A stretch of 64,000 nt of DNA from Trueperaceae bacterium (GTDB lineage Bacteria; Deinococcota; Deinococci; Deinococcales; Trueperaceae): NCBI GenBank assembly GCA_965213705.1, contig OZ243913.1, forward strand, positions 3,872,001-3,936,000, read 5' to 3'. Numbering within the stretch: position 1 is the first letter of the stretch; each line of letters opens with the position of its first letter. The translations under genes and the position numbers were made by a program. Shown one piece after another: positions 1-64,000 of this stretch. The notes beneath the pieces were generated by a model that saw nothing but the letters and a program-made list of their open reading frames with translations, was not told the DNA's origin and did not search any database.

Positions 1-1692
1 GTGGCTATGGACACAAAGTACATCTTCGTTACGGGGGGGGTCGTGAGCAGCCTCGGCAAGGGCATCGCCACGTCGTCCGTGGGGGCGCTGCTCCGCGCTC
101 GAGGCTACTCGGTCACCGCCGTCAAAATCGACCCTTACATCAACGTCGACGCGGGCACGATGCGCCCTTACGAACACGGCGAGGTCTTCGTCACCCAGGA
201 CGGGGCCGAAACCGACCTCGACGTCGGCACCTACGAGCGCTTTTTGGACACCGACTTATCTCGCGAGAACAACGTCACCACCGGGCAAGTTTACTTATCC
301 GTCATCGAAAAAGAGCGGCGCGGCGGATACCTGTCGCAGACCGTCCAGGTCATCCCGCACGTCACCGACGAAATCAAGCGGCGCATCTACGAAGCGGGCA
401 GCCGCGTTCACGCCGAAATCGTGCTGGTCGAGGTCGGTGGCACGGTCGGCGACATCGAATCGTTACCGTTTTTGGAGGCCATCCGCCAAATCCGCTTCGA
501 GGTCGGGCGGGACAACACGCTTTATATCCACATCACACTGCTGCCCTACCTGGGCACGTCCGAGGAGTTCAAGACGAAGCCGACCCAGCACTCGGTCGCC
601 ACGCTGCGCGGCGTGGGCATCCAGCCCGACGGCATCGTCCTCCGTTCCAAAAGCCCGGTGCCCGACGAGGTGCGGCGCAAAATCGCGCTCTTCACCAACG
701 TCGAGGCGGACGACGTGTTCAGCTCTTTTGATGCCGACTTCGTCTACGCCGTGCCCGAAATTTTGGAACAGCAGGGCATCGGGCGGTTTATCGAGCGCAG
801 ACTAGGCTTAGAGAAAGTCACCCCCGAACTGCGCGCCTGGCAAGAGGCGGTGCGCGTGCTGCGGCAACCGGCCTTTACGGTGAGCATCGGCGTGGTCGGC
901 AAGTACGTCGCCATGCCGGACGCTTATTTAAGTTTGATGGAGGCCCTGAAACACGCGGGCATCGCCAACGACGCGGCGGTGGTGCTCGAGTGGGTCAACG
1001 CCGAAGACATCGTTGCCAACGGCGAGGACGGCCTGGGCCTGCTGAACACCTTCGACGGTATTTTGGTGCCGGGTGGCTTCGGGGTGCGCGGCATCGAGGG
1101 CAAGGTCAGCGCCGCCCGCTACGCTCGAGAAGGCAACATTCCCTACCTCGGAATTTGTCTGGGGATGCAAGTCGCGGTCATCGAGTACGCGCGTAATGTA
1201 GCGGGCCTGGACGGATCCAACTCGACCGAGTTCGACCCCTACACGCCCCACCCGGTCATCGGCCTCATGCCCGAGCAGTTGGAAGTCGCGGGCTTGGGCG
1301 GCACCATGCGTTTGGGCGACTGGCCCATGCAGGTGCTGGAAGGCACGCTGCTCGAGCACATCTACGGCCTCAGCGCCAACGGCGACCACACCGTGCAGGA
1401 GCGACACCGTCACCGCTTCGAAGTCAACCCGGAGTACGTCGACGCGCTCAAAACGGCGGGCCTGGTCGTCTCCGGCGTCACGCCGGGCATGGCGGGGCGG
1501 GGCGAGGGTTTGGTCGAGGCCATCGAGTTGCCCCATCACCGCTTTTTCCTAGGCGTCCAGTCGCACCCCGAATTCAGCTCACGGCTCATGCGCCCGAGCC
1601 CGCCCTTCAAAGGTTTCATCGCGGCGGCGGTTGAGTACGCTCGAGCGCGAGCCGAACGCGTAGAACAGCCGAGTCTCGTTGTCAAGGATTGA
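1..1692 (+). CDS. pyrG: CTP synthase
   Basis: KYIFVTGGVVSSLGKG N-terminus, GICLGMQ glutaminase motif, ERHRHRFE and QSHPE. Confidence 0.98.
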   Translation: MAMDTKYIFVTGGVVSSLGKGIATSSVGALLRARGYSVTAVKIDPYINVDAGTMRPYEHGEVFVTQDGAETDLDVGTYERFLDTDLSRENNVTTGQVYLSVIEKERRGGYLSQTVQVIPHVTDEIKRRIYEAGSRVHAEIVLVEVGGTVGDIESLPFLEAIRQIRFEVGRDNTLYIHITLLPYLGTSEEFKTKPTQHSVATLRGVGIQPDGIVLRSKSPVPDEVRRKIALFTNVEADDVFSSFDADFVYAVPEILEQQGIGRFIERRLGLEKVTPELRAWQEAVRVLRQPAFTVSIGVVGKYVAMPDAYLSLMEALKHAGIANDAAVVLEWVNAEDIVANGEDGLGLLNTFDGILVPGGFGVRGIEGKVSAARYAREGNIPYLGICLGMQVAVIEYARNVAGLDGSNSTEFDPYTPHPVIGLMPEQLEVAGLGGTMRLGDWPMQVLEGTLLEHIYGLSANGDHTVQERHRHRFEVNPEYVDALKTAGLVVSGVTPGMAGRGEGLVEAIELPHHRFFLGVQSHPEFSSRLMRPSPPFKGFIAAAVEYARARAERVEQPSLVVKD

Positions 1693-2509
1693 GTTCGACA
1701 ATGTCGGCCACGGGTGTGTATACCCAGAGCCTAGTCCGCCCAACGTTCGGCCAAGGCCTGGACTGGGGCAACAACCGAGCCTCGGCCCCGTCCTTGTCCG
1801 TGACAAAAAGCTCATTGTCCACAAAGGTGTATTGGGGCGCACCGAAACCTGAGCTTTTATACCTGCAGGATGCCAGTTCAACCACGGCGTCTCTACTTTT
1901 GTCGCCGTCTTTCGGCAGGAGCGCGTACAGCGCAAGGTATTGGTCATTCACAGTTGAAGTGCCAAAACCATTGGATTCAACCAGAAATTTGTTGCCGTCC
2001 ACGAGCACGGTCGGGTAAGAACTGAAACCTCCCCCCTCTAAGGAGAGCAGGGCTTCGCCCGTATTTACGTCGAAGACAGCCGTTCCGTGGTCGCCGTTGA
2101 ACACCTCTACAAGATAAATACCTCGACGCAACGACTGAGCGTGCAGCGGCAATCCCATAAGTTTTGCCTCAACCGACGTCTGCGCCCGCAGGTTATAGAT
2201 GCGTAGTCCGAAGGGGTCGTTGACAAACACAAACAGGTAATCATCCGTACAAACAACGACCGTGTGTTCGTCGGGGTTGTAGCGGGCGGGTGGGTCGGCG
2301 AACATGAGCGTGGCGGGGACGGTACCGGGGTCGAGCGCGATGAGCACTGTGACGAGGTCGGCCAGGGTGACTTCTCGAGCCTGAGGAGAGTCCGCCACCT
2401 CTATGCCCCCAACGTCTGCAAAAAACGCTGCGCACGTCGTCGGGCCGGGCTGCGCCAGACTGACGAAAAAGGTCAGGAAAACAGCCAAAATCCAAACCCG
2501 TCGGGTCAT
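1682..2509 (-). CDS. Secreted hypothetical protein
   Basis: ORF with signal peptide MTRRVWILAVFLTFFVSLAQ; ATG at 2509 preferred; no recognisable family. Confidence 0.65.
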   Translation of the reverse strand: MTRRVWILAVFLTFFVSLAQPGPTTCAAFFADVGGIEVADSPQAREVTLADLVTVLIALDPGTVPATLMFADPPARYNPDEHTVVVCTDDYLFVFVNDPFGLRIYNLRAQTSVEAKLMGLPLHAQSLRRGIYLVEVFNGDHGTAVFDVNTGEALLSLEGGGFSSYPTVLVDGNKFLVESNGFGTSTVNDQYLALYALLPKDGDKSRDAVVELASCRYKSSGFGAPQYTFVDNELFVTDKDGAEARLLPQSRPWPNVGRTRLWVYTPVADIVELNP

Positions 2510-2579
2510 GCCGACAGTAGAGCACAATCATAGGCCCCACTGCTTTACCTCGCCGGACGAACTCGGTTAGCCTGTGAAC

Positions 2580-3209
2580 ATGAACCGTAAACCGCTCGTC
2601 ATCGGGCTGGCCGGGGGCACGGGCTCGGGCAAGACGACGGTCGCCGAGGCCGTCATAAGTGCGGCCGGGGCCGACCAGGTCGTCATTCTGCCCCAAGACG
2701 CCTACTACCGCGCCCAGCACGACCTCCCCGCCGAGGTGCGCGCGCTGACGAACTACGACGAGCCGAGCGCCTTTGACACGGACTTGCTGGTCGAACACGT
2801 CGACGCGCTGGTGCGCGGCGAAGGCGTGGCGCGGCCCGTCTACGACTTTACCCGGGACGACCGCGCCGAAGCCACCGTGCCGCTGGACCCGGCCCCGGTG
2901 CTCGTAGTCGAGGGCATTTTGGTCCTGCACGAACCCGAACTGCGCAGCCGCATGACGCTCAAAGTGTTCGTGGACGCGCCGCCCGACGAGCGCTTTATCC
3001 GGCGCTTAGAGCGCGACGTGAAAGAACGCGGCCGCAGCGCCGAGAGCGTCATCAACCAGTACCGCCGCACGGTCAAACCCATGCACGACCTGTTCGTCGA
3101 ACCCACCAAGGCCCACGCCAACCTCATCTTCCCCGAAGGCGGCGAGAACCGCGTTGCGCTGGACGTGTTGAGCGCTTACATTGTCAACTTTGTCAAAAGC
3201 TATTCGTGA
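2580..3209 (+). CDS. udk: Uridine kinase
   Basis: IGLAGGTGSGKTT P-loop, QDAYY, NYDEP, RRLERDVKERGR; TAGCCT 6 nt before ATG. Confidence 0.95.
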   Translation: MNRKPLVIGLAGGTGSGKTTVAEAVISAAGADQVVILPQDAYYRAQHDLPAEVRALTNYDEPSAFDTDLLVEHVDALVRGEGVARPVYDFTRDDRAEATVPLDPAPVLVVEGILVLHEPELRSRMTLKVFVDAPPDERFIRRLERDVKERGRSAESVINQYRRTVKPMHDLFVEPTKAHANLIFPEGGENRVALDVLSAYIVNFVKSYS

Positions 3210-3398
3210 CCTTGTGCAAAGCTTGGAAGAGGAAAGTACCGAGTACCTAGTGAAAAGTGGAAAGTAAAAGTCAAAAGCTTTGACTTCCCTACTCAGACAG
3301 CCCCTAGCCCCACGCCCCGACCAAGGGTTAGACTACGAACTTATGTCCGCGGCCGACTCTTCGCAGCGGCTCAAACTGGAACGGTACGGGACAAAGCT

Positions 3399-5228
3399 AT
3401 GCGCTTAAAAACGGTTCTCTGGTTGCTCATCCTGCTGAGCCTCATCCCTGCCAGCGTCCTCGTCGTACGCCGCGTGCAGGCCGAAGGCGGGCGGCGCACG
3501 GTGACGATTTTGATGGACGAGGCCGCCTTGGACATTCAAGCGCAGTACCTGGGCGTGAGCAGTTTGGAGTTGGGGCGGCACTACCAGAGTTTGGGCCTGA
3601 ACGGCATCGCGCTTTACGAAGACACTTTGGAAAGCGCCGAGGCCAAGGGTAAACTTGCCGTGCTGCTCGCGTCCGAGGCGGAGGAGCTGGCGCTGGCTCG
3701 AGCCGAACCCCTGCCCGACCTGCCGCCCGACAGTTTGCTGGTGAGCGAGTTGGAGCCGGGGGCGCTTCGTGGGACCCTCGCCAAAAACGCACCCAACCCC
3801 GAACAGATGGTGTTTTTGGGCCGTCCCTGGTTCGTCTACCCCGGCCGCGCCGTCGAGGTGCGCCCCGCCGGGCCGGATAGGGTGTCTATAGAGGCTTGGG
3901 CGGCGGCAGGTTTCGACATCGCCTACCGCCCGCGCAACTTTCCGGGTCTACGCGGCGTCGGCGCGGACTTTCCGCCCGAGGCGCACTACCTTATCCACGC
4001 CGGTTTACAGGTGGCGGGCTACCCGAACAGCTTGACGGAACTCGTCGCCGCCTCGCAACCCTACCTCACCGGCGTCATCGAAGGCACCGAGCAGGACGGG
4101 ATGCCCCAAATCGTCCGCAAAGTTCCCACCGCGCGGCTGCTGAGCTTCAACCAAGACTACGTCAACCAGCGCCTGACGCCGCAAAGCCTGATTGACAAAT
4201 ACCTGCTCGCCGCCAACGAGCGCGGCGTGCGCATCTTTTACCTGCGGCCCTACACCGAAGAACAGCTCGGCGACATGTTCGCGAACACCGACCGGCTCGT
4301 TGAGGGTTTGGCGGCGCGGCTCGAGCAAGAGGGTTACACGATTGGCCCGCTCGAGACGCTCGACCTCAACTATCAAACCAACGCCCTGTTCCGAGGCTTG
4401 AGCGCGCTCGGCGTGCTGGCCGGACTTGTTTTGCTGGCCCTGCTCTACCCCGGCGTGTGGGGACTGCTCGTCGCGCTCGGCGTGCTCGGTTTGGGCGTCT
4501 TCGCCAACGGCTTCGACTGGGGCGCGCTGGCGCTCGCCGCCGCACTCACCTTTCCGGTCATCGGCTACGGTCACCTGAAAGAACGTTTGACGAGTCTGGG
4601 GCTGGCGACGCTCGTCAGCTTAGCGGGCGCGATACTGTTGTCGGCAGTCGGCAGCGACCGCGAGGCGATGCTGGCGATAAACCCGTTTGCAGGCGTCGCG
4701 GCGACGCTTGTCGTGCCACCCGTTTTGTTCTTGTTTCACTACGCGCTGCGCTACCGCCGTCCGGCGAGTTGGGTGCGGGACTTTTGGAACTACCCCATCC
4801 GCGTCGGCAACGTGGCGGTGGTGCTGCTCGGGCTGTTCGCGCTGGCGCTGGTCTTTTTGCGGCGTGGCAACTTTCCGCTCATCGGGGCGAGCGGCGGCGA
4901 GTTGGCGCTGCGCAGTTTGCTCTCGGACCTGTTCGTACGGCCTCGCTTCAAAGAGTTGTTGGGACATCCGCTGGCGGTGCTGGGGTTGACCGAGCGCGGT
5001 TTGCCGGCTTGGGTCACGGCGGCGCTGCTGACCGGCGGGGTGGTGGCGCAGGCGAGCATCTTAAACAGCTTCAGCCACTACCACACGCCGCTGCTCGTCT
5101 CCTTGCAGCGCACCGTCGTGGCGCTCGTGCTGGGCCTCGTCATCGGGCTGCTGCTCGTGCCGGTCGTCAAACTCACGCTTCGTCTGGGGCGGCGCTGGCT
5201 GGCGAGCGCGGACGTGACGAGTGGGTAG
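3399..5228 (+). CDS. DUF5693-family membrane protein (csaB-associated)
   Basis: N-terminal TM, AANERGVRIFYLRP, RPRFKELLGHP, NSFSHYHTP, multi-TM C-terminus; directly upstream of csaB. Confidence 0.8.
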   Translation: MRLKTVLWLLILLSLIPASVLVVRRVQAEGGRRTVTILMDEAALDIQAQYLGVSSLELGRHYQSLGLNGIALYEDTLESAEAKGKLAVLLASEAEELALARAEPLPDLPPDSLLVSELEPGALRGTLAKNAPNPEQMVFLGRPWFVYPGRAVEVRPAGPDRVSIEAWAAAGFDIAYRPRNFPGLRGVGADFPPEAHYLIHAGLQVAGYPNSLTELVAASQPYLTGVIEGTEQDGMPQIVRKVPTARLLSFNQDYVNQRLTPQSLIDKYLLAANERGVRIFYLRPYTEEQLGDMFANTDRLVEGLAARLEQEGYTIGPLETLDLNYQTNALFRGLSALGVLAGLVLLALLYPGVWGLLVALGVLGLGVFANGFDWGALALAAALTFPVIGYGHLKERLTSLGLATLVSLAGAILLSAVGSDREAMLAINPFAGVAATLVVPPVLFLFHYALRYRRPASWVRDFWNYPIRVGNVAVVLLGLFALALVFLRRGNFPLIGASGGELALRSLLSDLFVRPRFKELLGHPLAVLGLTERGLPAWVTAALLTGGVVAQASILNSFSHYHTPLLVSLQRTVVALVLGLVIGLLLVPVVKLTLRLGRRWLASADVTSG

Positions 5229-5339
5229 GAGAAAGGAAGAAGGGGAAAGGAGAAAGGAGAAAGTAAAATCAGAAGCTTTCTCTCCTCTGCTCAAGTCTTC
5301 TGCTATTGAAGAAACGCACCTCGAGCCGCCCGCCCACTC

Positions 5340-6335
5340 ATGAAAGTCCTTGTCAGCGGCTACTACGGCTTCGGCAACCTGGGCGACGAGGCGCTGCTGA
5401 GCGGGCTGCTGGATATCCTGCGCTCGGCCGGGCACGAGGTCACCGTTTTGTCCCAAATCCCCGAGGCGACCGAACGGTTGCACGGGGTCAGGGCCGTGTC
5501 CCGACTGGCGGGCGCACCCGGCGCGCTGCTGCGCTGCGAGGCGTTCGTCTCCGGCGGCGGCGGGTTGCTGCAGGACAAAACGAGTTTCCGCAGCTTGCAG
5601 TATTACCTGGGACTTATAAGTTCGGCGAAACGGCTCGGCAAGCGCGTGGTGGTTTACGGCCAGTCGGTCGGCCCCCTGAGCGAACGGGGGCGGCGGGCCG
5701 TCGCTTCTACACTTCGCGGCGTCTCGGTCGCAGTGCGTGACAAGCCTTCGCAAAGGTTGCTCGAGTCCCTGAACCTCCCCTCCTACCTCTGCGCCGACGC
5801 GGCCCTGCTTCTCAAAGCGCCGCTCGAGCCGCCCACCTCTCGAAATGAAGCCGACACCGTCCTCCTCATCCCCCGCGCGGGCTACCCCGAAATCACCGAA
5901 GCGCTTGTCGAAACCGGGCGAGACCTCGGCGCTCGAGGCGTCAAGGTGGCGGCGGCGGCCGTGCAACCGAGTGAAGATGCGCCGGCTCTACAAGTTTTAC
6001 AAGAGGCTGTTCCAGGGCTTAAGCTGCTGCAAGCGGCGACGCCCGAGGGGTTGCTCGAGCACGTTGCCGACGCGAGCTACGTCGTCTCGGGGCGGCTGCA
6101 CGGCCTCGTGTTGGCGGCGGTGGCGGGGCGGGACTTTTGCGGAATAGTCTACGACCCCAAGGTAGCGGCCTTTTTGGACGAGGCGGGCGCGCCCGCTTTC
6201 ACGCTGCCGGTTGACAGGGCCGAACTGTTGCGCTGCGCCCTGGAAAAGCCAGCCCTACCCGCAGCACGTGTCGCCGACCTCAAAGCCAGGGCCGAGGCGG
6301 GCGCGGTTTATCTGTTGAATCAGCTCGGCCCCTGA
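5340..6335 (+). CDS. csaB: Polysaccharide pyruvyl transferase
   Basis: SGYYGFGNLGDEA, SGGGGLLQDKTSFRSLQYY, RLHG, YDPKV. Confidence 0.93.
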   Translation: MKVLVSGYYGFGNLGDEALLSGLLDILRSAGHEVTVLSQIPEATERLHGVRAVSRLAGAPGALLRCEAFVSGGGGLLQDKTSFRSLQYYLGLISSAKRLGKRVVVYGQSVGPLSERGRRAVASTLRGVSVAVRDKPSQRLLESLNLPSYLCADAALLLKAPLEPPTSRNEADTVLLIPRAGYPEITEALVETGRDLGARGVKVAAAAVQPSEDAPALQVLQEAVPGLKLLQAATPEGLLEHVADASYVVSGRLHGLVLAAVAGRDFCGIVYDPKVAAFLDEAGAPAFTLPVDRAELLRCALEKPALPAARVADLKARAEAGAVYLLNQLGP

Positions 6336-6429
6336 AGACTGCCCCCAAAGACTGGCCGTAAGAACCACCTATAAAAATTACCTGTAAAAACCACGCAGCG
6401 GGTTGGGACACGGTAAGCTGAGGCCGCCC

Positions 6430-7185
6430 ATGCCGCGCGTCGTCATCCTCCTCTGCTTGCTCTTGTCTTTCGGTTCGGCGCAGTCGACGTTGGACCGAAT
6501 GCTCAGCAACCTGAACGAAGGTTTCTATTCGGTCGCGGCGCAAGTGGACGGCCCCGCGCTCGTTCGGGAACGTCCCGCCGACCCCGAAGCCCACTACCTC
6601 TACAGCAACGCGCTCTACCTGACCGGCAACGTCGCAGCGGCCCGCACCGAACTGGACGCCGCGCTGGCCCTGGACCCGCCCGCCGACGACTACCGCTATA
6701 GCCTGCTGAACGGCCTGCTCCGCGCCGCGGAAGGCGACAGCGAAGGTGCCAGGCGCTTGCTCCGCAACACCTTTCTACGCGCCCAAACCTACGAGGTCGC
6801 GAGTGCCTGGGGCCGCGTCGCTTGGCAGAGAGGTGACTACGAAGAGGCACTGGAGGCGTACACCGCCGCCGCCGCTACCCCGGAGGGCCGGCGTGAAGTC
6901 TGGGCGCAACTCAATCGGGGCCGAATGCTCAAGGCGCTGGGCCGTTTTGAAGAAGCTGTTCAAGCCTTTAACCAGGCCATCCAAATTTTTGTCGACAACG
7001 ACCCCGGCGGCAACCGACTGCCCAACCCCGGCTACGTCGAGGCTTTTTTCCGGCTGGGTGAAATCTACGAAACCCAGGGCGACTTCAAACAGGCCGAAGC
7101 CCAGTACCGAGCCGCCCAAGGAGCCGACCCCAACTACGCCCCCGCCATCGCCGCGCTCGACCGTTTGGCCCGGAGCAGTCCCTGA
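6430..7185 (+). CDS. Secreted tetratricopeptide-repeat protein
   Basis: Signal peptide followed by TPR-like helices (AFFRLGEIYETQGDFKQAEAQYRAA). Confidence 0.85.
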   Translation: MPRVVILLCLLLSFGSAQSTLDRMLSNLNEGFYSVAAQVDGPALVRERPADPEAHYLYSNALYLTGNVAAARTELDAALALDPPADDYRYSLLNGLLRAAEGDSEGARRLLRNTFLRAQTYEVASAWGRVAWQRGDYEEALEAYTAAAATPEGRREVWAQLNRGRMLKALGRFEEAVQAFNQAIQIFVDNDPGGNRLPNPGYVEAFFRLGEIYETQGDFKQAEAQYRAAQGADPNYAPAIAALDRLARSSP

Positions 7186-7266
7186 AGCACCGAGACAAAG
7201 TCGAAAGTGAAAAGTAGAGGTTTTTCCCGCTCGAGAAGGGTACCCAAGCCAAGTTACCAAAACGCA

Positions 7267-7296
7267 TTGACCCGCCCGGCTTGTGCCTGGTAAGCT
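7267..7296 (+). promoter_or_regulatory. Sigma70-type promoter of tRNA-Ser
   Basis: TTGACC (7267) and TGgTAAGCT extended -10 (7291), about 20 nt before the tRNA. Confidence 0.65.
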
Positions 7297-7315
7297 ACGC
7301 TCTCGCTCGAATCCC

Positions 7316-7407
7316 GGAGAGGTGTCCGAGCGGTTGAAGGAGCGCGCCTGGAAAGCGCGTATGTCGGGTAACCGGCATCAGGGGTTCGAATCCCCTTCTC
7401 TCCGCCA
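7316..7407 (+). tRNA. tRNA-Ser(GGA)
   Basis: GGAGAGG acceptor stem, anticodon arm CGCGC-ctGGAaa-GCGCG, long variable arm, GGTTCGAATCC T-arm, encoded CCA. Confidence 0.97.
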
Positions 7408-7420
7408 GAAACGTAAAAAG

Positions 7421-7450
7421 TGGACTTCGGCTCTAAACCGGGGTCCATTT
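7421..7450 (+). terminator. Intrinsic terminator after tRNA
   Basis: tggacttcgg-ctctaaa-ccggggtcca hairpin followed by TTT. Confidence 0.6.
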
Positions 7451-7559
7451 GATTTGTGCAGATACACCCACAGGCTTATTTCGGTTTCTGGAAGGAATAC
7501 TCGGGTCGGACTCCGAAGATGAAGGGCTCGAGCCTCAAAGTCCGTTCCACTCTTCGAGG

Positions 7560-7673
7560 CTAAGCTGGCGCTCGAGGGTTCCTACGATTTCCTCTGCCAC
7601 CCTCGAGCTTGTCATACACCGCCAGCGCCAAGGCTTGTTCGACGTAATCGCTCAAAATAAAACGAACTGCCAT
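7560..7673 (-). pseudogene. Truncated HicB-like antitoxin remnant
   Basis: MAVRFILSDYVEQALALAVYDKLEG resembles a HicB-family N-terminus, then unrelated sequence and a stop after 37 codons; TATAAT 6 nt before ATG. Confidence 0.55.
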
Positions 7674-7847
7674 AGGTTGATTATAGACGATGAGGTGCCT
7701 TCTCGAGCCTTTCTTCAAAAAAGTTGTCTCTAAAATTCTGAGGGCTTTGGTAGACTCGAGTTCATTACAAAGTTAGAGACTTGAGGGCTGAGGTTCCTAA
7801 TCCGGTTTAAGGCATATTAGTAACCACCTCATGCTCGGAGAGTATAT

Positions 7848-8225
7848 CTAGATTTCACTAGACCAATAATTGGCAATTTCATCTGCTAGTTTTCGTGTCT
7901 CTGGCCCCATATACTTATGTGCAACTTTCAGTGCTTTTTCGTCGCCATCAATTCGCTCGCATACGGTAACAGTAACAACATTACGAATCTCTTTTTCGTC
8001 GCTAGACGCCAACTTTTCCAGAAAACTAAATATGCGAGCAAGCAGTTCAGGGTTGTCTTCATTTTGCAACCACACTATTAGCGACGGATTAAGGACTGTC
8101 CCGTAAATCAAGTGGTCTTTAAATGCCTCATTGGAATAAAAGCTTTTATTTTCGTCGTACTCGGCACGGAGTTCTGGAACCGCTTCTACTAACGCTTCCC
8201 CTAAGGTATCTGGCGTCATTTTCAT
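7848..8225 (-). CDS. AT-rich small helical hypothetical protein (immunity-protein-like)
   Basis: GGAGG RBS before ATG 8225; RIFSFLEKLA...NVVTVTVCE...MGPETRK pattern; visibly lower GC than flanks. Confidence 0.7.
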   Translation of the reverse strand: MKMTPDTLGEALVEAVPELRAEYDENKSFYSNEAFKDHLIYGTVLNPSLIVWLQNEDNPELLARIFSFLEKLASSDEKEIRNVVTVTVCERIDGDEKALKVAHKYMGPETRKLADEIANYWSSEI

Positions 8226-8312
8226 CTTAAGCCTCCTCTCCATACATCTTAAGTGTCTCCACGAACGGCTCCAGCAAGAATTTCGACTCGCCGTCTGAAG
8301 TGGAGCCTGCCC

Positions 8313-8867
8313 TCACCCCTCACCAAGCTCGGCAAACGCCTCTTCCAACGCCGCGACCTCGATGAGCGCGTCGTCCAGGTCTTTCGCCAGGTAGGTGTCG
8401 GTGCTTAGGCGCGTGGCGTCGGTGAGGACCTGGTAGACCTTGCCGCGCAGGGTTTTCAGGGTGCCAACGAACTCGGTCAGTTCCGCCTCGACCTTGTTCG
8501 CCGCTGCGAGCGTTTGGGCGTGCTGCGCCTCACGCGGGGACAGCTCGAGCAAGTAAGCTGCCAGACTCGTCCCGTGACGGGCGCGCGGCAGGGCGCGCTC
8601 GACGAGCAGGTCGACCCGCTGCGCGAGGTCGCCAAGTTCCCGCTGCAAGGCGGCGGGTGCGCTGTCGGCCTGCCTGTGAACGTCTTGGGCGATGGCGACG
8701 GCCTCGCCCATCAGTTGCCGGTACGGTTGCGCCAACGCGCCTAAAGCCTGCGCGCTGACGGTCGTTTTGGACTGGCGGCGGCTCAGCCGAACGCCGCTGA
8801 CGATGCCCCACACGCCCAGCCCCAAAACGAGGAGCAGGACGAGGACGAGTTCGAGGGTCAGCGCCAC
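8313..8867 (-). CDS. Membrane-anchored coiled-coil protein downstream of pspA
   Basis: N-terminal TM helix, helical body, host-like codon use. Confidence 0.75.
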   Translation of the reverse strand: MALTLELVLVLLLVLGLGVWGIVSGVRLSRRQSKTTVSAQALGALAQPYRQLMGEAVAIAQDVHRQADSAPAALQRELGDLAQRVDLLVERALPRARHGTSLAAYLLELSPREAQHAQTLAAANKVEAELTEFVGTLKTLRGKVYQVLTDATRLSTDTYLAKDLDDALIEVAALEEAFAELGEG

Positions 8868-8899
8868 GGGTTACTCACGGTAGGTTTAGGTAGCGACGT

Positions 8900-9568
8900 T
8901 CAAGCGCCGTCGGAGAGTTTGGCTTTGAGCGCGGCCAACTCGTCTTCGACGGCGCTGTCTTGCTCGAGCGCCGCGAACTCGTCGTCCAGGCTCAAACTTT
9001 GAGCCAACTCTTCTTCGGCGTTGACGCGGTCTTCCATCCCTTCGATTTTTTGCTCCATCCTGTCAAAGGCCTCGAACGCCTTGCGGGTGTCGGTTTTGGA
9101 CAGCGCGCCGCTCAGGGTTTGCTGCGCCTCGACGCGCTTTTGCCGGGCGATGAGGAGTTGGCGCTTGCGCTCGGCCTCGCCGATTTTGGCGTCTAAGGCG
9201 CGGAGTTGGGTCTTGAGCTTGTCGACCATCGCGGTGTGCGCGTCGAACTGACCTTTGAGACCTTCGGCAAGGTCGGCGCTGCCCTGCTTGCGTTTTAGGG
9301 CTTCGCGGGCGAGGTCGTCGCGGTCTTGTTTGAGGGCGGTTTCGGCCTTGACCAGCCAGTTTTCGGACTCACGCACGTTGCTTTGGTAGTCGCGCTCGAG
9401 CTTTTTACCCTCGGCGATGGCCTGCGCGACTTCCATGCGCGCTTCGTACTGCGCCTGACGCATGTCCATCAGCGTCTGGTTGATGATTTTTTCGGGGTCT
9501 TCGGCGCGGCTGAGCAGGTCATTCAGGTTCGCGCGTAAAATCGTGCCGATGCGGTCGATGATGCTCAT
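8900..9568 (-). CDS. pspA: PspA/IM30 family protein
   Basis: MSIIDRIGTILRANLNDLLSRAEDPEK...AVEDELAALKAKL. Confidence 0.93.
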   Translation of the reverse strand: MSIIDRIGTILRANLNDLLSRAEDPEKIINQTLMDMRQAQYEARMEVAQAIAEGKKLERDYQSNVRESENWLVKAETALKQDRDDLAREALKRKQGSADLAEGLKGQFDAHTAMVDKLKTQLRALDAKIGEAERKRQLLIARQKRVEAQQTLSGALSKTDTRKAFEAFDRMEQKIEGMEDRVNAEEELAQSLSLDDEFAALEQDSAVEDELAALKAKLSDGA

Positions 9569-9585
9569 GGGGGGCTCCTTAAAGT

Positions 9586-9617
9586 AAGTACCGAGGACCG
9601 AGTGGAAAGTACCGAGT
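9586..9617. repeat. 32-bp direct repeat, copy 1
   Basis: AAGTACCGAGGACCGAGTGGAAAGTACCGAGT, identical to 10724-10755. Confidence 0.9.
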
Positions 9618-9705
9618 GAAAAGGAAAGTCAGAAGTTTTTTCTTCCTTGCTCCTTCTCTTACTTGCTGTCTCCTTTGCCGAAACAAAGTGCCTGTGCTGA
9701 GGGTT

Positions 9706-10668
9706 TCAGACGGCCTCTTCGGAGTCAGTGTACACGTCTTCGTAGGTGTCGGCCTCCGACTTTTGGGGGGCGGCGACGCGGAGCGCGTTGTAGATGTCCG
9801 TGTCGGCGGGCTCGAGCCCGTGGAGCAGCGCCAAGTACGCCGCGACCCACTGGCCTGCGTACCACAGCACCAGGGCCTGCGTGCCCGCGTCTTTCGGCGC
9901 GGTGCCCACGCCGCCGAAGGGCAGCGCGAGGCGTTCGATTTGCGCGACGCGCGTCCCCAACAGTTCGACGGCGAGCGCGGTTTCCTCGTCTTCATCACCC
10001 AGTACCAGCCCGACCACGTCGTCACCTAGCGAATGACGGCTTTCAAAAGCCCCGGCGAGGGTCTCGAGCGGGTGCTCGCCGACGGTGATAGCGAGGGACT
10101 TGCCCGTGCGTGCAAAGACCCGCTGAAGTAAGTCGGTCAGTCCCGCTTGAGGCTTGCTCGCCACCAGCAACGGCACCCGGTTCCACAAGCTCCAAGCGAG
10201 GGTTTTGGCCGGGTTGCGGGCCGTTTCGACCTCGGGGCGCATGACGGCGGCAAGCTCGAGCATCGTTCGGTTCGCCGCGGCGAGGTCGTCGCCGTGTCCG
10301 GTCGCGTAGGCCAAGTAACTCGCGTAGGTGTAAAAGCTGAGGCTGTCGGGGCCGACGAACAAGCTCGGTTCGTGAAGGCCGTGCCCCAAAGTCACCACTT
10401 CCGCCCCGGCAAGTTCGGTACTTACCTTGAGCGGTGCGGCGTCGCCGTAGTCGAAACCGCCGCTTAAAATGAACTGCGTGCCGGAGAGCACCAGCGGCGC
10501 GTCTACCCAACTGCGAAACACGCCCGGCAAGCTCGAGGCCTCCCCGAAGGCCATCAGGCCATACGGTTCATCGCGCAGCCCGTCCGGCCCGTCGTAAGAG
10601 CCGGGCAGCGCGGCGAGGGCGGTCAGAAATTCGTGGTTTACGGATAAGGTGTCTGTCGTGTCCATCAT
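9706..10668 (-). CDS. SIS-domain / PGI-PMI-like protein
   Basis: RNPAKTLAWSLWNRVP and YLALLHGLEP resemble the bifunctional PGI/PMI C-terminal domain. Confidence 0.65.
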   Translation of the reverse strand: MMDTTDTLSVNHEFLTALAALPGSYDGPDGLRDEPYGLMAFGEASSLPGVFRSWVDAPLVLSGTQFILSGGFDYGDAAPLKVSTELAGAEVVTLGHGLHEPSLFVGPDSLSFYTYASYLAYATGHGDDLAAANRTMLELAAVMRPEVETARNPAKTLAWSLWNRVPLLVASKPQAGLTDLLQRVFARTGKSLAITVGEHPLETLAGAFESRHSLGDDVVGLVLGDEDEETALAVELLGTRVAQIERLALPFGGVGTAPKDAGTQALVLWYAGQWVAAYLALLHGLEPADTDIYNALRVAAPQKSEADTYEDVYTDSEEAV

Positions 10669-10723
10669 GGCTCAAGTTTAGCCCGCGTGATACGGGATAA
10701 CTTTTGATTGGAGTACAGGAAAA

Positions 10724-10755
10724 AAGTACCGAGGACCGAGTGGAAAGTACCGAGT
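10724..10755. repeat. 32-bp direct repeat, copy 2
   Basis: Identical to 9586-9617. Confidence 0.9.
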
Positions 10756-10771
10756 AAAGACCGGGGGGTTC

Positions 10772-12022
10772 TCAGGCCTTTGCCAGCCGAAAGCCGATGT
10801 CGTGGCGGTAGTGCGCGCCTACGAAGTCGATTTTTTCAACCGTTTCGTAAGCCGCTTCGACGGCCTCGAGCAGTGTGTCGGCCACAGCCGTAACACCGAG
10901 GACGCGGCCGCCGCTCGAGACAAGCGCTCCGTCTTTCAGGGCCGTGCCCGCGTGGAGAATGTTCACGCCGTCTAGCAAATGCGCGGGTAGAACGATGGGG
11001 ATGTTTTTTTCGTAGTCCCCCGGATAACCCGGAGCCGCCAGCACGACGCAAGCCGCCGACTTTTCGGACCATTCAAGCTCGAGCCCGTCCAGCCGCTCCT
11101 CGACCACCGCCAGCAGCACGTCCACAAGGTCGGTCTCCAGCAACGGCAACACCACCTGCGTCTCCGGGTCGCCGAAGCGGGCGTTGTATTCCAGCACTTT
11201 GACGTCGTCGCCCTCAACCATCAACCCGATGTAAAGCACGCCCTTGTAGACGATGTTTTCGGCCCTCAAACCGGCAAGCGTCCGTTCGACGATGTTTTTT
11301 GTAACGTGCTCGAGCTGCGCGCTACTCAGCAAAGCGACCGGGGCGACCGTGCCCATGCCACCGGTCATCGGGCCGGCGTCGCCGTCGAAAGCTTGTTTGT
11401 AGTCCTGCGCGAGCGGCATCATTCGGTAGGTCTCGCCGTCGGTGAACATCAGCAGACTCACCTCTTGGCCGTTCAAGAAGTCCTCGAGGACGATTTCGCC
11501 GCCCTCGGGGGCTTCCAGGATATTTTCTATGGCGGCTCGGGCCGCCTCTTTCGTCTCCGCAATCGTTACACCCTTGCCCGCCGCTAAGTTCGAGTCTTTG
11601 ACGACGATGGGAAGCGTCGCGTTCGCGAGGTACGCCAGAGCTTGCACTACATCTGTAAAGCTCGCGTGTTCAGCGGTAGAAATCTCGTGCCGTTTCATAA
11701 ACGCTTTGGAAAAACTTTTTGAGCCCTCGAGCTGCGCCGCCATCCGGTTCGGCCCGAACGCGCGCAGGCCCGCCGCCGCGAACGCGTCCACCACGCCTGC
11801 CACGAGCGCCTTTTCCGGCCCGACGACGGTGAGGTCGACGGCGTGTGCCTGGGCAAGCTCGAGCAGTGAAGCGTTTGACAAGTCGGTGTCCAAACAGGTT
11901 GCAACTTCAGCAATCCCGGCGTTGCCCGGCGCGCAGTAAACCTCGGTCACCTGCGGCGAGCGCGCCAGCGCCTTGACGAGCGCGTGCTCGCGGCCGCCCC
12001 CGCCGACGACGAGGATGTTCAC
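10772..12022 (-). CDS. purD: Phosphoribosylamine--glycine ligase
   Basis: [39 protein letters not shown]. Confidence 0.97.
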
Positions 12023-12648
12023 GCTGCCACCTCTCTATAAACAATTTCTCCTGTTAAAACTCGCCTCGCAGCCTCGGGGTAGGCGCGGTGTTCCTCGGTC
12101 AGAATGCGCGCTGACAAGGTCTCTTCGGTGTCGCCTGGCAAAACGGGCACGCGCCGCTGCAAAATGACCGGGCCGCTGTCCACGCCCGCGTCGACGAAAT
12201 GCACCGTGCAGCCCGACTCGCTCACGCCCGCACACAACGCCTGCCGCTGCGGGTGCAAACCCGGAAACGCGGGCAGCAGCGACGGGTGGATATTGAGAAT
12301 GTGCCCACGCCAGCGCGCGTTGAAGTCACTCGAGAGCAAACGCATAAAACCAGCCAAACAGACGAGGTCGATGTGTTGGTGCTCGAGCCTCTTCCCCACC
12401 GCCGCCTCGAATAGCGCGCGGCCCCGGCTATCGGCGTCGTGTTTTCTGGCCGGAAAAGGATGGTGAAAGGTGGCGACGCCGCAGGCTGAGGCTTTCTCTA
12501 AAGCCAGCGCATGAACGACATCACTCACGACCAGCGCGACCTCGGCAAGTTCGTCACCCGCCGGAAACGCCCGCAACAGCGCGTCCAGGTTCGAGCCACG
12601 GCCCGAGGCGAAAACGGCCAGTCGGGCGGGGCGGTTTAAAGGGAACAC
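12019..12648 (-). CDS. purN: Phosphoribosylglycinamide formyltransferase
   Basis: [39 protein letters not shown]. Confidence 0.97.
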
Positions 12649-12787
12649 AGTAGGAGTTTAACGCGATTTCTCAAGTGTGGAGCGGAGCCGGGGCGGCTCG
12701 CCCCTCGCCTGTTCTCGCCAACTCATACCGAATCAGCCTGTACACTTTCGCAAGCTGGCCGCCTTGACTTTTGCTCGCTCCGCGCAG

Positions 12788-12814
12788 GTTAAACCGTTAG
12801 GTGACGGTTTAACC
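12788..12814. terminator. Hairpin downstream of lipoprotein cluster
   Basis: GGTTAAACCGT-taggtg-ACGGTTTAACC perfect 11-bp stem. Confidence 0.55.
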
Positions 12815-12822
12815 AAGCGGTA

Positions 12823-13363
12823 TCAGAACAACTTGTTTACACTAAAAAAGTAGCGTTCACCGACCGAACTCTGGAGCAGTTCACCCCTGAAAAAATCTGT
12901 GTCCAGCCAAGCGTCTCCGAACTTGCCTCCCGCTTCAAGTAACCACCCTACTTCACCCCGGTGTTCGGCGGCCGCCAACAGTCCCTGCGCGGGCGGGGCT
13001 TGCCTTTGGGGCTCTACCTCGGCCTGGGGCCGGTAGTTGTAGGTGCAGCTCCCCGTCACCTGCCCCTGCAAGCTCAGCGGCGTCTCTTCCGCCAGCTGAT
13101 AAGGTGCCCGAGACGCTGTACTCGTTTTTGTCAATGTAGCTCGACTCGAGTTCAAAACGCAGCGGCGTTCTCTCCTCTTTAGCGGGATAGTCGTCCACCC
13201 AACCTTCGAACGTGCCGCTGAGCGCGACCTTGCTAAAAGGTACCCCTTGTGGATGGCAGTCGTCGAGCAAGCGGCCGATAACCAGTGCTCCGAAGAGGCC
13301 GCAAGACGAGAGGACGAAAGGGAAAAGCAAACAGGCGGTCACGATACGAATCCGTGTAAGCAT
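12823..13363 (-). pseudogene. Frameshifted lipoprotein
   Basis: Lipobox LSSC; removing one base at 13101-13102 joins ...EYSVSGT to YQLAEETPLSLQGQVTGSC... into one ORF. Confidence 0.65.
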
Positions 13364-13411
13364 CAGGGTCTCCTTACGGGGGGCCGCGCGGCCCCTTTTT
13401 CAAACTGGTTT

Positions 13412-14652
13412 TCAGTTGCACTGCCCAGACGCGTTGGGGTCGGACCTGAAAATGGGCGTCATAGCGGAGCAGCCGGGGCCGGAAGCTTTCACGTCACCGC
13501 CGCCGTCAAACAAAAGTCCGTACTGCGCCCCCGAGTGTGCGAGCCCGTCGCCTAAAAACACGGTCGCGGCGGGCGGCTGGTTGCCGAAAAACGTCATCAA
13601 GGTGATGCTCGCCGTTTTGTCCGAGTTGTTCGAGCTTGCCATCGTGCTGCTGCCGGTACCCAAGAATGACGTGTGCGTGAACGAGGCCGCGCCGTCGTAG
13701 ACCAACACGCCTTGCCACGCCGTGCCCGCTTCGTTCTTCAGAGCGACGGGTTTTTCTTCGGTGCCTGCGGTCGTCAAGGCGCCACCCTCAAGAACGGACA
13801 GGCCGACGTCGTTTTGGAATTCGACCTGTACCCCCGCCTCGAGCGTCAGCTTGTTCTCGTTTTCGACGGTCAAGTCGGGTCGGCTCGACGTCTCCAAGAC
13901 GAGCCAAGGCGTACCGCCAAGGGCCTGCCAGCTCACATCCCCGACGACCTGACTGTACCGGGGGTTTATATAAACCCTGTCGTCGCCGTTGCCCGTGTAG
14001 CTGTTAGTGGCGAGCAGGTAGTGGGCCGCTTGTGTGTCGGTGTAGACCGGGGCGAGGGCGTTCGCGCTCAAGGTGTTGCCGCTAAAGTTGGGGAGGGTCG
14101 CATTATAGTAAACGAACAAACCGTAGCCCGCGCTCTCCCGCAGCGTGCTGTTGCGCATCGTAAGCGTGTTGTCGCCCTCAACAGCGAGGTTTGCGGGCGC
14201 GGTGTAGTTGGACGAGGTCAGGTCGCGACTTCCGCCGTACTCAACGGTCACGTGTTCCAGCGCGGCGGTCGCGGTGCCGCCCAGCGAAAGGCCCGCCCAG
14301 TACCCTCTGGACGCATTCGTGCCGGTCAGGATAATGGGCTTCTCGGCGGTGCCCACGGCGACTAGCTTGCCCGACTCGCGTACAAGGAGCGCGCGCCCCT
14401 CCTCGAACGCCACCACGACGCCCGGCTCTATTGTCAGGGTTCCGGCCCGCACCTCGATGTTGTAGGTAAACGCGAACACGTCTTTAGCAACGTAAAGGTT
14501 TCGCCCACCGCCAAGGTGCTCTGCGCGGGCGGCGCGATGGTGACCGAGCGCACGCCGCCCTCTTCCAGGCCCCCACAGGAGGCGGCGGTCAGGAGCAAGA
14601 CGAGAAAGTTGAGGGTAACGAAGCTGATGAGCTTTGTTGCTTTTGAAAACAT
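13412..14652 (-). pseudogene. Disrupted lipoprotein (Ig-like start plus right-handed beta-helix)
   Basis: Lipobox AASC and Big_2-like VRSVTIAPP..LAVGETFTL in one frame; TLTIEPGV..F, AVGTAEKPIILTG..WAGL beta-helix in another; junction about 14480-14495. Confidence 0.65.
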
Positions 14653-14700
14653 GGCGGTTCCTTTCGGGGTGAGGCGGGAAGGTTCCCGCCTCTGAGGGAT

Positions 14701-17172
14701 TTAGAACTCGGCGCAGACGCCGTCTTGAATATTGAGAAAAGCCAAAACTTCTCCGGTTTGGGCGTTTTTATAGCGGTAGCCCGGACCGCAGACGCGGCCT
14801 TCGCCGCTCGGTTTAGTCTCCGAACCGGTTGTGGTAACGAAGGTGTTGCCGTGCAAGTAGAGAACAGGAGAGCCGGGGCCTCCAGAACGGACGTCCCTGA
14901 TAGCCCAGTCGGTCCCGCTCGCGTTGCGAAAGGTGTTACCGCCGGGCTCCGACACCGTTCCCAAATCCAGACCTGTCGGGGTGCCAGAGAGATAGAGGTT
15001 GTTCCCCCCGCTGTTTTCCAATATCACATCTCTAAGCCTGAGCGACTTACCCGCAAACCAGACGCCGCTGGCGTCGTTGGCGGAACTGTTCATCCCGTCC
15101 GAAGCGATAAGCGTGGTGCCACCCTGAACGTTAATACCTACTGCGCTCTGGGTGTAACTACCTCCCTCGAGGATGACCGTTTTCGAAGTTTCTGCGTACA
15201 GCGCGTGACTCGTCGCTTTACTCGACGTTACCCTGCGAAGAAGCGCATCGGCGTCACCCAGCACAACGACACCGTTTGAGTTCGAGCCGAAGGTACTGTC
15301 TTCAGCAGTCGCGCGAAGATTGCCGCTCAGATACAAACCAGCGTTGTCCAGGGTACTTCCAGAAGAACGACGTCCTGCATCTTCCGACGTAACGCCTCGC
15401 ATTGTCAGAACGCCCGAAACAACCTTGATGTTGCTAAGGCCGCTACTTTCTACAACGACATTTTTCAGTTCGCTACCGGGGCGCACGCTCTTCATGTCGA
15501 AGCCGTGGGTAGCGCTGTAGGTAACGCTCGAGTCCTGCACCTCGAACAAGCTGCGGTAGGTTTTTATGCCGGTGCCGTTGTTGCTAAAGGTGCTCCCGGA
15601 AACAAAAGCCGACCTGGGGTCTTGGACGATGGACAGGTTCAGCCCCGTCACGTTGTCGTTTATGACCGATTTCACCAAGTTGAGTTTGGCACCAAGTATA
15701 GAAACGCCGTACTCGAAGCCGCTGATGTCGCAGCCCGTTAGGTTGACGTCACCGCCGACCTGCTCACCAAAGGCCACGTTCACACCGCGCCCCGCCCCCT
15801 TGCCGACGAAGACCGAGTCTTGCGCCGTCACGCGGCCACCCAAAGAGGCCACGCAAATGTCGCTCTTCGCGCAACTTACGTATCGCATGACGAGTTCGCT
15901 GTCAACATCGAGGTCGAGCACCGTCGCGCCGCCTGTAACGCTCAAGTCGAGCAGGGTCAGTTTGGCTCCGTCGAGTTTTAAGAAGGCTTGACCGTCAAGC
16001 TCGAGCACCGTATCCGTTTGCGACGCGCCGACAATTTGCAGGTCTTGTTCGAGCGTGTAGCCGAAGGGTTCGTCCCCACCCTGCGCGTAGGTTCCGGCCC
16101 CGAGCGAAACGCGCGTGACGCTGCCGCCCGCGGCCAGCTCGAGCGCCCGCTTGAGGGTGCGCAGCGGTCTGGCCTCGGCCCCAGTGTTGCCGTCGTCACC
16201 GTCGGGGCTGACAAACAGCGTGCCGGTGGGCTGGAGGCTCGTAACCTCGACGCTGACGCGGTCTTGCGAGCTTAAAGACCCGTCCGAGACGGTCAGTTCG
16301 GCGGTGTAGCCGCCCGGAGCGTCCGCCGTAAATGTGGGGCTCGCCGTGTCCGCGCCGGTCAGTGCGGGCGCGTCGGCGCTGTTCTGCTCGGGCCAGGTCA
16401 GCCACGTCCAGGTGTAGGTCAAGGTGTTGCCATCGAGGTCTGAAGAACCGCTTCCGTCCAAAGTCACGGTCGCACCCTCTTGCACGACTTGGCTCGAGCC
16501 CGCCTCGGCGACGGGGGGTCGGTTGGTCGCGTTCGGGGCTCGAGCCGTCACCGTGACGGTGTCGCTGGCGCTGTTTACGCCGTCCGAAACGGTAAGGTTC
16601 GCCGTGTAGACGCCTTCGAGGTCGGCGGTGAAGCTCGGCGTGACGCGCGAGGCGTCTGAAAGGGCCGCTGCGCTGCCCGAAGGTGCTTGAAGCGTCCAAG
16701 CATAGGTCAGGGTTTCTTTTTCGGGGTCCGAAGAGGCCGAAGCGTCGAGGGTGACGGTCGCGCCTGTTTCTACGGTTTGCTCTAAACCTGCGTCGGCGCG
16801 GGGGGCGCGGTTTTGCGGTCCGCTCACGTTGACCAAGAGGCTGTCGCTGGCGGACAGTTCTCCGTCGGAAACGGTCACCGTAATTTCAAAGGTACCGACC
16901 ATGTCCGGGGTGAAGGTCGCCCTCACCGTGTCGCCGCTCAGACTCACGCCGCTGCCGTCCGGCTTTTTGGCGAGTTTCCAGGCGTAGCTCAGGGCGTCGC
17001 CGTCGGGGTCGGAGGAAGCGCTGGCGTCGAGTTGGACGGTCGTGTTCAGAGCGACGCTTTGGTCCGCACCGGCGACGGCCTGCGGTGCGACGTTGGGGGA
17101 GGGCACGGCGGGGCAGGCGACGAGGAGGAAGAGGAGGGGGAGGATGAATCCTATAGCTTTCAGCTGTTTCAT
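14701..17172 (-). CDS. Large lipoprotein: three PKD/REJ-like domains, DUF1565-like segment, beta-helix
   Basis: AGGAGG RBS, lipobox LVAC, 3x N..P.A.AG..Q.V..G.TV.LD.S.SSD, FVSPDGDDGNTG...PLRTL. Confidence 0.88.
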   Translation of the reverse strand: MKQLKAIGFILPLLFLLVACPAVPSPNVAPQAVAGADQSVALNTTVQLDASASSDPDGDALSYAWKLAKKPDGSGVSLSGDTVRATFTPDMVGTFEITVTVSDGELSASDSLLVNVSGPQNRAPRADAGLEQTVETGATVTLDASASSDPEKETLTYAWTLQAPSGSAAALSDASRVTPSFTADLEGVYTANLTVSDGVNSASDTVTVTARAPNATNRPPVAEAGSSQVVQEGATVTLDGSGSSDLDGNTLTYTWTWLTWPEQNSADAPALTGADTASPTFTADAPGGYTAELTVSDGSLSSQDRVSVEVTSLQPTGTLFVSPDGDDGNTGAEARPLRTLKRALELAAGGSVTRVSLGAGTYAQGGDEPFGYTLEQDLQIVGASQTDTVLELDGQAFLKLDGAKLTLLDLSVTGGATVLDLDVDSELVMRYVSCAKSDICVASLGGRVTAQDSVFVGKGAGRGVNVAFGEQVGGDVNLTGCDISGFEYGVSILGAKLNLVKSVINDNVTGLNLSIVQDPRSAFVSGSTFSNNGTGIKTYRSLFEVQDSSVTYSATHGFDMKSVRPGSELKNVVVESSGLSNIKVVSGVLTMRGVTSEDAGRRSSGSTLDNAGLYLSGNLRATAEDSTFGSNSNGVVVLGDADALLRRVTSSKATSHALYAETSKTVILEGGSYTQSAVGINVQGGTTLIASDGMNSSANDASGVWFAGKSLRLRDVILENSGGNNLYLSGTPTGLDLGTVSEPGGNTFRNASGTDWAIRDVRSGGPGSPVLYLHGNTFVTTTGSETKPSGEGRVCGPGYRYKNAQTGEVLAFLNIQDGVCAEF

Positions 17173-17185
17173 GGTGCCCGCCCTC

Positions 17186-19564
17186 CTATCCATAGATAAT
17201 GGAGACAAAGAAAGAGACGATACTTTCTTTGCTGCGCCCTTGGTCGTCAGTGACTCGTACGCGAAGTTTGACTTCGTGGCCTTTTCCGTCGACAAAGGTT
17301 GCCGCAACAATGTCATCTGTGTCGAACACCGCGTCCAGCGTCCGGCCGCTGCCGAGGGGTTGCCAGGTGGACTTGCCCGCCAACTGGAAAGACCAGACAA
17401 TGTCGCTGTCCGCCACACTGCTTGAGTCAACAAAAGCGGCCATACTGAGTGTTTGCTCACCATCAGACCATATAAACTCTTGGTTAGACACAGGATCAGT
17501 GATGACGACGCCCGGCGGATAACCACCTGGGGCGGGCGCTGTGACGGTGACTGTCACCGTCTTGGTCGCAGTGATTGGCGCTGCGCCGCTGTCCGTGTAG
17601 CTAGCGGTAATCGCTTTTTGCCCCTGCGCAAGGATTTTTGACAGGATGCCTGCGCCTACGCCGCTTGTACCGTCCTCGACAGACCACTCGATAAGGCGAC
17701 TGTTCGCATTTTTTCCCGTAAAGTCTTTGCAGGTTGGGTCGCTGACGCTGGCGCGCAGCTCAAACGGCTGACCCTCGCCGACGCTCGTGGTGGGTACCTC
17801 TTCAAGGGTCAACTCCGGCGCACGGTTTGTAACGTTCACCGTCACCTTGTCTTCGGTCGTTTGCCCTCTATTGTCCGTCGCGCGTACCGTGAGCGTGCGG
17901 TTACCGGGGCAAAGCGCACGGTAGCCGCTAGCCCCGCCGTCTACAGGTATTGGGTTGATGAGGTCACCCAACCGCTGTCCAGCTTCGTCGAACCACGCGA
18001 CCTCGAGGGGAAGTCCTTCCGGGTCGAGCGCATCAATCGTAAAGTCGATAGCCTCGGCCTCAAGAAAGCTCGCTCCGTCTTTAGGCGAGGTGATGTCGAC
18101 GCTGGGCGGCAGGTTCTCGGCGCACTTGATAAGTTCGCGCTTTTCGGTGAACACCTTGTCGTACTCGGACAACTCACCGATAACCGGCAGTTGCACGCGG
18201 TAGCCGTAAGAGGCGTTGTAACCGCCGTAAACGCACCAGGTGGGGTCGCGCGGGAAGGCGGCGTCGCCCTCGACGAAGAGCCGCGCAGTGAGGGTGCCCG
18301 CTGCTGTCGGCGCGCTGTAAAGACCGACGGCTAAGCGCGCGCCCGTGTAGGCCCTGGCCGACGCGCTTCCTTCCAAACCCGGCCTGGGCACGTCGCTCGT
18401 GGCGCTCGGCGTCCAGATGTCTTGCCAACCCTTCGCTTTGGTGTAGCGCGCGCCCACGTCGAGCGAGGCGTTCTGGGTCGCGGTAGCCAACATCCTGCCG
18501 CCCACCTCGCCGTAAGCCCCAACAAAAATTTCTATGTCTACGTCGATGACGACCGGCACGGGACCGATAAAGAAGGTGTGAGTCGCCACGTCGATAACGG
18601 CGAGCGTGGTCTCGTCTTTGAAACTGTAGTCGCCCACGGCGCTCAGGGTGGTGTCGACCTGCTCCTCTAGCAGCACGCTCACCTCGAACACGTCTACAAA
18701 CGGCTCGGGCGGCAAAATGCCGTCCCAATCTATGTTCACCACGAGGTCCAGCGTCGCGTTGAAGCTGAAGGTGCCGCTCAGGGTGATGTCCAGCGGGTCG
18801 GCGTCCAGCAAGACTTCGTTGAAGTTGTAGGAAAAGTCGAAACCCGCCGCCTGCGTCGCCACCACGCCCGGCAGGGCGTTCTGCGGCGCTGCGCCGTCAG
18901 GCTTGAGCCGCGCGCTGAAGCTCCCTTGCGCTCGCGTCACGGCGTCGGTGAGTTGGGCTTGCTCGGCCTCGAGCACCACCCCGCCACCCTCGTTGCGCTT
19001 AGAAACGACCTTGCGCAGAAAGCCGCTCGGGGCCGCGCCCGCTATGGGTTCGCTCACCAGCACGTCGCCGGGCTCCAACTGGGCCAGCAGCGGCGTCTCG
19101 GCGCTGAAGCGCAGCGTGCCGTCGCTCTCAAAAGCGCTCAAGCTCCGTTTGGTCGCCTCGTCGGTGACGTGGGTGGTGTCGGGGATGACGGCGGCTGTCG
19201 GCGTGGCGCTCTGGGCAGCGGTCTGGGCCGACTCGTTGCCGGCCACGTCTTTCGCGGTCAGGGCGAAAAAGTAGGTGCGACCGTTTTGCAGCCCCGATAC
19301 TGTATAGCTCGTAGCATCTTTGTCGGTAGTGGCAATGGCCGTAAGGGCCGCCACAGCCTCGCCTTGATAGACGCTGTAACCTGCCAAGTCCTCTTCGGCG
19401 TTGGCGTCCCACGACAGCAGCACCTGGCCGTCCGCAGCGCGGGCGCTGAAGTTTTGGGGCGTTTCGGGCGCTTGCGTGTCGCCGGGCTGTCCACCCCCGT
19501 TGCAGGCGACGACGAACAAAAGTAAGGTCGAAGCGATGATGCTTTTTACAACACTCAATCTCAT
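17186..19564 (-). CDS. Large lipoprotein with fibronectin type III and Ig-like domains
   Basis: AGGAG RBS, lipobox VVAC, FN3 (LSWDAN.E.DL.GY...GLQNG.TY.F..TA.D.AGNES), C-terminal PP.V.ITSP Ig-like modules. Confidence 0.88.
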   Translation of the reverse strand: MRLSVVKSIIASTLLLFVVACNGGGQPGDTQAPETPQNFSARAADGQVLLSWDANAEEDLAGYSVYQGEAVAALTAIATTDKDATSYTVSGLQNGRTYFFALTAKDVAGNESAQTAAQSATPTAAVIPDTTHVTDEATKRSLSAFESDGTLRFSAETPLLAQLEPGDVLVSEPIAGAAPSGFLRKVVSKRNEGGGVVLEAEQAQLTDAVTRAQGSFSARLKPDGAAPQNALPGVVATQAAGFDFSYNFNEVLLDADPLDITLSGTFSFNATLDLVVNIDWDGILPPEPFVDVFEVSVLLEEQVDTTLSAVGDYSFKDETTLAVIDVATHTFFIGPVPVVIDVDIEIFVGAYGEVGGRMLATATQNASLDVGARYTKAKGWQDIWTPSATSDVPRPGLEGSASARAYTGARLAVGLYSAPTAAGTLTARLFVEGDAAFPRDPTWCVYGGYNASYGYRVQLPVIGELSEYDKVFTEKRELIKCAENLPPSVDITSPKDGASFLEAEAIDFTIDALDPEGLPLEVAWFDEAGQRLGDLINPIPVDGGASGYRALCPGNRTLTVRATDNRGQTTEDKVTVNVTNRAPELTLEEVPTTSVGEGQPFELRASVSDPTCKDFTGKNANSRLIEWSVEDGTSGVGAGILSKILAQGQKAITASYTDSGAAPITATKTVTVTVTAPAPGGYPPGVVITDPVSNQEFIWSDGEQTLSMAAFVDSSSVADSDIVWSFQLAGKSTWQPLGSGRTLDAVFDTDDIVAATFVDGKGHEVKLRVRVTDDQGRSKESIVSFFVSIIYG

Positions 19565-20000
19565 CGGGTAGCTCCTAAACTGTGGTTTGAAGTGAATCAA
19601 AGTCGGTTGTTAGTCGGGTGGATAGTCCTGTCGGCAAAACCGTCAGTGAACCGAAGCGCGGTGAAAAAGCGTTTGAGAATTGAAAGTCGAAATCGACCAG
19701 CGTGAAGCTGGCGCTCTACCGCAAAAAGTTACCTGGCGCTGAACGCTCGACCCTGCGCACGGAACGCCGTTGTGCCTAGCAGCAGGTTGTGCTCGGCTGT
19801 CGTCAAACTAACGAGATGCTGATTGGGTGACGTCTGAGCTGTGCGACCGGCTCATGACCGTCCGCCGTTTTTAGCTCACGACACACGTGTGCGGCCTGCC
19901 GTCTTCGTTACGGCCATCGGTACATCGACCCCTCCTCCCACAACCCCTCTTGCACACTTTTCTCATCGACCAGGTAGGCCCAAGTTACTTCGGGTAAGGA

Positions 20001-20031
20001 TTGACGTGCCATAGGGCATTCGCCCTATACT
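20001..20031 (+). promoter_or_regulatory. Promoter with palindromic operator upstream of LuxR-type gene
   Basis: TTGACG (20001), TATACT (20026); inverted repeat ATAGGGC-attc-GCCCTAT at 20011-20028. Confidence 0.5.
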
Positions 20032-20069
20032 TGAAGGGGGGGCTGCTCATAGCGGAGGAGGGATGGGGC

Positions 20070-21134
20070 ATGCCTTACTTCAGCGAGGCGGAGTTGAGGA
20101 GGGTTGCGAGGGCGCAGCGCACCTTTCTCTCGAGGCCGGACTTTGTCTCGCCGCCGGCCTACCGCCGCGCCTGCAACCGCGCGGTGAAAGAGCTGCTGGG
20201 GGCCGACCACGCCGTTTTTTTCGAGGTGAGCCGCGACGAGGTGGTGCTCGAGTCCGAGGACACCTACCCGGAAACCCTCGCCTTTCTTGCCAAGACCTAC
20301 CGGGCCAAGCAAGTCCGCGACGACTCCTCGTGGGACGACAACTTGGAGAGGTTCGTCGACCAGCGTCTCCGCCGCGGGGCCGGGGTTTACATCGACCTAA
20401 ACGACCGCACGCTGTTGGAAAACTCGCCCGTCTACCACAAGCACTTCAAACCGACGGGACTCGGCTACCTCGTCGGCCCGTCCGTGCCTGTGCCGGGCGG
20501 CGAAGTCTCTATCTGTGCGGCTTTCGAGACAAAAAACGCGGCCCTCTACGGGGAGCAAGGCTTGGGGCTGCTCGAGCTTACCCTGACGGCTTTTACGGCG
20601 GGCGCTCAAGTCCACCTGCACTCAGCGCCCGCGCCCCTTTTCTCAGCCGCGCATTTCGGGCTGCCGCTCGTCGCCTTCGACGAGGCGGCGCGTGAAACCT
20701 ACCGTAACCCGGCCTTTGACGACCTGGTCGAAACGCCCTCGGGCCATGAACTCGTCGCCTGCGCTGCCGACTTGGCGAAAGCCTTTTTGGCGGCTCGTGA
20801 CCGGGTCGTAGGCCGCAGACAGCTCACCAGCACCGATGGGCACTACGAGCTGACGGCGCTACCGACCGTCGGGACGGGTTTCGAACGGGGAACGCTGGTG
20901 CTCGTCACGCGCCGGAACCTTGCGTTGCCCGCGCTGGCTGTTATCGTGGAGCGCTTCAAGCTCACAGCGCGCCAGGCTGAGGTCGCGCAGTTGCTGGCGC
21001 AAGGTTTGACCGACCGGCAAGTCGCCGAGCACCTCACCATCAGCGTGAACACCGCCCGGCGGCACGCGGAGCAGGTCCTTATAAAACTCGGCGTCAAGAC
21101 CCGCGCGGCGGTCGCGCTCGCGCTGCTCGGGTGA
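20070..21134 (+). CDS. LuxR-type HTH transcriptional regulator
   Basis: C-terminal LTARQAEVAQLLAQGLTDRQVAEHLTISVNTARRH..VLIKLGV; GGAGG RBS before ATG 20070. Confidence 0.88.
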   Translation: MPYFSEAELRRVARAQRTFLSRPDFVSPPAYRRACNRAVKELLGADHAVFFEVSRDEVVLESEDTYPETLAFLAKTYRAKQVRDDSSWDDNLERFVDQRLRRGAGVYIDLNDRTLLENSPVYHKHFKPTGLGYLVGPSVPVPGGEVSICAAFETKNAALYGEQGLGLLELTLTAFTAGAQVHLHSAPAPLFSAAHFGLPLVAFDEAARETYRNPAFDDLVETPSGHELVACAADLAKAFLAARDRVVGRRQLTSTDGHYELTALPTVGTGFERGTLVLVTRRNLALPALAVIVERFKLTARQAEVAQLLAQGLTDRQVAEHLTISVNTARRHAEQVLIKLGVKTRAAVALALLG

Positions 21135-21381
21135 GGTGGCTCTGACGGGTGTAAAAAATCTGATGGGTGTAAACAAACTGTCTGCAGCGGCGCTCGCTCG
21201 GGTTTCGTAAAGGCTTCGCAGTCGTCGCTCGAGACCTCCCGAGTTTGCCGACAAAGCTCTTCTCACCTTCATGACCGAACCCGGCGAGGAAGGTGAAAGA
21301 ACGGCTATTTACGGCGACGGTCTCCCGTTCGTTCAGCGGTTGCGACAGCGACAGGGATGACGGAAAGGCTCGAGCCGCACC

Positions 21382-22341
21382 TCACCCTAAACTACCCTCG
21401 AGCTTTCCCGGGTGATGCTTGCGCCAGTAGCGCGTCACGCCCAGCACGGTCATAGCGTAGTTGCTGGTGAGTTGGTGGCGCGCGACCACTTCCGGCTGAG
21501 CGTCGTCGGCTTTCAGTTCGGCGTTGCCGTAGTCGGCGATGCGTTTCGTCAGCGCCGCGTCGTCTTCGCCCGCCCGCATCCCCTCCAAAATCACCTCGGC
21601 CCAGGCCCCGTTGCGCTCCGGCACGCGGCGCAGGTGGGTCTCAGGGTCGGTAACCTCGCCGAAGTGGGTCAACAGGAGGCGCTTGGGTTTGGCCTCGAGC
21701 ATGGTTTGCGCAGTCTCCCGCCAGGTTTCCAGGTTAATTTCGGGCGGCGGCAGGGCGGGGCGGACGACTGACGAGCCCCCCAGGTGAATAGCGGCGGCGT
21801 CGCCGGTAAAAAGGGCGTCCTCGTTCAGCAAGTAAGCCACGTGGTGCGAGGCGTGGCCCGGCGTGTAGATGACCTCGAACACGTGCCCGCCGAGTTTCAG
21901 GGTCTCGCCACCTTGCAAGGGTTTGATTTGCGCCTCGGGTATGGGCGTCATCGGCCCCCAGAGGGTGTCCATCATGTCGCCGTAAATGCGCGTGGCGCTC
22001 GCCATAAGTCGACTCGGGTCGATGAGGTGGGGTGCGCCGATTTCATGCACGTAAACCGTTGCGCCGGTTTCTGCAGCAAGTGCGCCCGCCGCGCCCGCGT
22101 GGTCTAAGTGGATGTGGGTGAGGAGGATGTTTTCTAAGTTTTCCAACTCGAAGCCCGCCTCGGCGACACCCGCCTTGACGGCCCCCAAGGTCGAAGCCGG
22201 CCCCGTCTCGACGAGCGAGAACTTACGGCCCTCGCCCGGCACCAGGAACACCGCCACCGTGCCTTCGTTGCCCATGTGCCGGGAGTCGATGACGTACACG
22301 CCGTTCAAATCCTCAACGCTCGGGATACTCACATAGGCCAT
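21382..22341 (-). CDS. MBL-fold metallo-hydrolase
   Basis: THIHLDHAG, TPGHASHH, FTGD, THFG. Confidence 0.92.
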   Translation of the reverse strand: MAYVSIPSVEDLNGVYVIDSRHMGNEGTVAVFLVPGEGRKFSLVETGPASTLGAVKAGVAEAGFELENLENILLTHIHLDHAGAAGALAAETGATVYVHEIGAPHLIDPSRLMASATRIYGDMMDTLWGPMTPIPEAQIKPLQGGETLKLGGHVFEVIYTPGHASHHVAYLLNEDALFTGDAAAIHLGGSSVVRPALPPPEINLETWRETAQTMLEAKPKRLLLTHFGEVTDPETHLRRVPERNGAWAEVILEGMRAGEDDAALTKRIADYGNAELKADDAQPEVVARHQLTSNYAMTVLGVTRYWRKHHPGKLEGSLG

Positions 22342-23102
22342 CAGTCCGCAGCTTCAACCGTATTGGTAAGCGTGCCGATGCCCTCGACCGTCACCTCGAC
22401 CGTATCACCGATTTGCAGCGGGCCGACGCCCTCCGGCGTGCCGGTCAGCACCACGTCGCCGGGGTGCAGGGTCATAAAGGCGCTGATGTAGCTCAGCACT
22501 TTTGGTAAATCGAAGATAAAGTCCTTGGTGTTGCCGTCTTGCTTCACCTCGCCGTTGACGCGCGTCTGCACGCTCAGGGCGCTCGGGTCCAGGTCGGTCT
22601 CGAGCCACGGACCCACCGGCGCAAAACCGTCTGCCGACTTGCCGCGCGTCCACTGGAGGTCGGCTTTTTGCTTGTCGCGCGCGGTCACGTCGAGGGCGCA
22701 GGTGTAGCCGAGGACGTAGCTCAGGGCCTCGCCTTCGGAGACGTTTTTCAATTTGCGCCCGATGACGGCGGCAAGTTCGCCCTCGTAGTGGAGGTTGCTC
22801 GTCCAGGACGGGTAAAAAATTGGGTCGCCGGGGTTGGCGAGGGTGTTGAGGCCTTTTAAGAACAGGCCCGGCTCGGTCGGCAGGTCGGAGCCACCCATCT
22901 CGCGCACGTGGTCGGCGTAGTTTTTGCCGACGCAGATAATGACCCGAGGCTCGCAGGGCGCGAGGAGGGTCACCTCGGAAAGTTCTACGGTCTCCCCCGT
23001 TCGCTCGCCCATCATCCCGCTCAGTTCGTGAATTTTGCCGCCCTCGAGTTCACCCCAAGACGCCGTTCCGGCGTCGTCCTGCTGGTACTTCACACGTTGC
23101 AT
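22341..23102 (-). CDS. Fumarylacetoacetate hydrolase family protein
   Basis: [43 protein letters not shown]. Confidence 0.93.
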
Positions 23103-23156
23103 GGTCAGCCTCCTAAGTCCAAGGCATTTTATCCGGTTGGACTCGCCCGGAGGCAA

Positions 23157-24035
23157 CTAAAACGCGTAGCGCACCGTGCAGTAAGGCACGACCTCGGCCA
23201 TCAAATCTTTGAGCGCGCGCACCTGCCGACCCTTAAACCCACTTCGGTAGCGCACGTTGTCGCCGCCCATCTGCGAGGTCTTCGCCTCCTGGTTGTGCGG
23301 CGTCCAGAGGAGTTCTTCGGCTTTCGGGTGCCAGCCCAGATTGACCTCGTGCAGTTGCTCGTTGTGAGTTAAAAAGATAACCTCGGCTTTGAGTTGGGCC
23401 TTGGCCGCCTCTGAAAGTGTGTCGTCGACCTCGGTCAGCAGCGCGCGGTAGTCTTCCAGCCAGCCGTCGTAAAGGACGACCGGGCTCAGGTTGAGGTGAA
23501 CTTCGTACCCTGCCGCGACGAAGTCGCTGACGGCGCTGATGCGCTCACTCATCGGCGAGGTGCGCACGTCGACGGTTTTGGCGACTTTCTGGGGCATGAG
23601 CGAGAAGCGGACGCGCGTTTTGCTTTGGGGGTCGTAGCTTAGCAAGTCCCGGTTGACATACTTCGTCGCGAACGAGGCTTTGGCGTTCGGCAGCGTCTTA
23701 AAGAGGGTGACGAGGTCGCGCACGTTGTCGCTTATGAGTGCGTCCACCGAACAGTCGCCGTTCTCACCGATGTCGTAGACCCAGAACGTGGGGTCGGTCT
23801 GGGCCGGGATTTTGGGCTCGAGGGCGGAAGCGTGTTTGCTGATGACTTTTTGGATGCCTTCGATGTTCACGAAAGTCGTGACGGGGTTGGCGTAGCCCTT
23901 GCGGCGGGGCACATAGCAGTTGTGCGTCACGACCCCGTTTGCCAAGTAGCTTTCGGGGCCGGGTACGTGAAAGTTGTAGACTTTGGCAGGGCCTTTGACA
24001 CGCTTTATGCGCTTGACAGGTTGATAGTTGAGCAC
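23157..24035 (-). CDS. Split-intein C-fragment fused to C-terminal part of spore photoproduct lyase family radical SAM protein
   Basis: GAGGAGG RBS, GTG; IntC 24035-23919 ends VYNFHV...YLANGVVTHN; extein starts CYVPRRKG..YDIGENGD..FATK..RFSLMP. Confidence 0.9.
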   Translation of the reverse strand: MLNYQPVKRIKRVKGPAKVYNFHVPGPESYLANGVVTHNCYVPRRKGYANPVTTFVNIEGIQKVISKHASALEPKIPAQTDPTFWVYDIGENGDCSVDALISDNVRDLVTLFKTLPNAKASFATKYVNRDLLSYDPQSKTRVRFSLMPQKVAKTVDVRTSPMSERISAVSDFVAAGYEVHLNLSPVVLYDGWLEDYRALLTEVDDTLSEAAKAQLKAEVIFLTHNEQLHEVNLGWHPKAEELLWTPHNQEAKTSQMGGDNVRYRSGFKGRQVRALKDLMAEVVPYCTVRYAF

Positions 24036-24055
24036 AGTCCTCCTCGAGGTGACAA

Positions 24056-24877
24056 GTGGTTAAACAAAACTGTCTGTGGTGTGGCAAAAACGTCACAAGT
24101 GGTGACTTCTGTAACAAAGTTTGCGAGAGCCGCCACACGAACATGATGGGCAAGCCGTGTAAAGCCTTTTATTCTTATGCTCAAGCCGCAGCTTACTTGG
24201 GTAAAGACAGCCGTACCATACGCAAGTACGAACACGTTCTTTTTGTCATCGACAAATCTCTGACCAACAAGCACGCTAGGTTGAGAAGCTGTAAGGTTTG
24301 CGGCGGACTGTTCAAGTCGTTCGAGAACAGGAACGGCTATTGCCCGCCTTGCTCGCAAAGGGGCGAAGGGCGCAAAAATCAAGCGAGAGTGTTGTCGCAG
24401 CAACACCAGGGTGAGGGTAACCCCAACTACGTTGACGGCAGCGCCAAGCAAACGTTCAGACACCTTGGCACAGGTAAGGCTTGGGCCAGAGCGGTTCTCG
24501 CACGTGACGGCGTGTGCCGTTGTTGCGGGAGCGACAGCGACCTTCAGGCGCACCATGTTCTCCCCAACGCCCTCTTCCCGGAGCACGCCACCGACGTTAG
24601 CAACGGCGTTACTCTGTGCGGCCATCATCACACAGAACTTCATCTTGCTCGTTTAGATCTCCTGCTTTTACCCAACCTCTACGCGTCCACAGAGGGTGGT
24701 CCGCCGTTACACGAAGCGTTGTGTCGCCAAGCTCAATTTCAAGAACTTCGTCAACGTCCCTATAAGCCGTTCCGGAAACGACGGCTGTTACGAGCCGTTC
24801 CGAAGAACTATCGAAGGCAACTACTTCGGATCCATCCTGAATTTGCTCGACAGGTACTGGGCCTTGCGGCGTCGTGA
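24056..24877 (+). mobile_element. Free-standing HNH homing endonuclease with Zn-finger and HTH modules
   Basis: GAGGTG RBS; two Cys-rich Zn-finger motifs, FYSYAQAAAYLG HTH, GEGNPNY.DG, W...VLARD..CRCCG...L.AHHV......N.VTLC..HH...H. Confidence 0.88.
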
Positions 24878-25199
24878 CGAGGGTGCCTTCGGCCACACAG
24901 TAGGCGCAGGCCATCGCGCAGCCGTTGCTGGCCCCCGGCGCTATAAAGTCGGCGCTGCGCCCGTTGACGCGCACCGGCAGCGACTTGCGCACGCCTAAGA
25001 CGAGGGTGTCGCGTTTGATGCGCACCCAGTCCTCTACCGAGCCCTCGTTGCCGTGGAGGCTTGGGATATTCCAGTGTGACGGTACTTCAATCCGCTCGGC
25101 GTCGGGAAAGCGGGCCAGGATGTCCTGGCCGCGCGGGTAGCCGGGGACGCTAGGCTCGAGATAAATCTTCCCGACCTTGAGCATCGAGTCCGTGAGCAT
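24609..25199 (-). CDS. N-terminal part of spore photoproduct lyase family protein fused to split-intein N-fragment
   Basis: TGATG coupling to upstream gene; extein ends SNGCAMACAY; IntN 24899-24612 starts CVAEGTLV (block A), has TADHP (block B) and WVKAGDL..QDEV, then TAA. Confidence 0.9.
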   Translation of the reverse strand: MLTDSMLKVGKIYLEPSVPGYPRGQDILARFPDAERIEVPSHWNIPSLHGNEGSVEDWVRIKRDTLVLGVRKSLPVRVNGRSADFIAPGASNGCAMACAYCVAEGTLVTTPQGPVPVEQIQDGSEVVAFDSSSERLVTAVVSGTAYRDVDEVLEIELGDTTLRVTADHPLWTRRGWVKAGDLNEQDEVLCDDGRTE

Positions 25200-26287
25200 C
25201 AAGTCCAGTACAGCACGCGCGCCTGCGGAAAACGCCGGGCGATTTCAGCCTCGAAGAAGGCTTTCAGCTCGAGCATCACGTCTTTGGTGTACACGTACTT
25301 CGTGCCGCCGAACTTGTTGCGCTTGACGCTGCGGCTCGACTCGTCCAAGTCGAGCGAGGTGTTCGGGTACCAACTCAGCAACACCTCCTTCGAACCCGGC
25401 GTAAAGCGGTGCGTGATGAGTTCGAAGGTGAGGTCGCAAGGAAAGTCGAGCGCGGCCTCTATCTTGTCGAACAGGTCCGTGTAGTGCGCGCGCCAGTCCT
25501 CGCCGGGCATAATCGGCGCGACGACGAGCCCGACGGGATAGTCGGCCAGCGCGAGCTTGCGTAAAGCTTGCAAGCGCTTCTCGACCGAGGCGGTGCCGCC
25601 TTCCAAGCGCTCGACCGGCGCGGCGTTGACCGAGGCCCTGGCCCGCGTGTGACCGTGGTGGGGCACGTCCAGCAAGGGCTCGACCGCGTCGAACTTGCTC
25701 ACATAGCGCAACCGTGCGTTCTCCAAACCTCCGAAGTGCCGAACGCACTCGCTCAGGGAGTGGGTGAGGTGCTCTAAACCCAGCGGGTCGGTGTAGCAGC
25801 TCACCTCGAAACTCGTCTCGCGGTCCGGCTGCAAGTAGTTGGTGAGGTTGTCCAAAATCTCGTGCAAGTTCGCGTACACCTTTGTCACCGGCGGCCCCGA
25901 CAGCGACCCCGCGAGGTAACAATATTGGCAGTGCGCCGGGCAACCCTGGGCTAGGTGAAACTGGTAGTCGGCCGACGGCGGGATGGGCTGAAGTTTGAAC
26001 TGCGACGGCGGCGCGGTCACGACCGCGAGCGTGCGCTTGGCGAGCCGGTAGGTCTCGCGCTCGGTCTCGCCGCGCAAACCGGTGATGCGGTTACTGCTGA
26101 GTTCCACGGTGGGCACGCCCAGTTCGGTGACGCGCTCGAGAATCCGCCGCCCGTGCTCGTGCTTCAGGGCGTCGGGCGTAAACAGCGCCCGCTCGGGCAG
26201 CCACAGTTTGGGGCGGCCGGTCTTGGTTTTGACGGAAGGTGCGACGAAAGGGGCGGAAGTGCCGACGGTCGGCAGGGCGATAGCCAT
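25199..26287 (-). CDS. Spore photoproduct lyase family radical SAM protein (intact paralog)
   Basis: PIPPSADYQF.LAQGCPAHCQYCYL, FEVSCYTDP, FELITHRFTP, KFGGTKYVY; AAGGAG RBS. Confidence 0.9.
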   Translation of the reverse strand: MAIALPTVGTSAPFVAPSVKTKTGRPKLWLPERALFTPDALKHEHGRRILERVTELGVPTVELSSNRITGLRGETERETYRLAKRTLAVVTAPPSQFKLQPIPPSADYQFHLAQGCPAHCQYCYLAGSLSGPPVTKVYANLHEILDNLTNYLQPDRETSFEVSCYTDPLGLEHLTHSLSECVRHFGGLENARLRYVSKFDAVEPLLDVPHHGHTRARASVNAAPVERLEGGTASVEKRLQALRKLALADYPVGLVVAPIMPGEDWRAHYTDLFDKIEAALDFPCDLTFELITHRFTPGSKEVLLSWYPNTSLDLDESSRSVKRNKFGGTKYVYTKDVMLELKAFFEAEIARRFPQARVLYWT

Positions 26288-26341
26288 AGTGCTCCTTTGT
26301 GGGGGTTGAGAGACGTGAAAAGAGGGGGCGAAAAACCCTGA

Positions 26342-26364
26342 TTTGCTATACAAATTATAGCAAA
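26342..26364. promoter_or_regulatory. Palindromic operator overlapping the -10 of the SPL operon
   Basis: TTTGCTATA-caaat-TATAGCAAA perfect 9-5-9 inverted repeat; minus strand contains TGcTATAAT. Confidence 0.65.
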
Positions 26365-26434
26365 CGGGCGGGCTCGAGTTGGAGCCCAACTCACAGTTCA
26401 GCTAGTTGAGTTTCATCGTCCAGCACGCATTTTC

Positions 26435-28327
26435 TCAAACCTTTTCAGCGAGGCTTTCGGACGCTTTTTCCCACGCCGCCATCGCGCTCAGCAGGTCTTT
26501 TTCAAGCTCGGTGTGACGGGTGCCAAGCTCGGTGATTTGCTCCGCCGTGAGTGCCGCCGTGTCGGTGAGGTGTTGCGTCACTTCTGCCAGGTCGACCTCG
26601 AGCCCCGCAATTTTGTCTTCAAGGTCGGCCAGGTCGCGCTCGAGCTGCCACTTTGACGGCCCCTTCGTCGCCCTGTTCTGAGGTCGGGTCTCGGCACGTT
26701 CTAGATTGGCACGCTCAACGTCGGCCTCGGCTTCCATGCGCTTAAACTGGTAGTAGTCCCAGTCGCCGTCGTAGGTTGTCAGCGCGCCGCCGCCAAGTTC
26801 CCAAACGAGGTTCGTGGTTTCTCTGATAAACCTGCGGTCGTGCGAGACGACGAGCAGCGTGCCTTCAAACGCGGCCAGGGCCGCCTCCAACGCCTCGATC
26901 ATCTCGACGTCTAAGTGGTTTGTCGGCTCGTCCAACACTAGGAAGTTGTGCTCGCCCAGGGTGAGTTTTAAGAGCGCCAACCGCGCCCGCTCGCCGCCGG
27001 AGAGGTTTTTGACGAGCTTGAACTGCGCTTCATACGGGAACATGAAGCGACCCAACAGGTTGTGCGCCTCGGTGTCGCCGACCATGCGAATCATTTCCTC
27101 GAGCAGCGTGTTCTCCGGGTCGACGCCGCGCAACTCCTGGTCGTAGTAGCCAACGCGCACCCGCGCGCCGTAGCGCAGCAGCGCGCGCGGGTCGTCGCTC
27201 GTTAGGTTGCCCAAGAGCAACTTCAAAAATGTCGACTTGCCCGCCCCGTTCGGCCCGACCAGCGCGACGCGTTCGCCCTGGCGCAACGTAAAACCGACGT
27301 CGCTAAAGAGGCACTTGGTCCCGAACGCCTTACCGAGGTGCTGGGCTTGCAGCACGACGTCGCCGCTCTCGTGACTTTGAAAACGAAAGCGCGTGCTGCC
27401 CTGTTCGCGCTCGGCCTCGCCCAACATCGTGTCTTCATAGCGCTCGAGCCTTTTAAACATCGCGCGTGCGCGGCGGTGCAGTTTTTCGTTTTGCCCGGCC
27501 CAACTTTTCATGCGCTCGGCAGCGGTTTCCAGGCGTTCTTGCTCGCGCGCCTGGTTTTTGCGGGTCAGCGCTTCGACGGCGAGTTGTTCGGCGCGGTAGG
27601 CGCGGTATTCGCTCGGCGTGCCCTCGTAAGAGCGCAGGTTGCCAAAGGCGATTTCGGCGGTGCTCGAGCAGGCCCGGTCGAGCATGTCGCGGTCGTGCGA
27701 GACGATTAAGACCGCGCCCGGATAGCGGCCCAGGTAACCCTCCAACCAGGTGCGCATCGCCATGTCCAGGTGGTTCGTCGGCTCGTCGAGCAGCAGCACG
27801 TCGGGCTGCGCCATCAACAACTGCGCCAAACCGAGCCGCGTTTTCTCGCCGCCGGAGAGGCTTTTGGCAAGTTGCCCCTCCCGCCCCCGGAAGCCGAGCG
27901 CGTGCAGCACCATGTCGCGCCGCGCCCTGCGTTCGTAGCCGCCGCGCCGCTCGAAAGTTTCGTGCAAGCGTTCCCAAGCTTCGTAGACCTCGGGTTGGTC
28001 GAGGCCCCGGTGCTCGAGCTTCTCGAGCCGTTTCTCGAGCGCGTCCAGGTCGGCGAAGGCTTGTTCGGAGACCACTAAAATACTCGCGTCCGGCTCGAAC
28101 TGCGGGTCTTGCTCGAGCTTCGCCAGGGTTACGCCGTCGCGCACAAAGACCGCGCCGCCGTCGGGTTCGACCCGGTGGGACAACAGGTTTAAGACCGTGC
28201 TCTTGCCCGCCCCGTTGCGCCCGACGAGCGCGGTGCGCGAGGCGGCGCGCAGCTCGAGGTTCGCCCCTTCCAGCACGGTTTGTTCGCCGAAATACTTGTC
28301 GACTTTTTGGAGACCGGCTAAAAGCAT
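26435..28327 (-). CDS. ABC-F family ATP-binding protein
   Basis: Two ABC cassettes (GRNGAGKS/GPNGAGKS, LSGGE, LDEPTNHLD), no TM, C-terminal coiled coil. Confidence 0.95.
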   Translation of the reverse strand: MLLAGLQKVDKYFGEQTVLEGANLELRAASRTALVGRNGAGKSTVLNLLSHRVEPDGGAVFVRDGVTLAKLEQDPQFEPDASILVVSEQAFADLDALEKRLEKLEHRGLDQPEVYEAWERLHETFERRGGYERRARRDMVLHALGFRGREGQLAKSLSGGEKTRLGLAQLLMAQPDVLLLDEPTNHLDMAMRTWLEGYLGRYPGAVLIVSHDRDMLDRACSSTAEIAFGNLRSYEGTPSEYRAYRAEQLAVEALTRKNQAREQERLETAAERMKSWAGQNEKLHRRARAMFKRLERYEDTMLGEAEREQGSTRFRFQSHESGDVVLQAQHLGKAFGTKCLFSDVGFTLRQGERVALVGPNGAGKSTFLKLLLGNLTSDDPRALLRYGARVRVGYYDQELRGVDPENTLLEEMIRMVGDTEAHNLLGRFMFPYEAQFKLVKNLSGGERARLALLKLTLGEHNFLVLDEPTNHLDVEMIEALEAALAAFEGTLLVVSHDRRFIRETTNLVWELGGGALTTYDGDWDYYQFKRMEAEADVERANLERAETRPQNRATKGPSKWQLERDLADLEDKIAGLEVDLAEVTQHLTDTAALTAEQITELGTRHTELEKDLLSAMAAWEKASESLAEKV

Positions 28328-28512
28328 AGCCTCCATCTTAAAGGGTGGCGGGCAGTTGGCAAGAAAGGTGGGGAGCAGGGGCGCGGAGGAACCGAGGAGA
28401 AAAGGCTCATAGCTCCCCTGCTCCCTAGCTCCCCGTCTCCTCAGTTCTAAAAACGAGCGGTCAGGCCGTGGTCAGGGTGCGGGGCGGATACTGACAAACA
28501 AGGAGGCAAACG

Positions 28513-28701
28513 ATGTTTTTATCAGGCAAACCGACTGAGCTGTGGCGGCAACTCCCCAGTGAACCCGACCTGTGGGAAGGTGAGCACGGCGTCCTCATCA
28601 ACACGGCAGCGTTGCGGGCGCGTGAAGCTTTTTTCGAGGTCGCGCGGGTTGCGGCTACGGACCTCAGCTCGAGCGAGATACCTGCTGTGCAAGTTCGGTA
28701 G
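28513..28701 (+). CDS. Small hypothetical protein
   Basis: AAGGAGG RBS before ATG; shares the LINTAAL motif with the next ORF. Confidence 0.55.
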   Translation: MFLSGKPTELWRQLPSEPDLWEGEHGVLINTAALRAREAFFEVARVAATDLSSSEIPAVQVR

Positions 28702-28761
28702 CGCGGGTCCGGTAGCGCGGCTCCGGTAGCGCGGCGCAGCGTAAGACTGCAGCGTAAGACT
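28696..28761. repeat. Short tandem repeats
   Basis: CGGTAGCGCGG x3 at 14-bp period, then GCAGCGTAAGACT x2. Confidence 0.85.
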
Positions 28762-28762
28762 T

Positions 28763-29086
28763 TTGTCAGAGGCCGCGCCGCATACTGGCTTCAAACGATT
28801 GGAGAAAGTCACCGTGATAGTTCCCCAGAGCGAGCCCAGCCCGGAAACCCACAAGCCCGACACCTCGGCCACGCTGCAGCAGCAGCAGATTTGGTATCAG
28901 GACACCGGCCGGCCGTCGTTGTGGCACCGCGGGGGCGAACTTATCAACACGGCGGCGCTCGCCCAGGAGGACGAAACCTTTCAAAGCAAGGACTTTTACA
29001 GCGACGTGCTCAGGGTGGTGCAAATTGTTTTTCCGCTCGAGACGGACGACTACCCGCTCAGGGTGAGAAGGGGTTCGCACTCCTGA
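28763..29086 (+). CDS. Small hypothetical protein (start uncertain)
   Basis: PSLWHRGGELINTAAL paralogous to the upstream ORF. Confidence 0.5.
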   Translation: MSEAAPHTGFKRLEKVTVIVPQSEPSPETHKPDTSATLQQQQIWYQDTGRPSLWHRGGELINTAALAQEDETFQSKDFYSDVLRVVQIVFPLETDDYPLRVRRGSHS

Positions 29087-29215
29087 GCCGCTTTTCGCCA
29101 GACAGCAAAACAATCCTAATTCGGTAACCCTGAAAAACGGCTCGAGACGGTAGGATAGAAAGACAAGCGGTCGGGGTCGAACCCCGCCGCGTCCACCCAG
29201 TCTTTCAGGAGTCCT

Positions 29216-31522
29216 ATGAGCAACTTAAAAGAAGCCCCGCCCGCTCCCGACGAGCGCGCCGTGAGCCCCAACTTCATCACCGACATCGTCGACGAGGACG
29301 TGGCTACGGGCAAGGTCAAAAAGGTCGTCACGCGCTTTCCGCCCGAGCCGAACGGCTACGCACACATCGGCCACGCCTTTGCCAGCCTCATCAACTACGG
29401 CGTCGCGACGGACTACCGCGGCCAGTTCAACCTGCGGCTTGACGACACCAACCCCGAAACCGAAAAAGAGGAGTTCGCCGCGGCGCAAATAGCGGACCTC
29501 GCCTGGCTGGGTTTGCAGTGGGACGGCCACCTCTACTACGCCTCGGACTATTTCGAGCAGCTTTACAACCTGGCGGTGCGGCTGATAAAAGAGGGCAAGG
29601 CCTACGTCGACAGCTCGTCCGAAGAGGAGATTCAGGACTACCGCGGCACCGTGACCGAGCCGGGCCGGGCGAGTCCCTACCGTGAGCGCACGGTTGAAGA
29701 AAACTTGGACTTGTTCGAACGCATGAACGCGGGCGAGTTTCCCAAGGGCGCGCACGTGCTGCGGGCCAAAATCGACATGGCGAACCCCAACATGAAACTG
29801 CGTGACCCGCTGCTCTACCGCATCTCGCACGCGCCGCATTACCGCACCGGCCATAAGTGGCACGTTTACCCGATGTACGACTTCGCGCACCCGCTCTCAG
29901 ACGCGATTGAGGGCGTGACCCACTCGCTCTGCTCTTTGGAGTTTATCGAGAACCGCGCGGTTTACGACTGGCTGGTCGAGAACCTGTTCGGCGAGCAGCG
30001 GCCTTACCAGTACGAGTTCGGGCGGCGCAGCTTGGAGTACACGGTCGTGAGCAAGCGCAAGCTCGCGGCGCTTATCAGCGGCGGCTACGTGACGGGTTGG
30101 GACGACCCGCGGATGCCGACGCTGGCCGGGTTGCGGCGGCGCGGCGTGACGAAAGAAGCGGTTCGGGACTTTGTGGGCCGCATCGGCGTGTCGCGCACCA
30201 ACCGCACCGTGGACATGGCGCTGTTGGAATACAGCCTCCGCGACGACTTGAACGCCAAAGCCAAACGGGTGATGGCGGTGCTCGAGCCCCTCAAAGTTAC
30301 CCTGACGAACTACGACGGTGAGGAAACGCTTCAAGCGCCCTACTGGCCGCCCGACGTGCCCAAAGAGGGTTCACGCACGGTGCCTTTTTCGGGCGAACTC
30401 TACATCGAGCGCGAGGACTTCGAGGAGAAGCCAGCTCGAGGCTTTCGGCGCTTGTCGCCGGGCGAGTCTGTGCGGTTGCGCCACGCCTACATCATCCACT
30501 GCGACAAGGTGGTCAAAAGCGACGCGGGTGAGGTTGTCGAGTTGCGCTGCACCTACTTAAAAGACTCCCTCGGCGAGACGCCCGCGGGCGTCAAGGTCAA
30601 GGGGGCAATTCACTGGGTTGCGGCCGAGGACGCCGTCAAAGCCGAGTTTCGCCTGTACGACCGACTGTTCACCGTACCCGACCCGGAGAACGGGGAGCGG
30701 GACTTGCTCGAGTACGTCAACCCGGCCTCGCTCCAAACCAAACGCGGCTTCGTCGAACCGAGCGTCCTCAGCGACCCGCCCGACACGCGTTACCAGTTCG
30801 AGCGGCAGGGCTACTTTTGGCAAGACCCCGAGGACTCAGGGCCGGACGCCCTCGTGTTCAACCGCATCGTCAGCCTAAAAGATTCCTGGTCCAAAACTGA
30901 ACCGGAACCCGTCGCGAGCGCGCCCAAAGTCGCTGCCAAACCGGGCGAGGTGCGCGACCCGGTGTTGGACTTTTCGCTTGAACAAAAGGCCAAGCTCGAG
31001 CAACTCACCACCTTAGGCGTCGCCCACGACGACGCGGTGCTCATCGCCGAAAATCCCAAGCTCACGCCGTTTTTCGAAGAGGCCGTGCGACACCACGACC
31101 ACCCGCAGGCGCTCGCCAACTGGACGGTGAACGACCTTCGCCGTGAACTGAGCGGTGACGACCCGAGCGAACTTGAGTTCGGCCCCGCGGACTTGGCCGA
31201 ACTCGTCGCCCTGGTCGACGACGGCACCATCAACACCCGCATCGCCAAAGAGGTGTTCGCCGAGATGGTCGTGAGCGGCCAACACCCGCGCAACATCGTT
31301 ACGGCGCGGGGTTTAGAGCAAGTGACCGATGCGGGCGCGCTCGAGCCCGTCATTGACAAGCTATTGCGGGACAACCCGGACAAGTTGGCAGCTTACCGCG
31401 GCGGCAAAACCGGCTTGATGGGCTTTTTTGTGGGCGCTGCCATGCGGGAGACCGGCGGCAGGGCGAACCCGCAACTGGTCAAAGACATGCTTGCGGAGAA
31501 GTTGGCGGGCTCGAGCGGGTAA
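29216..31522 (+). CDS. glnS: Glutamine--tRNA ligase with C-terminal Yqey domain
   Basis: TRFPPEPNGYAHIGHA, YPMYDF, SKRKL, WDDPRMPTL, FERQGYF; GatB/Yqey-like tail GFFVG..MRETGGRANP. Confidence 0.97.
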   Translation: MSNLKEAPPAPDERAVSPNFITDIVDEDVATGKVKKVVTRFPPEPNGYAHIGHAFASLINYGVATDYRGQFNLRLDDTNPETEKEEFAAAQIADLAWLGLQWDGHLYYASDYFEQLYNLAVRLIKEGKAYVDSSSEEEIQDYRGTVTEPGRASPYRERTVEENLDLFERMNAGEFPKGAHVLRAKIDMANPNMKLRDPLLYRISHAPHYRTGHKWHVYPMYDFAHPLSDAIEGVTHSLCSLEFIENRAVYDWLVENLFGEQRPYQYEFGRRSLEYTVVSKRKLAALISGGYVTGWDDPRMPTLAGLRRRGVTKEAVRDFVGRIGVSRTNRTVDMALLEYSLRDDLNAKAKRVMAVLEPLKVTLTNYDGEETLQAPYWPPDVPKEGSRTVPFSGELYIEREDFEEKPARGFRRLSPGESVRLRHAYIIHCDKVVKSDAGEVVELRCTYLKDSLGETPAGVKVKGAIHWVAAEDAVKAEFRLYDRLFTVPDPENGERDLLEYVNPASLQTKRGFVEPSVLSDPPDTRYQFERQGYFWQDPEDSGPDALVFNRIVSLKDSWSKTEPEPVASAPKVAAKPGEVRDPVLDFSLEQKAKLEQLTTLGVAHDDAVLIAENPKLTPFFEEAVRHHDHPQALANWTVNDLRRELSGDDPSELEFGPADLAELVALVDDGTINTRIAKEVFAEMVVSGQHPRNIVTARGLEQVTDAGALEPVIDKLLRDNPDKLAAYRGGKTGLMGFFVGAAMRETGGRANPQLVKDMLAEKLAGSSG

Positions 31523-31557
31523 TCAAAACGTCGCAACGGTGCCGGTTTGGATTACGT

Positions 31558-31842
31558 TCACCGGTAAATCTTTTTACTACCGGAGTGGCCGCCAATTCGT
31601 AACAGGTCGATGACATCAGGCTCACCGTAATCCCAAGCGATGCGGATGTCGCGGGTAACTTCAACGCTGAAAACTGGGTTGCCATCGCTGTCAAAAGCTT
31701 TGTGGCTTTTCAACTTCGGGTCGCGCGGATTGGTTTGCAACAGGACAAGGACCGAACGAACTTGCTCAGCAAGTTCAGGTTGTCTTTTGAGAAGCTTCTT
31801 GAGTTCGCGGGCAAAGCGTGGTTTGCGATTTAAAGTAAACAT
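31558..31842 (-). CDS. RelE/YafQ-superfamily toxin
   Basis: F.RELKKL...L..NP.DP.LKSH...DIRI......LLRIGGH; 94 aa, basic. Confidence 0.8.
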   Translation of the reverse strand: MFTLNRKPRFARELKKLLKRQPELAEQVRSVLVLLQTNPRDPKLKSHKAFDSDGNPVFSVEVTRDIRIAWDYGEPDVIDLLRIGGHSGSKKIYR

Positions 31843-31891
31843 ACCTCAAGCTTACAAGGGAGATAGGTCAGGCTTCACCGTAATTTTGAAA

Positions 31892-32170
31892 TCACTCGCC
31901 CAACGCTTCCGCCATAATCTCGTCCACGCTCATGATGCGCCCTTTCTCTTTACGGGCCTCAGTTATTTCTTGTGCCTCTTCTTTGGAGATGTCGAGCGTC
32001 GGCAAACCGTCACTCCAAGCTTGCCGCGCCGCGAGTTCGCGCTTGCGGTACAGCTCGGACAGGCCGAGTTTCAGGATTTCGGCGTAGTCGAGCGCCGGGT
32101 ACTCCCGCTTCAGCGCGTTAAGCAGCCGCTCTACGTCTTCGTTGACGGACACACGTATCGTTTTTACCAT
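31892..32170 (-). CDS. Putative antitoxin
   Basis: 92 aa, RHH-like N-terminus, acidic C-terminus, directly upstream of the toxin. Confidence 0.7.
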   Translation of the reverse strand: MVKTIRVSVNEDVERLLNALKREYPALDYAEILKLGLSELYRKRELAARQAWSDGLPTLDISKEEAQEITEARKEKGRIMSVDEIMAEALGE

Positions 32171-32278
32171 AGACGGCTATTATGGGCTGGATTCGCCTGA
32201 ATGTCAATTTCAGGTTTCAGCTTTTTCCGGTCGCTGGGCTTCGCCCTAGCGCCGACACCGAGCGGGTAAACTCGGTGG

Positions 32279-33535
32279 ATGGACACCATCGTTATCGGGG
32301 CAGGCTTGGCGGGACTCACAGCGGCGCAGATTTTGCAGCGTGCGGGCGTGGCGGTGCGCGTGCTCGAGGCCGCCCCCGACGTTGGCGGGCGCGTGCAGAC
32401 GCGTGACGTCGAGGGTTTCACCCTTGACCGGGGGTTTCAGGTGCTTTTTACCGCTTACCCGGCGGTGAAGCGCAACCTGGACTTAGAAAAGCTGGACCTC
32501 GTCACCTTCCCCCCGGCCGCCGCCATCCACCGCGGCGCGACGACGGTGCGCTTAGGCGACCCGCTGCGCGACCCCGGCAGTCTGTTCGGCACGCTGACGG
32601 CGAACGTGCTGACGTTCAAAGACCGCCTGCTCGTCGCGCGTTTGACGGTTTACATCAAAAGCCTGCCGCTGGCCGAACTGCTCGCTGGTGAGGATGAGAC
32701 CACACTGGCGTTTCTGAAAACATTCGGGTTTTCCGACGGGGCGATTCGAAACTTTTTCGCGCCGTTTTTCGGGGGCATCTTTTTGAACCGCAGTCTTTCG
32801 ACGAGCGCGCGGCTGTTTCGCTACTACTTTCGCATGTTGCTGGACGGTGAGACGACGGTCCCGCGGGGCGGCATCGGTGAGGTCACCAAGCAACTTGCCG
32901 AGGGCTTGGACGTTTCAACCGGGACGCGAGTAGAGCGCTTGGAGGCTCGAGCCGACCGCGTCACCGTCTACACGAGCGGAGAAACGTTTACAGCCAGCAG
33001 CGTCGTCGTCGCGACCGACCCGCCGGAATTACAGCGTTTGACAGGTGTCGACGCGCCCAGTGAAGCGGTGAGCAGCAGCTACCTCTATTACGCGTCGGAC
33101 ACGCAACTCGACGACGAACAACGCTTGCTGCTGAACGCCGAACCGGGCTACCTCAACAACGCCATGTGGGCCAGCAACCTCAACCCCGACCTAGCGCCGC
33201 CAGGCCGCCACCTTCTCGTCGTCACCGTGCTGGGGCTGCCGCTGGACGACGCGGGTCTCGACGCGGCCGTGCGCGGGGAACTTATGGGCTGGTACGGTGG
33301 AGCCGTCAAAAACCTCAGACTGCTCCACGTCGACCGCTTAAAGTTCGCCCAGTTCGCGCAGCCGCCGGGTTTCGTCCGGAACCTCGTCGGGCACGCTACG
33401 CCTTTGGAAAATGTGCTCGTCGCTTCGGAGGCGACGAGCAGCAGTTCTATTCAGGGAGCGCTTGCGAGTGGCGAAAAGGCGGCGGCGATTTTGCTGAACG
33501 ACACCGCCGCGCTGGCGCGGCCGCTGGGAACTTAA
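32279..33535 (+). CDS. FAD-dependent oxidoreductase (amine oxidase/HemY-like)
   Basis: IGAGLAGL..A, EA...VGGR, LDRGFQV, SIQGALASG. Confidence 0.9.
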   Translation: MDTIVIGAGLAGLTAAQILQRAGVAVRVLEAAPDVGGRVQTRDVEGFTLDRGFQVLFTAYPAVKRNLDLEKLDLVTFPPAAAIHRGATTVRLGDPLRDPGSLFGTLTANVLTFKDRLLVARLTVYIKSLPLAELLAGEDETTLAFLKTFGFSDGAIRNFFAPFFGGIFLNRSLSTSARLFRYYFRMLLDGETTVPRGGIGEVTKQLAEGLDVSTGTRVERLEARADRVTVYTSGETFTASSVVVATDPPELQRLTGVDAPSEAVSSSYLYYASDTQLDDEQRLLLNAEPGYLNNAMWASNLNPDLAPPGRHLLVVTVLGLPLDDAGLDAAVRGELMGWYGGAVKNLRLLHVDRLKFAQFAQPPGFVRNLVGHATPLENVLVASEATSSSSIQGALASGEKAAAILLNDTAALARPLGT

Positions 33536-33570
33536 AAACAGGGAACTTAAAAACGGGGGGCTTGAGCCGT

Positions 33571-34068
33571 TTAGGTTTGCACCCTCGAGTGGACCCACTG
33601 CCCCAACAGCGCCCCGACGATGCTCAGGCCGGCGGCGAGCAACATGAGTTGCAAGTTGGGCACCAGAAGAAGTGTGGGAAAGGCGAGCGGCACGAACTGT
33701 AAAACCACGGCCACAACAGCGCCGACCCCCGCCGCGACGTATTGAGCGTTCTTTTGCCCACGCTTAAAAAGCCACAACGACAAGCCGTAACCGAAAATGA
33801 AGTAGTAAGCGACCTGCACGACCAGTTCGATGGTGTTTTCAACCGGGCGCAGCGCCTGCAGCACGATAAACACGGTCGTGAAAATCGTTATCGGTCCGGC
33901 GAAACGGTAGAACAGGTCGGGCCTGCGTTTGACCGGGGCGGCTTTGGGCTCGCTCCGCTTGGTGCGGCGCACTTGCTTTTTGGTTTGCCGGGACTTTTTC
34001 GCTCTCAGTTTTTCCTTGGCTTTTTTTTCGTCCGCCTTTTCCTGGGCGCGGCGCAGTTGTCTGTTCAT
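33571..34068 (-). CDS. Membrane protein with basic N-terminus
   Basis: MNRQLRRAQEK.. Lys/Arg-rich stretch then about 4 TM helices; TATCCT 7 nt before ATG. Confidence 0.7.
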   Translation of the reverse strand: MNRQLRRAQEKADEKKAKEKLRAKKSRQTKKQVRRTKRSEPKAAPVKRRPDLFYRFAGPITIFTTVFIVLQALRPVENTIELVVQVAYYFIFGYGLSLWLFKRGQKNAQYVAAGVGAVVAVVLQFVPLAFPTLLLVPNLQLMLLAAGLSIVGALLGQWVHSRVQT

Positions 34069-34162
34069 GAACAAAAGGATACCGCACTTTGCCGCACCCC
34101 CGTGCTCGAAAGTCCCTGAAAGGATTGCGACCGACGGGAGCTGAGGTTTAAGCTGGGTCTCG

Positions 34163-35389
34163 ATGACCATTTCTCGTGCTCTTGACAGCGCACCTCGCGA
34201 CAGTGCGCCTCACGACAGTGCATCTCACGACAGTACCTCGCTCGAGGATGCACTTCTCAACCGGGCTGCCGAAACCTACGGCACGCCCCTCTACCTCTAC
34301 GACCTCGACAAGGTGAGCGCGCAGGTCGGCGCGTTGCGGGAAGTTTTACCCCAGGCCACGCTCCTCTACGCAGTCAAGGCCAACCCGAACCACGCGGTGC
34401 TCAAAACGCTCGCGGGTTTGGGTTTGGGAGCCGAGGTGATTACCCTGGGCGAACTGGAGCGCGCTGTGCGCGCCGGGATTTCCTTAAAGCAGGTTCTCCT
34501 CGGCGGGCCGCGGCAAGACCGGGACCTCGTTGCACGCGCCGCCGAACTGGGCGTCGGTCGGGTGAGCTTGGACAGTGTTTCACAGTGGCGGATTTGGCGG
34601 GAGGTGGACGCGCCCGAGGTGTGCTTTTTGCCCCGCGTCAACCCCGGTCTCGACCCCAGGACGCACGAGCACTTAGCAACCGGCGCGGCCGAGTCCAAGT
34701 TCGGCATGACGGTGGGGGAAGCTGCGGAAGTAGCCGAAGCGTTGGCGGCGCGGGAGCAACTCGGCGGTTTTCACGTCCACGCGGGTTCGCAAATCAGCGA
34801 GCTGGACGTGTACGACGAGATTTTTTCGGTGCTGGGGCCGTTGTACGAACACTTTGGGGGAGAAGAACTCGACATCGGCGGCGGCTTCGCGGTGCCGGGC
34901 TTCGACCTGAAAGGGTTTGCGGAAAAAGTTTCTAGGTTCGCCGAGCGCCACAGCCTGAAAGTCACCGTGGAGCCGGGCCGCTTTTTGGTCGCCGAGGCCG
35001 GGGTGTTGCTGAGCCGGGTACTGCACGTCAAGAGCGGCGCGCTGAACCACGTCGTCGCCGACGCGGGCATGGCCGACCTGCTGCGGCCCGGGCTCTACGG
35101 CGCGGCGCACCCGATTCGGGTGGTCGGCAAGACGGGTACGGGCTTCAGCGCCGACGTCGACGGCCCGCTGTGCGAAAACGCCGACCGTTTGGGTCGCGGC
35201 CGCGACCTGCCCAAAGTCGCGCCGGGCGACCTTTTGGTGGTCGAACAGGCCGGCGCTTACGGCTTTGCGATGGCCTCGAACTACGCGTCCTCCCTCCGCC
35301 CCGCCGAGGCGGTCTTGCAAGGAGGCAAGCTCAGACTCGTCAAAAAGAGGGAAACGGTGGACGACCTGCTGAGGTTGGAACTTGACTGA
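34163..35389 (+). CDS. lysA: Diaminopimelate decarboxylase-like (group IV PLP decarboxylase)
   Basis: YGTPLYLYD, YAVKAN, SKFG, HVHAGSQ, DIGGGF, EPGR, GPLCE, GAYG..MASNY. Confidence 0.85.
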   Translation: MTISRALDSAPRDSAPHDSASHDSTSLEDALLNRAAETYGTPLYLYDLDKVSAQVGALREVLPQATLLYAVKANPNHAVLKTLAGLGLGAEVITLGELERAVRAGISLKQVLLGGPRQDRDLVARAAELGVGRVSLDSVSQWRIWREVDAPEVCFLPRVNPGLDPRTHEHLATGAAESKFGMTVGEAAEVAEALAAREQLGGFHVHAGSQISELDVYDEIFSVLGPLYEHFGGEELDIGGGFAVPGFDLKGFAEKVSRFAERHSLKVTVEPGRFLVAEAGVLLSRVLHVKSGALNHVVADAGMADLLRPGLYGAAHPIRVVGKTGTGFSADVDGPLCENADRLGRGRDLPKVAPGDLLVVEQAGAYGFAMASNYASSLRPAEAVLQGGKLRLVKKRETVDDLLRLELD

Positions 35390-36224
35390 GGCGCTCGAGG
35401 CGGCCCTGTTACCGCTCGTCGAACCGTTTTCCGGGCGCGTCAGCGTTGCCTTGCAAAGTTTTCAGACCCCGGAGAGCTATACCCTCGACGCGACCCGGAC
35501 GATGGGCGCGGCGAGCCTTATCAAACTGCCCCTCCTCGTTCACGCGCTTTTCGAGGTAGCGCGGGGGCGGTTGGATCTTGGAAAACGCTACTCGTTACAA
35601 AACGAAGACCGGGTCGGCGGAGCGGGCGTTTTGCACGTTCTCGAGCCCGGCCTGACCCTCACGCTGCACGACCTGCTCACCCTGATGATCGTCGTCAGCG
35701 ACAACACCGCGACGAACCTCGTGTTAGATATTTTGGGGCTGGACGCGGCCAACGCGTTCGTCCACAACCTCGGCATGGCGCAAACAAAACTCGTCGGGAA
35801 ACTGCAACTTTCTGAAGAGCGGCAGAACGAGGCCCAACGCCGGGGAATGCGCAACGCGACCTGTGCGGCGGACGTGTTGGGATTGCTGGTGCGGCTCGTG
35901 CGGCGCGAACTGCTGCCCGACGCGCTCACTGACACCGCCCTCGCCATTCTCAAAAAGCAGCAGTTCACCGAAGCCCTGGCCCGCTACTTGCCGACCGACG
36001 TGGAGCTGAATCCGGAGCACGTAACCGTGGCGAGTAAGAGCGGCTGTTTGCGGGGCTTGTGGCACGACGCGGGGATAGTCTACAGCGCCGCCGGGACGCC
36101 TCTTTACAGCCTCGTCGTAATGACCGAAGGCTCTGCCGACCGCTCGTACAGTTTCGAGCAAGAAGGCGTGATGCTGATCGCGCGGCTCTCTGAGCGCGTG
36201 TACAACCTAGTAAAAGCTGTTTGA
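35382..36224 (+). CDS. Class A beta-lactamase-like serine hydrolase
   Basis: SxxK (ASLIK), SDN, KSG motifs; no signal peptide. Confidence 0.85.
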   Translation: MTEALEAALLPLVEPFSGRVSVALQSFQTPESYTLDATRTMGAASLIKLPLLVHALFEVARGRLDLGKRYSLQNEDRVGGAGVLHVLEPGLTLTLHDLLTLMIVVSDNTATNLVLDILGLDAANAFVHNLGMAQTKLVGKLQLSEERQNEAQRRGMRNATCAADVLGLLVRLVRRELLPDALTDTALAILKKQQFTEALARYLPTDVELNPEHVTVASKSGCLRGLWHDAGIVYSAAGTPLYSLVVMTEGSADRSYSFEQEGVMLIARLSERVYNLVKAV

Positions 36225-36380
36225 GTTCGTCCCAGACGCAAACATCGGCCAAAGGTCGGCGTGGCTAACATTACTTTTCGGTTCGGCGCTTATCATGGGT
36301 TGACCGGAGGTTATGGACCGGCGCATTTCTTCGTTGTAGGTTCGGCACCTCTAAAAACTTAAACACGTCTGGGGGACAGC

Positions 36381-38849
36381 ATGAAACATTCGAAGTTTCG
36401 TCTCGCGACGCTCGGCAACTACGCACCGCGGCGTTGCGGCATCGCGACCTTTACGACCGACCTCACCAGTGCCCTGGCGCTGCAAGCCGGGGTCGAGGTG
36501 TTTGCGGTCGCCATGAACGACGACGCGCGTTACGAGTATCCGGAGCGCGTCCGTTTCAGCTTGAACCAAGAAGACTTGGAGGATTACCGCCGGGCGGCCG
36601 ATTTTTTGAACTCGAGCCTTCTCGACGCCGTGCTGTTGCAGCATGAATACGGCATCTTCGGCGGGGCGTCGGGCGCGCACGTGTTGGAGTTGTTGGACCG
36701 CTTGCGCGCGCCGGTCGTGACCACGTTCCACACGATTTTGGAACATCCTTCGGCCGAGCAGTTGGAGGTGCTGACGCAGGTGGCGGCAGCCTCCGCCCGC
36801 GTCGTCACCATGAGCGCGCAGGGCCACGAGTTTTTGCAAACCGTATACGGCGTCCCGGCACGTAAAATCGACTTTATTCACCACGGCGTTCCGGATGTTC
36901 CCTTCAGCGAGCCGCGCGGCAAGGCGGCGTTCGGCCTGGCCGGGCGGCGGGTCGTGCTCACCTTCGGGCTGCTGTCGCCGAACAAGGGCGTCGAGACGGC
37001 AATTTGCGCACTGCCGGAGGTCGCTCGTGCCCACCCGGACGTGATGTACCTCGTCCTCGGCACGACACATCCGCACGTGGTCAAGCACAGCGGCGAAGCG
37101 TACCGGGAAAGTTTGCGGGTGCTGGCCCACGGTTTGGGCGTCGCCGAAAACGTGCGCTTCGACGCCGAGTTCGTCGAGCTGAGCGAGTTGGTCCGCTACA
37201 TCGACATGGCCGACGTGTACGTGACGCCGTACCTGAACCGCGAGCAAATCACCTCGGGCACGCTCGCCTACGCGCTCGGCCTGGGCAAGGCCGTCGTCTC
37301 GACACCGTACTGGTACGCAGAAGAACTGCTGGGCGGCGGGCGCGGCGTGATTGTGCCTTTTAAGGACAGCGCGGCGCTGGCGGAAACCCTGACCTCGCTA
37401 CTCGGCGACGACGCGCGGCGCGACGCGTTGCGGCGGCGCGCTTATGCCTACGGCCGGACGATGGTTTGGAGCGAGGGCGCACGCCACTACCTGCAAAGCG
37501 CCGCGCGCGCGGCAGAGGCAGAGGTTGCGGCGGCTGCGCCGACCGGGCTTGCCACACGCTCCTCTTTGGGCGGTGGCCCGGCGGCGAAGGGGCCGTTAAG
37601 AAGTATTTCGGTGCCGAGTGTTGCGGTATCCAAAGGGTTTGCGTCTCGGCAGCCCCGAGTGCGCTCTTACCCCGTTGGAGCTTCTACCTCGCCCGCTTTC
37701 GACCTGCCTGCTTTCGACCTGCCCGCTTTCGACCTGCGCCACGTCGCAACCCTCACCGACACGACCGGCATCGTGCAGCACGCGACCTACACGGTACCCA
37801 ACTTGCACGAGGGCTACACCACCGACGACAACGCTCGAGCCCTCATGGTGAGCGTGCAAGCGCAGGCGCTGGGTTTGGCCGGTACAGAAACGCTGAACGG
37901 TCTGAGCCACCGCTACCTCGCCTTTTTGAACTACGCCTTCGACCCCGCGACGAAACGCTACCGCAACTTTATGAGCTTCGAGCGCCGCTGGTTGGAACGT
38001 GTCGGGGCCGAGAACGCCCACGCCCGCGCCCTGCGCGCCCTGGCGACGGTGCGGCGGCGCAGCGCCGAACCCGGCCTCGTCGGGACGGCCGAGCGCTTGT
38101 TTGGGGAAAGCGTCGGCCCGGCACTCGACTTTACGAGCCCGCGCGCCTGGGCCCTGACCCTGCTCGCCCTGGCCGAGTTGCCGCCGGAAGCCTTGAACCC
38201 CGACCTCACCGCCTTGGGTGAGGCCTTGCTGGCCCGGCTGCTGCGCCTCTATGACAAAAACACCTCTGCTGACTGGCCCTGGTTCGAGGACCACCTTTGT
38301 TACAGCAACGCCAAACTGCCGCACGGCGTCATCGCTTTCGGAACGGTTCTGGGCGACGAGGCGGCGGTGACGGTGGGTATAAGGGCCTTGAAGTGGCTCG
38401 CCGAGGTGCAAACTGCGCCCGAGGGACACTTCGCGCCAGTCGGCTCCGACCGGGTGTACCGGCCGGGCGACGCCAAACCGCACTTCGACCAGCAACCGGT
38501 CGAGGCCTACGCCAGCGTCGCGGCTTACCTAGCGGCCTACCAGGGCGCACGCGACGAGCGGTGGCTAACCGAGGCCCAGCGGGCGCTGGCCTGGTTTTTC
38601 GGCCGCAACGTTTCAGGCCTGACGCTGCACGACGCCGCCACGGGCGGCTGCCGCGACGGGCTGCACCACGACCGCTTGAACCAAAACGAGGGGGCGGAGT
38701 CCACGCTGTCGCTGTGGTTGGCGGTGCTCGAGTACCACCAGGTCACTGCAGACCTCACCTCACAGAAGGTCGCCGCCGAAAACCCCACCGCTGAGACTGT
38801 CGTTTCTAAAACCGGCGCTTCCAAAACCGGCGCGCTCGAGCCCCGCTAA
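36381..38849 (+). CDS. GT4 glycosyltransferase fused to six-hairpin glycosidase-like domain
   Basis: PRRCGIATF, QHEYGIFG, TFGLLSPNKG.E, SGTL; C-terminal GYTTDDNARAL, FDQQPVEA, NEGAESTL. Confidence 0.9.
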   Translation: MKHSKFRLATLGNYAPRRCGIATFTTDLTSALALQAGVEVFAVAMNDDARYEYPERVRFSLNQEDLEDYRRAADFLNSSLLDAVLLQHEYGIFGGASGAHVLELLDRLRAPVVTTFHTILEHPSAEQLEVLTQVAAASARVVTMSAQGHEFLQTVYGVPARKIDFIHHGVPDVPFSEPRGKAAFGLAGRRVVLTFGLLSPNKGVETAICALPEVARAHPDVMYLVLGTTHPHVVKHSGEAYRESLRVLAHGLGVAENVRFDAEFVELSELVRYIDMADVYVTPYLNREQITSGTLAYALGLGKAVVSTPYWYAEELLGGGRGVIVPFKDSAALAETLTSLLGDDARRDALRRRAYAYGRTMVWSEGARHYLQSAARAAEAEVAAAAPTGLATRSSLGGGPAAKGPLRSISVPSVAVSKGFASRQPRVRSYPVGASTSPAFDLPAFDLPAFDLRHVATLTDTTGIVQHATYTVPNLHEGYTTDDNARALMVSVQAQALGLAGTETLNGLSHRYLAFLNYAFDPATKRYRNFMSFERRWLERVGAENAHARALRALATVRRRSAEPGLVGTAERLFGESVGPALDFTSPRAWALTLLALAELPPEALNPDLTALGEALLARLLRLYDKNTSADWPWFEDHLCYSNAKLPHGVIAFGTVLGDEAAVTVGIRALKWLAEVQTAPEGHFAPVGSDRVYRPGDAKPHFDQQPVEAYASVAAYLAAYQGARDERWLTEAQRALAWFFGRNVSGLTLHDAATGGCRDGLHHDRLNQNEGAESTLSLWLAVLEYHQVTADLTSQKVAAENPTAETVVSKTGASKTGALEPR

Positions 38850-38851
38850 CC

Positions 38852-39859
38852 GTGCGCGTCGCCATGCTCGCGCCCATCGCCTGGCGCACCCCGCCGCGCC
38901 ACTACGGGCCGTGGGAGCGCGTGGTGTCGCTCTTGACCGAAGAGTTGGTGCGGCTGGGCGTCGACGTGACCCTGTTCGCCACCTTGGACTCGCAGACCGC
39001 GGCCAAGTTGGACGGCGTCTGCCCGCGCCCCTACGAAGAGGACAAAACGCTCGACGCCAAGGTTTGGGAATGCTTACACATCGCCCACGCGTTCGAACGT
39101 GCGGCCGAGTTCGAAATCATCCACAACCACTTCGACTTTTTGCCGCTGTCTTACAGCGGCCTCGTCAACACACCCGTACTGACGACCATTCACGGTTTTT
39201 CGTCGGAGCGCATCCTGCCGGTTTACAAGCGTTACGACGAGGGCGCGCACTACGTCGCCATCAGCGACGCCGACCGCCACCCCGGCCTGAGTTACGAGGC
39301 GACCGTGTACCACGGCATCGACTTTGGCGAATTCACGCTGCGGGAGACGCCCGGCGACTACCTCCTCTTTTTCGGACGCATCCATAGGGACAAGGGCGCG
39401 GCGGAGGCTATAGAAGTGGCGCGGCGGAGCGGCCGTCCGCTCAAACTCGCAGGCATTGTTCAAGACAAAACGTATTTCAAGCAGGAGGTCGAGCCGCACC
39501 TCGGGCTGGACGTAGAGTACCTGGGTTCGGTCGGGCCGAGGGAGCGGAACGCGCTGTTGGGTGGGGCCTACGCGCTACTGCACCTCATCAACTTCGACGA
39601 GCCCTTCGGCTTGTCGATGGTCGAGGCGATGGCCTGCGGCACGCCGGTCGTGGCGACCGCGCGGGGCTCGGTGCGTGAAGTCGTGGACGACGGCGTGACG
39701 GGTTTTGCGGTCAGGAACCCGGTCGAGGCCGCGGCGGCGCTCGAGCGCGTATCCGGTTTGGACCGCGCCCAGGTGCGCGCCCACGCCCAGACACGTTTCG
39801 ACGTGTGTCAAATGGCTCACAGTTATTTGAACGTCTACAAGGGCATTCTAGGAGCATGA
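38852..39859 (+). CDS. GT4 glycosyltransferase
   Basis: PPRHYGPWE, FFGRIH.DKG, EPFGLSMVEAMACGTPV. Confidence 0.92.
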   Translation: MRVAMLAPIAWRTPPRHYGPWERVVSLLTEELVRLGVDVTLFATLDSQTAAKLDGVCPRPYEEDKTLDAKVWECLHIAHAFERAAEFEIIHNHFDFLPLSYSGLVNTPVLTTIHGFSSERILPVYKRYDEGAHYVAISDADRHPGLSYEATVYHGIDFGEFTLRETPGDYLLFFGRIHRDKGAAEAIEVARRSGRPLKLAGIVQDKTYFKQEVEPHLGLDVEYLGSVGPRERNALLGGAYALLHLINFDEPFGLSMVEAMACGTPVVATARGSVREVVDDGVTGFAVRNPVEAAAALERVSGLDRAQVRAHAQTRFDVCQMAHSYLNVYKGILGA

Positions 39860-40839
39860 TTCAGTCCTCCAAACGACCGACCGAGCTGTTCGAACGCGTT
39901 CCGGAAAACCCCGTCCTTACCGCCAACATGTGGCCGTACCCGGCCAACACGGTGTTCAACCCCGGCGCCACCCGGCTCAAAGACGGCAGCACGCTGCTCT
40001 TGGTGCGCGTCGAGGACATGCGCGGTTTGTCCCACCTGTGCGCCGCCAGGAGCCAAAACGGCGTGGACGGCTGGAGCATCGACCCCAAGCCGACTTTCGC
40101 CCCGCACCCGCATCACCCTGAAGAAGAGTGGGGCGTCGAAGACCCGCGCGTCACCTATCTGCCCGACAAAGACGCTTACGGCGTGCTCTACACCGCTTAC
40201 TCCCACCGCGGGCCGGGCGTCGCGCTGGCCCTGACCGAGGATTTTCGCAGTTTCGAACGCTACGGCCTCATTTTTCCGCCCGAAGACAAGGACGCCGCGC
40301 TGTTCCCGCGGCAAATCGACGGGCGCTGGTGGGCGATTCACCGTCCGGTCACGTCGATGGGGGCGCACATGTTTTTGTCGAGTTCGCCCGACCTGAGAAA
40401 CTGGGGCCAAAGCCGCTGCATTTTAGAAGCGCGCCGCGGCCCCTGGTGGGACGGCGTCAAGGTGGGTTTGTCCGCGCCGCCTATCGAAACCGAAAAAGGC
40501 TGGCTGCTCGTCTACCACGGCGTCAAGCTGACCGGCGGCGGGGTGCTGTACCGCAACGGGCTAGCTTTGTTCGACCTGGACGACCCAGGGCTTTTGCTGC
40601 TGCGCTCCGCGCCGTGGGTGTTCGGCCCCCGCGACGTGTTTGAGCGCGTCGGTGACGTCGACCACGTCGTTTTTCCGTGCGGCTACACGGTTTCGGACGA
40701 CGGCGACACCCTGAACCTCTACTACGGCGCGGCGGACTCCTCGGTCGGGCTGGTCAGGGCAAGCCTGAACGAACTGTTGGCGTGGCTGGAAGAAAACGGC
40801 CAACCCCACCCCCTGCGCCGGCGCGGAGACGCGGGTTAG
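39856..40839 (+). CDS. GH130-family glycosidase/phosphorylase
   Basis: FNPGA, GVEDPRVT, DKDAALFP, HRP, GWLLVYHGV, VVFPCG, YYGAAD; ATGA coupling. Confidence 0.9.
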   Translation: MIQSSKRPTELFERVPENPVLTANMWPYPANTVFNPGATRLKDGSTLLLVRVEDMRGLSHLCAARSQNGVDGWSIDPKPTFAPHPHHPEEEWGVEDPRVTYLPDKDAYGVLYTAYSHRGPGVALALTEDFRSFERYGLIFPPEDKDAALFPRQIDGRWWAIHRPVTSMGAHMFLSSSPDLRNWGQSRCILEARRGPWWDGVKVGLSAPPIETEKGWLLVYHGVKLTGGGVLYRNGLALFDLDDPGLLLLRSAPWVFGPRDVFERVGDVDHVVFPCGYTVSDDGDTLNLYYGAADSSVGLVRASLNELLAWLEENGQPHPLRRRGDAG

Positions 40840-41076
40840 GTGCCGTTGAATTTTTGACCGGCCGTTACGGTTTTTACCGTGCTGTAGAAGGAAGTTGTAG
40901 GAAGAAGGTTGCGGAGTGGGGGCTCGTTACGTCTGTCACGAGGTTGGGCCTCTCAAAAGACAAACCTCGTTGACAGCCTGGGGCGAGCCCCCGCTCGAGC
41001 CCGACTTTTTCAGGGGCCCGTGCGCTAAACTAGGGTTTCTTCGGGCGATTCGTCACCGGACGGAAGGGAGGGCGTC

Positions 41077-41325
41077 GTGGAAACGGTCCAAAACACGCTT
41101 CAGGTCCACCGGGCTGACCTGTTGCAGTTGCCCAACGTGGTCGGCGTGGGCGTGGGCGAGCGGGCGGGACAAACGGTCATCAAGGTGTTGGTGACGCACA
41201 AGGTCTCGAGCGCGGAACTGCAACCCCACGAGCGCGTGCCCGCCACGCTCGGCGCGTTCCGCTGCGACGTCGAAGAGGTCGGCGTGCTGCAGGCCGGCGC
41301 GGTGCAAACCGAGGTGCCCCGGTGA
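41077..41325 (+). CDS. Small protein homologous to the N-terminal domain of the downstream protease
   Basis: LPNVVGVGVG...VLVTHK...VP..L....DV..VG; GGGAGGG RBS; GTGA overlap with next gene. Confidence 0.75.
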   Translation: METVQNTLQVHRADLLQLPNVVGVGVGERAGQTVIKVLVTHKVSSAELQPHERVPATLGAFRCDVEEVGVLQAGAVQTEVPR

Positions 41326-42365
41326 ACCCAGAGCCAAAAATGGTTTTGTCGGCGACGGCGCAGGCCGAGATGGCCGGAGCCGTAGTCGAACTGCAGCCTC
41401 AGGTTTTGAGCCCGGCCGTTTACCCGAACGTCGTCGGGCTAGGCGTCGGGGTGAAGTGGACGAAAGGCCAGCCGACCGGCAAGGCGGCCCTGATTGTGCT
41501 CGTCACGCAAAAGTTGCCCAAGACCCTGCTCGCCAAAACCGCCTTCGTGCCCACCAAGCTGGGCGACGTGCCGACCGACGTCCTCGCCGTCGGCTACCCG
41601 TTTGCGGGGGCGCGCAACCCTTTGGGCGTCGGGGTCCAGACCCTCGCCACGCGCCAGCGCCCGGTCAAGGGCGGCTACAGCGTCGGGCACTTCGCCGTTA
41701 CCGCGGGTACGGCGGCAACGTGCGTGTACGACCTGTTGCCGGGAAGCTCCTCGAGCCCGCCCCAACACGGCGTCGGGGTGCCGGTTAGGTACTACATCCT
41801 GTCGAACAACCACGTGCTCGCCAACACCAACGCGGCCACCCTCGGCGACCCAGTCTTGCAACCCGGCCCCTTCGACGGCGGCAGCGACCCCGCCGACATC
41901 GTCGCGCGACTCAGCCGCTACGTGCCCATCGACCTCACCCCCGCCAAACCCTTGGAAGAGCACCGCAACTTAGTAGACGCCGCCGTCGCCGAGGGTGACT
42001 TTGCCGACCTGAGCCGCGAGGTGTACTGGAGCGGACACGTGCGCGGCTGGCAGCCGCGGGACCGGGTCACGGTCGGCGCGGTGCTCAAAAAGACCGGCCG
42101 CACCACGCACTTCACCACCGGCCGCGTCACCGTCGTGGACGCCACTATAGACGTGAACTACGGCGAGGGTCGGGTAGGACGCTTTACAGACCAGGTCGTC
42201 ACCACGCCCATGTCCGCCGGGGGCGATTCGGGCTCGCTGGTGATGTCGCTCGAGAACGCCGCCGTGGGGCTGCTGTTCGCAGGCTCGCCCCAGTCGACGA
42301 TTTTCAGCCACATCGAGCACGTCCGCTCGCTGCTCAGGGTCGAGGTGGCGGAACAGGTGCTTTAG
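41322..42365 (+). CDS. Trypsin-like serine protease (Nal1-like architecture)
   Basis: LSNNHVL (His), VDAA (Asp), GGDSGS (Ser), QPG..DGG, KKTGRTT..T.G. Confidence 0.85.
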   Translation: MNPEPKMVLSATAQAEMAGAVVELQPQVLSPAVYPNVVGLGVGVKWTKGQPTGKAALIVLVTQKLPKTLLAKTAFVPTKLGDVPTDVLAVGYPFAGARNPLGVGVQTLATRQRPVKGGYSVGHFAVTAGTAATCVYDLLPGSSSSPPQHGVGVPVRYYILSNNHVLANTNAATLGDPVLQPGPFDGGSDPADIVARLSRYVPIDLTPAKPLEEHRNLVDAAVAEGDFADLSREVYWSGHVRGWQPRDRVTVGAVLKKTGRTTHFTTGRVTVVDATIDVNYGEGRVGRFTDQVVTTPMSAGGDSGSLVMSLENAAVGLLFAGSPQSTIFSHIEHVRSLLRVEVAEQVL

Positions 42366-42712
42366 GTCGGGTTGATACGGCTTCCGATATTACAGCTTCC
42401 TTTGGAGGAGTTCGCTTTATCGCTAGTCCGTATTTCTTCTCGCTCTGCCCGCATTTGATTCCGAGAGAATCAAATGGAAAGGGTGTGAGGTTCCGGGTCG
42501 CGCATAGGGCTTGCCGTACGGCTGGAAGTAACAAGCCTCTGAAACGTTGTCAGGGGCGGCACTCGCTATGAGCTTGGGAGAGTTTCTCGAGCCCGAGCAG
42601 CGTGAGTTCGCGCTTGACCCGGATTTAGAGGCGTTCGAAGGGCGGCTTGGACGTGCGTTTGTAAACCACGGCGCGGAAGCGTTCGTCCTCAAACTCCGCC
42701 CGCACCCGCGCC

Positions 42713-43834
42713 TCAGCAACAGTGCGCCGTGAGCATCTTCGTGTAGACAACCTGCGCGCGCTCCAACTGGGCGACTTCGACAAACTCGCCCACGGTGTGC
42801 GCCTGCTGAATACTGCCCGGCCCGAGCATGACGAGCGGCAGGTGCTTGTGCAGCACGAGCGCGTCGGTGCCGTAGGGGACGGTGACGGCCCGGTTCGCGC
42901 CGGTCGCCTCGAGGGTGAGTTTGACGACCTCGGCATCTTGCGGCGTGTAAAACGCCTCGTAGCCGCTGTGCTCGACTTCGAACCCGTAAGCCTGAGCTTT
43001 TTTCGTGACGATGTCGACAACCTCCGCCGCGTTACCCTGCGGCGTCGAACGGAAGGTGAGGGTGGCGACCGTCTTGGCGGCGGTCACGTTCGTGGCGCAG
43101 TCGCCGTCGTTCAGGGTCAGGTTGAAGCCGTTGGTCGGCGGGTCGAACTCATCGTCTTGAAAACGCGGGTCGGTCATAAAGGTTTGTCTCAACTCGGCCA
43201 TGTCGGCCAAAAACGGTGCGATTAAGAAGTTCGCCGACACGCCCTGGTCGGTGCTGGTGTGGGCCGCCGCGCCGTGCGCGGTCACGACGACGTGGTAGCC
43301 GCCCTTGTGCGCGTGAACGGGCTGCAACTCGGTCGGCTCGGCGACGACGCCCAAACTGGGCCAGCCGTGCTCGGCGAACGTTTTCGACTCGGCAAGCTGT
43401 TTCGCACCGCCGAAGCCGCTTTCTTCGTCGGCGGTCACGACGATGTAGACGGGTTTTTTGAGGGTGGCCGCGTCCACACTCGCCGCGGCGAGCAGCGTCG
43501 CGGCGAGCGGGCCTTTCATGTCGCAGCTGCCGCGCCCGTAGAGCTTGCCGTCCTTGACCTCGGGAGTGAACGGTCGCCACAGCTTTTCGTCCGCCGGCAC
43601 CACGTCCGAGTGCGAAAAAAAGCCGAGCCCGCCCCGACCCACACCCCGCCTGGCGACGAGGCTGACTTTGAGGACACCGTTCTCGTCGCGGTAGGAGAGC
43701 CGTTCCACCTCGAAACCGTAACCCGTCAAAACCTCTTCCAGAACCTCGCTGACGGCCACGTTGCCGTCGCGGCTCACCGAGGGGATTTCGACAAGGCGGC
43801 TCGCCAATGCGACGACTTCAGAAGGTGTGTTCAT
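42713..43834 (-). CDS. M20 family metallopeptidase (ArgE-like deacetylase)
   Basis: SHSDVVP, GRGSCDMKG, DEE, GPG....AH...E. Confidence 0.9.
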   Translation of the reverse strand: MNTPSEVVALASRLVEIPSVSRDGNVAVSEVLEEVLTGYGFEVERLSYRDENGVLKVSLVARRGVGRGGLGFFSHSDVVPADEKLWRPFTPEVKDGKLYGRGSCDMKGPLAATLLAAASVDAATLKKPVYIVVTADEESGFGGAKQLAESKTFAEHGWPSLGVVAEPTELQPVHAHKGGYHVVVTAHGAAAHTSTDQGVSANFLIAPFLADMAELRQTFMTDPRFQDDEFDPPTNGFNLTLNDGDCATNVTAAKTVATLTFRSTPQGNAAEVVDIVTKKAQAYGFEVEHSGYEAFYTPQDAEVVKLTLEATGANRAVTVPYGTDALVLHKHLPLVMLGPGSIQQAHTVGEFVEVAQLERAQVVYTKMLTAHCC

Positions 43835-44001
43835 ACCCGCATCGTACCCCGGCGGTGAGCCGGACGCGCTTTTTACTCACTTTACGCAGGCCGTTTCCGG
43901 CAGGGACGAGCACAAAGAGTAAGGAGTTCAGAAAGGAAAATACACCGGGTGTTCTGCATTCGCCACACTGCATTTCCAACTTTCTCAGCCCGGGCGCGGG
44001 C

Positions 44002-44433
44002 TCACGCTAGGTGCGGGCGCAGTTTTTGCAGCAGCGGCCCTTTGGGCGTCGCGCCGACAAAAGTATCGACCGCCGCGCCGTTTTTGAACACCATCAACAT
44101 GGGAATGCTCTGCGCCCGGTAACGGCTCGAGGTCGCCGGGTTCTCGTCCACGTTGAGTTTGACGACTTTGAGTTGTCCGGCTAAGTCTCGAGACAACTCT
44201 TCCAACACCGGCGCTATGGTTCGGCACGGCCCGCACCAGGGTGCCCAAAAGTCCACCAGCACCGGCACGGCCGCGTCCAGTTCGCTCGCAAAAGAAGCGT
44301 CGGTCGCGCTGACCAACCAGGGCAAGGTGTGAGCGCACTTGCCGCAGACCGGGAGTTGGCCGGGGGGCGGAGTTTTCAAACGGTTTTTCGCGCCGCAGTT
44401 GGGGCACGCTACGATGTGTGCAGGGGTATCCAT
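44002..44433 (-). CDS. trxC: Thioredoxin 2 (Zn-finger thioredoxin)
   Basis: CPNC/CGKC Zn ribbon plus DFWAPWCGPC. Confidence 0.9.
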   Translation of the reverse strand: MDTPAHIVACPNCGAKNRLKTPPPGQLPVCGKCAHTLPWLVSATDASFASELDAAVPVLVDFWAPWCGPCRTIAPVLEELSRDLAGQLKVVKLNVDENPATSSRYRAQSIPMLMVFKNGAAVDTFVGATPKGPLLQKLRPHLA

Positions 44434-44767
44434 AAACGCCAGTTTACAAAGTCCTGGGTCTCGACCCAAAGACGCTCGCTACGTCCAAGCCGGGCTCGAG
44501 CGAACTGCAACAACGCCGGGCGAAAAAGGAAGTTGGCTGCGAGCAAATCCTCAACGCCGTTGACGGTTCGACGCTCAAAAACCCGTACGGCGCAACTGGT
44601 TGTCAGCCTGTCTCGCCACACGCGCCCGTTGCCAAAAAACACCGCGAAGCCCCCAAACCCCTCGCCCCGAACCCCGCGAATGTCGGCGGCGCTCGAGTTC
44701 GTCGGCTCCGGCGTTTGCTAGACTTTCGGCAAGTCGGGTCGAAAGAACCCGGAGATTGGGGCAAACG

Positions 44768-46288
44768 ATGAACGACGATCAAAAGAAGAACTCGGCTGAC
44801 GATGCCAAGTTGACGAACCGCCAGGGTCACTCGGTCTACAACAACCAGAGCCAGCGGACCGTCGGCGACCGCGGCCCGGCGACCCTCGAGAACTACCAGT
44901 TTTTGGAAAAAATCAGCCACTTCGACCGCGAACGCATTCCCGAGCGGGTGGTTCACGCGCGGGGCTTTGTCGCCCACGGCGTGTTCGAGGCTTACGGAAC
45001 CATCGGCGACGAGCCGGCGTCTAAGTACACGCGGGCCAAGCTGTTCCAAGAAAAAGGCAAAGAGACGCCCGTCGTCATTCGTTTCTCGACCGTCATTGGC
45101 GGGCGCGACTCGGCCGAGACCGCTCGAGACCCGCGCGGTTTTGCGGTGAAGTTCAAGACCGAGGACGGCAACTGGGACTTGGTCGGCAACAACCTCCCCG
45201 TTTTTTTCATCCGCGACGCGATTAAATTCCCCGACGTGATTCACGCCCTCAAACCCGACCCGGTGACGTTTCGGCAAGAGCCGAACCGAATCTTCGACTT
45301 TATGAGCCTGACGCCCGAGTCGATGCACATGCTGACTTTCCTGTTCAGCCCGCGCGGCATCCCCAAAAACTACCGCACCCAAGAGGGCTTCGGCGTGAAC
45401 ACTTACAAGATGGTTGCCGCCGACGGTACGGGCGTGCTGGTGAAGTACCATTGGAAAACGCAGCAGGGCATCGAATCGCTGACCCAAGAGCAGGCCAACG
45501 CGATTCAGGCGACCGACTTAGGCCACGCCTCGAAAGACCTGTACGAAGCCATCGAGTCGGGCGACTACCCGCAGTGGGAACTCTGCGTGCAAGTCATGAG
45601 CGACGACGAGCACATTGAACTCGACTACGACCCGCTCGACGACACCAAAACCTGGGACGAGGAGCAGTTCCCCCTCCTCCCGGTCGGCATGATGACCTTG
45701 AACCGCAACGTCGACGACTTTTTTGCCGAGGCCGAGCAGGTCGCCTTTGGGACCGGCGTGTTGGTCGACGGGCTGGACTTCTCCGACGACAAGATGCTCG
45801 TCGGACGTACCTTTTCCTACTCGGACACGCAGCGCTACCGGGTGGGGCCGAACTACCTGCAACTGCCCATCAACCAGCCCACGGGCGCGGTCCACACCAA
45901 CCAGCGCGACGGGCAGATGGCCTACTACGTCGACCGCGGCGCTGAAAACCCGCACGTGAATTACGAGCCCTCGAGCCTAGGCGGTCTCCATGAAGCCACC
46001 CCGAACGGCCCCGAGCACCAACCCTATGTAGAGGGCAAAGTCGGCCGTCAAGTCCTGGAGCGCACCAACGACTATGTCCAAGCGGGCGAGCGCTACCGCA
46101 CCATGCCCGACTGGGAGCGCGAAGACCTTGTCAAAAACATGATTGATAACCTCATGCAGTGCGAGGAGCATATTCAAGAGCGGATGGTTGAGCACTTTAC
46201 GCAGTGCGACGAGGATTTCGGCACGCGCGTTGCTGAAGGTTTGAAGAAGATGGATATGATGGAAGACGAGGCGGTGTCGGCGGACTGA
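44768..46288 (+). CDS. Monofunctional heme catalase
   Basis: [43 protein letters not shown]. Confidence 0.97.
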
Positions 46289-46393
46289 CGGCAGGAGGAC
46301 GGAGGAGCAGGGGAGCGGAGGAGAAAAAAGAGTTTAGCTTCCCTGCTTTTTCTCGAGTCCAGCCTGTCTTTTATTCAAAAATCAAAGGGCATT

Positions 46394-46936
46394 GTGATTC
46401 CGGTCGGTTACATGGCTAAAAAAATAGTGGCGAGACCCGAGTGGTTGAGCAGTGAAAATATCGCCGACATCTACTCGGTGAGTAACTGCGCCTCCGACGC
46501 CTTTGCGGATTACATCAAGTTTTGGAGGCACAACGGGTACTGGTTTTTCGACTCACCTTCGGTTGTTGAAGAAATAGCCGGGTCGGAGTCGCTAGATTTG
46601 ACCGGAACCACGATGTTTTACTACGAAATGTACGAACAACAGTTCGATAGGTTCGAGCGCGAGTGGAGCGACGTCGTACCCGAACCGTCCTTCGCAACTC
46701 ACGTCCTCGTCCCCAGTGAAAAGCGGCTCGAGGGCTTCGACGTGGTGACTTATTCCGGGGGTACGTCGCCCCAATGCTCACCGCTCTCGTGCAATTCTTT
46801 AGCCGATGAAGTCGAAGTAAACCGCCACTGTTTACTCAGTTCTTTTGAAACGGCAAAGCATCTTATCGAAAGTGGCCTGCTCGAAGGTTGTTCACCTGGT
46901 CCTGCAGGGATGGTGGCAGTTTATACCCTGCCATAG
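46394..46936 (+). CDS. Hypothetical protein
   Basis: 180-aa ORF, lower GC, CSPLSCN motif; function not recognised. Confidence 0.7.
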   Translation: MIPVGYMAKKIVARPEWLSSENIADIYSVSNCASDAFADYIKFWRHNGYWFFDSPSVVEEIAGSESLDLTGTTMFYYEMYEQQFDRFEREWSDVVPEPSFATHVLVPSEKRLEGFDVVTYSGGTSPQCSPLSCNSLADEVEVNRHCLLSSFETAKHLIESGLLEGCSPGPAGMVAVYTLP

Positions 46937-46989
46937 GTTTTGACTTTTCGGTGCGCCTCGAGCCCCCACCTTTTTGCTAAACTCACACC

Positions 46990-48228
46990 TTGAAAATGCA
47001 GCTTTTTCGCGTACTTCTGTTATGTTCACTACTCGTCGCGCTTGGTTTCGGCTCAGCGCAAATCGAGTTGCAGTTCTGGACGATTTCCCTCTCCCCTTTT
47101 TTCAACGATTATATTAACGAGACCGTTTCACTTTACGAGGCGCAACACCTCGGCGTCAGCGTTACCTGGCTAGACTTTTCGGGCGAGGCGCTGGGCTTTG
47201 AGTTGCTGGGGGCGATTCAGTCCGGCAACGCGCCCGACGTGGTCAACCTCAACGTGCCGACGCTGCTCGAGCAAACCGAACGGGGCAACCTGTCCAGGCT
47301 CGACGGAAGTTTCGATAAAGACCTTTACTTCGACGGCTTACTGCAGTCTCTCAGCGTTGACGGCAAAGTCTACGCGCTGCCCTGGTACGTCACCCCGGCT
47401 ATTTTGATGGTTAACCGGGCGCTGTTCGAGGAAGCAGGTTTGGACGCCGATACCTTCGTCAGCACGCCTGACACGCTTTTCGAGGCTGCCAAGACAATCA
47501 AAGACCGCACCGGCACCTACGGCTTTATGCCGAACCTCATCTCACAAAACCTGCTCTACCGCTTTCAGGAGTCGGGGCTGCCGGTGCTGAGCGAGGACGG
47601 CACGCGGGCTGTTTTCAACTCGCCCGCGCACGTGGCGTTTTTGCAAGAGTACATCAGCCTTTTTGAAAAGGACTATTTTCCCGCGGACGCACTTTTAAAA
47701 GGTTACGGCGGCGCGCTCGAGCACTACCAAAGCGGCCAACTCGGGATGCTCCTAACCGGCGCACAGTTTCTGACGCGCATCCGCTCGAGCGCGCCCGAGG
47801 TCTACACCGAGACCGCGCCTCTCCCCTACCCGCTCGGCGCAGGCCGAACCGTCCACGCCCCGCTCATGGCGCTCGGGGTTCCGGCGGCCTCAAAGCATCA
47901 ACGAGAAGCGCTCGACTTCGCCCTGTTCGTCACCGGGCGGGAGCGGGAACTCGCGTTCTCAAAACTCGTCGCCATTTTTCCGTCAAATGTAGCGGCCGCC
48001 GCCGACCCGTTTTTTACAAACTTGCCGCCCAATCCAACACCCGAGGAGCGGGCTCGAGCCGTCACCGCCGGACAGCTCGAGTACGCCCACGACCTCACCC
48101 TGCACGTCCCCAACGCCTCGGACTTGTTCAAAAACTTTCAGAAAAACGTCGAAGAAGCCTTTTTCGGTTACAAGTCCCCACAAGACGCTCTCGACGACGC
48201 CGTGAGGTATTGGAATGCGAAGCTGTAA
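46990..48228 (+). CDS. Carbohydrate ABC transporter substrate-binding protein
   Basis: Signal peptide, FWT, APDVVNLN, YALPWY, NR.LFEEAGL. Confidence 0.9.
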   Translation: MKMQLFRVLLLCSLLVALGFGSAQIELQFWTISLSPFFNDYINETVSLYEAQHLGVSVTWLDFSGEALGFELLGAIQSGNAPDVVNLNVPTLLEQTERGNLSRLDGSFDKDLYFDGLLQSLSVDGKVYALPWYVTPAILMVNRALFEEAGLDADTFVSTPDTLFEAAKTIKDRTGTYGFMPNLISQNLLYRFQESGLPVLSEDGTRAVFNSPAHVAFLQEYISLFEKDYFPADALLKGYGGALEHYQSGQLGMLLTGAQFLTRIRSSAPEVYTETAPLPYPLGAGRTVHAPLMALGVPAASKHQREALDFALFVTGRERELAFSKLVAIFPSNVAAAADPFFTNLPPNPTPEERARAVTAGQLEYAHDLTLHVPNASDLFKNFQKNVEEAFFGYKSPQDALDDAVRYWNAKL

Positions 48229-50266
48229 CGCCAAAAAATCACAAGAAACTAAAGCCCCCCTTTCAGGGGGGTTGGGGGGTCTCCTCCTCACCCTGACCCT
48301 TATCCTCAGCACCGCCACCGCCCAAACCCACGTGCCCGACGCTTACCTGCCCCTCGCCACCGACACGGCCATCGTGCCCACACCGCAAGAAGAGGTGGCA
48401 CTACCCGAGGGCTACACCCTAACGCCGGAAACGGTAATTTACCTCCTCGAGCCCACGCCCGCGCTGCAACGAGCGGCGGCAGAACTGCAGAGCGACGTTC
48501 AAGCGCGCTACGGCTTCCGGCCGCCTCTGGCAGTCGGCCAGGCACCGCAAGGGGGCATCGTCATTGGTACGTTGGAGAGCGGCCTGTCACCCGCGGGCGG
48601 GCCGGTCGCGCACGACGAGGGGTACGTGCTCGAGGTCGTCCACACCGGCGTCGCAATCGTCGGGACGGACGAGCGCGGCGCGTTTTACGGGGTGCAGAGT
48701 CTGCGGCAACTGCTGGGTGAGACGCCCACGCTGCGCGGCCTGCGGGTGCGCGACTGGCCCGACCACGGTTTGCGCGTCGCCATGATTTACCTCAACAGCG
48801 ACACTGTTAAGGATGATTCGGCCGCGCTGAACGACCGGCTCGTTCCGTTGCTGGCGCGCTACAAGTTCAACGCGCTGCTCGTGATGAGCGACTACCTCGC
48901 CTGGGACAGCGCGCCCGAACTACGTGTGCCGGGGAGTGCGAGCAAAGAGGAAGCGCGGCGCTTGGTAGAGAAAGCTAGAGAATACCTGCTCGAGCCCATC
49001 CCCCTTTTAGAAACCCTGGGCCACGCGCAGTGGCTGTTCGCCAACGGCCAAAACCGCGATTTATTACAGGACCCGAACGTGAGCACGCCGTTCGCCTATG
49101 ACCCACTGAACCCGCGGGTCTACGAGGTGCTTTTTTCCATACTGGACGAGCTTATCGACGTCTTCAACCCGCGCTGGCTCCACATCGGCCACGACGAGGT
49201 GCGCAGCGGCCATGATTTCCCGGCGAGCGAGGCGGGGCTTATCGTCGGTTTCGGGCGGCTCTTTTTGCAGGACACGCTTCGACTGCACGACTTCCTGGCG
49301 TCGCGCGGCGTAAAAACGATGCTGTGGCAGGACGAACTCCTCTCACCCGAGGTGCGGCCCCTTTTGGGGCAGTTCCCCAAAGACCTCGTCGTGACGAGCT
49401 GGAACTACATCCCCGCCGGAACTTACCCCGACTTGACAGCGGTGCAGCAGGCAGGCTTCGAGGTTTTGGGCACGTCCTGGCAAGACCCGGACAACATCGC
49501 GGCCTATGCACGTTTCGCCCACGACGCGGGCGCGGCCGGGATGGTACAGGCGCGCTGGACAGGGTACTTCGCCGGTTCCGAGGTGCTGCACGGGAGTTTT
49601 GAGCAGCTTTACGCTTACCTGAGCGCTGCGAACGTTTTTTGGAATGTTGATGCGCCTACGCTCGAGGACGCCCCCGAACGTTTCCGCACTTTTTGGCTCG
49701 GCACGGAGAACACGCGACAGCGGGCGGGAACGCTGGTGGATTTAGCGCTTTATGGCAATGTGAGCCTGAGCGACGGGTTTTTGGGGCTCAAGCCTGGTTA
49801 CGCGCTCGCTGATATGCTCGAGACTGAACGCTTCGCTGGAGCCCGGTTTTCACTCGGTACGGCCGTCGCTCTACGCAGTACGCACCGCCGCGCACAGACT
49901 TATCCACAGGCTGTGGATATTGAGTTGGACATCAGGGCAGGCTCGCTCGCTTTTTTGCACACGACGGGCTGGAGCGCGCCGACGGGCAGTCAGGTCGGGC
50001 GTTACCTCGTCCACTACGCAGACGGCGGCACCGACACCATCCCGCTCGTTTACGGCGAGAACATCGCCGCCTGGACGGAAACCTCCGTGTCCTCCATCAA
50101 CTTGCTGCAGGGTTGGTCGGGGCGCACGCCGAACGGGCTACCCGTCGCCGTCAACGCCTTTTTCTGGACGAACCCGCAACCGGGTAAGGTTATTGAAAGT
50201 GTCGAATTTATCAGTAACGGTCTGCTCGCCAACCCGGTTTTGTTGGGATTGACGGTGCTCGAGTAG
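48215..50266 (+). CDS. GH20 beta-N-acetylhexosaminidase-like (start uncertain)
   Basis: IVPTPQ, EGY.L, G.FYG.QSLRQL, RDWPD, ETLGH, HIGHDE. Confidence 0.88.
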   Translation: MRSCNAKKSQETKAPLSGGLGGLLLTLTLILSTATAQTHVPDAYLPLATDTAIVPTPQEEVALPEGYTLTPETVIYLLEPTPALQRAAAELQSDVQARYGFRPPLAVGQAPQGGIVIGTLESGLSPAGGPVAHDEGYVLEVVHTGVAIVGTDERGAFYGVQSLRQLLGETPTLRGLRVRDWPDHGLRVAMIYLNSDTVKDDSAALNDRLVPLLARYKFNALLVMSDYLAWDSAPELRVPGSASKEEARRLVEKAREYLLEPIPLLETLGHAQWLFANGQNRDLLQDPNVSTPFAYDPLNPRVYEVLFSILDELIDVFNPRWLHIGHDEVRSGHDFPASEAGLIVGFGRLFLQDTLRLHDFLASRGVKTMLWQDELLSPEVRPLLGQFPKDLVVTSWNYIPAGTYPDLTAVQQAGFEVLGTSWQDPDNIAAYARFAHDAGAAGMVQARWTGYFAGSEVLHGSFEQLYAYLSAANVFWNVDAPTLEDAPERFRTFWLGTENTRQRAGTLVDLALYGNVSLSDGFLGLKPGYALADMLETERFAGARFSLGTAVALRSTHRRAQTYPQAVDIELDIRAGSLAFLHTTGWSAPTGSQVGRYLVHYADGGTDTIPLVYGENIAAWTETSVSSINLLQGWSGRTPNGLPVAVNAFFWTNPQPGKVIESVEFISNGLLANPVLLGLTVLE

Positions 50267-50313
50267 ACCTCTAAACAAGCCACCCAAAAACCTCAACCTC
50301 GAAAAATGCGTTC

Positions 50314-50376
50314 TTGACAGGACTTTTACCGCTCAGTAGACTGTGACTCCTACGTGATGGTCGTGAAAATTTTTCC
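50314..50376 (+). promoter_or_regulatory. Sigma70 promoter and LacI-like operator
   Basis: TTGACA (50314)-17 bp-TAGACT (50337); GAAAATTTTTC near-palindrome at 50365-50375. Confidence 0.65.
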
Positions 50377-50440
50377 GTAAAGGGGGTTTGATTTCTAAAC
50401 TGGGGTGGGACGCCGTCCGTTTCTACTAGAGAGGGGAATC

Positions 50441-53083
50441 ATGACACCGATAACGAAACGCCTGCTGGGTTGGGTACTCGTAGGTCTACTCGTCGCGCCG
50501 TTCGCGCAAGCTCAAGACGCCCGCATCGCTCAGCAAGAACGCCAGCGCGGCGTCGTCGAGCTTTACGAAAGCCTCGTGCCGCTTAAGTCGGTCGCCAGCT
50601 TCATGACCGTCGGCGCGCACCCCGACGACGAGCGCTCGTCGCTGTTGTCGCTGCTGTCGCAGGGCTACGGCGTGCGCACCATCACCGTGACCGCCAACCG
50701 GGGCGAGGGCGGGCAAAATGCCATCGGCACCGAATACCGCCAAGCCCTGGGCGTGCTGCGCAGCCGCGAGATGGAAGAGGCCAGCCGCGCTTACGACGTC
50801 GAGCTGTACTTCTTGTCCGAGAGTTTCGACGACCCCATCTACGACGAGTCATTTTCTAAGTCGGCGGTGGAAACGCTTGAACTGTGGGGCGAAGACGTGA
50901 TGATGGAGAAGCTCGTGCGCGCCATCCGCGAGAGCCGCCCCGACATCCTCTTCACCAACTTTCAAAACGTGTTCGGCCAGCACGGCCACCACCGCGCGAT
51001 GGCCGCCGCCGCTGAGGAAGCTTTCCGACTGGCCGCCGACCCCGAAGCGTTCCCCGAGCACATGGCGCTGGGCTTAGAGCCGTGGCAAGCCAAAAAGTTC
51101 TACCTGCCCGCCGGGGAAGGCGGCAGCCGCGAGGCCGAGCCGCAAGAGCTGCCCGCTACGCTGAGCCTGCCGGTCGGCGACTACGATCCCGTCTTCGGCG
51201 CGTCGTACGTGCAGCTCTCCGAGCAGTCGCGGGCTTACCACCGCAGTCAAGGCATGGGCCGCTTTGTCGAGGAAGGCCCCGACACGGTGGACCTGTACTT
51301 AGTCGAGAGCATGGTCGAGGTGCCCGAAACCGAAGACACGATTTTCAGCGGCATCGCGCGCACGGTTGGAGACTTGGCCAAGGGTTTGGAAGACGAGGCC
51401 CTGGCAACGCAGCTCGGCGACCTCGACGCGGCACTTACAACGGTTGTGGAGGCGTTTCCAGACTTCGAAACAGTAGCGACGCGCGCCGCCGAAGCGCTCA
51501 AGCTGACCCGCACCACCCGCGAGGCCGTGGCGGCGTCCAGTTTGGCTGAGGACGCGCAGCGCGACCTGGACTTCCGCCTCAGCATCAAAGAAAAAGAACT
51601 TCAGTACGCCGCCCAGCGCGCCCTGTCGCTGGTCACGCGGCTCACCCTGGCCGACCCCGAACTCGTCGCGGGCGGCAGCACCGAGGCGACGCTGACGGCG
51701 TTCGTCGGCGGGCAGACCGGTCTTGAGAACGTGGCGCTCGAGCTGGTCGCCCCCGAAGGCTGGACCGTCGAACGCCTACCGGACGAAGGTGAGGGCGACA
51801 GCAGCGAAACGGGTGGATCTGCGTCGGACGAAACTGCAGTGGACAGTGGCACGCCTTTGGCCTACAACGAGTCCGTCTCAGAAATTTTCCGCGTGACCGC
51901 GCCCGCGGACGCCGCGTCGTACAATCCCTACCGCCGTCACCTGAAGTCCGTGGGAGCCAACGGCCTCGTGTACGGCGTCGTGAACTTTACCGCGGATGGC
52001 GTGCCCATGTCGGTCGAAATAGACGACGACCGCCTTGTCGCGGTGTTGCCCGACCTGTCCATCACCACCCCGCCGGACTTGGTCTATAACCTGCTCGCGC
52101 CCGACACGCCCATCACCCTGGAGGTTGTGCTTACGAGCTACGCCGGTCCCGGCAGCACCACGGTGAGTCTGGAACTGCCCGAGGGTTGGAGCAGCGAGCC
52201 TGAAAACGCCGAGGTGAGTTTCACCGCGAAGGGCGACACGCAGGGCGTGAGCTTTACGCTTGCGCCGCCGGAAGGTGTCTCGAGCGGCTCCTACGACATC
52301 GGGGTGGTCACCCAGGGCGAGTTGTCGTCCGACGAAAGTGTCCGGGTTGTCGAATACGAACACGTGGGACGCACCTACCTCGTCACGCCCGCCGCCGTGA
52401 ACCTGCAAGCCTTCGAGGTCGCCTTCGACCCGAACCTGCGCGTCGGCTACGTCACGACCGGCTCGGACACAGTTTACGAAGGCTTGCAGCGCATCGGCAT
52501 CAATGTCGAACTGCTCGACGCGGCTACCCTGGCGACCGGCGACCTGAGCCCGTACGACACCATCATGGTGGGGATTTACGGCTACGGGGTGCGCCCCGAC
52601 CTGGCCGCGGCCAACACACGCTTGCAGCAGTGGGTCGAAGACGGCGGCAACTTGGTCGTCCAGTACCACCGCCCGCGCGACAACTGGGACCCCGAGACGA
52701 CCGCGCCCTATGCCTTGACGCTCGGCTCGGTGTCGATTCTGGCCCGCGTGACCGACCAGACCGCGCCGGTCGAAATTCTCGAGCCCGACCACCCGCTCAT
52801 GACCACGCCCAACCGGATTACCGAAGCCGACTTTGAAGGCTGGATCAAAGAGCGCGGCCTCTACTTCGCCGAAGCCTGGGACGACGCCTTTACATCTATG
52901 GTGTCGATTACCGACCGGCAGTGGCCCGACACGGCCACGGAGACGCCCTTCACCGGCCCGATGCTCACCGCCGAGGTGGGCGAAGGCCGCTACACCTACA
53001 CGAGCCTGAGCCTGCACACGCAAATCGACGCCAACGTGCCCGGAGCGTACCGTTTGTACGTCAACCTCGTCACGCCGCGCTGA
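50441..53083 (+). CDS. Secreted PIG-L family deacetylase with NEW3/NPCBM-associated domains
   Basis: Signal peptide, AHPDDE, RGEGGQN.IG, HGHH, H.SQG, L.LPEGWS, GW.KERGLYF. Confidence 0.9.
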   Translation: MTPITKRLLGWVLVGLLVAPFAQAQDARIAQQERQRGVVELYESLVPLKSVASFMTVGAHPDDERSSLLSLLSQGYGVRTITVTANRGEGGQNAIGTEYRQALGVLRSREMEEASRAYDVELYFLSESFDDPIYDESFSKSAVETLELWGEDVMMEKLVRAIRESRPDILFTNFQNVFGQHGHHRAMAAAAEEAFRLAADPEAFPEHMALGLEPWQAKKFYLPAGEGGSREAEPQELPATLSLPVGDYDPVFGASYVQLSEQSRAYHRSQGMGRFVEEGPDTVDLYLVESMVEVPETEDTIFSGIARTVGDLAKGLEDEALATQLGDLDAALTTVVEAFPDFETVATRAAEALKLTRTTREAVAASSLAEDAQRDLDFRLSIKEKELQYAAQRALSLVTRLTLADPELVAGGSTEATLTAFVGGQTGLENVALELVAPEGWTVERLPDEGEGDSSETGGSASDETAVDSGTPLAYNESVSEIFRVTAPADAASYNPYRRHLKSVGANGLVYGVVNFTADGVPMSVEIDDDRLVAVLPDLSITTPPDLVYNLLAPDTPITLEVVLTSYAGPGSTTVSLELPEGWSSEPENAEVSFTAKGDTQGVSFTLAPPEGVSSGSYDIGVVTQGELSSDESVRVVEYEHVGRTYLVTPAAVNLQAFEVAFDPNLRVGYVTTGSDTVYEGLQRIGINVELLDAATLATGDLSPYDTIMVGIYGYGVRPDLAAANTRLQQWVEDGGNLVVQYHRPRDNWDPETTAPYALTLGSVSILARVTDQTAPVEILEPDHPLMTTPNRITEADFEGWIKERGLYFAEAWDDAFTSMVSITDRQWPDTATETPFTGPMLTAEVGEGRYTYTSLSLHTQIDANVPGAYRLYVNLVTPR

Positions 53084-53109
53084 GTGCTCGAGCCGCGACG
53101 ACAAACCAC

Positions 53110-53135
53110 AGAGGGGCGGCACCCGCCGCCCCTCT
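53110..53135. repeat. AGAGGGGCGGC stem-loop, copy 1
   Basis: AGAGGGGCGGC-accc-GCCGCCCCTCT. Confidence 0.8.
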
Positions 53136-53157
53136 TCCCTCATGCCGGAGACCCGCC

Positions 53158-54099
53158 ATGACCCCCGACCCGAGTTACACCCACCTGAACGTCATAGACA
53201 TACACGCCCATTTTCCGATTGAGAACACGCTCGGGCTCGAGCCCAGTGACAAAGAGCGCCACAAACTTCTCGTCGACTACGGCCAAAGCCGCAGCGCCCG
53301 AATGCAAAGCGAGTGGAGTATGGCCGTCCCCGAACCCGTCGCCAAGACCGACGCGGAGGTCGAGGCGTTTGCGAAGCGCTGGACCGCCGAGGTCGAGCGC
53401 TACGGCTTGCGAAGCGTGAACTTTGTGACCGGCGGCGGCAACGACAAGCTCGCGAAGATTGTCGCAGGACGCCCTGAGTTCAGCGGCTTCGCGCACCATC
53501 CACTGCAACCGGGCGCTTGCGAAAAACTTAAACACGCCGTCGACGACCTCGGTTTGAAGGGTTACAAACTCATCGGCCCCCTGACCGAATACGATTTCGA
53601 GCACCCCGAACTGCGGAGCACCTGGGAGTTTTGCGCCGAGCGTGGTTTGCCCGTGCTGATTCACTTCGGTTGGCTGGGGCGGGGCGGCGGCGTGGTGCAG
53701 CACCCGCGCATCAACCCGCTGTCGCTGTTCGAGACCGCTCGAGACTTTCCCGAAATCCCCTTCGTCATCCCGCACTTCGGGGTGAATCACTGGGGGGACG
53801 TGCTGGCGCTGGCCTGGAGCTTGCCGAACATCCTGGTTGACACCTCGGGCTCGAACCAGTGGATGAAGTGGATGCCCTACCCGCTGACGCTGGAAGACCT
53901 GTTCCGCAAGGCGTACGAGAACCTGGGGCCGGAGCGGATTCTGTTCGGCACCGACTCGTCGTACTTTCCGCGCGGGTTCTCGGTGCGCTACCTGCAAGAC
54001 CAACTGCGCGCCTGCTACTCGCTGAACTTCAAAGAGGCCGACATCCGCGCGATTTTCGGCAACAACGCGGCGCGGCTGTTGGGACTCGAGCCGGCATGA
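53158..54099 (+). CDS. Amidohydrolase family (Amidohydro_2) protein
   Basis: IDIHAH, GLKGYKL, PVLIHFG, PHFG, ILFGTD. Confidence 0.88.
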   Translation: MTPDPSYTHLNVIDIHAHFPIENTLGLEPSDKERHKLLVDYGQSRSARMQSEWSMAVPEPVAKTDAEVEAFAKRWTAEVERYGLRSVNFVTGGGNDKLAKIVAGRPEFSGFAHHPLQPGACEKLKHAVDDLGLKGYKLIGPLTEYDFEHPELRSTWEFCAERGLPVLIHFGWLGRGGGVVQHPRINPLSLFETARDFPEIPFVIPHFGVNHWGDVLALAWSLPNILVDTSGSNQWMKWMPYPLTLEDLFRKAYENLGPERILFGTDSSYFPRGFSVRYLQDQLRACYSLNFKEADIRAIFGNNAARLLGLEPA

Positions 54100-54605
54100 A
54101 GCACCTGGAAACCGACCGGCTTTTGTTGAGGCCCGCGCGGGAGGCCGACAAAGCTTTCTTGTACACGCTGCTCGGTCACCCCAAGGTGATGCGCTACTGG
54201 CTTGTCGGGCGCGCCATGACGCCGGAGGAAGTTGATGAACTCATGACTCAGTTTTCCGACGACTACGGAAGTCTGCTAGTAACTGAAAAAGCCACAGGAG
54301 AGGCTGTCGGTTTGGCCGGCATCGTCCCTTGCACTTATCTCGGCGTTGCCGACTACGAATTCGGCTGGGGCCTGTTGCCGGAAACCTGGGGCAAGGGCTA
54401 CGCCACGGAAATGACCCGCGCGCTCATCGAGGCCGGTTTCAGAGAGCTGCCCGTAAAACGCCTTCTCGCGCTGGCCCATCCTGCGAACACGGCGTCGTGG
54501 CGGGTGCTCGAGAAAGCCGGGATGACCTTCGTTACGGAAGTTGAAACGACCGACCGTGGCCCCAGGCGCGTTTACAGCCTCCAAAGACCGGACGAGTTAC
54601 CATGA
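54096..54605 (+). CDS. GNAT (RimJ/RimL-type) acetyltransferase
   Basis: LETDRLLLR, EFGW.L.PE.WGKGYATE, N.ASWRVLEK.GM. Confidence 0.92.
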   Translation: MKHLETDRLLLRPAREADKAFLYTLLGHPKVMRYWLVGRAMTPEEVDELMTQFSDDYGSLLVTEKATGEAVGLAGIVPCTYLGVADYEFGWGLLPETWGKGYATEMTRALIEAGFRELPVKRLLALAHPANTASWRVLEKAGMTFVTEVETTDRGPRRVYSLQRPDELP

Positions 54606-56053
54606 GCACTCGCTTCCACGAGGTTTACCGCGACAACGTCCTCATGCCCGACTACCGCTTTGCGGTGCAGCACCTGGCGGGGCACTTTTTGGACGCGATG
54701 ACGGCGCACGTGCGCACCGTGAAACGTTTGAACGACCCGGCGGTGCGAGGCCATCAAGAAGACATCACTCGGCTCGAGGCCGCCCTCAACAACCTGCGCA
54801 GCGAATCCCTGCCCGACTATCAAGCCGACATACCCGACCTCTACTTCGCCTTCAACCGCCGTCTGGAAGCGCAACTCGGACAAGAAATCGTAAGCTTTTT
54901 GCGCCTCGGCCTCAGCCGCAACGACCTCGACATGACGGTGTACAAGATGCGCGCGAGGGACCTGTTATTGACCCTTATCCAACACGTGTGCCGTCTCAGG
55001 GCCGCGCTTCTCGAACAAGCCAAAACTCACTTGGGGACGGTGCTCATCGCGCAGACGCACCACCAGCCGGGGCAGCCGACGACCGTGGCGCACTACCTTT
55101 CCGCCATCGACAACGCGCTGGCTCGAGACGTGGAGCGGCTGTTCGCGGCGTATGGCCGCTTAAACACTTGCCCCCTGGGGGCCGCAGCCCTGGCCGGGAG
55201 CAGCCACGCGCTCGACCGGCACTTTACCGCGCGGCAACTCGGCTTCGACGCGCCGGTCTCGAACACCTACGACGCAGTCGCCTCGTCGGACTGGCAAGTG
55301 GAGTTCGTCGCCGGGGCGCAGAGCGTGGCGCTCACCTTGTCACGCTTTGTCAGCGACTTGCTGAACTGGGCCGCGACGGGCTTGTACGTGCTCAGCGACA
55401 GCCTCGTGCAGGGCTCGTCCATCATGCCGCAGAAGCGGAATCCGGTGGCCTTGGAGCACGCACGGACGCGGTTCTCGAGAACCCTCGGCAGCGCGCAGAT
55501 GGTCCTGTACTCCTCGCACAACATCCCCTACGCCGACCTGAACGACTTCGGGCCGGACATCCAGGGGGCGCTGGTGAGCCTCTTCATCCAACTTGACGGC
55601 GGTCTGGCGCTGCTGACGGCCTGTTTGGAAGAGGGCCGCTTCGACACCGCCAAGCTCGCCTCCCAGGCCCGTTGCACCGACACCACCGCGACCGAACTCG
55701 CCGACGAACTGACGCGGGGGTACGGAATAAGTTTTCAAGAGGCGCACCGGCTGGCCGGAACGTTGGTCACTAAACTTTGTCGGGAAGGCCGGACGCTGCA
55801 AGATGCGACCAGCGCCGACCTCGTCGCGCTGGGTGGGCCGGTTTTAGAAGAGGAGGTTTTGCGCGCGGCGCTCGAGCCGGCGGCTTTCGTGCGCCGCCGC
55901 GACGGCTTCGGCGGGCCGGCCCCGGCGCGCGTGTTGGAGCACGTGACGCGCGCCGCACAGGGCTTGGGCGAAAACCTTGATAGATTGGCTCAACTTCAGG
56001 ATAACCTGACTGAGGTTCGGCACAATTTGAGAGAACGAAGGGAGAACGCATGA
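54602..56053 (+). CDS. Argininosuccinate lyase-like (fumarase/aspartase superfamily) lyase
   Basis: SRND, THHQP.QP, PLG..AL.G, GSSIMPQKRNP; divergent from canonical ArgH. Confidence 0.88.
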   Translation: MSTRFHEVYRDNVLMPDYRFAVQHLAGHFLDAMTAHVRTVKRLNDPAVRGHQEDITRLEAALNNLRSESLPDYQADIPDLYFAFNRRLEAQLGQEIVSFLRLGLSRNDLDMTVYKMRARDLLLTLIQHVCRLRAALLEQAKTHLGTVLIAQTHHQPGQPTTVAHYLSAIDNALARDVERLFAAYGRLNTCPLGAAALAGSSHALDRHFTARQLGFDAPVSNTYDAVASSDWQVEFVAGAQSVALTLSRFVSDLLNWAATGLYVLSDSLVQGSSIMPQKRNPVALEHARTRFSRTLGSAQMVLYSSHNIPYADLNDFGPDIQGALVSLFIQLDGGLALLTACLEEGRFDTAKLASQARCTDTTATELADELTRGYGISFQEAHRLAGTLVTKLCREGRTLQDATSADLVALGGPVLEEEVLRAALEPAAFVRRRDGFGGPAPARVLEHVTRAAQGLGENLDRLAQLQDNLTEVRHNLRERRENA

Positions 56054-57306
56054 AGCACGTCGTGAAATTGTTCCTGGGGGGGCTGTTGTTGGCAGGCTTG
56101 GCCTTCGCGCAGGACGTGACCATCACCTACTGGCAGTACGATTTCGAGTCCCGCATCGACGCCATGAATCAACTGATTGAACAGTTCGAGGCGGAAAATC
56201 CCGGCATCACCGTTCAGCAAGAAACCTTTCCTTACGACAACTACCAGGAGCAAGTCGCCGCTTCGCTGCCCGCCGGCACCGGGCCGGACGTGGTGCAACT
56301 GTTCTACGGCTGGCTCCCGACCTGGGCGCGCGGCGGTTACGTGGAGCCCCTGCCCGAGCAGTATTTCGACGCCGCCACCCTCGACAGCGAGTTCGTGCCG
56401 ATGGCGCAAGCCGCCAAGTACCAGGGTGAATACTACGGCCTGCCGACCGCCGTGCGGAGTTTGGCCCTGTTCTACAACAAGGACAAACTCGCCGCCGCCG
56501 GTTACGACGCGCCGCCCCAAACCTGGACCGAGTTCACCGAAATAGCCAAGGCTTTAACCGAGAAACGCGGGCCGCGCTTTACGCAGGTGGGCTACGGCAT
56601 CGCGCCGAACGGCCAAGACCACCACCTGGTCCGTGAAATCCTGACCCGGCAGTTCGGCACGCAGCCCTACAGCGACGACGGCACACAAGTGCTTTACGAC
56701 GACGAGGCCGGGCTTAACGCCTTCGAACTGTACACCGGTTGGGTCACCGACGACGAAATCGGCGTGCCCGAGTTCGTGCCCGGGGCCAACGGCTACCGCG
56801 ACGGCTTTCGCATTCAAGAAAACATCGCCATGATTGTCGACGGCTCGTTCGCCGTCGGCGCGACCCAAGAAGCCGCCCAGTTCGACTGGGGCGTCGCCGA
56901 AATTCCGACGCTGGACAACGGCGTCAAGGCCAACTTCGGCTCGTTCTGGATGAACGGGCTGACCCCCAACGCCTTTGAGGACGACGCGAAGCTGGAAGCC
57001 AGCGCCAAGTTCTTAGAGTTCATCACCCGGCCCGAGGCGATGCAACTGTGGTTAGAAACCGTCGGCGAGTTGCCCGCCCGGCAAGCCTTGATTGAAAATC
57101 CCGAACTCGCCAACGACCCCGTTTACGGCCCCTTTATCGCCTCGCTCGCTTACGCGACGGCGACCGAGTTCGTCGACGAGTCGGCGCAGCGCGAGGTCGT
57201 CGTCAACGCCATCAACCGCGTCGTCTTGGAAAACCAGGACCCGGCCGCGTCCTGGGAGCAAGCCGCGCAAGAAGACCAGGCCCTGCTGGACGAGTTCGCC
57301 CAGTAG
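56050..57306 (+). CDS. Carbohydrate ABC transporter substrate-binding protein
   Basis: Signal peptide, ITYW, GPDV, YGLP, FYNKD. Confidence 0.92.
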   Translation: MKHVVKLFLGGLLLAGLAFAQDVTITYWQYDFESRIDAMNQLIEQFEAENPGITVQQETFPYDNYQEQVAASLPAGTGPDVVQLFYGWLPTWARGGYVEPLPEQYFDAATLDSEFVPMAQAAKYQGEYYGLPTAVRSLALFYNKDKLAAAGYDAPPQTWTEFTEIAKALTEKRGPRFTQVGYGIAPNGQDHHLVREILTRQFGTQPYSDDGTQVLYDDEAGLNAFELYTGWVTDDEIGVPEFVPGANGYRDGFRIQENIAMIVDGSFAVGATQEAAQFDWGVAEIPTLDNGVKANFGSFWMNGLTPNAFEDDAKLEASAKFLEFITRPEAMQLWLETVGELPARQALIENPELANDPVYGPFIASLAYATATEFVDESAQREVVVNAINRVVLENQDPAASWEQAAQEDQALLDEFAQ

Positions 57307-57314
57307 AACGCATC

Positions 57315-57345
57315 AGGGGCGGCGTCAAGCGCCGCCCCTATTTTT
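57315..57345 (+). terminator. Stem-loop after binding-protein gene (AGGGGCGGC family, copy 2)
   Basis: AGGGGCGGCG-tcaag-CGCCGCCCCT followed by ATTTTT. Confidence 0.7.
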
Positions 57346-57432
57346 GATTTAGAGAAACACGCTCGAGGACGACCCAAGGGATGGCACCCCTTTCAAGAAA
57401 ATGAGTTCCTCGGCAACACCTCAGCTTTCCAC

Positions 57433-58422
57433 TTGTTTCAAACGGAGACACCGATGCAGACAGGGCTCGAGCGACCCCACTCCACACGCCGCAGGCCGCG
57501 CTTCAGCCTCGCGCGGCGTGAGGCGGTTTGGGCGTATATTTTTTTGGCCGTCCCGCTTATCTTTTTTTTGGGCTTTCGCATCTGGCCCGCGTTTCAGTCG
57601 TTTTACCTGTCGCTGTTCAGTTGGCACGTGGACGCCGTGCAGCGCGAATTTTTGGGCGTGGCGCAGTACCGGCAAATGCTGGCCGACCCCAAGCTGCACC
57701 GCGCGCTCCTCAACACGCTGCTCTACACCGCCATCATCGTGCCTGCACAGCTCGCCCTGGGCCTCGGCATCGCCTCGCTGCTGAATTCGGTCGACAAGTT
57801 TCAGCCGCTCTTTCGGGCGATTTATTTTGCGCCCTACGTCACGCCCGCGGCGGCGGTCGCCTGGGTCTGGGGCTGGATGTACTCGGTGAACTTCGGCGTC
57901 ATCAATAACGGCCTTATCGAGTGGAGCTTGTTTTGGGAGCGCTTGGGGATGGGTTGGCTGTCAATCGACCCACAGCCCTTTTTGACCTCGCCCCGGCAAG
58001 CCCTGGCGGCGGTGGCGGCGGTCGTGGTGTGGCAGAACCTGGGCTTTCAAGTCGTCATCTTTTTGGCCGGGCTCAAGGGGATTCCGAGGATGTTTTACGA
58101 GGCGGCAGAAATCGACGGGGCGGGCCGCTGGGCGCTGTTTAGAAACATCACCTGGCCGCTGCTGAACCCGGTCATCGTGTTCTCGCTCATCATCTCGACG
58201 ATCGCCTCGCTGCAACTGTTCGACCAGGTCGTGAACATCAACTTTACCGACCAGGGCGGGCCGCTCAACAGCACGCTCACCATTGCGCTGTACATGTACC
58301 AGGAAGCGTTCTCTCGTTTCCGCCTGGGCTACGCCGCCGCGGTGACGGTGCTGCTGTTCGCGCTGATTCTCGTCGTGACGCTGCTCCAGTTCAGGTTTGC
58401 CAGCAAGCGGGTCGAGTACTGA
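57433..58422 (+). CDS. Carbohydrate ABC transporter permease
   Basis: FLAGL.GIP...YEAAEIDGA EAA motif, multiple TM. Confidence 0.93.
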   Translation: MFQTETPMQTGLERPHSTRRRPRFSLARREAVWAYIFLAVPLIFFLGFRIWPAFQSFYLSLFSWHVDAVQREFLGVAQYRQMLADPKLHRALLNTLLYTAIIVPAQLALGLGIASLLNSVDKFQPLFRAIYFAPYVTPAAAVAWVWGWMYSVNFGVINNGLIEWSLFWERLGMGWLSIDPQPFLTSPRQALAAVAAVVVWQNLGFQVVIFLAGLKGIPRMFYEAAEIDGAGRWALFRNITWPLLNPVIVFSLIISTIASLQLFDQVVNINFTDQGGPLNSTLTIALYMYQEAFSRFRLGYAAAVTVLLFALILVVTLLQFRFASKRVEY

Positions 58423-58435
58423 TGGGGGTGTCAAG

Positions 58436-59308
58436 ATGGCGGTGAGAGCGCAGGTCGGGCGGCGCAGTGAAACGCAGCGGCCCCGGTCCAAGCGCAGGCT
58501 CGAGGGCGGCACGGTTCTCGCCTACACTCTCCTGATTTTGGGCAGCGTGGTGATGTTCTTTCCTTTTCTGTGGATGCTCCTGAGTTCGTTCAAGGACATC
58601 CGCGAGATTTTGGGCTTTCACATTCTCCCGAAAGTCTGGACGCTGCAAAACTACCGTGAGGTTCTGTTCGACACGCGCTTTCCGCGCTGGTTTCTGAACA
58701 GCTTTATCGTGGCGGGGGCGAGCACGCTGTCGGTACTGTTTTTCTGCTCGCTCGTCGGCTACACCCTGACCCGGCTGCGCTTTCCGGGGCGCGAATTTGT
58801 CTTCATCCTGATTTTAAGTACTTTAATGGTCCCGACCGAGATGCTGGTGATTCCGTGGTTCGTGACCTCCTCGCAGTACGGCTGGGTCAATACCTTTTGG
58901 GGCATCGCCTTTCCGGGCTTGATTCCCGCTTTCGGCGTTTTTTTGATGCGGCAGTTTTTCCTGACCCTGCCTCGAGACCTGTTCGACGCGGCCAGGGTCG
59001 ACGGCGTGAACGAATTTGGGCTGTTCTGGCGCATTGGCTTGCCGCTGGTACGGCCGGCGCTGGCGGCCTTAGGTATTTTTGCGTTCATCGGCAACTGGAA
59101 CGCCTTTTTGTGGCCGCTCATCGTCGCCAAAAGCCCCGACATGCGCACCGTCCCGGTCGGCATCGCCCTGTTTTCAGGTGAGGCCGGAACCGCCTGGAAC
59201 CTCATCATGGCCGCCAACGCGCTGGCGATTCTGCCGGTGCTGCTGGTGTTCTTTATTTTTCAAAAACAGATTATCGAGGGCGTGGTGCTGACGGGGACGA
59301 AGGGGTGA
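58436..59308 (+). CDS. Carbohydrate ABC transporter permease
   Basis: FLMRQFF..LP..L.DAARVDG, WN.FLWP. Confidence 0.93.
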   Translation: MAVRAQVGRRSETQRPRSKRRLEGGTVLAYTLLILGSVVMFFPFLWMLLSSFKDIREILGFHILPKVWTLQNYREVLFDTRFPRWFLNSFIVAGASTLSVLFFCSLVGYTLTRLRFPGREFVFILILSTLMVPTEMLVIPWFVTSSQYGWVNTFWGIAFPGLIPAFGVFLMRQFFLTLPRDLFDAARVDGVNEFGLFWRIGLPLVRPALAALGIFAFIGNWNAFLWPLIVAKSPDMRTVPVGIALFSGEAGTAWNLIMAANALAILPVLLVFFIFQKQIIEGVVLTGTKG

Positions 59309-59423
59309 GGAGAGCTTAGAGAGATAGGGAGCTAAAATCTTTTTCTCCTCCGCTCCTCTGCTCCTCCGCGCCCCTTCTCTCAAACCCCGAGGTGCTACGC
59401 TCTACCCAGAGGGGGAACCCGCT

Positions 59424-60644
59424 ATGCCTTCGACGGAACGCAAATACGACCTGTACTCGCACACCTTCAAGGTGAACGCTTACCAGACCTTCAAAGCGCT
59501 GCGCACCCAGAACCCCATCCTGCGCCAGTTGAGTTTGGACGGCACGACGATGATTTGGTTCGTCAGCCGCTACGACGATGTCGAAGCGGTGCTGCGCGAC
59601 CCGCGTTTTGTGCGTGACGAGCGCAGCGCCAAACCGCCCGAGCAAGCGTGGCAGCGCTCGCTGTTGGAAGACCTCATCAGCAACCACATGCTGAACAAGG
59701 ACGGCGACGACCACCACCGTTTGCGCGCACTCGTCAGCCAAGCCTTCACGCCGAAACGGGTGCGCGAGTTGCGCCCGCGCGTTCAGGCCGTCGCCGACGA
59801 ACTTCTGGACGGTTTGCAGGCGCAAGGCCAGATGGACCTCATCGGCGACTTCGCTTTTCACCTGCCCACCATCGTGATTTTGGAAATGCTCGGCGTGCCA
59901 GTTCAAGACCGCGAACGGTTCAAAGCTTGGTCGAACGCGGCGGTGAGTCCGGTGCTGAACGAGAGCGATTTGACTGAGTTTTATAATCACATGCAGGCGT
60001 TCATGGCTTACCTGCGCGAGCTGTTCGCCGCGCGGCGTGCCGAGCCCCAAGACGACCTCATCAGCGGGCTCATCCAGGCCGAACAAGAGGGCGACTCTCT
60101 GAGTGAGAACGAGCTGTTCAGCACGGTATTTTTGCTCATCGTCGCGGGGCACGAGACGACCGTGAACCTCATCGGCAACAGCGTTTTGGCGCTGCTGCTG
60201 AATCCCGACCAACTCGCCGAACTGAAAAACGACCCCGCGCTCATGCCGAACGCGGTCGAGGAATTCTTGCGCTTCGACGGCTCGGTCGAGCGGGCGCTCA
60301 ACCGCTGGGCCGCCGAGGATGTCGAGTTGCACGGACAGACCATCCGCCGCGGCGACCCGGTGATTTTGATTTTGGGCGCGGCCAACCACGACCTGGAAAA
60401 GTTCGACCAGCCGGACGACCTTCACGTCACCCGGCAACCAAACCCCCACCTCGGCTTCGGCAAGGGCATCCACTACTGCCTCGGCGCACCGCTGGCGCGT
60501 TTGGAAACCGAAATTGCGCTGAACACGCTGCTCCACCGGTTGCCAAACCTCAGCTTGAACACCGCCGAGAGCAACCTGCGCTGGCGCAACACGCCGGGGT
60601 TCAAGGGGTTGGAAGCATTGCCGGTGGCGTGGGAGAAGGCGTGA
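59424..60644 (+). CDS. Cytochrome P450 (CYP107-like)
   Basis: AGHETT, EE.LRF, HLGFGKGIHYCLG. Confidence 0.96.
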   Translation: MPSTERKYDLYSHTFKVNAYQTFKALRTQNPILRQLSLDGTTMIWFVSRYDDVEAVLRDPRFVRDERSAKPPEQAWQRSLLEDLISNHMLNKDGDDHHRLRALVSQAFTPKRVRELRPRVQAVADELLDGLQAQGQMDLIGDFAFHLPTIVILEMLGVPVQDRERFKAWSNAAVSPVLNESDLTEFYNHMQAFMAYLRELFAARRAEPQDDLISGLIQAEQEGDSLSENELFSTVFLLIVAGHETTVNLIGNSVLALLLNPDQLAELKNDPALMPNAVEEFLRFDGSVERALNRWAAEDVELHGQTIRRGDPVILILGAANHDLEKFDQPDDLHVTRQPNPHLGFGKGIHYCLGAPLARLETEIALNTLLHRLPNLSLNTAESNLRWRNTPGFKGLEALPVAWEKA

Positions 60645-60793
60645 GTCAGTAGTTGGTCGGTAGTCAGAATTCAGTAGTCCTCAGTTTTTCGACTAGACGC
60701 CTGCAAGACACACAACTTACTTTTCTTTCTACTTTCCACTCGGTACCTTCTAACAAAGGAAGTTTGCCAAAAGCCCTCGTACCCGCACCGAAG

Positions 60794-61618
60794 TCAACTG
60801 TAGTCTCGAGGGTCGAGGACGTCGCGTAACCCGTCGCCCAACAGGTTGAAGGCCATAACGGTGACGAGAATCGCCAGGGCGGGGAACGTCGAGGCCCACG
60901 GCGCTTCTTTGATGAAGTTGCGGGTGTCCGACACCATCGCGCCCCACTCCGGCGTGGGCGGTTGCGCGCCGAAGCCGATGAAACTGAGGCCGGCGGCGGT
61001 CAAAATGGCCCCGCCGATGTCGAAGCTGGCTTGGATGAGCGCAGGGCTGAGGCTGTTGGGCAACAGGTGTCGCCAAGCGACCCTGGGCATACCCGCGCCC
61101 AAAGCCCTGGCCGCCTCGACGAACTCTAAGTTTCTCAGGCCCAAAACTTGTGCGCGCATCAGGCGGGCGTAAATAGGCCAGGACACGGCGGCCACGGCAA
61201 TCATCACGTTGGTCAAGCTGCGTCCCAGCGCCGCCGCAATCGCCATCGCCAAGATGAGCGCGGGAAACGCCAAAAATATGTCGGTGACGCGCATCAGAAT
61301 GTCGTCCCAGATGCCCCCCAACAGGGCGGCGAACAGCCCGACGGCGGAGCCGACCGTGATGGCGAGCACCACGACGAAAAAGCCTAAGCGCAGCGAAATC
61401 CTCGTGCCGTGGATGACGCGGCTGTACACGTCCCGCCCGAGCGAATCGGTACCGAACCAGTGCTCAAAACTGGGCGGCTCGAGCCGCACGGACAAGTTTT
61501 GGGCGTTGGGGTCTCCCGCCAAAAAAGGCCCCAACACGGCGACCAAGAAAAGCAGCACGACCAACACGAAGCCTAGAACTGTGCCGGGGTTTCTGAAAAA
61601 CCGCCTGAAGGTTTTCAC
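60794..61618 (-). CDS. Peptide ABC transporter permease (DppC/OppC type)
   Basis: HWFGTD.LGRD..SR, FVEAARALGA, PP.PEWG, NLLGDGLRD.LDPR. Confidence 0.94.
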   Translation of the reverse strand: MKTFRRFFRNPGTVLGFVLVVLLFLVAVLGPFLAGDPNAQNLSVRLEPPSFEHWFGTDSLGRDVYSRVIHGTRISLRLGFFVVVLAITVGSAVGLFAALLGGIWDDILMRVTDIFLAFPALILAMAIAAALGRSLTNVMIAVAAVSWPIYARLMRAQVLGLRNLEFVEAARALGAGMPRVAWRHLLPNSLSPALIQASFDIGGAILTAAGLSFIGFGAQPPTPEWGAMVSDTRNFIKEAPWASTFPALAILVTVMAFNLLGDGLRDVLDPRDYS

Positions 61619-62622
61619 GCGTAACTAATTCTCGGGTCGAAGACGGCGTAAAAAAGGTCGACCAACAAGTTGATGAACGAGTAGCTGATACCGGCGACCA
61701 GGGTCACCGCCATGACCGCGGGAAAGTCCAAACCGATGACGCTCGAGGTCGCGTAACTGCCCAGTCCCGGCCAGGAAAAAATCGTTTCGGTCAGCACCGC
61801 GCCCGCCAACAGTCCGCCCAGAACGTTGCCCGCCACCGTCAAAATAGGCAGCGCCGCGTTGCGCAGCGCGTGCTTCCAGATGACTTTCAAATTATGAACG
61901 CCTTTCGAGCGCGCGGTGCGGACATAATCTTGCTTGAGAACTTCCAACATGGCGCTGCGCGTCATGCGGGTAATCAGCGCCGTCGAAAAACTCCCCAAGA
62001 CCAGCGCGGGCAAAATCAGCCGACTTAAAGAATCCCGAAACGCTTCAAAGTCTCCGGCGATAAGGGTGTCGATGGACATAAAACCCGTCACGGTTTCGGG
62101 CGGAAAGATAAAAGCGCTGAGCCGACCCGGACCCGGCAGCCAACCCAGCCTCGCGTGCAACAGGTCGAGCAAGATGAGCGCCAACCAGTAAATAGGCACA
62201 GCGCCCCCTACGAGCGCCAAGCTGCGCACCAAAACGTCGATGGTCCCGTCTTGGTACAGGGCGGCAATCATGCCGAGAGGAATCCCCAAGACCAGTGCGA
62301 CCAGCAAAGCCGCCAGCGTAAGTTCCAGGGTGGCCGGGAAAAACTCTTTCAAGTCGCTCGAGATACTTCGCTTGGTCCGTAGCGACTGCCCCAAGTCACC
62401 TCTCAGCAGCTTCGCCATGTACACCCTATATTGCACCAGGAGGGGGTCGTTGAGGCCGTAGGTCTCGCGGAAAGCGTCGACTTGTTCCTGCCGCGCGTTG
62501 CTGCCCAGCGCCGCCGCCGCGGGGTCGGTCGGCACGACGTTGGCTAAAAAAAAGGTCGCCGTACACACCCCCCAAAGCACGAACACCATGTGCCAAAGAC
62601 GTTTGAGCAGGTAGCTGAACAT
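61615..62622 (-). CDS. Peptide ABC transporter permease (DppB/OppB type)
   Basis: GDLG.S, PATLEL, DYVRTARSKG, ETIFSWPGLG, DPRI. Confidence 0.94.
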   Translation of the reverse strand: MFSYLLKRLWHMVFVLWGVCTATFFLANVVPTDPAAAALGSNARQEQVDAFRETYGLNDPLLVQYRVYMAKLLRGDLGQSLRTKRSISSDLKEFFPATLELTLAALLVALVLGIPLGMIAALYQDGTIDVLVRSLALVGGAVPIYWLALILLDLLHARLGWLPGPGRLSAFIFPPETVTGFMSIDTLIAGDFEAFRDSLSRLILPALVLGSFSTALITRMTRSAMLEVLKQDYVRTARSKGVHNLKVIWKHALRNAALPILTVAGNVLGGLLAGAVLTETIFSWPGLGSYATSSVIGLDFPAVMAVTLVAGISYSFINLLVDLFYAVFDPRISYA

Positions 62623-62686
62623 AGGTTCGTCACGACCTCGCTGGAATCGGTACAGTTTCCCAACCGTAGAGCCGCCGACAGGACGA

Positions 62687-62718
62687 GCCGCCCCTCTCGA
62701 GTTTGACAGAGGGGCGGC
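62687..62718. repeat. AGAGGGGCGGC stem-loop, copy 3
   Basis: GCCGCCCCTCT-10 nt-AGAGGGGCGGC right after the binding-protein stop. Confidence 0.75.
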
Positions 62719-62730
62719 GTTCTGCAGGCG

Positions 62731-64000
62731 TCAGTTTTTGCTGATGGCCGTAAAGTCTACATTTCCTTGGGCATTGCGGACAAAGCCGTCCACGTTCGAG
62801 CGCGTGACGATGGCTTTGACGGGTTGGTAGAGGATGGCGTAAGGCCCGTTCATAGCCACGTATTCGGTCAGCTCGGCGTAGGTGTCTTGGCGTACGGCCG
62901 TGTCCGACTCGGCCGCGCCGCGACTTGCCAACTCGCTCGCCGTCGCGTCGTCCCAGACGTTGCGCCAGGCGAGCGACTGGGCGGCGAAATTAGCCAAAGG
63001 CGTGACGTTGCCGTCGGGGTCGGGATAGTCGGGGCTCCAGTCGGCGAGAATCATCTGCGCTTCTTGGGCGCGGTACAGGGTGTACATTTCACCCGAAACC
63101 ATCTGGCGGATGTTGGCGGTGATGCCCACCGCGGCTAAATCACTCTGAATTTTCGCGGCTAAGTCACTGCACGGCACGCCGCCGTTGCACGAGCCCGTCG
63201 CGGTCAGGAACTCTACTTCCAAATTTTCTACGCCCGCCTCTGCCAAAAGCGCCCTGGCTTTTTCGGGGTCGTAGTCGTAGAGCGTGTCGGTGTTGGCCCC
63301 CAACAGACCTCTGGGGATGATGGTCTGCATTTTGCTGCCCAAACCGCTCAGCAGTTCGTTGATGATGCCCTCCTGGTCGATGGCGTGGCGCACCGCTTGG
63401 CGCACCCGGTTGTCTTCGAACGGGGCACCGGGGCCGGAATTCATGCCCAGGTAAGCCATCTGAAAGTTGTCGGTGCGTAAAGCGTTGAAGTCATTGTTGT
63501 TTTCGGCGTTGAGAAAAGCGTCCGGCGTCAGGTCGTAGGCGATGTCGACCTCACCGCTTTGCAGCGCGGCTTCCTGAGACGAGGATTCTTGCATGTTGCG
63601 CAACACGACGCGCGTGATAGCGCCGGACTTCGAGGCGTTGGGGTTCGCTTCTAGCAGCACTTGCGAGCCTTTGTCCCAGCGGCTGAGCCCGTAAGGCCCC
63701 GAGCCCGCCGAGGTGTCGGCCAACCAGCCGCTGCCCCAGTCGCCGTCCACCTCGTGTTCCTTGACCACTGCCGAGTCCACGACGCCGCCCGTGACAAAGG
63801 TCAAAACGTTCAAAGCGATGCTGGGGTTGGTCGCTTCGGGCAAATGTAGCACCACGGTTTTTTCGTCCAGCGCCTCGGTGTCCCCGGCGGCCAGGCCGAG
63901 CACGTCGGTGACCAAAAAGGACGACGGCCCGGCAATCCCGATGACCCGCTCGAGCGAGTAAACGACGTCGTCCGCCGTGACCGGGTTGCCACTTTGAAAC
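62731..64000 (-). CDS. Peptide ABC transporter substrate-binding protein (5' end outside window)
   Basis: GNPVTADDVVYS, GSGPY, RVRQA...AID, YDPEKARALLAEAG, W..DYPDP. Confidence 0.93.
   Translation of the reverse strand, partial: FQSGNPVTADDVVYSLERVIGIAGPSSFLVTDVLGLAAGDTEALDEKTVVLHLPEATNPSIALNVLTFVTGGVVDSAVVKEHEVDGDWGSGWLADTSAGSGPYGLSRWDKGSQVLLEANPNASKSGAITRVVLRNMQESSSQEAALQSGEVDIAYDLTPDAFLNAENNNDFNALRTDNFQMAYLGMNSGPGAPFEDNRVRQAVRHAIDQEGIINELLSGLGSKMQTIIPRGLLGANTDTLYDYDPEKARALLAEAGVENLEVEFLTATGSCNGGVPCSDLAAKIQSDLAAVGITANIRQMVSGEMYTLYRAQEAQMILADWSPDYPDPDGNVTPLANFAAQSLAWRNVWDDATASELASRGAAESDTAVRQDTYAELTEYVAMNGPYAILYQPVKAIVTRSNVDGFVRNAQGNVDFTAISKN

Follow-up and report, generated by a model that had tools for sequence, protein, structure and literature searches.

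Results

A radical-SAM gene is interrupted within its Fe-S motif

How does a gene come to be broken in two by the halves of an intein, with an endonuclease gene lying across them on the opposite strand, and can such a gene still yield a whole protein? These questions were raised by a locus in the window, the whole 64,000-nucleotide stretch of Trueperaceae DNA that was analysed. A sequence-only reading had suggested a snapshot of how split inteins arise, in which an inverted HNH endonuclease may have invaded and split an intein. The analysis presented here indicated that the locus is probably a three-part element that interrupts a radical-SAM gene at its third Fe-S cysteine. In this element 269 bases code on both strands, an HNH nuclease likely drives homing, and the host halves are predicted to be rejoined by trans-splicing. 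The features are as follows.

25199-24609, minus strand: N-terminal host ORF, 100 aa of enzyme ending CAMACAY, then the 96-aa N-terminal intein half (IntN)
24900-25199, minus strand: N-extein, 100 aa, spore-photoproduct-lyase-family radical SAM (TIGR03886, E 2e-44, profile positions 2-94)
24609-24899, minus strand: IntN, 96 aa and stop (Pfam PT-HINT, E 7e-9; TIGR01445, E 3e-4, below cut-off)
24056-24877, plus strand: free-standing HNH endonuclease ORF, 822 nt, 273 aa, with its own start and stop (Pfam HNH_2)
24609-24877, both strands: dual-coded stretch, 269 nt (plus, HNH residues 185-273; minus, IntN residues 8-96)
24036-24055, no strand: divergent spacer, 20 nt, from the HNH start to the IntC start, read from the sequence
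23919-24035, minus strand: C-terminal intein half (IntC), 39 aa, His-Asn at its end (TIGR01443, E 1e-7, above cut-off)
24035-23157, minus strand: C-terminal host ORF, IntC (39 aa, terminal HN) followed by 253 aa of enzyme that start at Cys+1
23157-23918, minus strand: C-extein, 253 aa, starting at Cys+1 (TIGR03886, E 3e-130, profile positions 83-346)
23919-24899, no strand: whole mobile element, 981 nt, IntN, antisense HNH and IntC, a precise insertion relative to empty alleles

Two spore-photoproduct-lyase-like genes lie in tandem on the minus strand, and the second, a TIGR03886 gene, is broken into two ORFs whose host parts score 152 and 434 bits against that profile (cut-off 437.55). The family's name, spore photoproduct lyase, is best read as an annotation. 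The N-extein ends with the first two cysteines of the CxxxCxxC motif and Cys+1 of the C-extein is its third Fe-S ligand; because the break precedes this third cysteine, neither half has the whole motif, which is complete only across the splice junction. The gene is unbroken in a genome of the same genus (G001) and in two family members, which sets the limits of the element at 23919-24899 (981 nt). GC3 was 0.46-0.69 in the element versus 0.80-0.86 in the host genes. No further copy was found in the element's own genome, where the search returned a single weak IntC-like match (E 0.023). A GlnRS feature probably places this host in the Deinococcota.

The first gene of the tandem, an intact SplB-like paralogue directly upstream (25199-26290), scores 321.6 bits against TIGR04070 (cut-off 400). 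Its stop overlaps the ATG of the split gene, and the tandem pair is also kept in G001 and G024. Elsewhere in the window, two small minus-strand ORFs of 92 and 94 aa (31558-32170) may form a toxin-antitoxin pair of the RelE/ParE type.

The intein halves are predicted to splice in trans

The residues needed for splicing are all present in the two halves: C1, the TxxH motif, the terminal HN and Cys+1. In IntN these are Cys1 and T65xxH68, with C1, T65 and H68 invariant among 15 homologues. Net charge is -12 over IntN residues 1-91 and +5 for IntC, and the charges of the two halves are opposite in nearly all split loci. A model of the IntN:IntC complex scored 0.86 against 0.01 for the best control, with pLDDT values of 88-89 and 99% of contacts shared between runs; the mark applied was reached by 116 of 157 solved pairs and 2 of 215 mismatched pairs, and split-intein pairs pass it through their likeness to solved inteins. 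As in naturally split inteins, the halves would associate by complementary charge, and rejoining of the host halves by trans-splicing is predicted.

PT-HINT, the best Pfam match of IntN and the name that NCBI gives to the homologue P0177, stands for a pretoxin HINT domain inside a secreted toxin precursor. This identity was ruled out for the locus, as the flanks are radical-SAM exteins. One distant IntN match (L124:1102-2223) is an RHS-repeat ORF with a pretoxin HINT domain.

Relative to the empty allele of G001 (L002), dN/dS was 0.24 for the N-extein and 0.12 for the C-extein, the former being twice the value of the neighbouring paralogue (0.12). These ratios would fit a working gene and also a recent insertion into a gene that is now dead. 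That the host gene is dead, with the intact SplB-like paralogue directly upstream covering for it, or that the layout results from misassembly or from a segment that inverts, is very improbable: the splicing residues are all intact and invariant, the charges of IntN and IntC are opposite, one orientation is found in all loci, and assembled contigs span the element. The inverted repeats, short and at chance level, likewise led us to reject an invertible segment or artefact.

A single contig spans the element with 0 differences in X1 and again in X2, two runs of a sample that is possibly the source sample; in X3, from a second study, two depth-2 contigs tile a relative that is ~90% identical and in the same orientation. 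Contigs skipping exactly 981 nt had a summed depth of 84-88 in X3 and X4, contig depth not being the same as a share of cells. Occupied and empty relatives therefore co-occur in one sample, maybe in different species. X3 and X4 also held contigs of depth 15-20 over window positions 23884-24926 that join IntC-like to IntN-like sequence and skip 823 nt, a length consistent with a related mini-intein, contiguous and present in the same sample.

The HNH gene overprints the splicing domain

The sequence-only reading had described a 573-nt gap between the IntN stop and the IntC start, and a 273-aa ORF on the opposite strand with FYSYAQAAAYLG, GEGNPNY and an HNH core. All of this was confirmed, with the IntN stop at 24611-24609, the IntC start (GTG) at 24035 and the gap at 24036-24608, as were the in-frame stops at 24609 and 24597, the first two of 8 in total including IntN's own. 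Its view that the HNH gene is nested in the gap did not hold: at 822 nt the ORF is longer than the gap and crosses IntN by 269 nt, ending 22 nt short of IntN Cys1. Nor are there two zinc-finger motifs; the protein has three Cys/His clusters (C6/C9/C19/C23, C79/C82/C96/C99 and C154/C157/C188/H191, the last within the HNH). IntN and IntC do share a reading frame, as had been noted, but this is a coincidence rather than the relic of a contiguous ancestor, the element length being divisible by 3 in 7 of the 57 loci that have both halves.

A profile match was obtained with Pfam HNH_2 (21.5 bits, cut-off 21), which also matched 11 of 16 family members; NUMOD1 fell below its cut-off (E 0.0035). H166, N183, H192 and H196 are invariant in 16 HNH sequences and H167 nearly so. 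By colicin E9 numbering we assigned the catalytic roles, with H192 and H196 presumably the metal ligands. The AlphaFold (AF2) model of the protein had a mean pLDDT of 87.7 and a pTM of 0.54. Its top fold matches were HNH nucleases (Z 5-6), the best being the GVE2 HNH (PDB 5h0o; Z 6.1, rmsd 3.9, 84 residues aligned), and Foldseek gave no match to the model at E<=0.001; such whole-model searches hardly probe the 77-aa tail that follows the HNH core. GVE2 HNH has no counterpart of the Cys clusters near the N-terminus of the window's protein and, at 92 residues, is too short to cover the whole tail. The best ESM Atlas match, at 0.75, was uninformative. Although the Pfam and fold scores are modest, the ORF is predicted to combine the HNH motif with the beta-beta-alpha fold of HNH endonucleases.

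Translation of the HNH gene would start at GTG 24056, which is preceded by GAGG, or at ATG 24146, as in several homologues. In the spacer, the palindrome CCTCGAGG (24042-24049) puts GAGG ahead of both divergent starts, one on each strand, and we infer a ribosome-binding role for it. The palindrome was absent from the four homologous spacers compared. A search for a sigma-70 promoter of the HNH gene gave 0 matches versus 0.9 expected, terminator-like sites numbered 3 versus 4.4 expected, and the spacer RNA folded no better than its shuffles.

The overlap encodes HNH residues C188, H191, H192 and H196, two predicted metal-binding histidines among them, and the 77-aa tail, which is predicted to be helical (block pLDDT 88-96 up to residue 270). 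The codon of H196 overlaps those of IntN D86/E87, each invariant in 15 inteins. Because each third codon position of IntN coincides with a second codon position of HNH, the overlap is no free by-product of IntN coding.

The element belongs to a family whose three parts behave as one mobile unit

Relatives were collected by two kinds of scan. HNH-seeded alignment scans yielded 6 loci from genomes, 49 from metagenomes and 9 from viruses, in which the parts are linked by construction; a scan with IntN only, which is a fair test of linkage, gave 80 viral loci retained from 170. After 6 duplicates were dropped, 139 loci including the window were examined, and 65 of them carry a split IntN at the CxxxCxx|C site. 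An antisense HNH gene was present in all 40 IntN-retrieved phage loci with an IntN match of at least 90 bits and, at that position, in none of the 40 weaker ones (<90 bits). Near-copies are frequent among the phage loci; in the first set of loci, 24 were <90% identical in the tail. The HNH gene has the same orientation in all loci, and all 15 HNH homologues reach into the tail, two being truncated inside it.

The host genes fall into two radical-SAM families, TIGR03886, with genes from bacteria and phages, and a TIGR04337-like one. Named carriers among the genome loci are Rubrobacter and Abditibacteriota; in cyanobacteria, split N-halves are annotated (protein records alone). Of 97 protein matches to the IntN profile, 80 are split N-halves, 4 are contiguous and 13 are without the site. 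The tailed HNH was not found in 50,697 records of cultured phages, where the HNH of Halovirus HCTV-5 (33% over half of the query) was the only match; the IntN matches there (20 of 47 listed) fall in portal, helicase and other annotated genes, with <60% identity.

Across the order (301 genomes), the intein was present in the window's genome only. Weak matches (E >= 3e-8) in 46 other genomes lie within long ORFs, and the two inspected are other inteins. Matches were obtained in 11 of 169 genomes of the class around the first carrier (6 mini-inteins), in 13 of 31 around the second (2 split, 1 mini) and in 20 of 104 around the third (2 split); the remaining matches in these classes are to the N-extein only, bar one unrelated HINT. 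In an extein tree of 39 rows, 9 split alleles require 9 changes, and the window extein pairs with the empty G001 allele, to which it is 92% identical. Grouping the 14 occupied alleles as one clade was rejected (p-AU 1.5e-65, with the long-branch row L027 dropped). Similarity of the HNH proteins follows that of the exteins (Mantel 0.45) nearly as closely as IntC (0.51), and these values do not tell co-inheritance from kinship.

Scattered presence beside empty alleles, a feature of homing endonucleases, was therefore observed. Repeated precise loss could also leave alleles scattered, but loss cannot carry an element between two radical-SAM families, which makes spread by homing the likely explanation. 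The mobile three-part unit proposed from the window's sequence is supported by these patterns: the search for the same architecture returned 65 split loci, and contiguous relatives as well, and IntN, antisense HNH and IntC appear to behave as one unit.

Both strands of the overlap bear signs of selection

The frame offset between HNH and IntN is identical in 23 of 23 overlapping split loci, and the length of the overlap across the family is 239-326 nt. Antisense codons 10-88 are free of stops in 62 of 65 split loci, the exceptions being two slightly shorter tails and one early stop. When IntN was shuffled synonymously, a mean of 2.6-6.2 antisense stops appeared and the frame stayed open in 0-3% of shuffles per locus. 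Similarity between tails exceeded that of synonymous shuffles with z values of 7-14; for the window tail z was 13.8 against other tails and 13.0 when the references were restricted to phage and TIGR04337-like ones. In the same pairs, pS was 0.29-0.41 for IntN, 0.85-1.06 for IntC and 0.87-0.94 for the non-overlapping part of HNH. As IntN pS lies far under the other two, tail conservation goes beyond shared descent. In every divergent pair, pN of the non-overlapping part of HNH was far lower than its pS.

Nature provides controls for both strands. All 7 contiguous mini-inteins without HNH have 1-7 antisense stops. Four solo HNH genes retain the tail though the IntN frame has 1-8 stops, and two solo tails that were compared gave pN 0.29 and pS 0.77 in the HNH frame. 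An imprint of IntN in these solo genes is weak in L012 (z 3.2) and was not detected in L022, L026 and L033. Collectively, the substitution, shuffling and control data demonstrated selection on IntN, on HNH and on the antisense tail.

These results bear on the idea that the intein pair works while the HNH gene is a passenger, its tail a by-product of codon constraint, and the element spreads only along with its host gene or is removed by precise loss. Some HNH copies are indeed broken, by a frameshift in L014, L018 and L072 and an early stop in L038, and spore-photoproduct-lyase-like genes are patchy themselves. We regard this explanation as improbable: an antisense frame would stay open by chance with a frequency of 0-0.03 per locus against 2.6-6.2 stops expected, purifying selection is seen on the non-overlapping HNH, solo copies keep the tail, and the occupied alleles are scattered across host-gene families.

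Where the tail came from is suggested by HNH genes at large. Among the best 150 of 25,067 profile matches, ~50 extend into the tail and most others stop 2-35 residues past the last histidine. As IntN is homologous to all Hint domains, the tail would have arisen by read-through over the antisense of IntN.

At least one split element has re-fused into a mini-intein

In an intein tree of 31 rows (7 near-duplicates and loci without IntC left out), whose deep branches are weak, the mini-inteins require 4 changes, and their placement as one clade was marginally rejected (p-AU 0.035). A tree with outgroups, its deep branches likewise weak, contained four supported sister pairs of a split element and a mini-intein (L016/P0183, L011/L114, L013/P0169 and L030/P0258); 7 of 20 added loci are missing from this tree, three rows include a few residues of extein, and a long branch puts P0263 in the wrong place. 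The antisense strand of the L114 mini-intein carries a broken HNH tail (z 10.5-13.2, with 13.2 against phage and TIGR04337-like references). On account of this decayed imprint, L114 is taken to descend from an HNH-bearing element, and on the same ground re-fusion to a mini-intein is demonstrated for L114; that it happened repeatedly is likely. In P0170 and P0258, IntC leader residues are retained at the junction. Five of six Ktedonobacteria-class mini-inteins tested against distant references had no tail imprint (z -1.1 to 0), so the direction of change in that class is the one that the tree suggests.

Other loci show further states. At L012:201-1715, a contiguous 134-aa mini-intein lies in a spore-photoproduct-lyase-like gene, and directly upstream and divergent (L012:1758-2645) lies a solo tailed HNH with decaying antisense IntN; the two putative decay products of the element adjoin each other here. 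In L030, L031, L032 and L072, unrelated ORFs lie between the HNH start and IntC, the element measures 1.8-4.4 kb and the halves seem to be drifting apart. P0264 (726 aa) is a photolyase-like radical-SAM protein with two contiguous mini-inteins, one of them at CxxxCxx|C and 36% like this family.

More distant inteins, with weaker IntN matches, include split ones with same-strand endonucleases. At L188:2743-4498, the split intein that divides a radical-SAM gene, again at CxxxCxx|C, is a more distant one, and a short same-strand remnant lies between its halves; by its motifs we take this remnant to be nuclease-like, and the locus is a candidate sister state of the antisense-HNH element. Same-strand fractured genes were found on viral contigs (L193, L194, L197, L200, L203, L210, L211 and L216, at ~3000-4300), with hosts that presumably are DnaE, ribonucleotide reductase, topoisomerase and RNA ligase, and nucleases that we take to be Vsr-like and GIY-YIG-like. 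L189 and L196 are split with a gap of ~45-55 nt that holds no nuclease.

Do these loci mean that an antisense HNH invasion split a contiguous mini-intein, whose unsplit ancestors are the contiguous mini-inteins of today? Contiguous mini-inteins do occur at the same site, the missing imprint in the tested Ktedonobacteria-class mini-inteins would be expected of such ancestors, and the models set out in the accessible text of Dassa et al. (2009) and Gosselin et al. (2025) predict such invasions. Even so, we find this order of events as a whole rather unlikely, though the HNH may have caused the split. The mini-inteins are not one clade, and four times one of them is the well-supported sister of a split element; the imprint in L114 and the leader residues in P0170 and P0258 speak for descent from split forms, ancestral mini-inteins would require the same overlap register to have arisen many times, and among the outgroups it is common for the intein to be split already and to have its endonuclease on the same strand.

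The split appears to be old, since it is common to the whole family across phyla and phages, and given the same-strand split outgroups, the L188 site included, the antisense HNH may have entered an intein that was already split. The change that is visible at the sequence level runs from split to re-fused mini-intein. The locus is accordingly not a snapshot of split-intein origin, as had been supposed, and is better described as a member of an old mobile family.

Discussion

The element would work like the fractured genes and is oriented like antisense-endonuclease inteins, while it is without one defining feature of each, as far as the accessible text of the respective papers goes. Fractured genes are described as three coding regions on one strand, with GIY-YIG or Vsr-like nucleases, 27-51 nt of non-coding sequence after IntN and overlaps of 6-69 bp with the start of IntC (Dassa et al. 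2009, PMC2677866). As in that account, the host gene lies in two parts at the same locus and in the same orientation, the intein halves are in frame with each part and have their splicing motifs, and a free-standing endonuclease gene lies between the host parts. Unlike in that account, the nuclease is an HNH, is antisense and overlaps the IntN splicing domain, and the hosts are radical-SAM genes, on bacterial chromosomes too. Re-fusion by nuclease loss is absent from steps III, IIIa and IV of the model given there.

Antisense endonucleases have been described in Synechocystis DnaX, in Chloroflexus SpoVR and, as LAGLIDADG and Vsr-like enzymes, in actinophages, the second ORF typically lying outside the splicing domain (Gosselin et al., 10.1101/2025.01.02.630785). 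By the criterion of Gorbalenya (1998) as cited in that text, the element resembles these inteins in having an endonuclease antisense to the intein and inferred to home with it as a unit; those described there are contiguous and non-HNH, whereas here the intein is split (8 in-frame stops) and the ORF runs across the splicing domain. In ShiLan, an HNH is encoded out of frame within a phage methylase gene (Arsenault et al. 2025, PMC11855218). Like the element, it has a homing HNH in an alternative frame of sequence inserted into a host gene, but as described in the text available it is without intein or splicing domain and its insertion is open in the host frame. The intein-bearing SplB/COG1533 genes reported from Actinobacteria (Novikova et al., PMC4760082, in the part accessible) and the intein-containing Rv2578c family NF038136 likewise have an intein in a radical-SAM, photolyase-like gene. 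NF038136 describes one contiguous protein of 574 positions, unlike the window halves, which score 28.6 and 12.9 bits against it (cut-off 700). The layout of a split intein with an antisense HNH was not found in the part of the openly accessible literature that was searched.

We propose that the host-gene halves would be translated separately and that acidic IntN and basic IntC would ligate ...CAMACAY to C..., by which CxxxCxxC is restored. The HNH protein, made from its own plus-strand transcript, would nick or cut an empty allele close to the point of insertion, and its repair would copy the whole unit. In its origin, a tail-less free-standing HNH gene may have landed backwards at the endonuclease position of an intein, lost its stop and read through IntN in antisense. 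The read-through product would have become a folded, selected domain, and the nuclease would now need intact IntN DNA. The element could decay when HNH is deleted and the intein re-fuses (as in L114), when the HNH departs together with its tail, or when the halves drift apart.

One reading of the whole, which we hold tentatively and at slightly less than even confidence, is that a folded domain was born de novo from the antisense of a splicing domain, became necessary to a homing nuclease, and welded nuclease and split intein into a single selfish gene that cannot be taken apart; the element would then home in its split form across phyla and radical-SAM families, repeatedly re-fuse and shed tailed nucleases.

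Since descent from a split form holds for one mini-intein or more, mini-inteins are not to be presumed ancestral, or decayed canonical inteins. The mobility of split inteins and the reversibility of splitting become testable questions with this family. For protein engineering, it is also a source of dozens of natural split-intein pairs of the Cys1/Cys+1 type, a part of which now carry annotations as toxin-type HINT or hypothetical proteins. Should splicing hold, an Fe-S enzyme would owe its third cluster ligand to trans-splicing. The overlap is a test case for long prokaryotic antisense overlaps coding two selected proteins, in which both ancestors (IntN and a tail-less HNH) are identifiable and both single-function descendants exist as natural controls. 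If the de novo origin of the tail is true, the family would display the full, reversible life cycle of a split intein together with a traceable gene birth by antisense overprinting.
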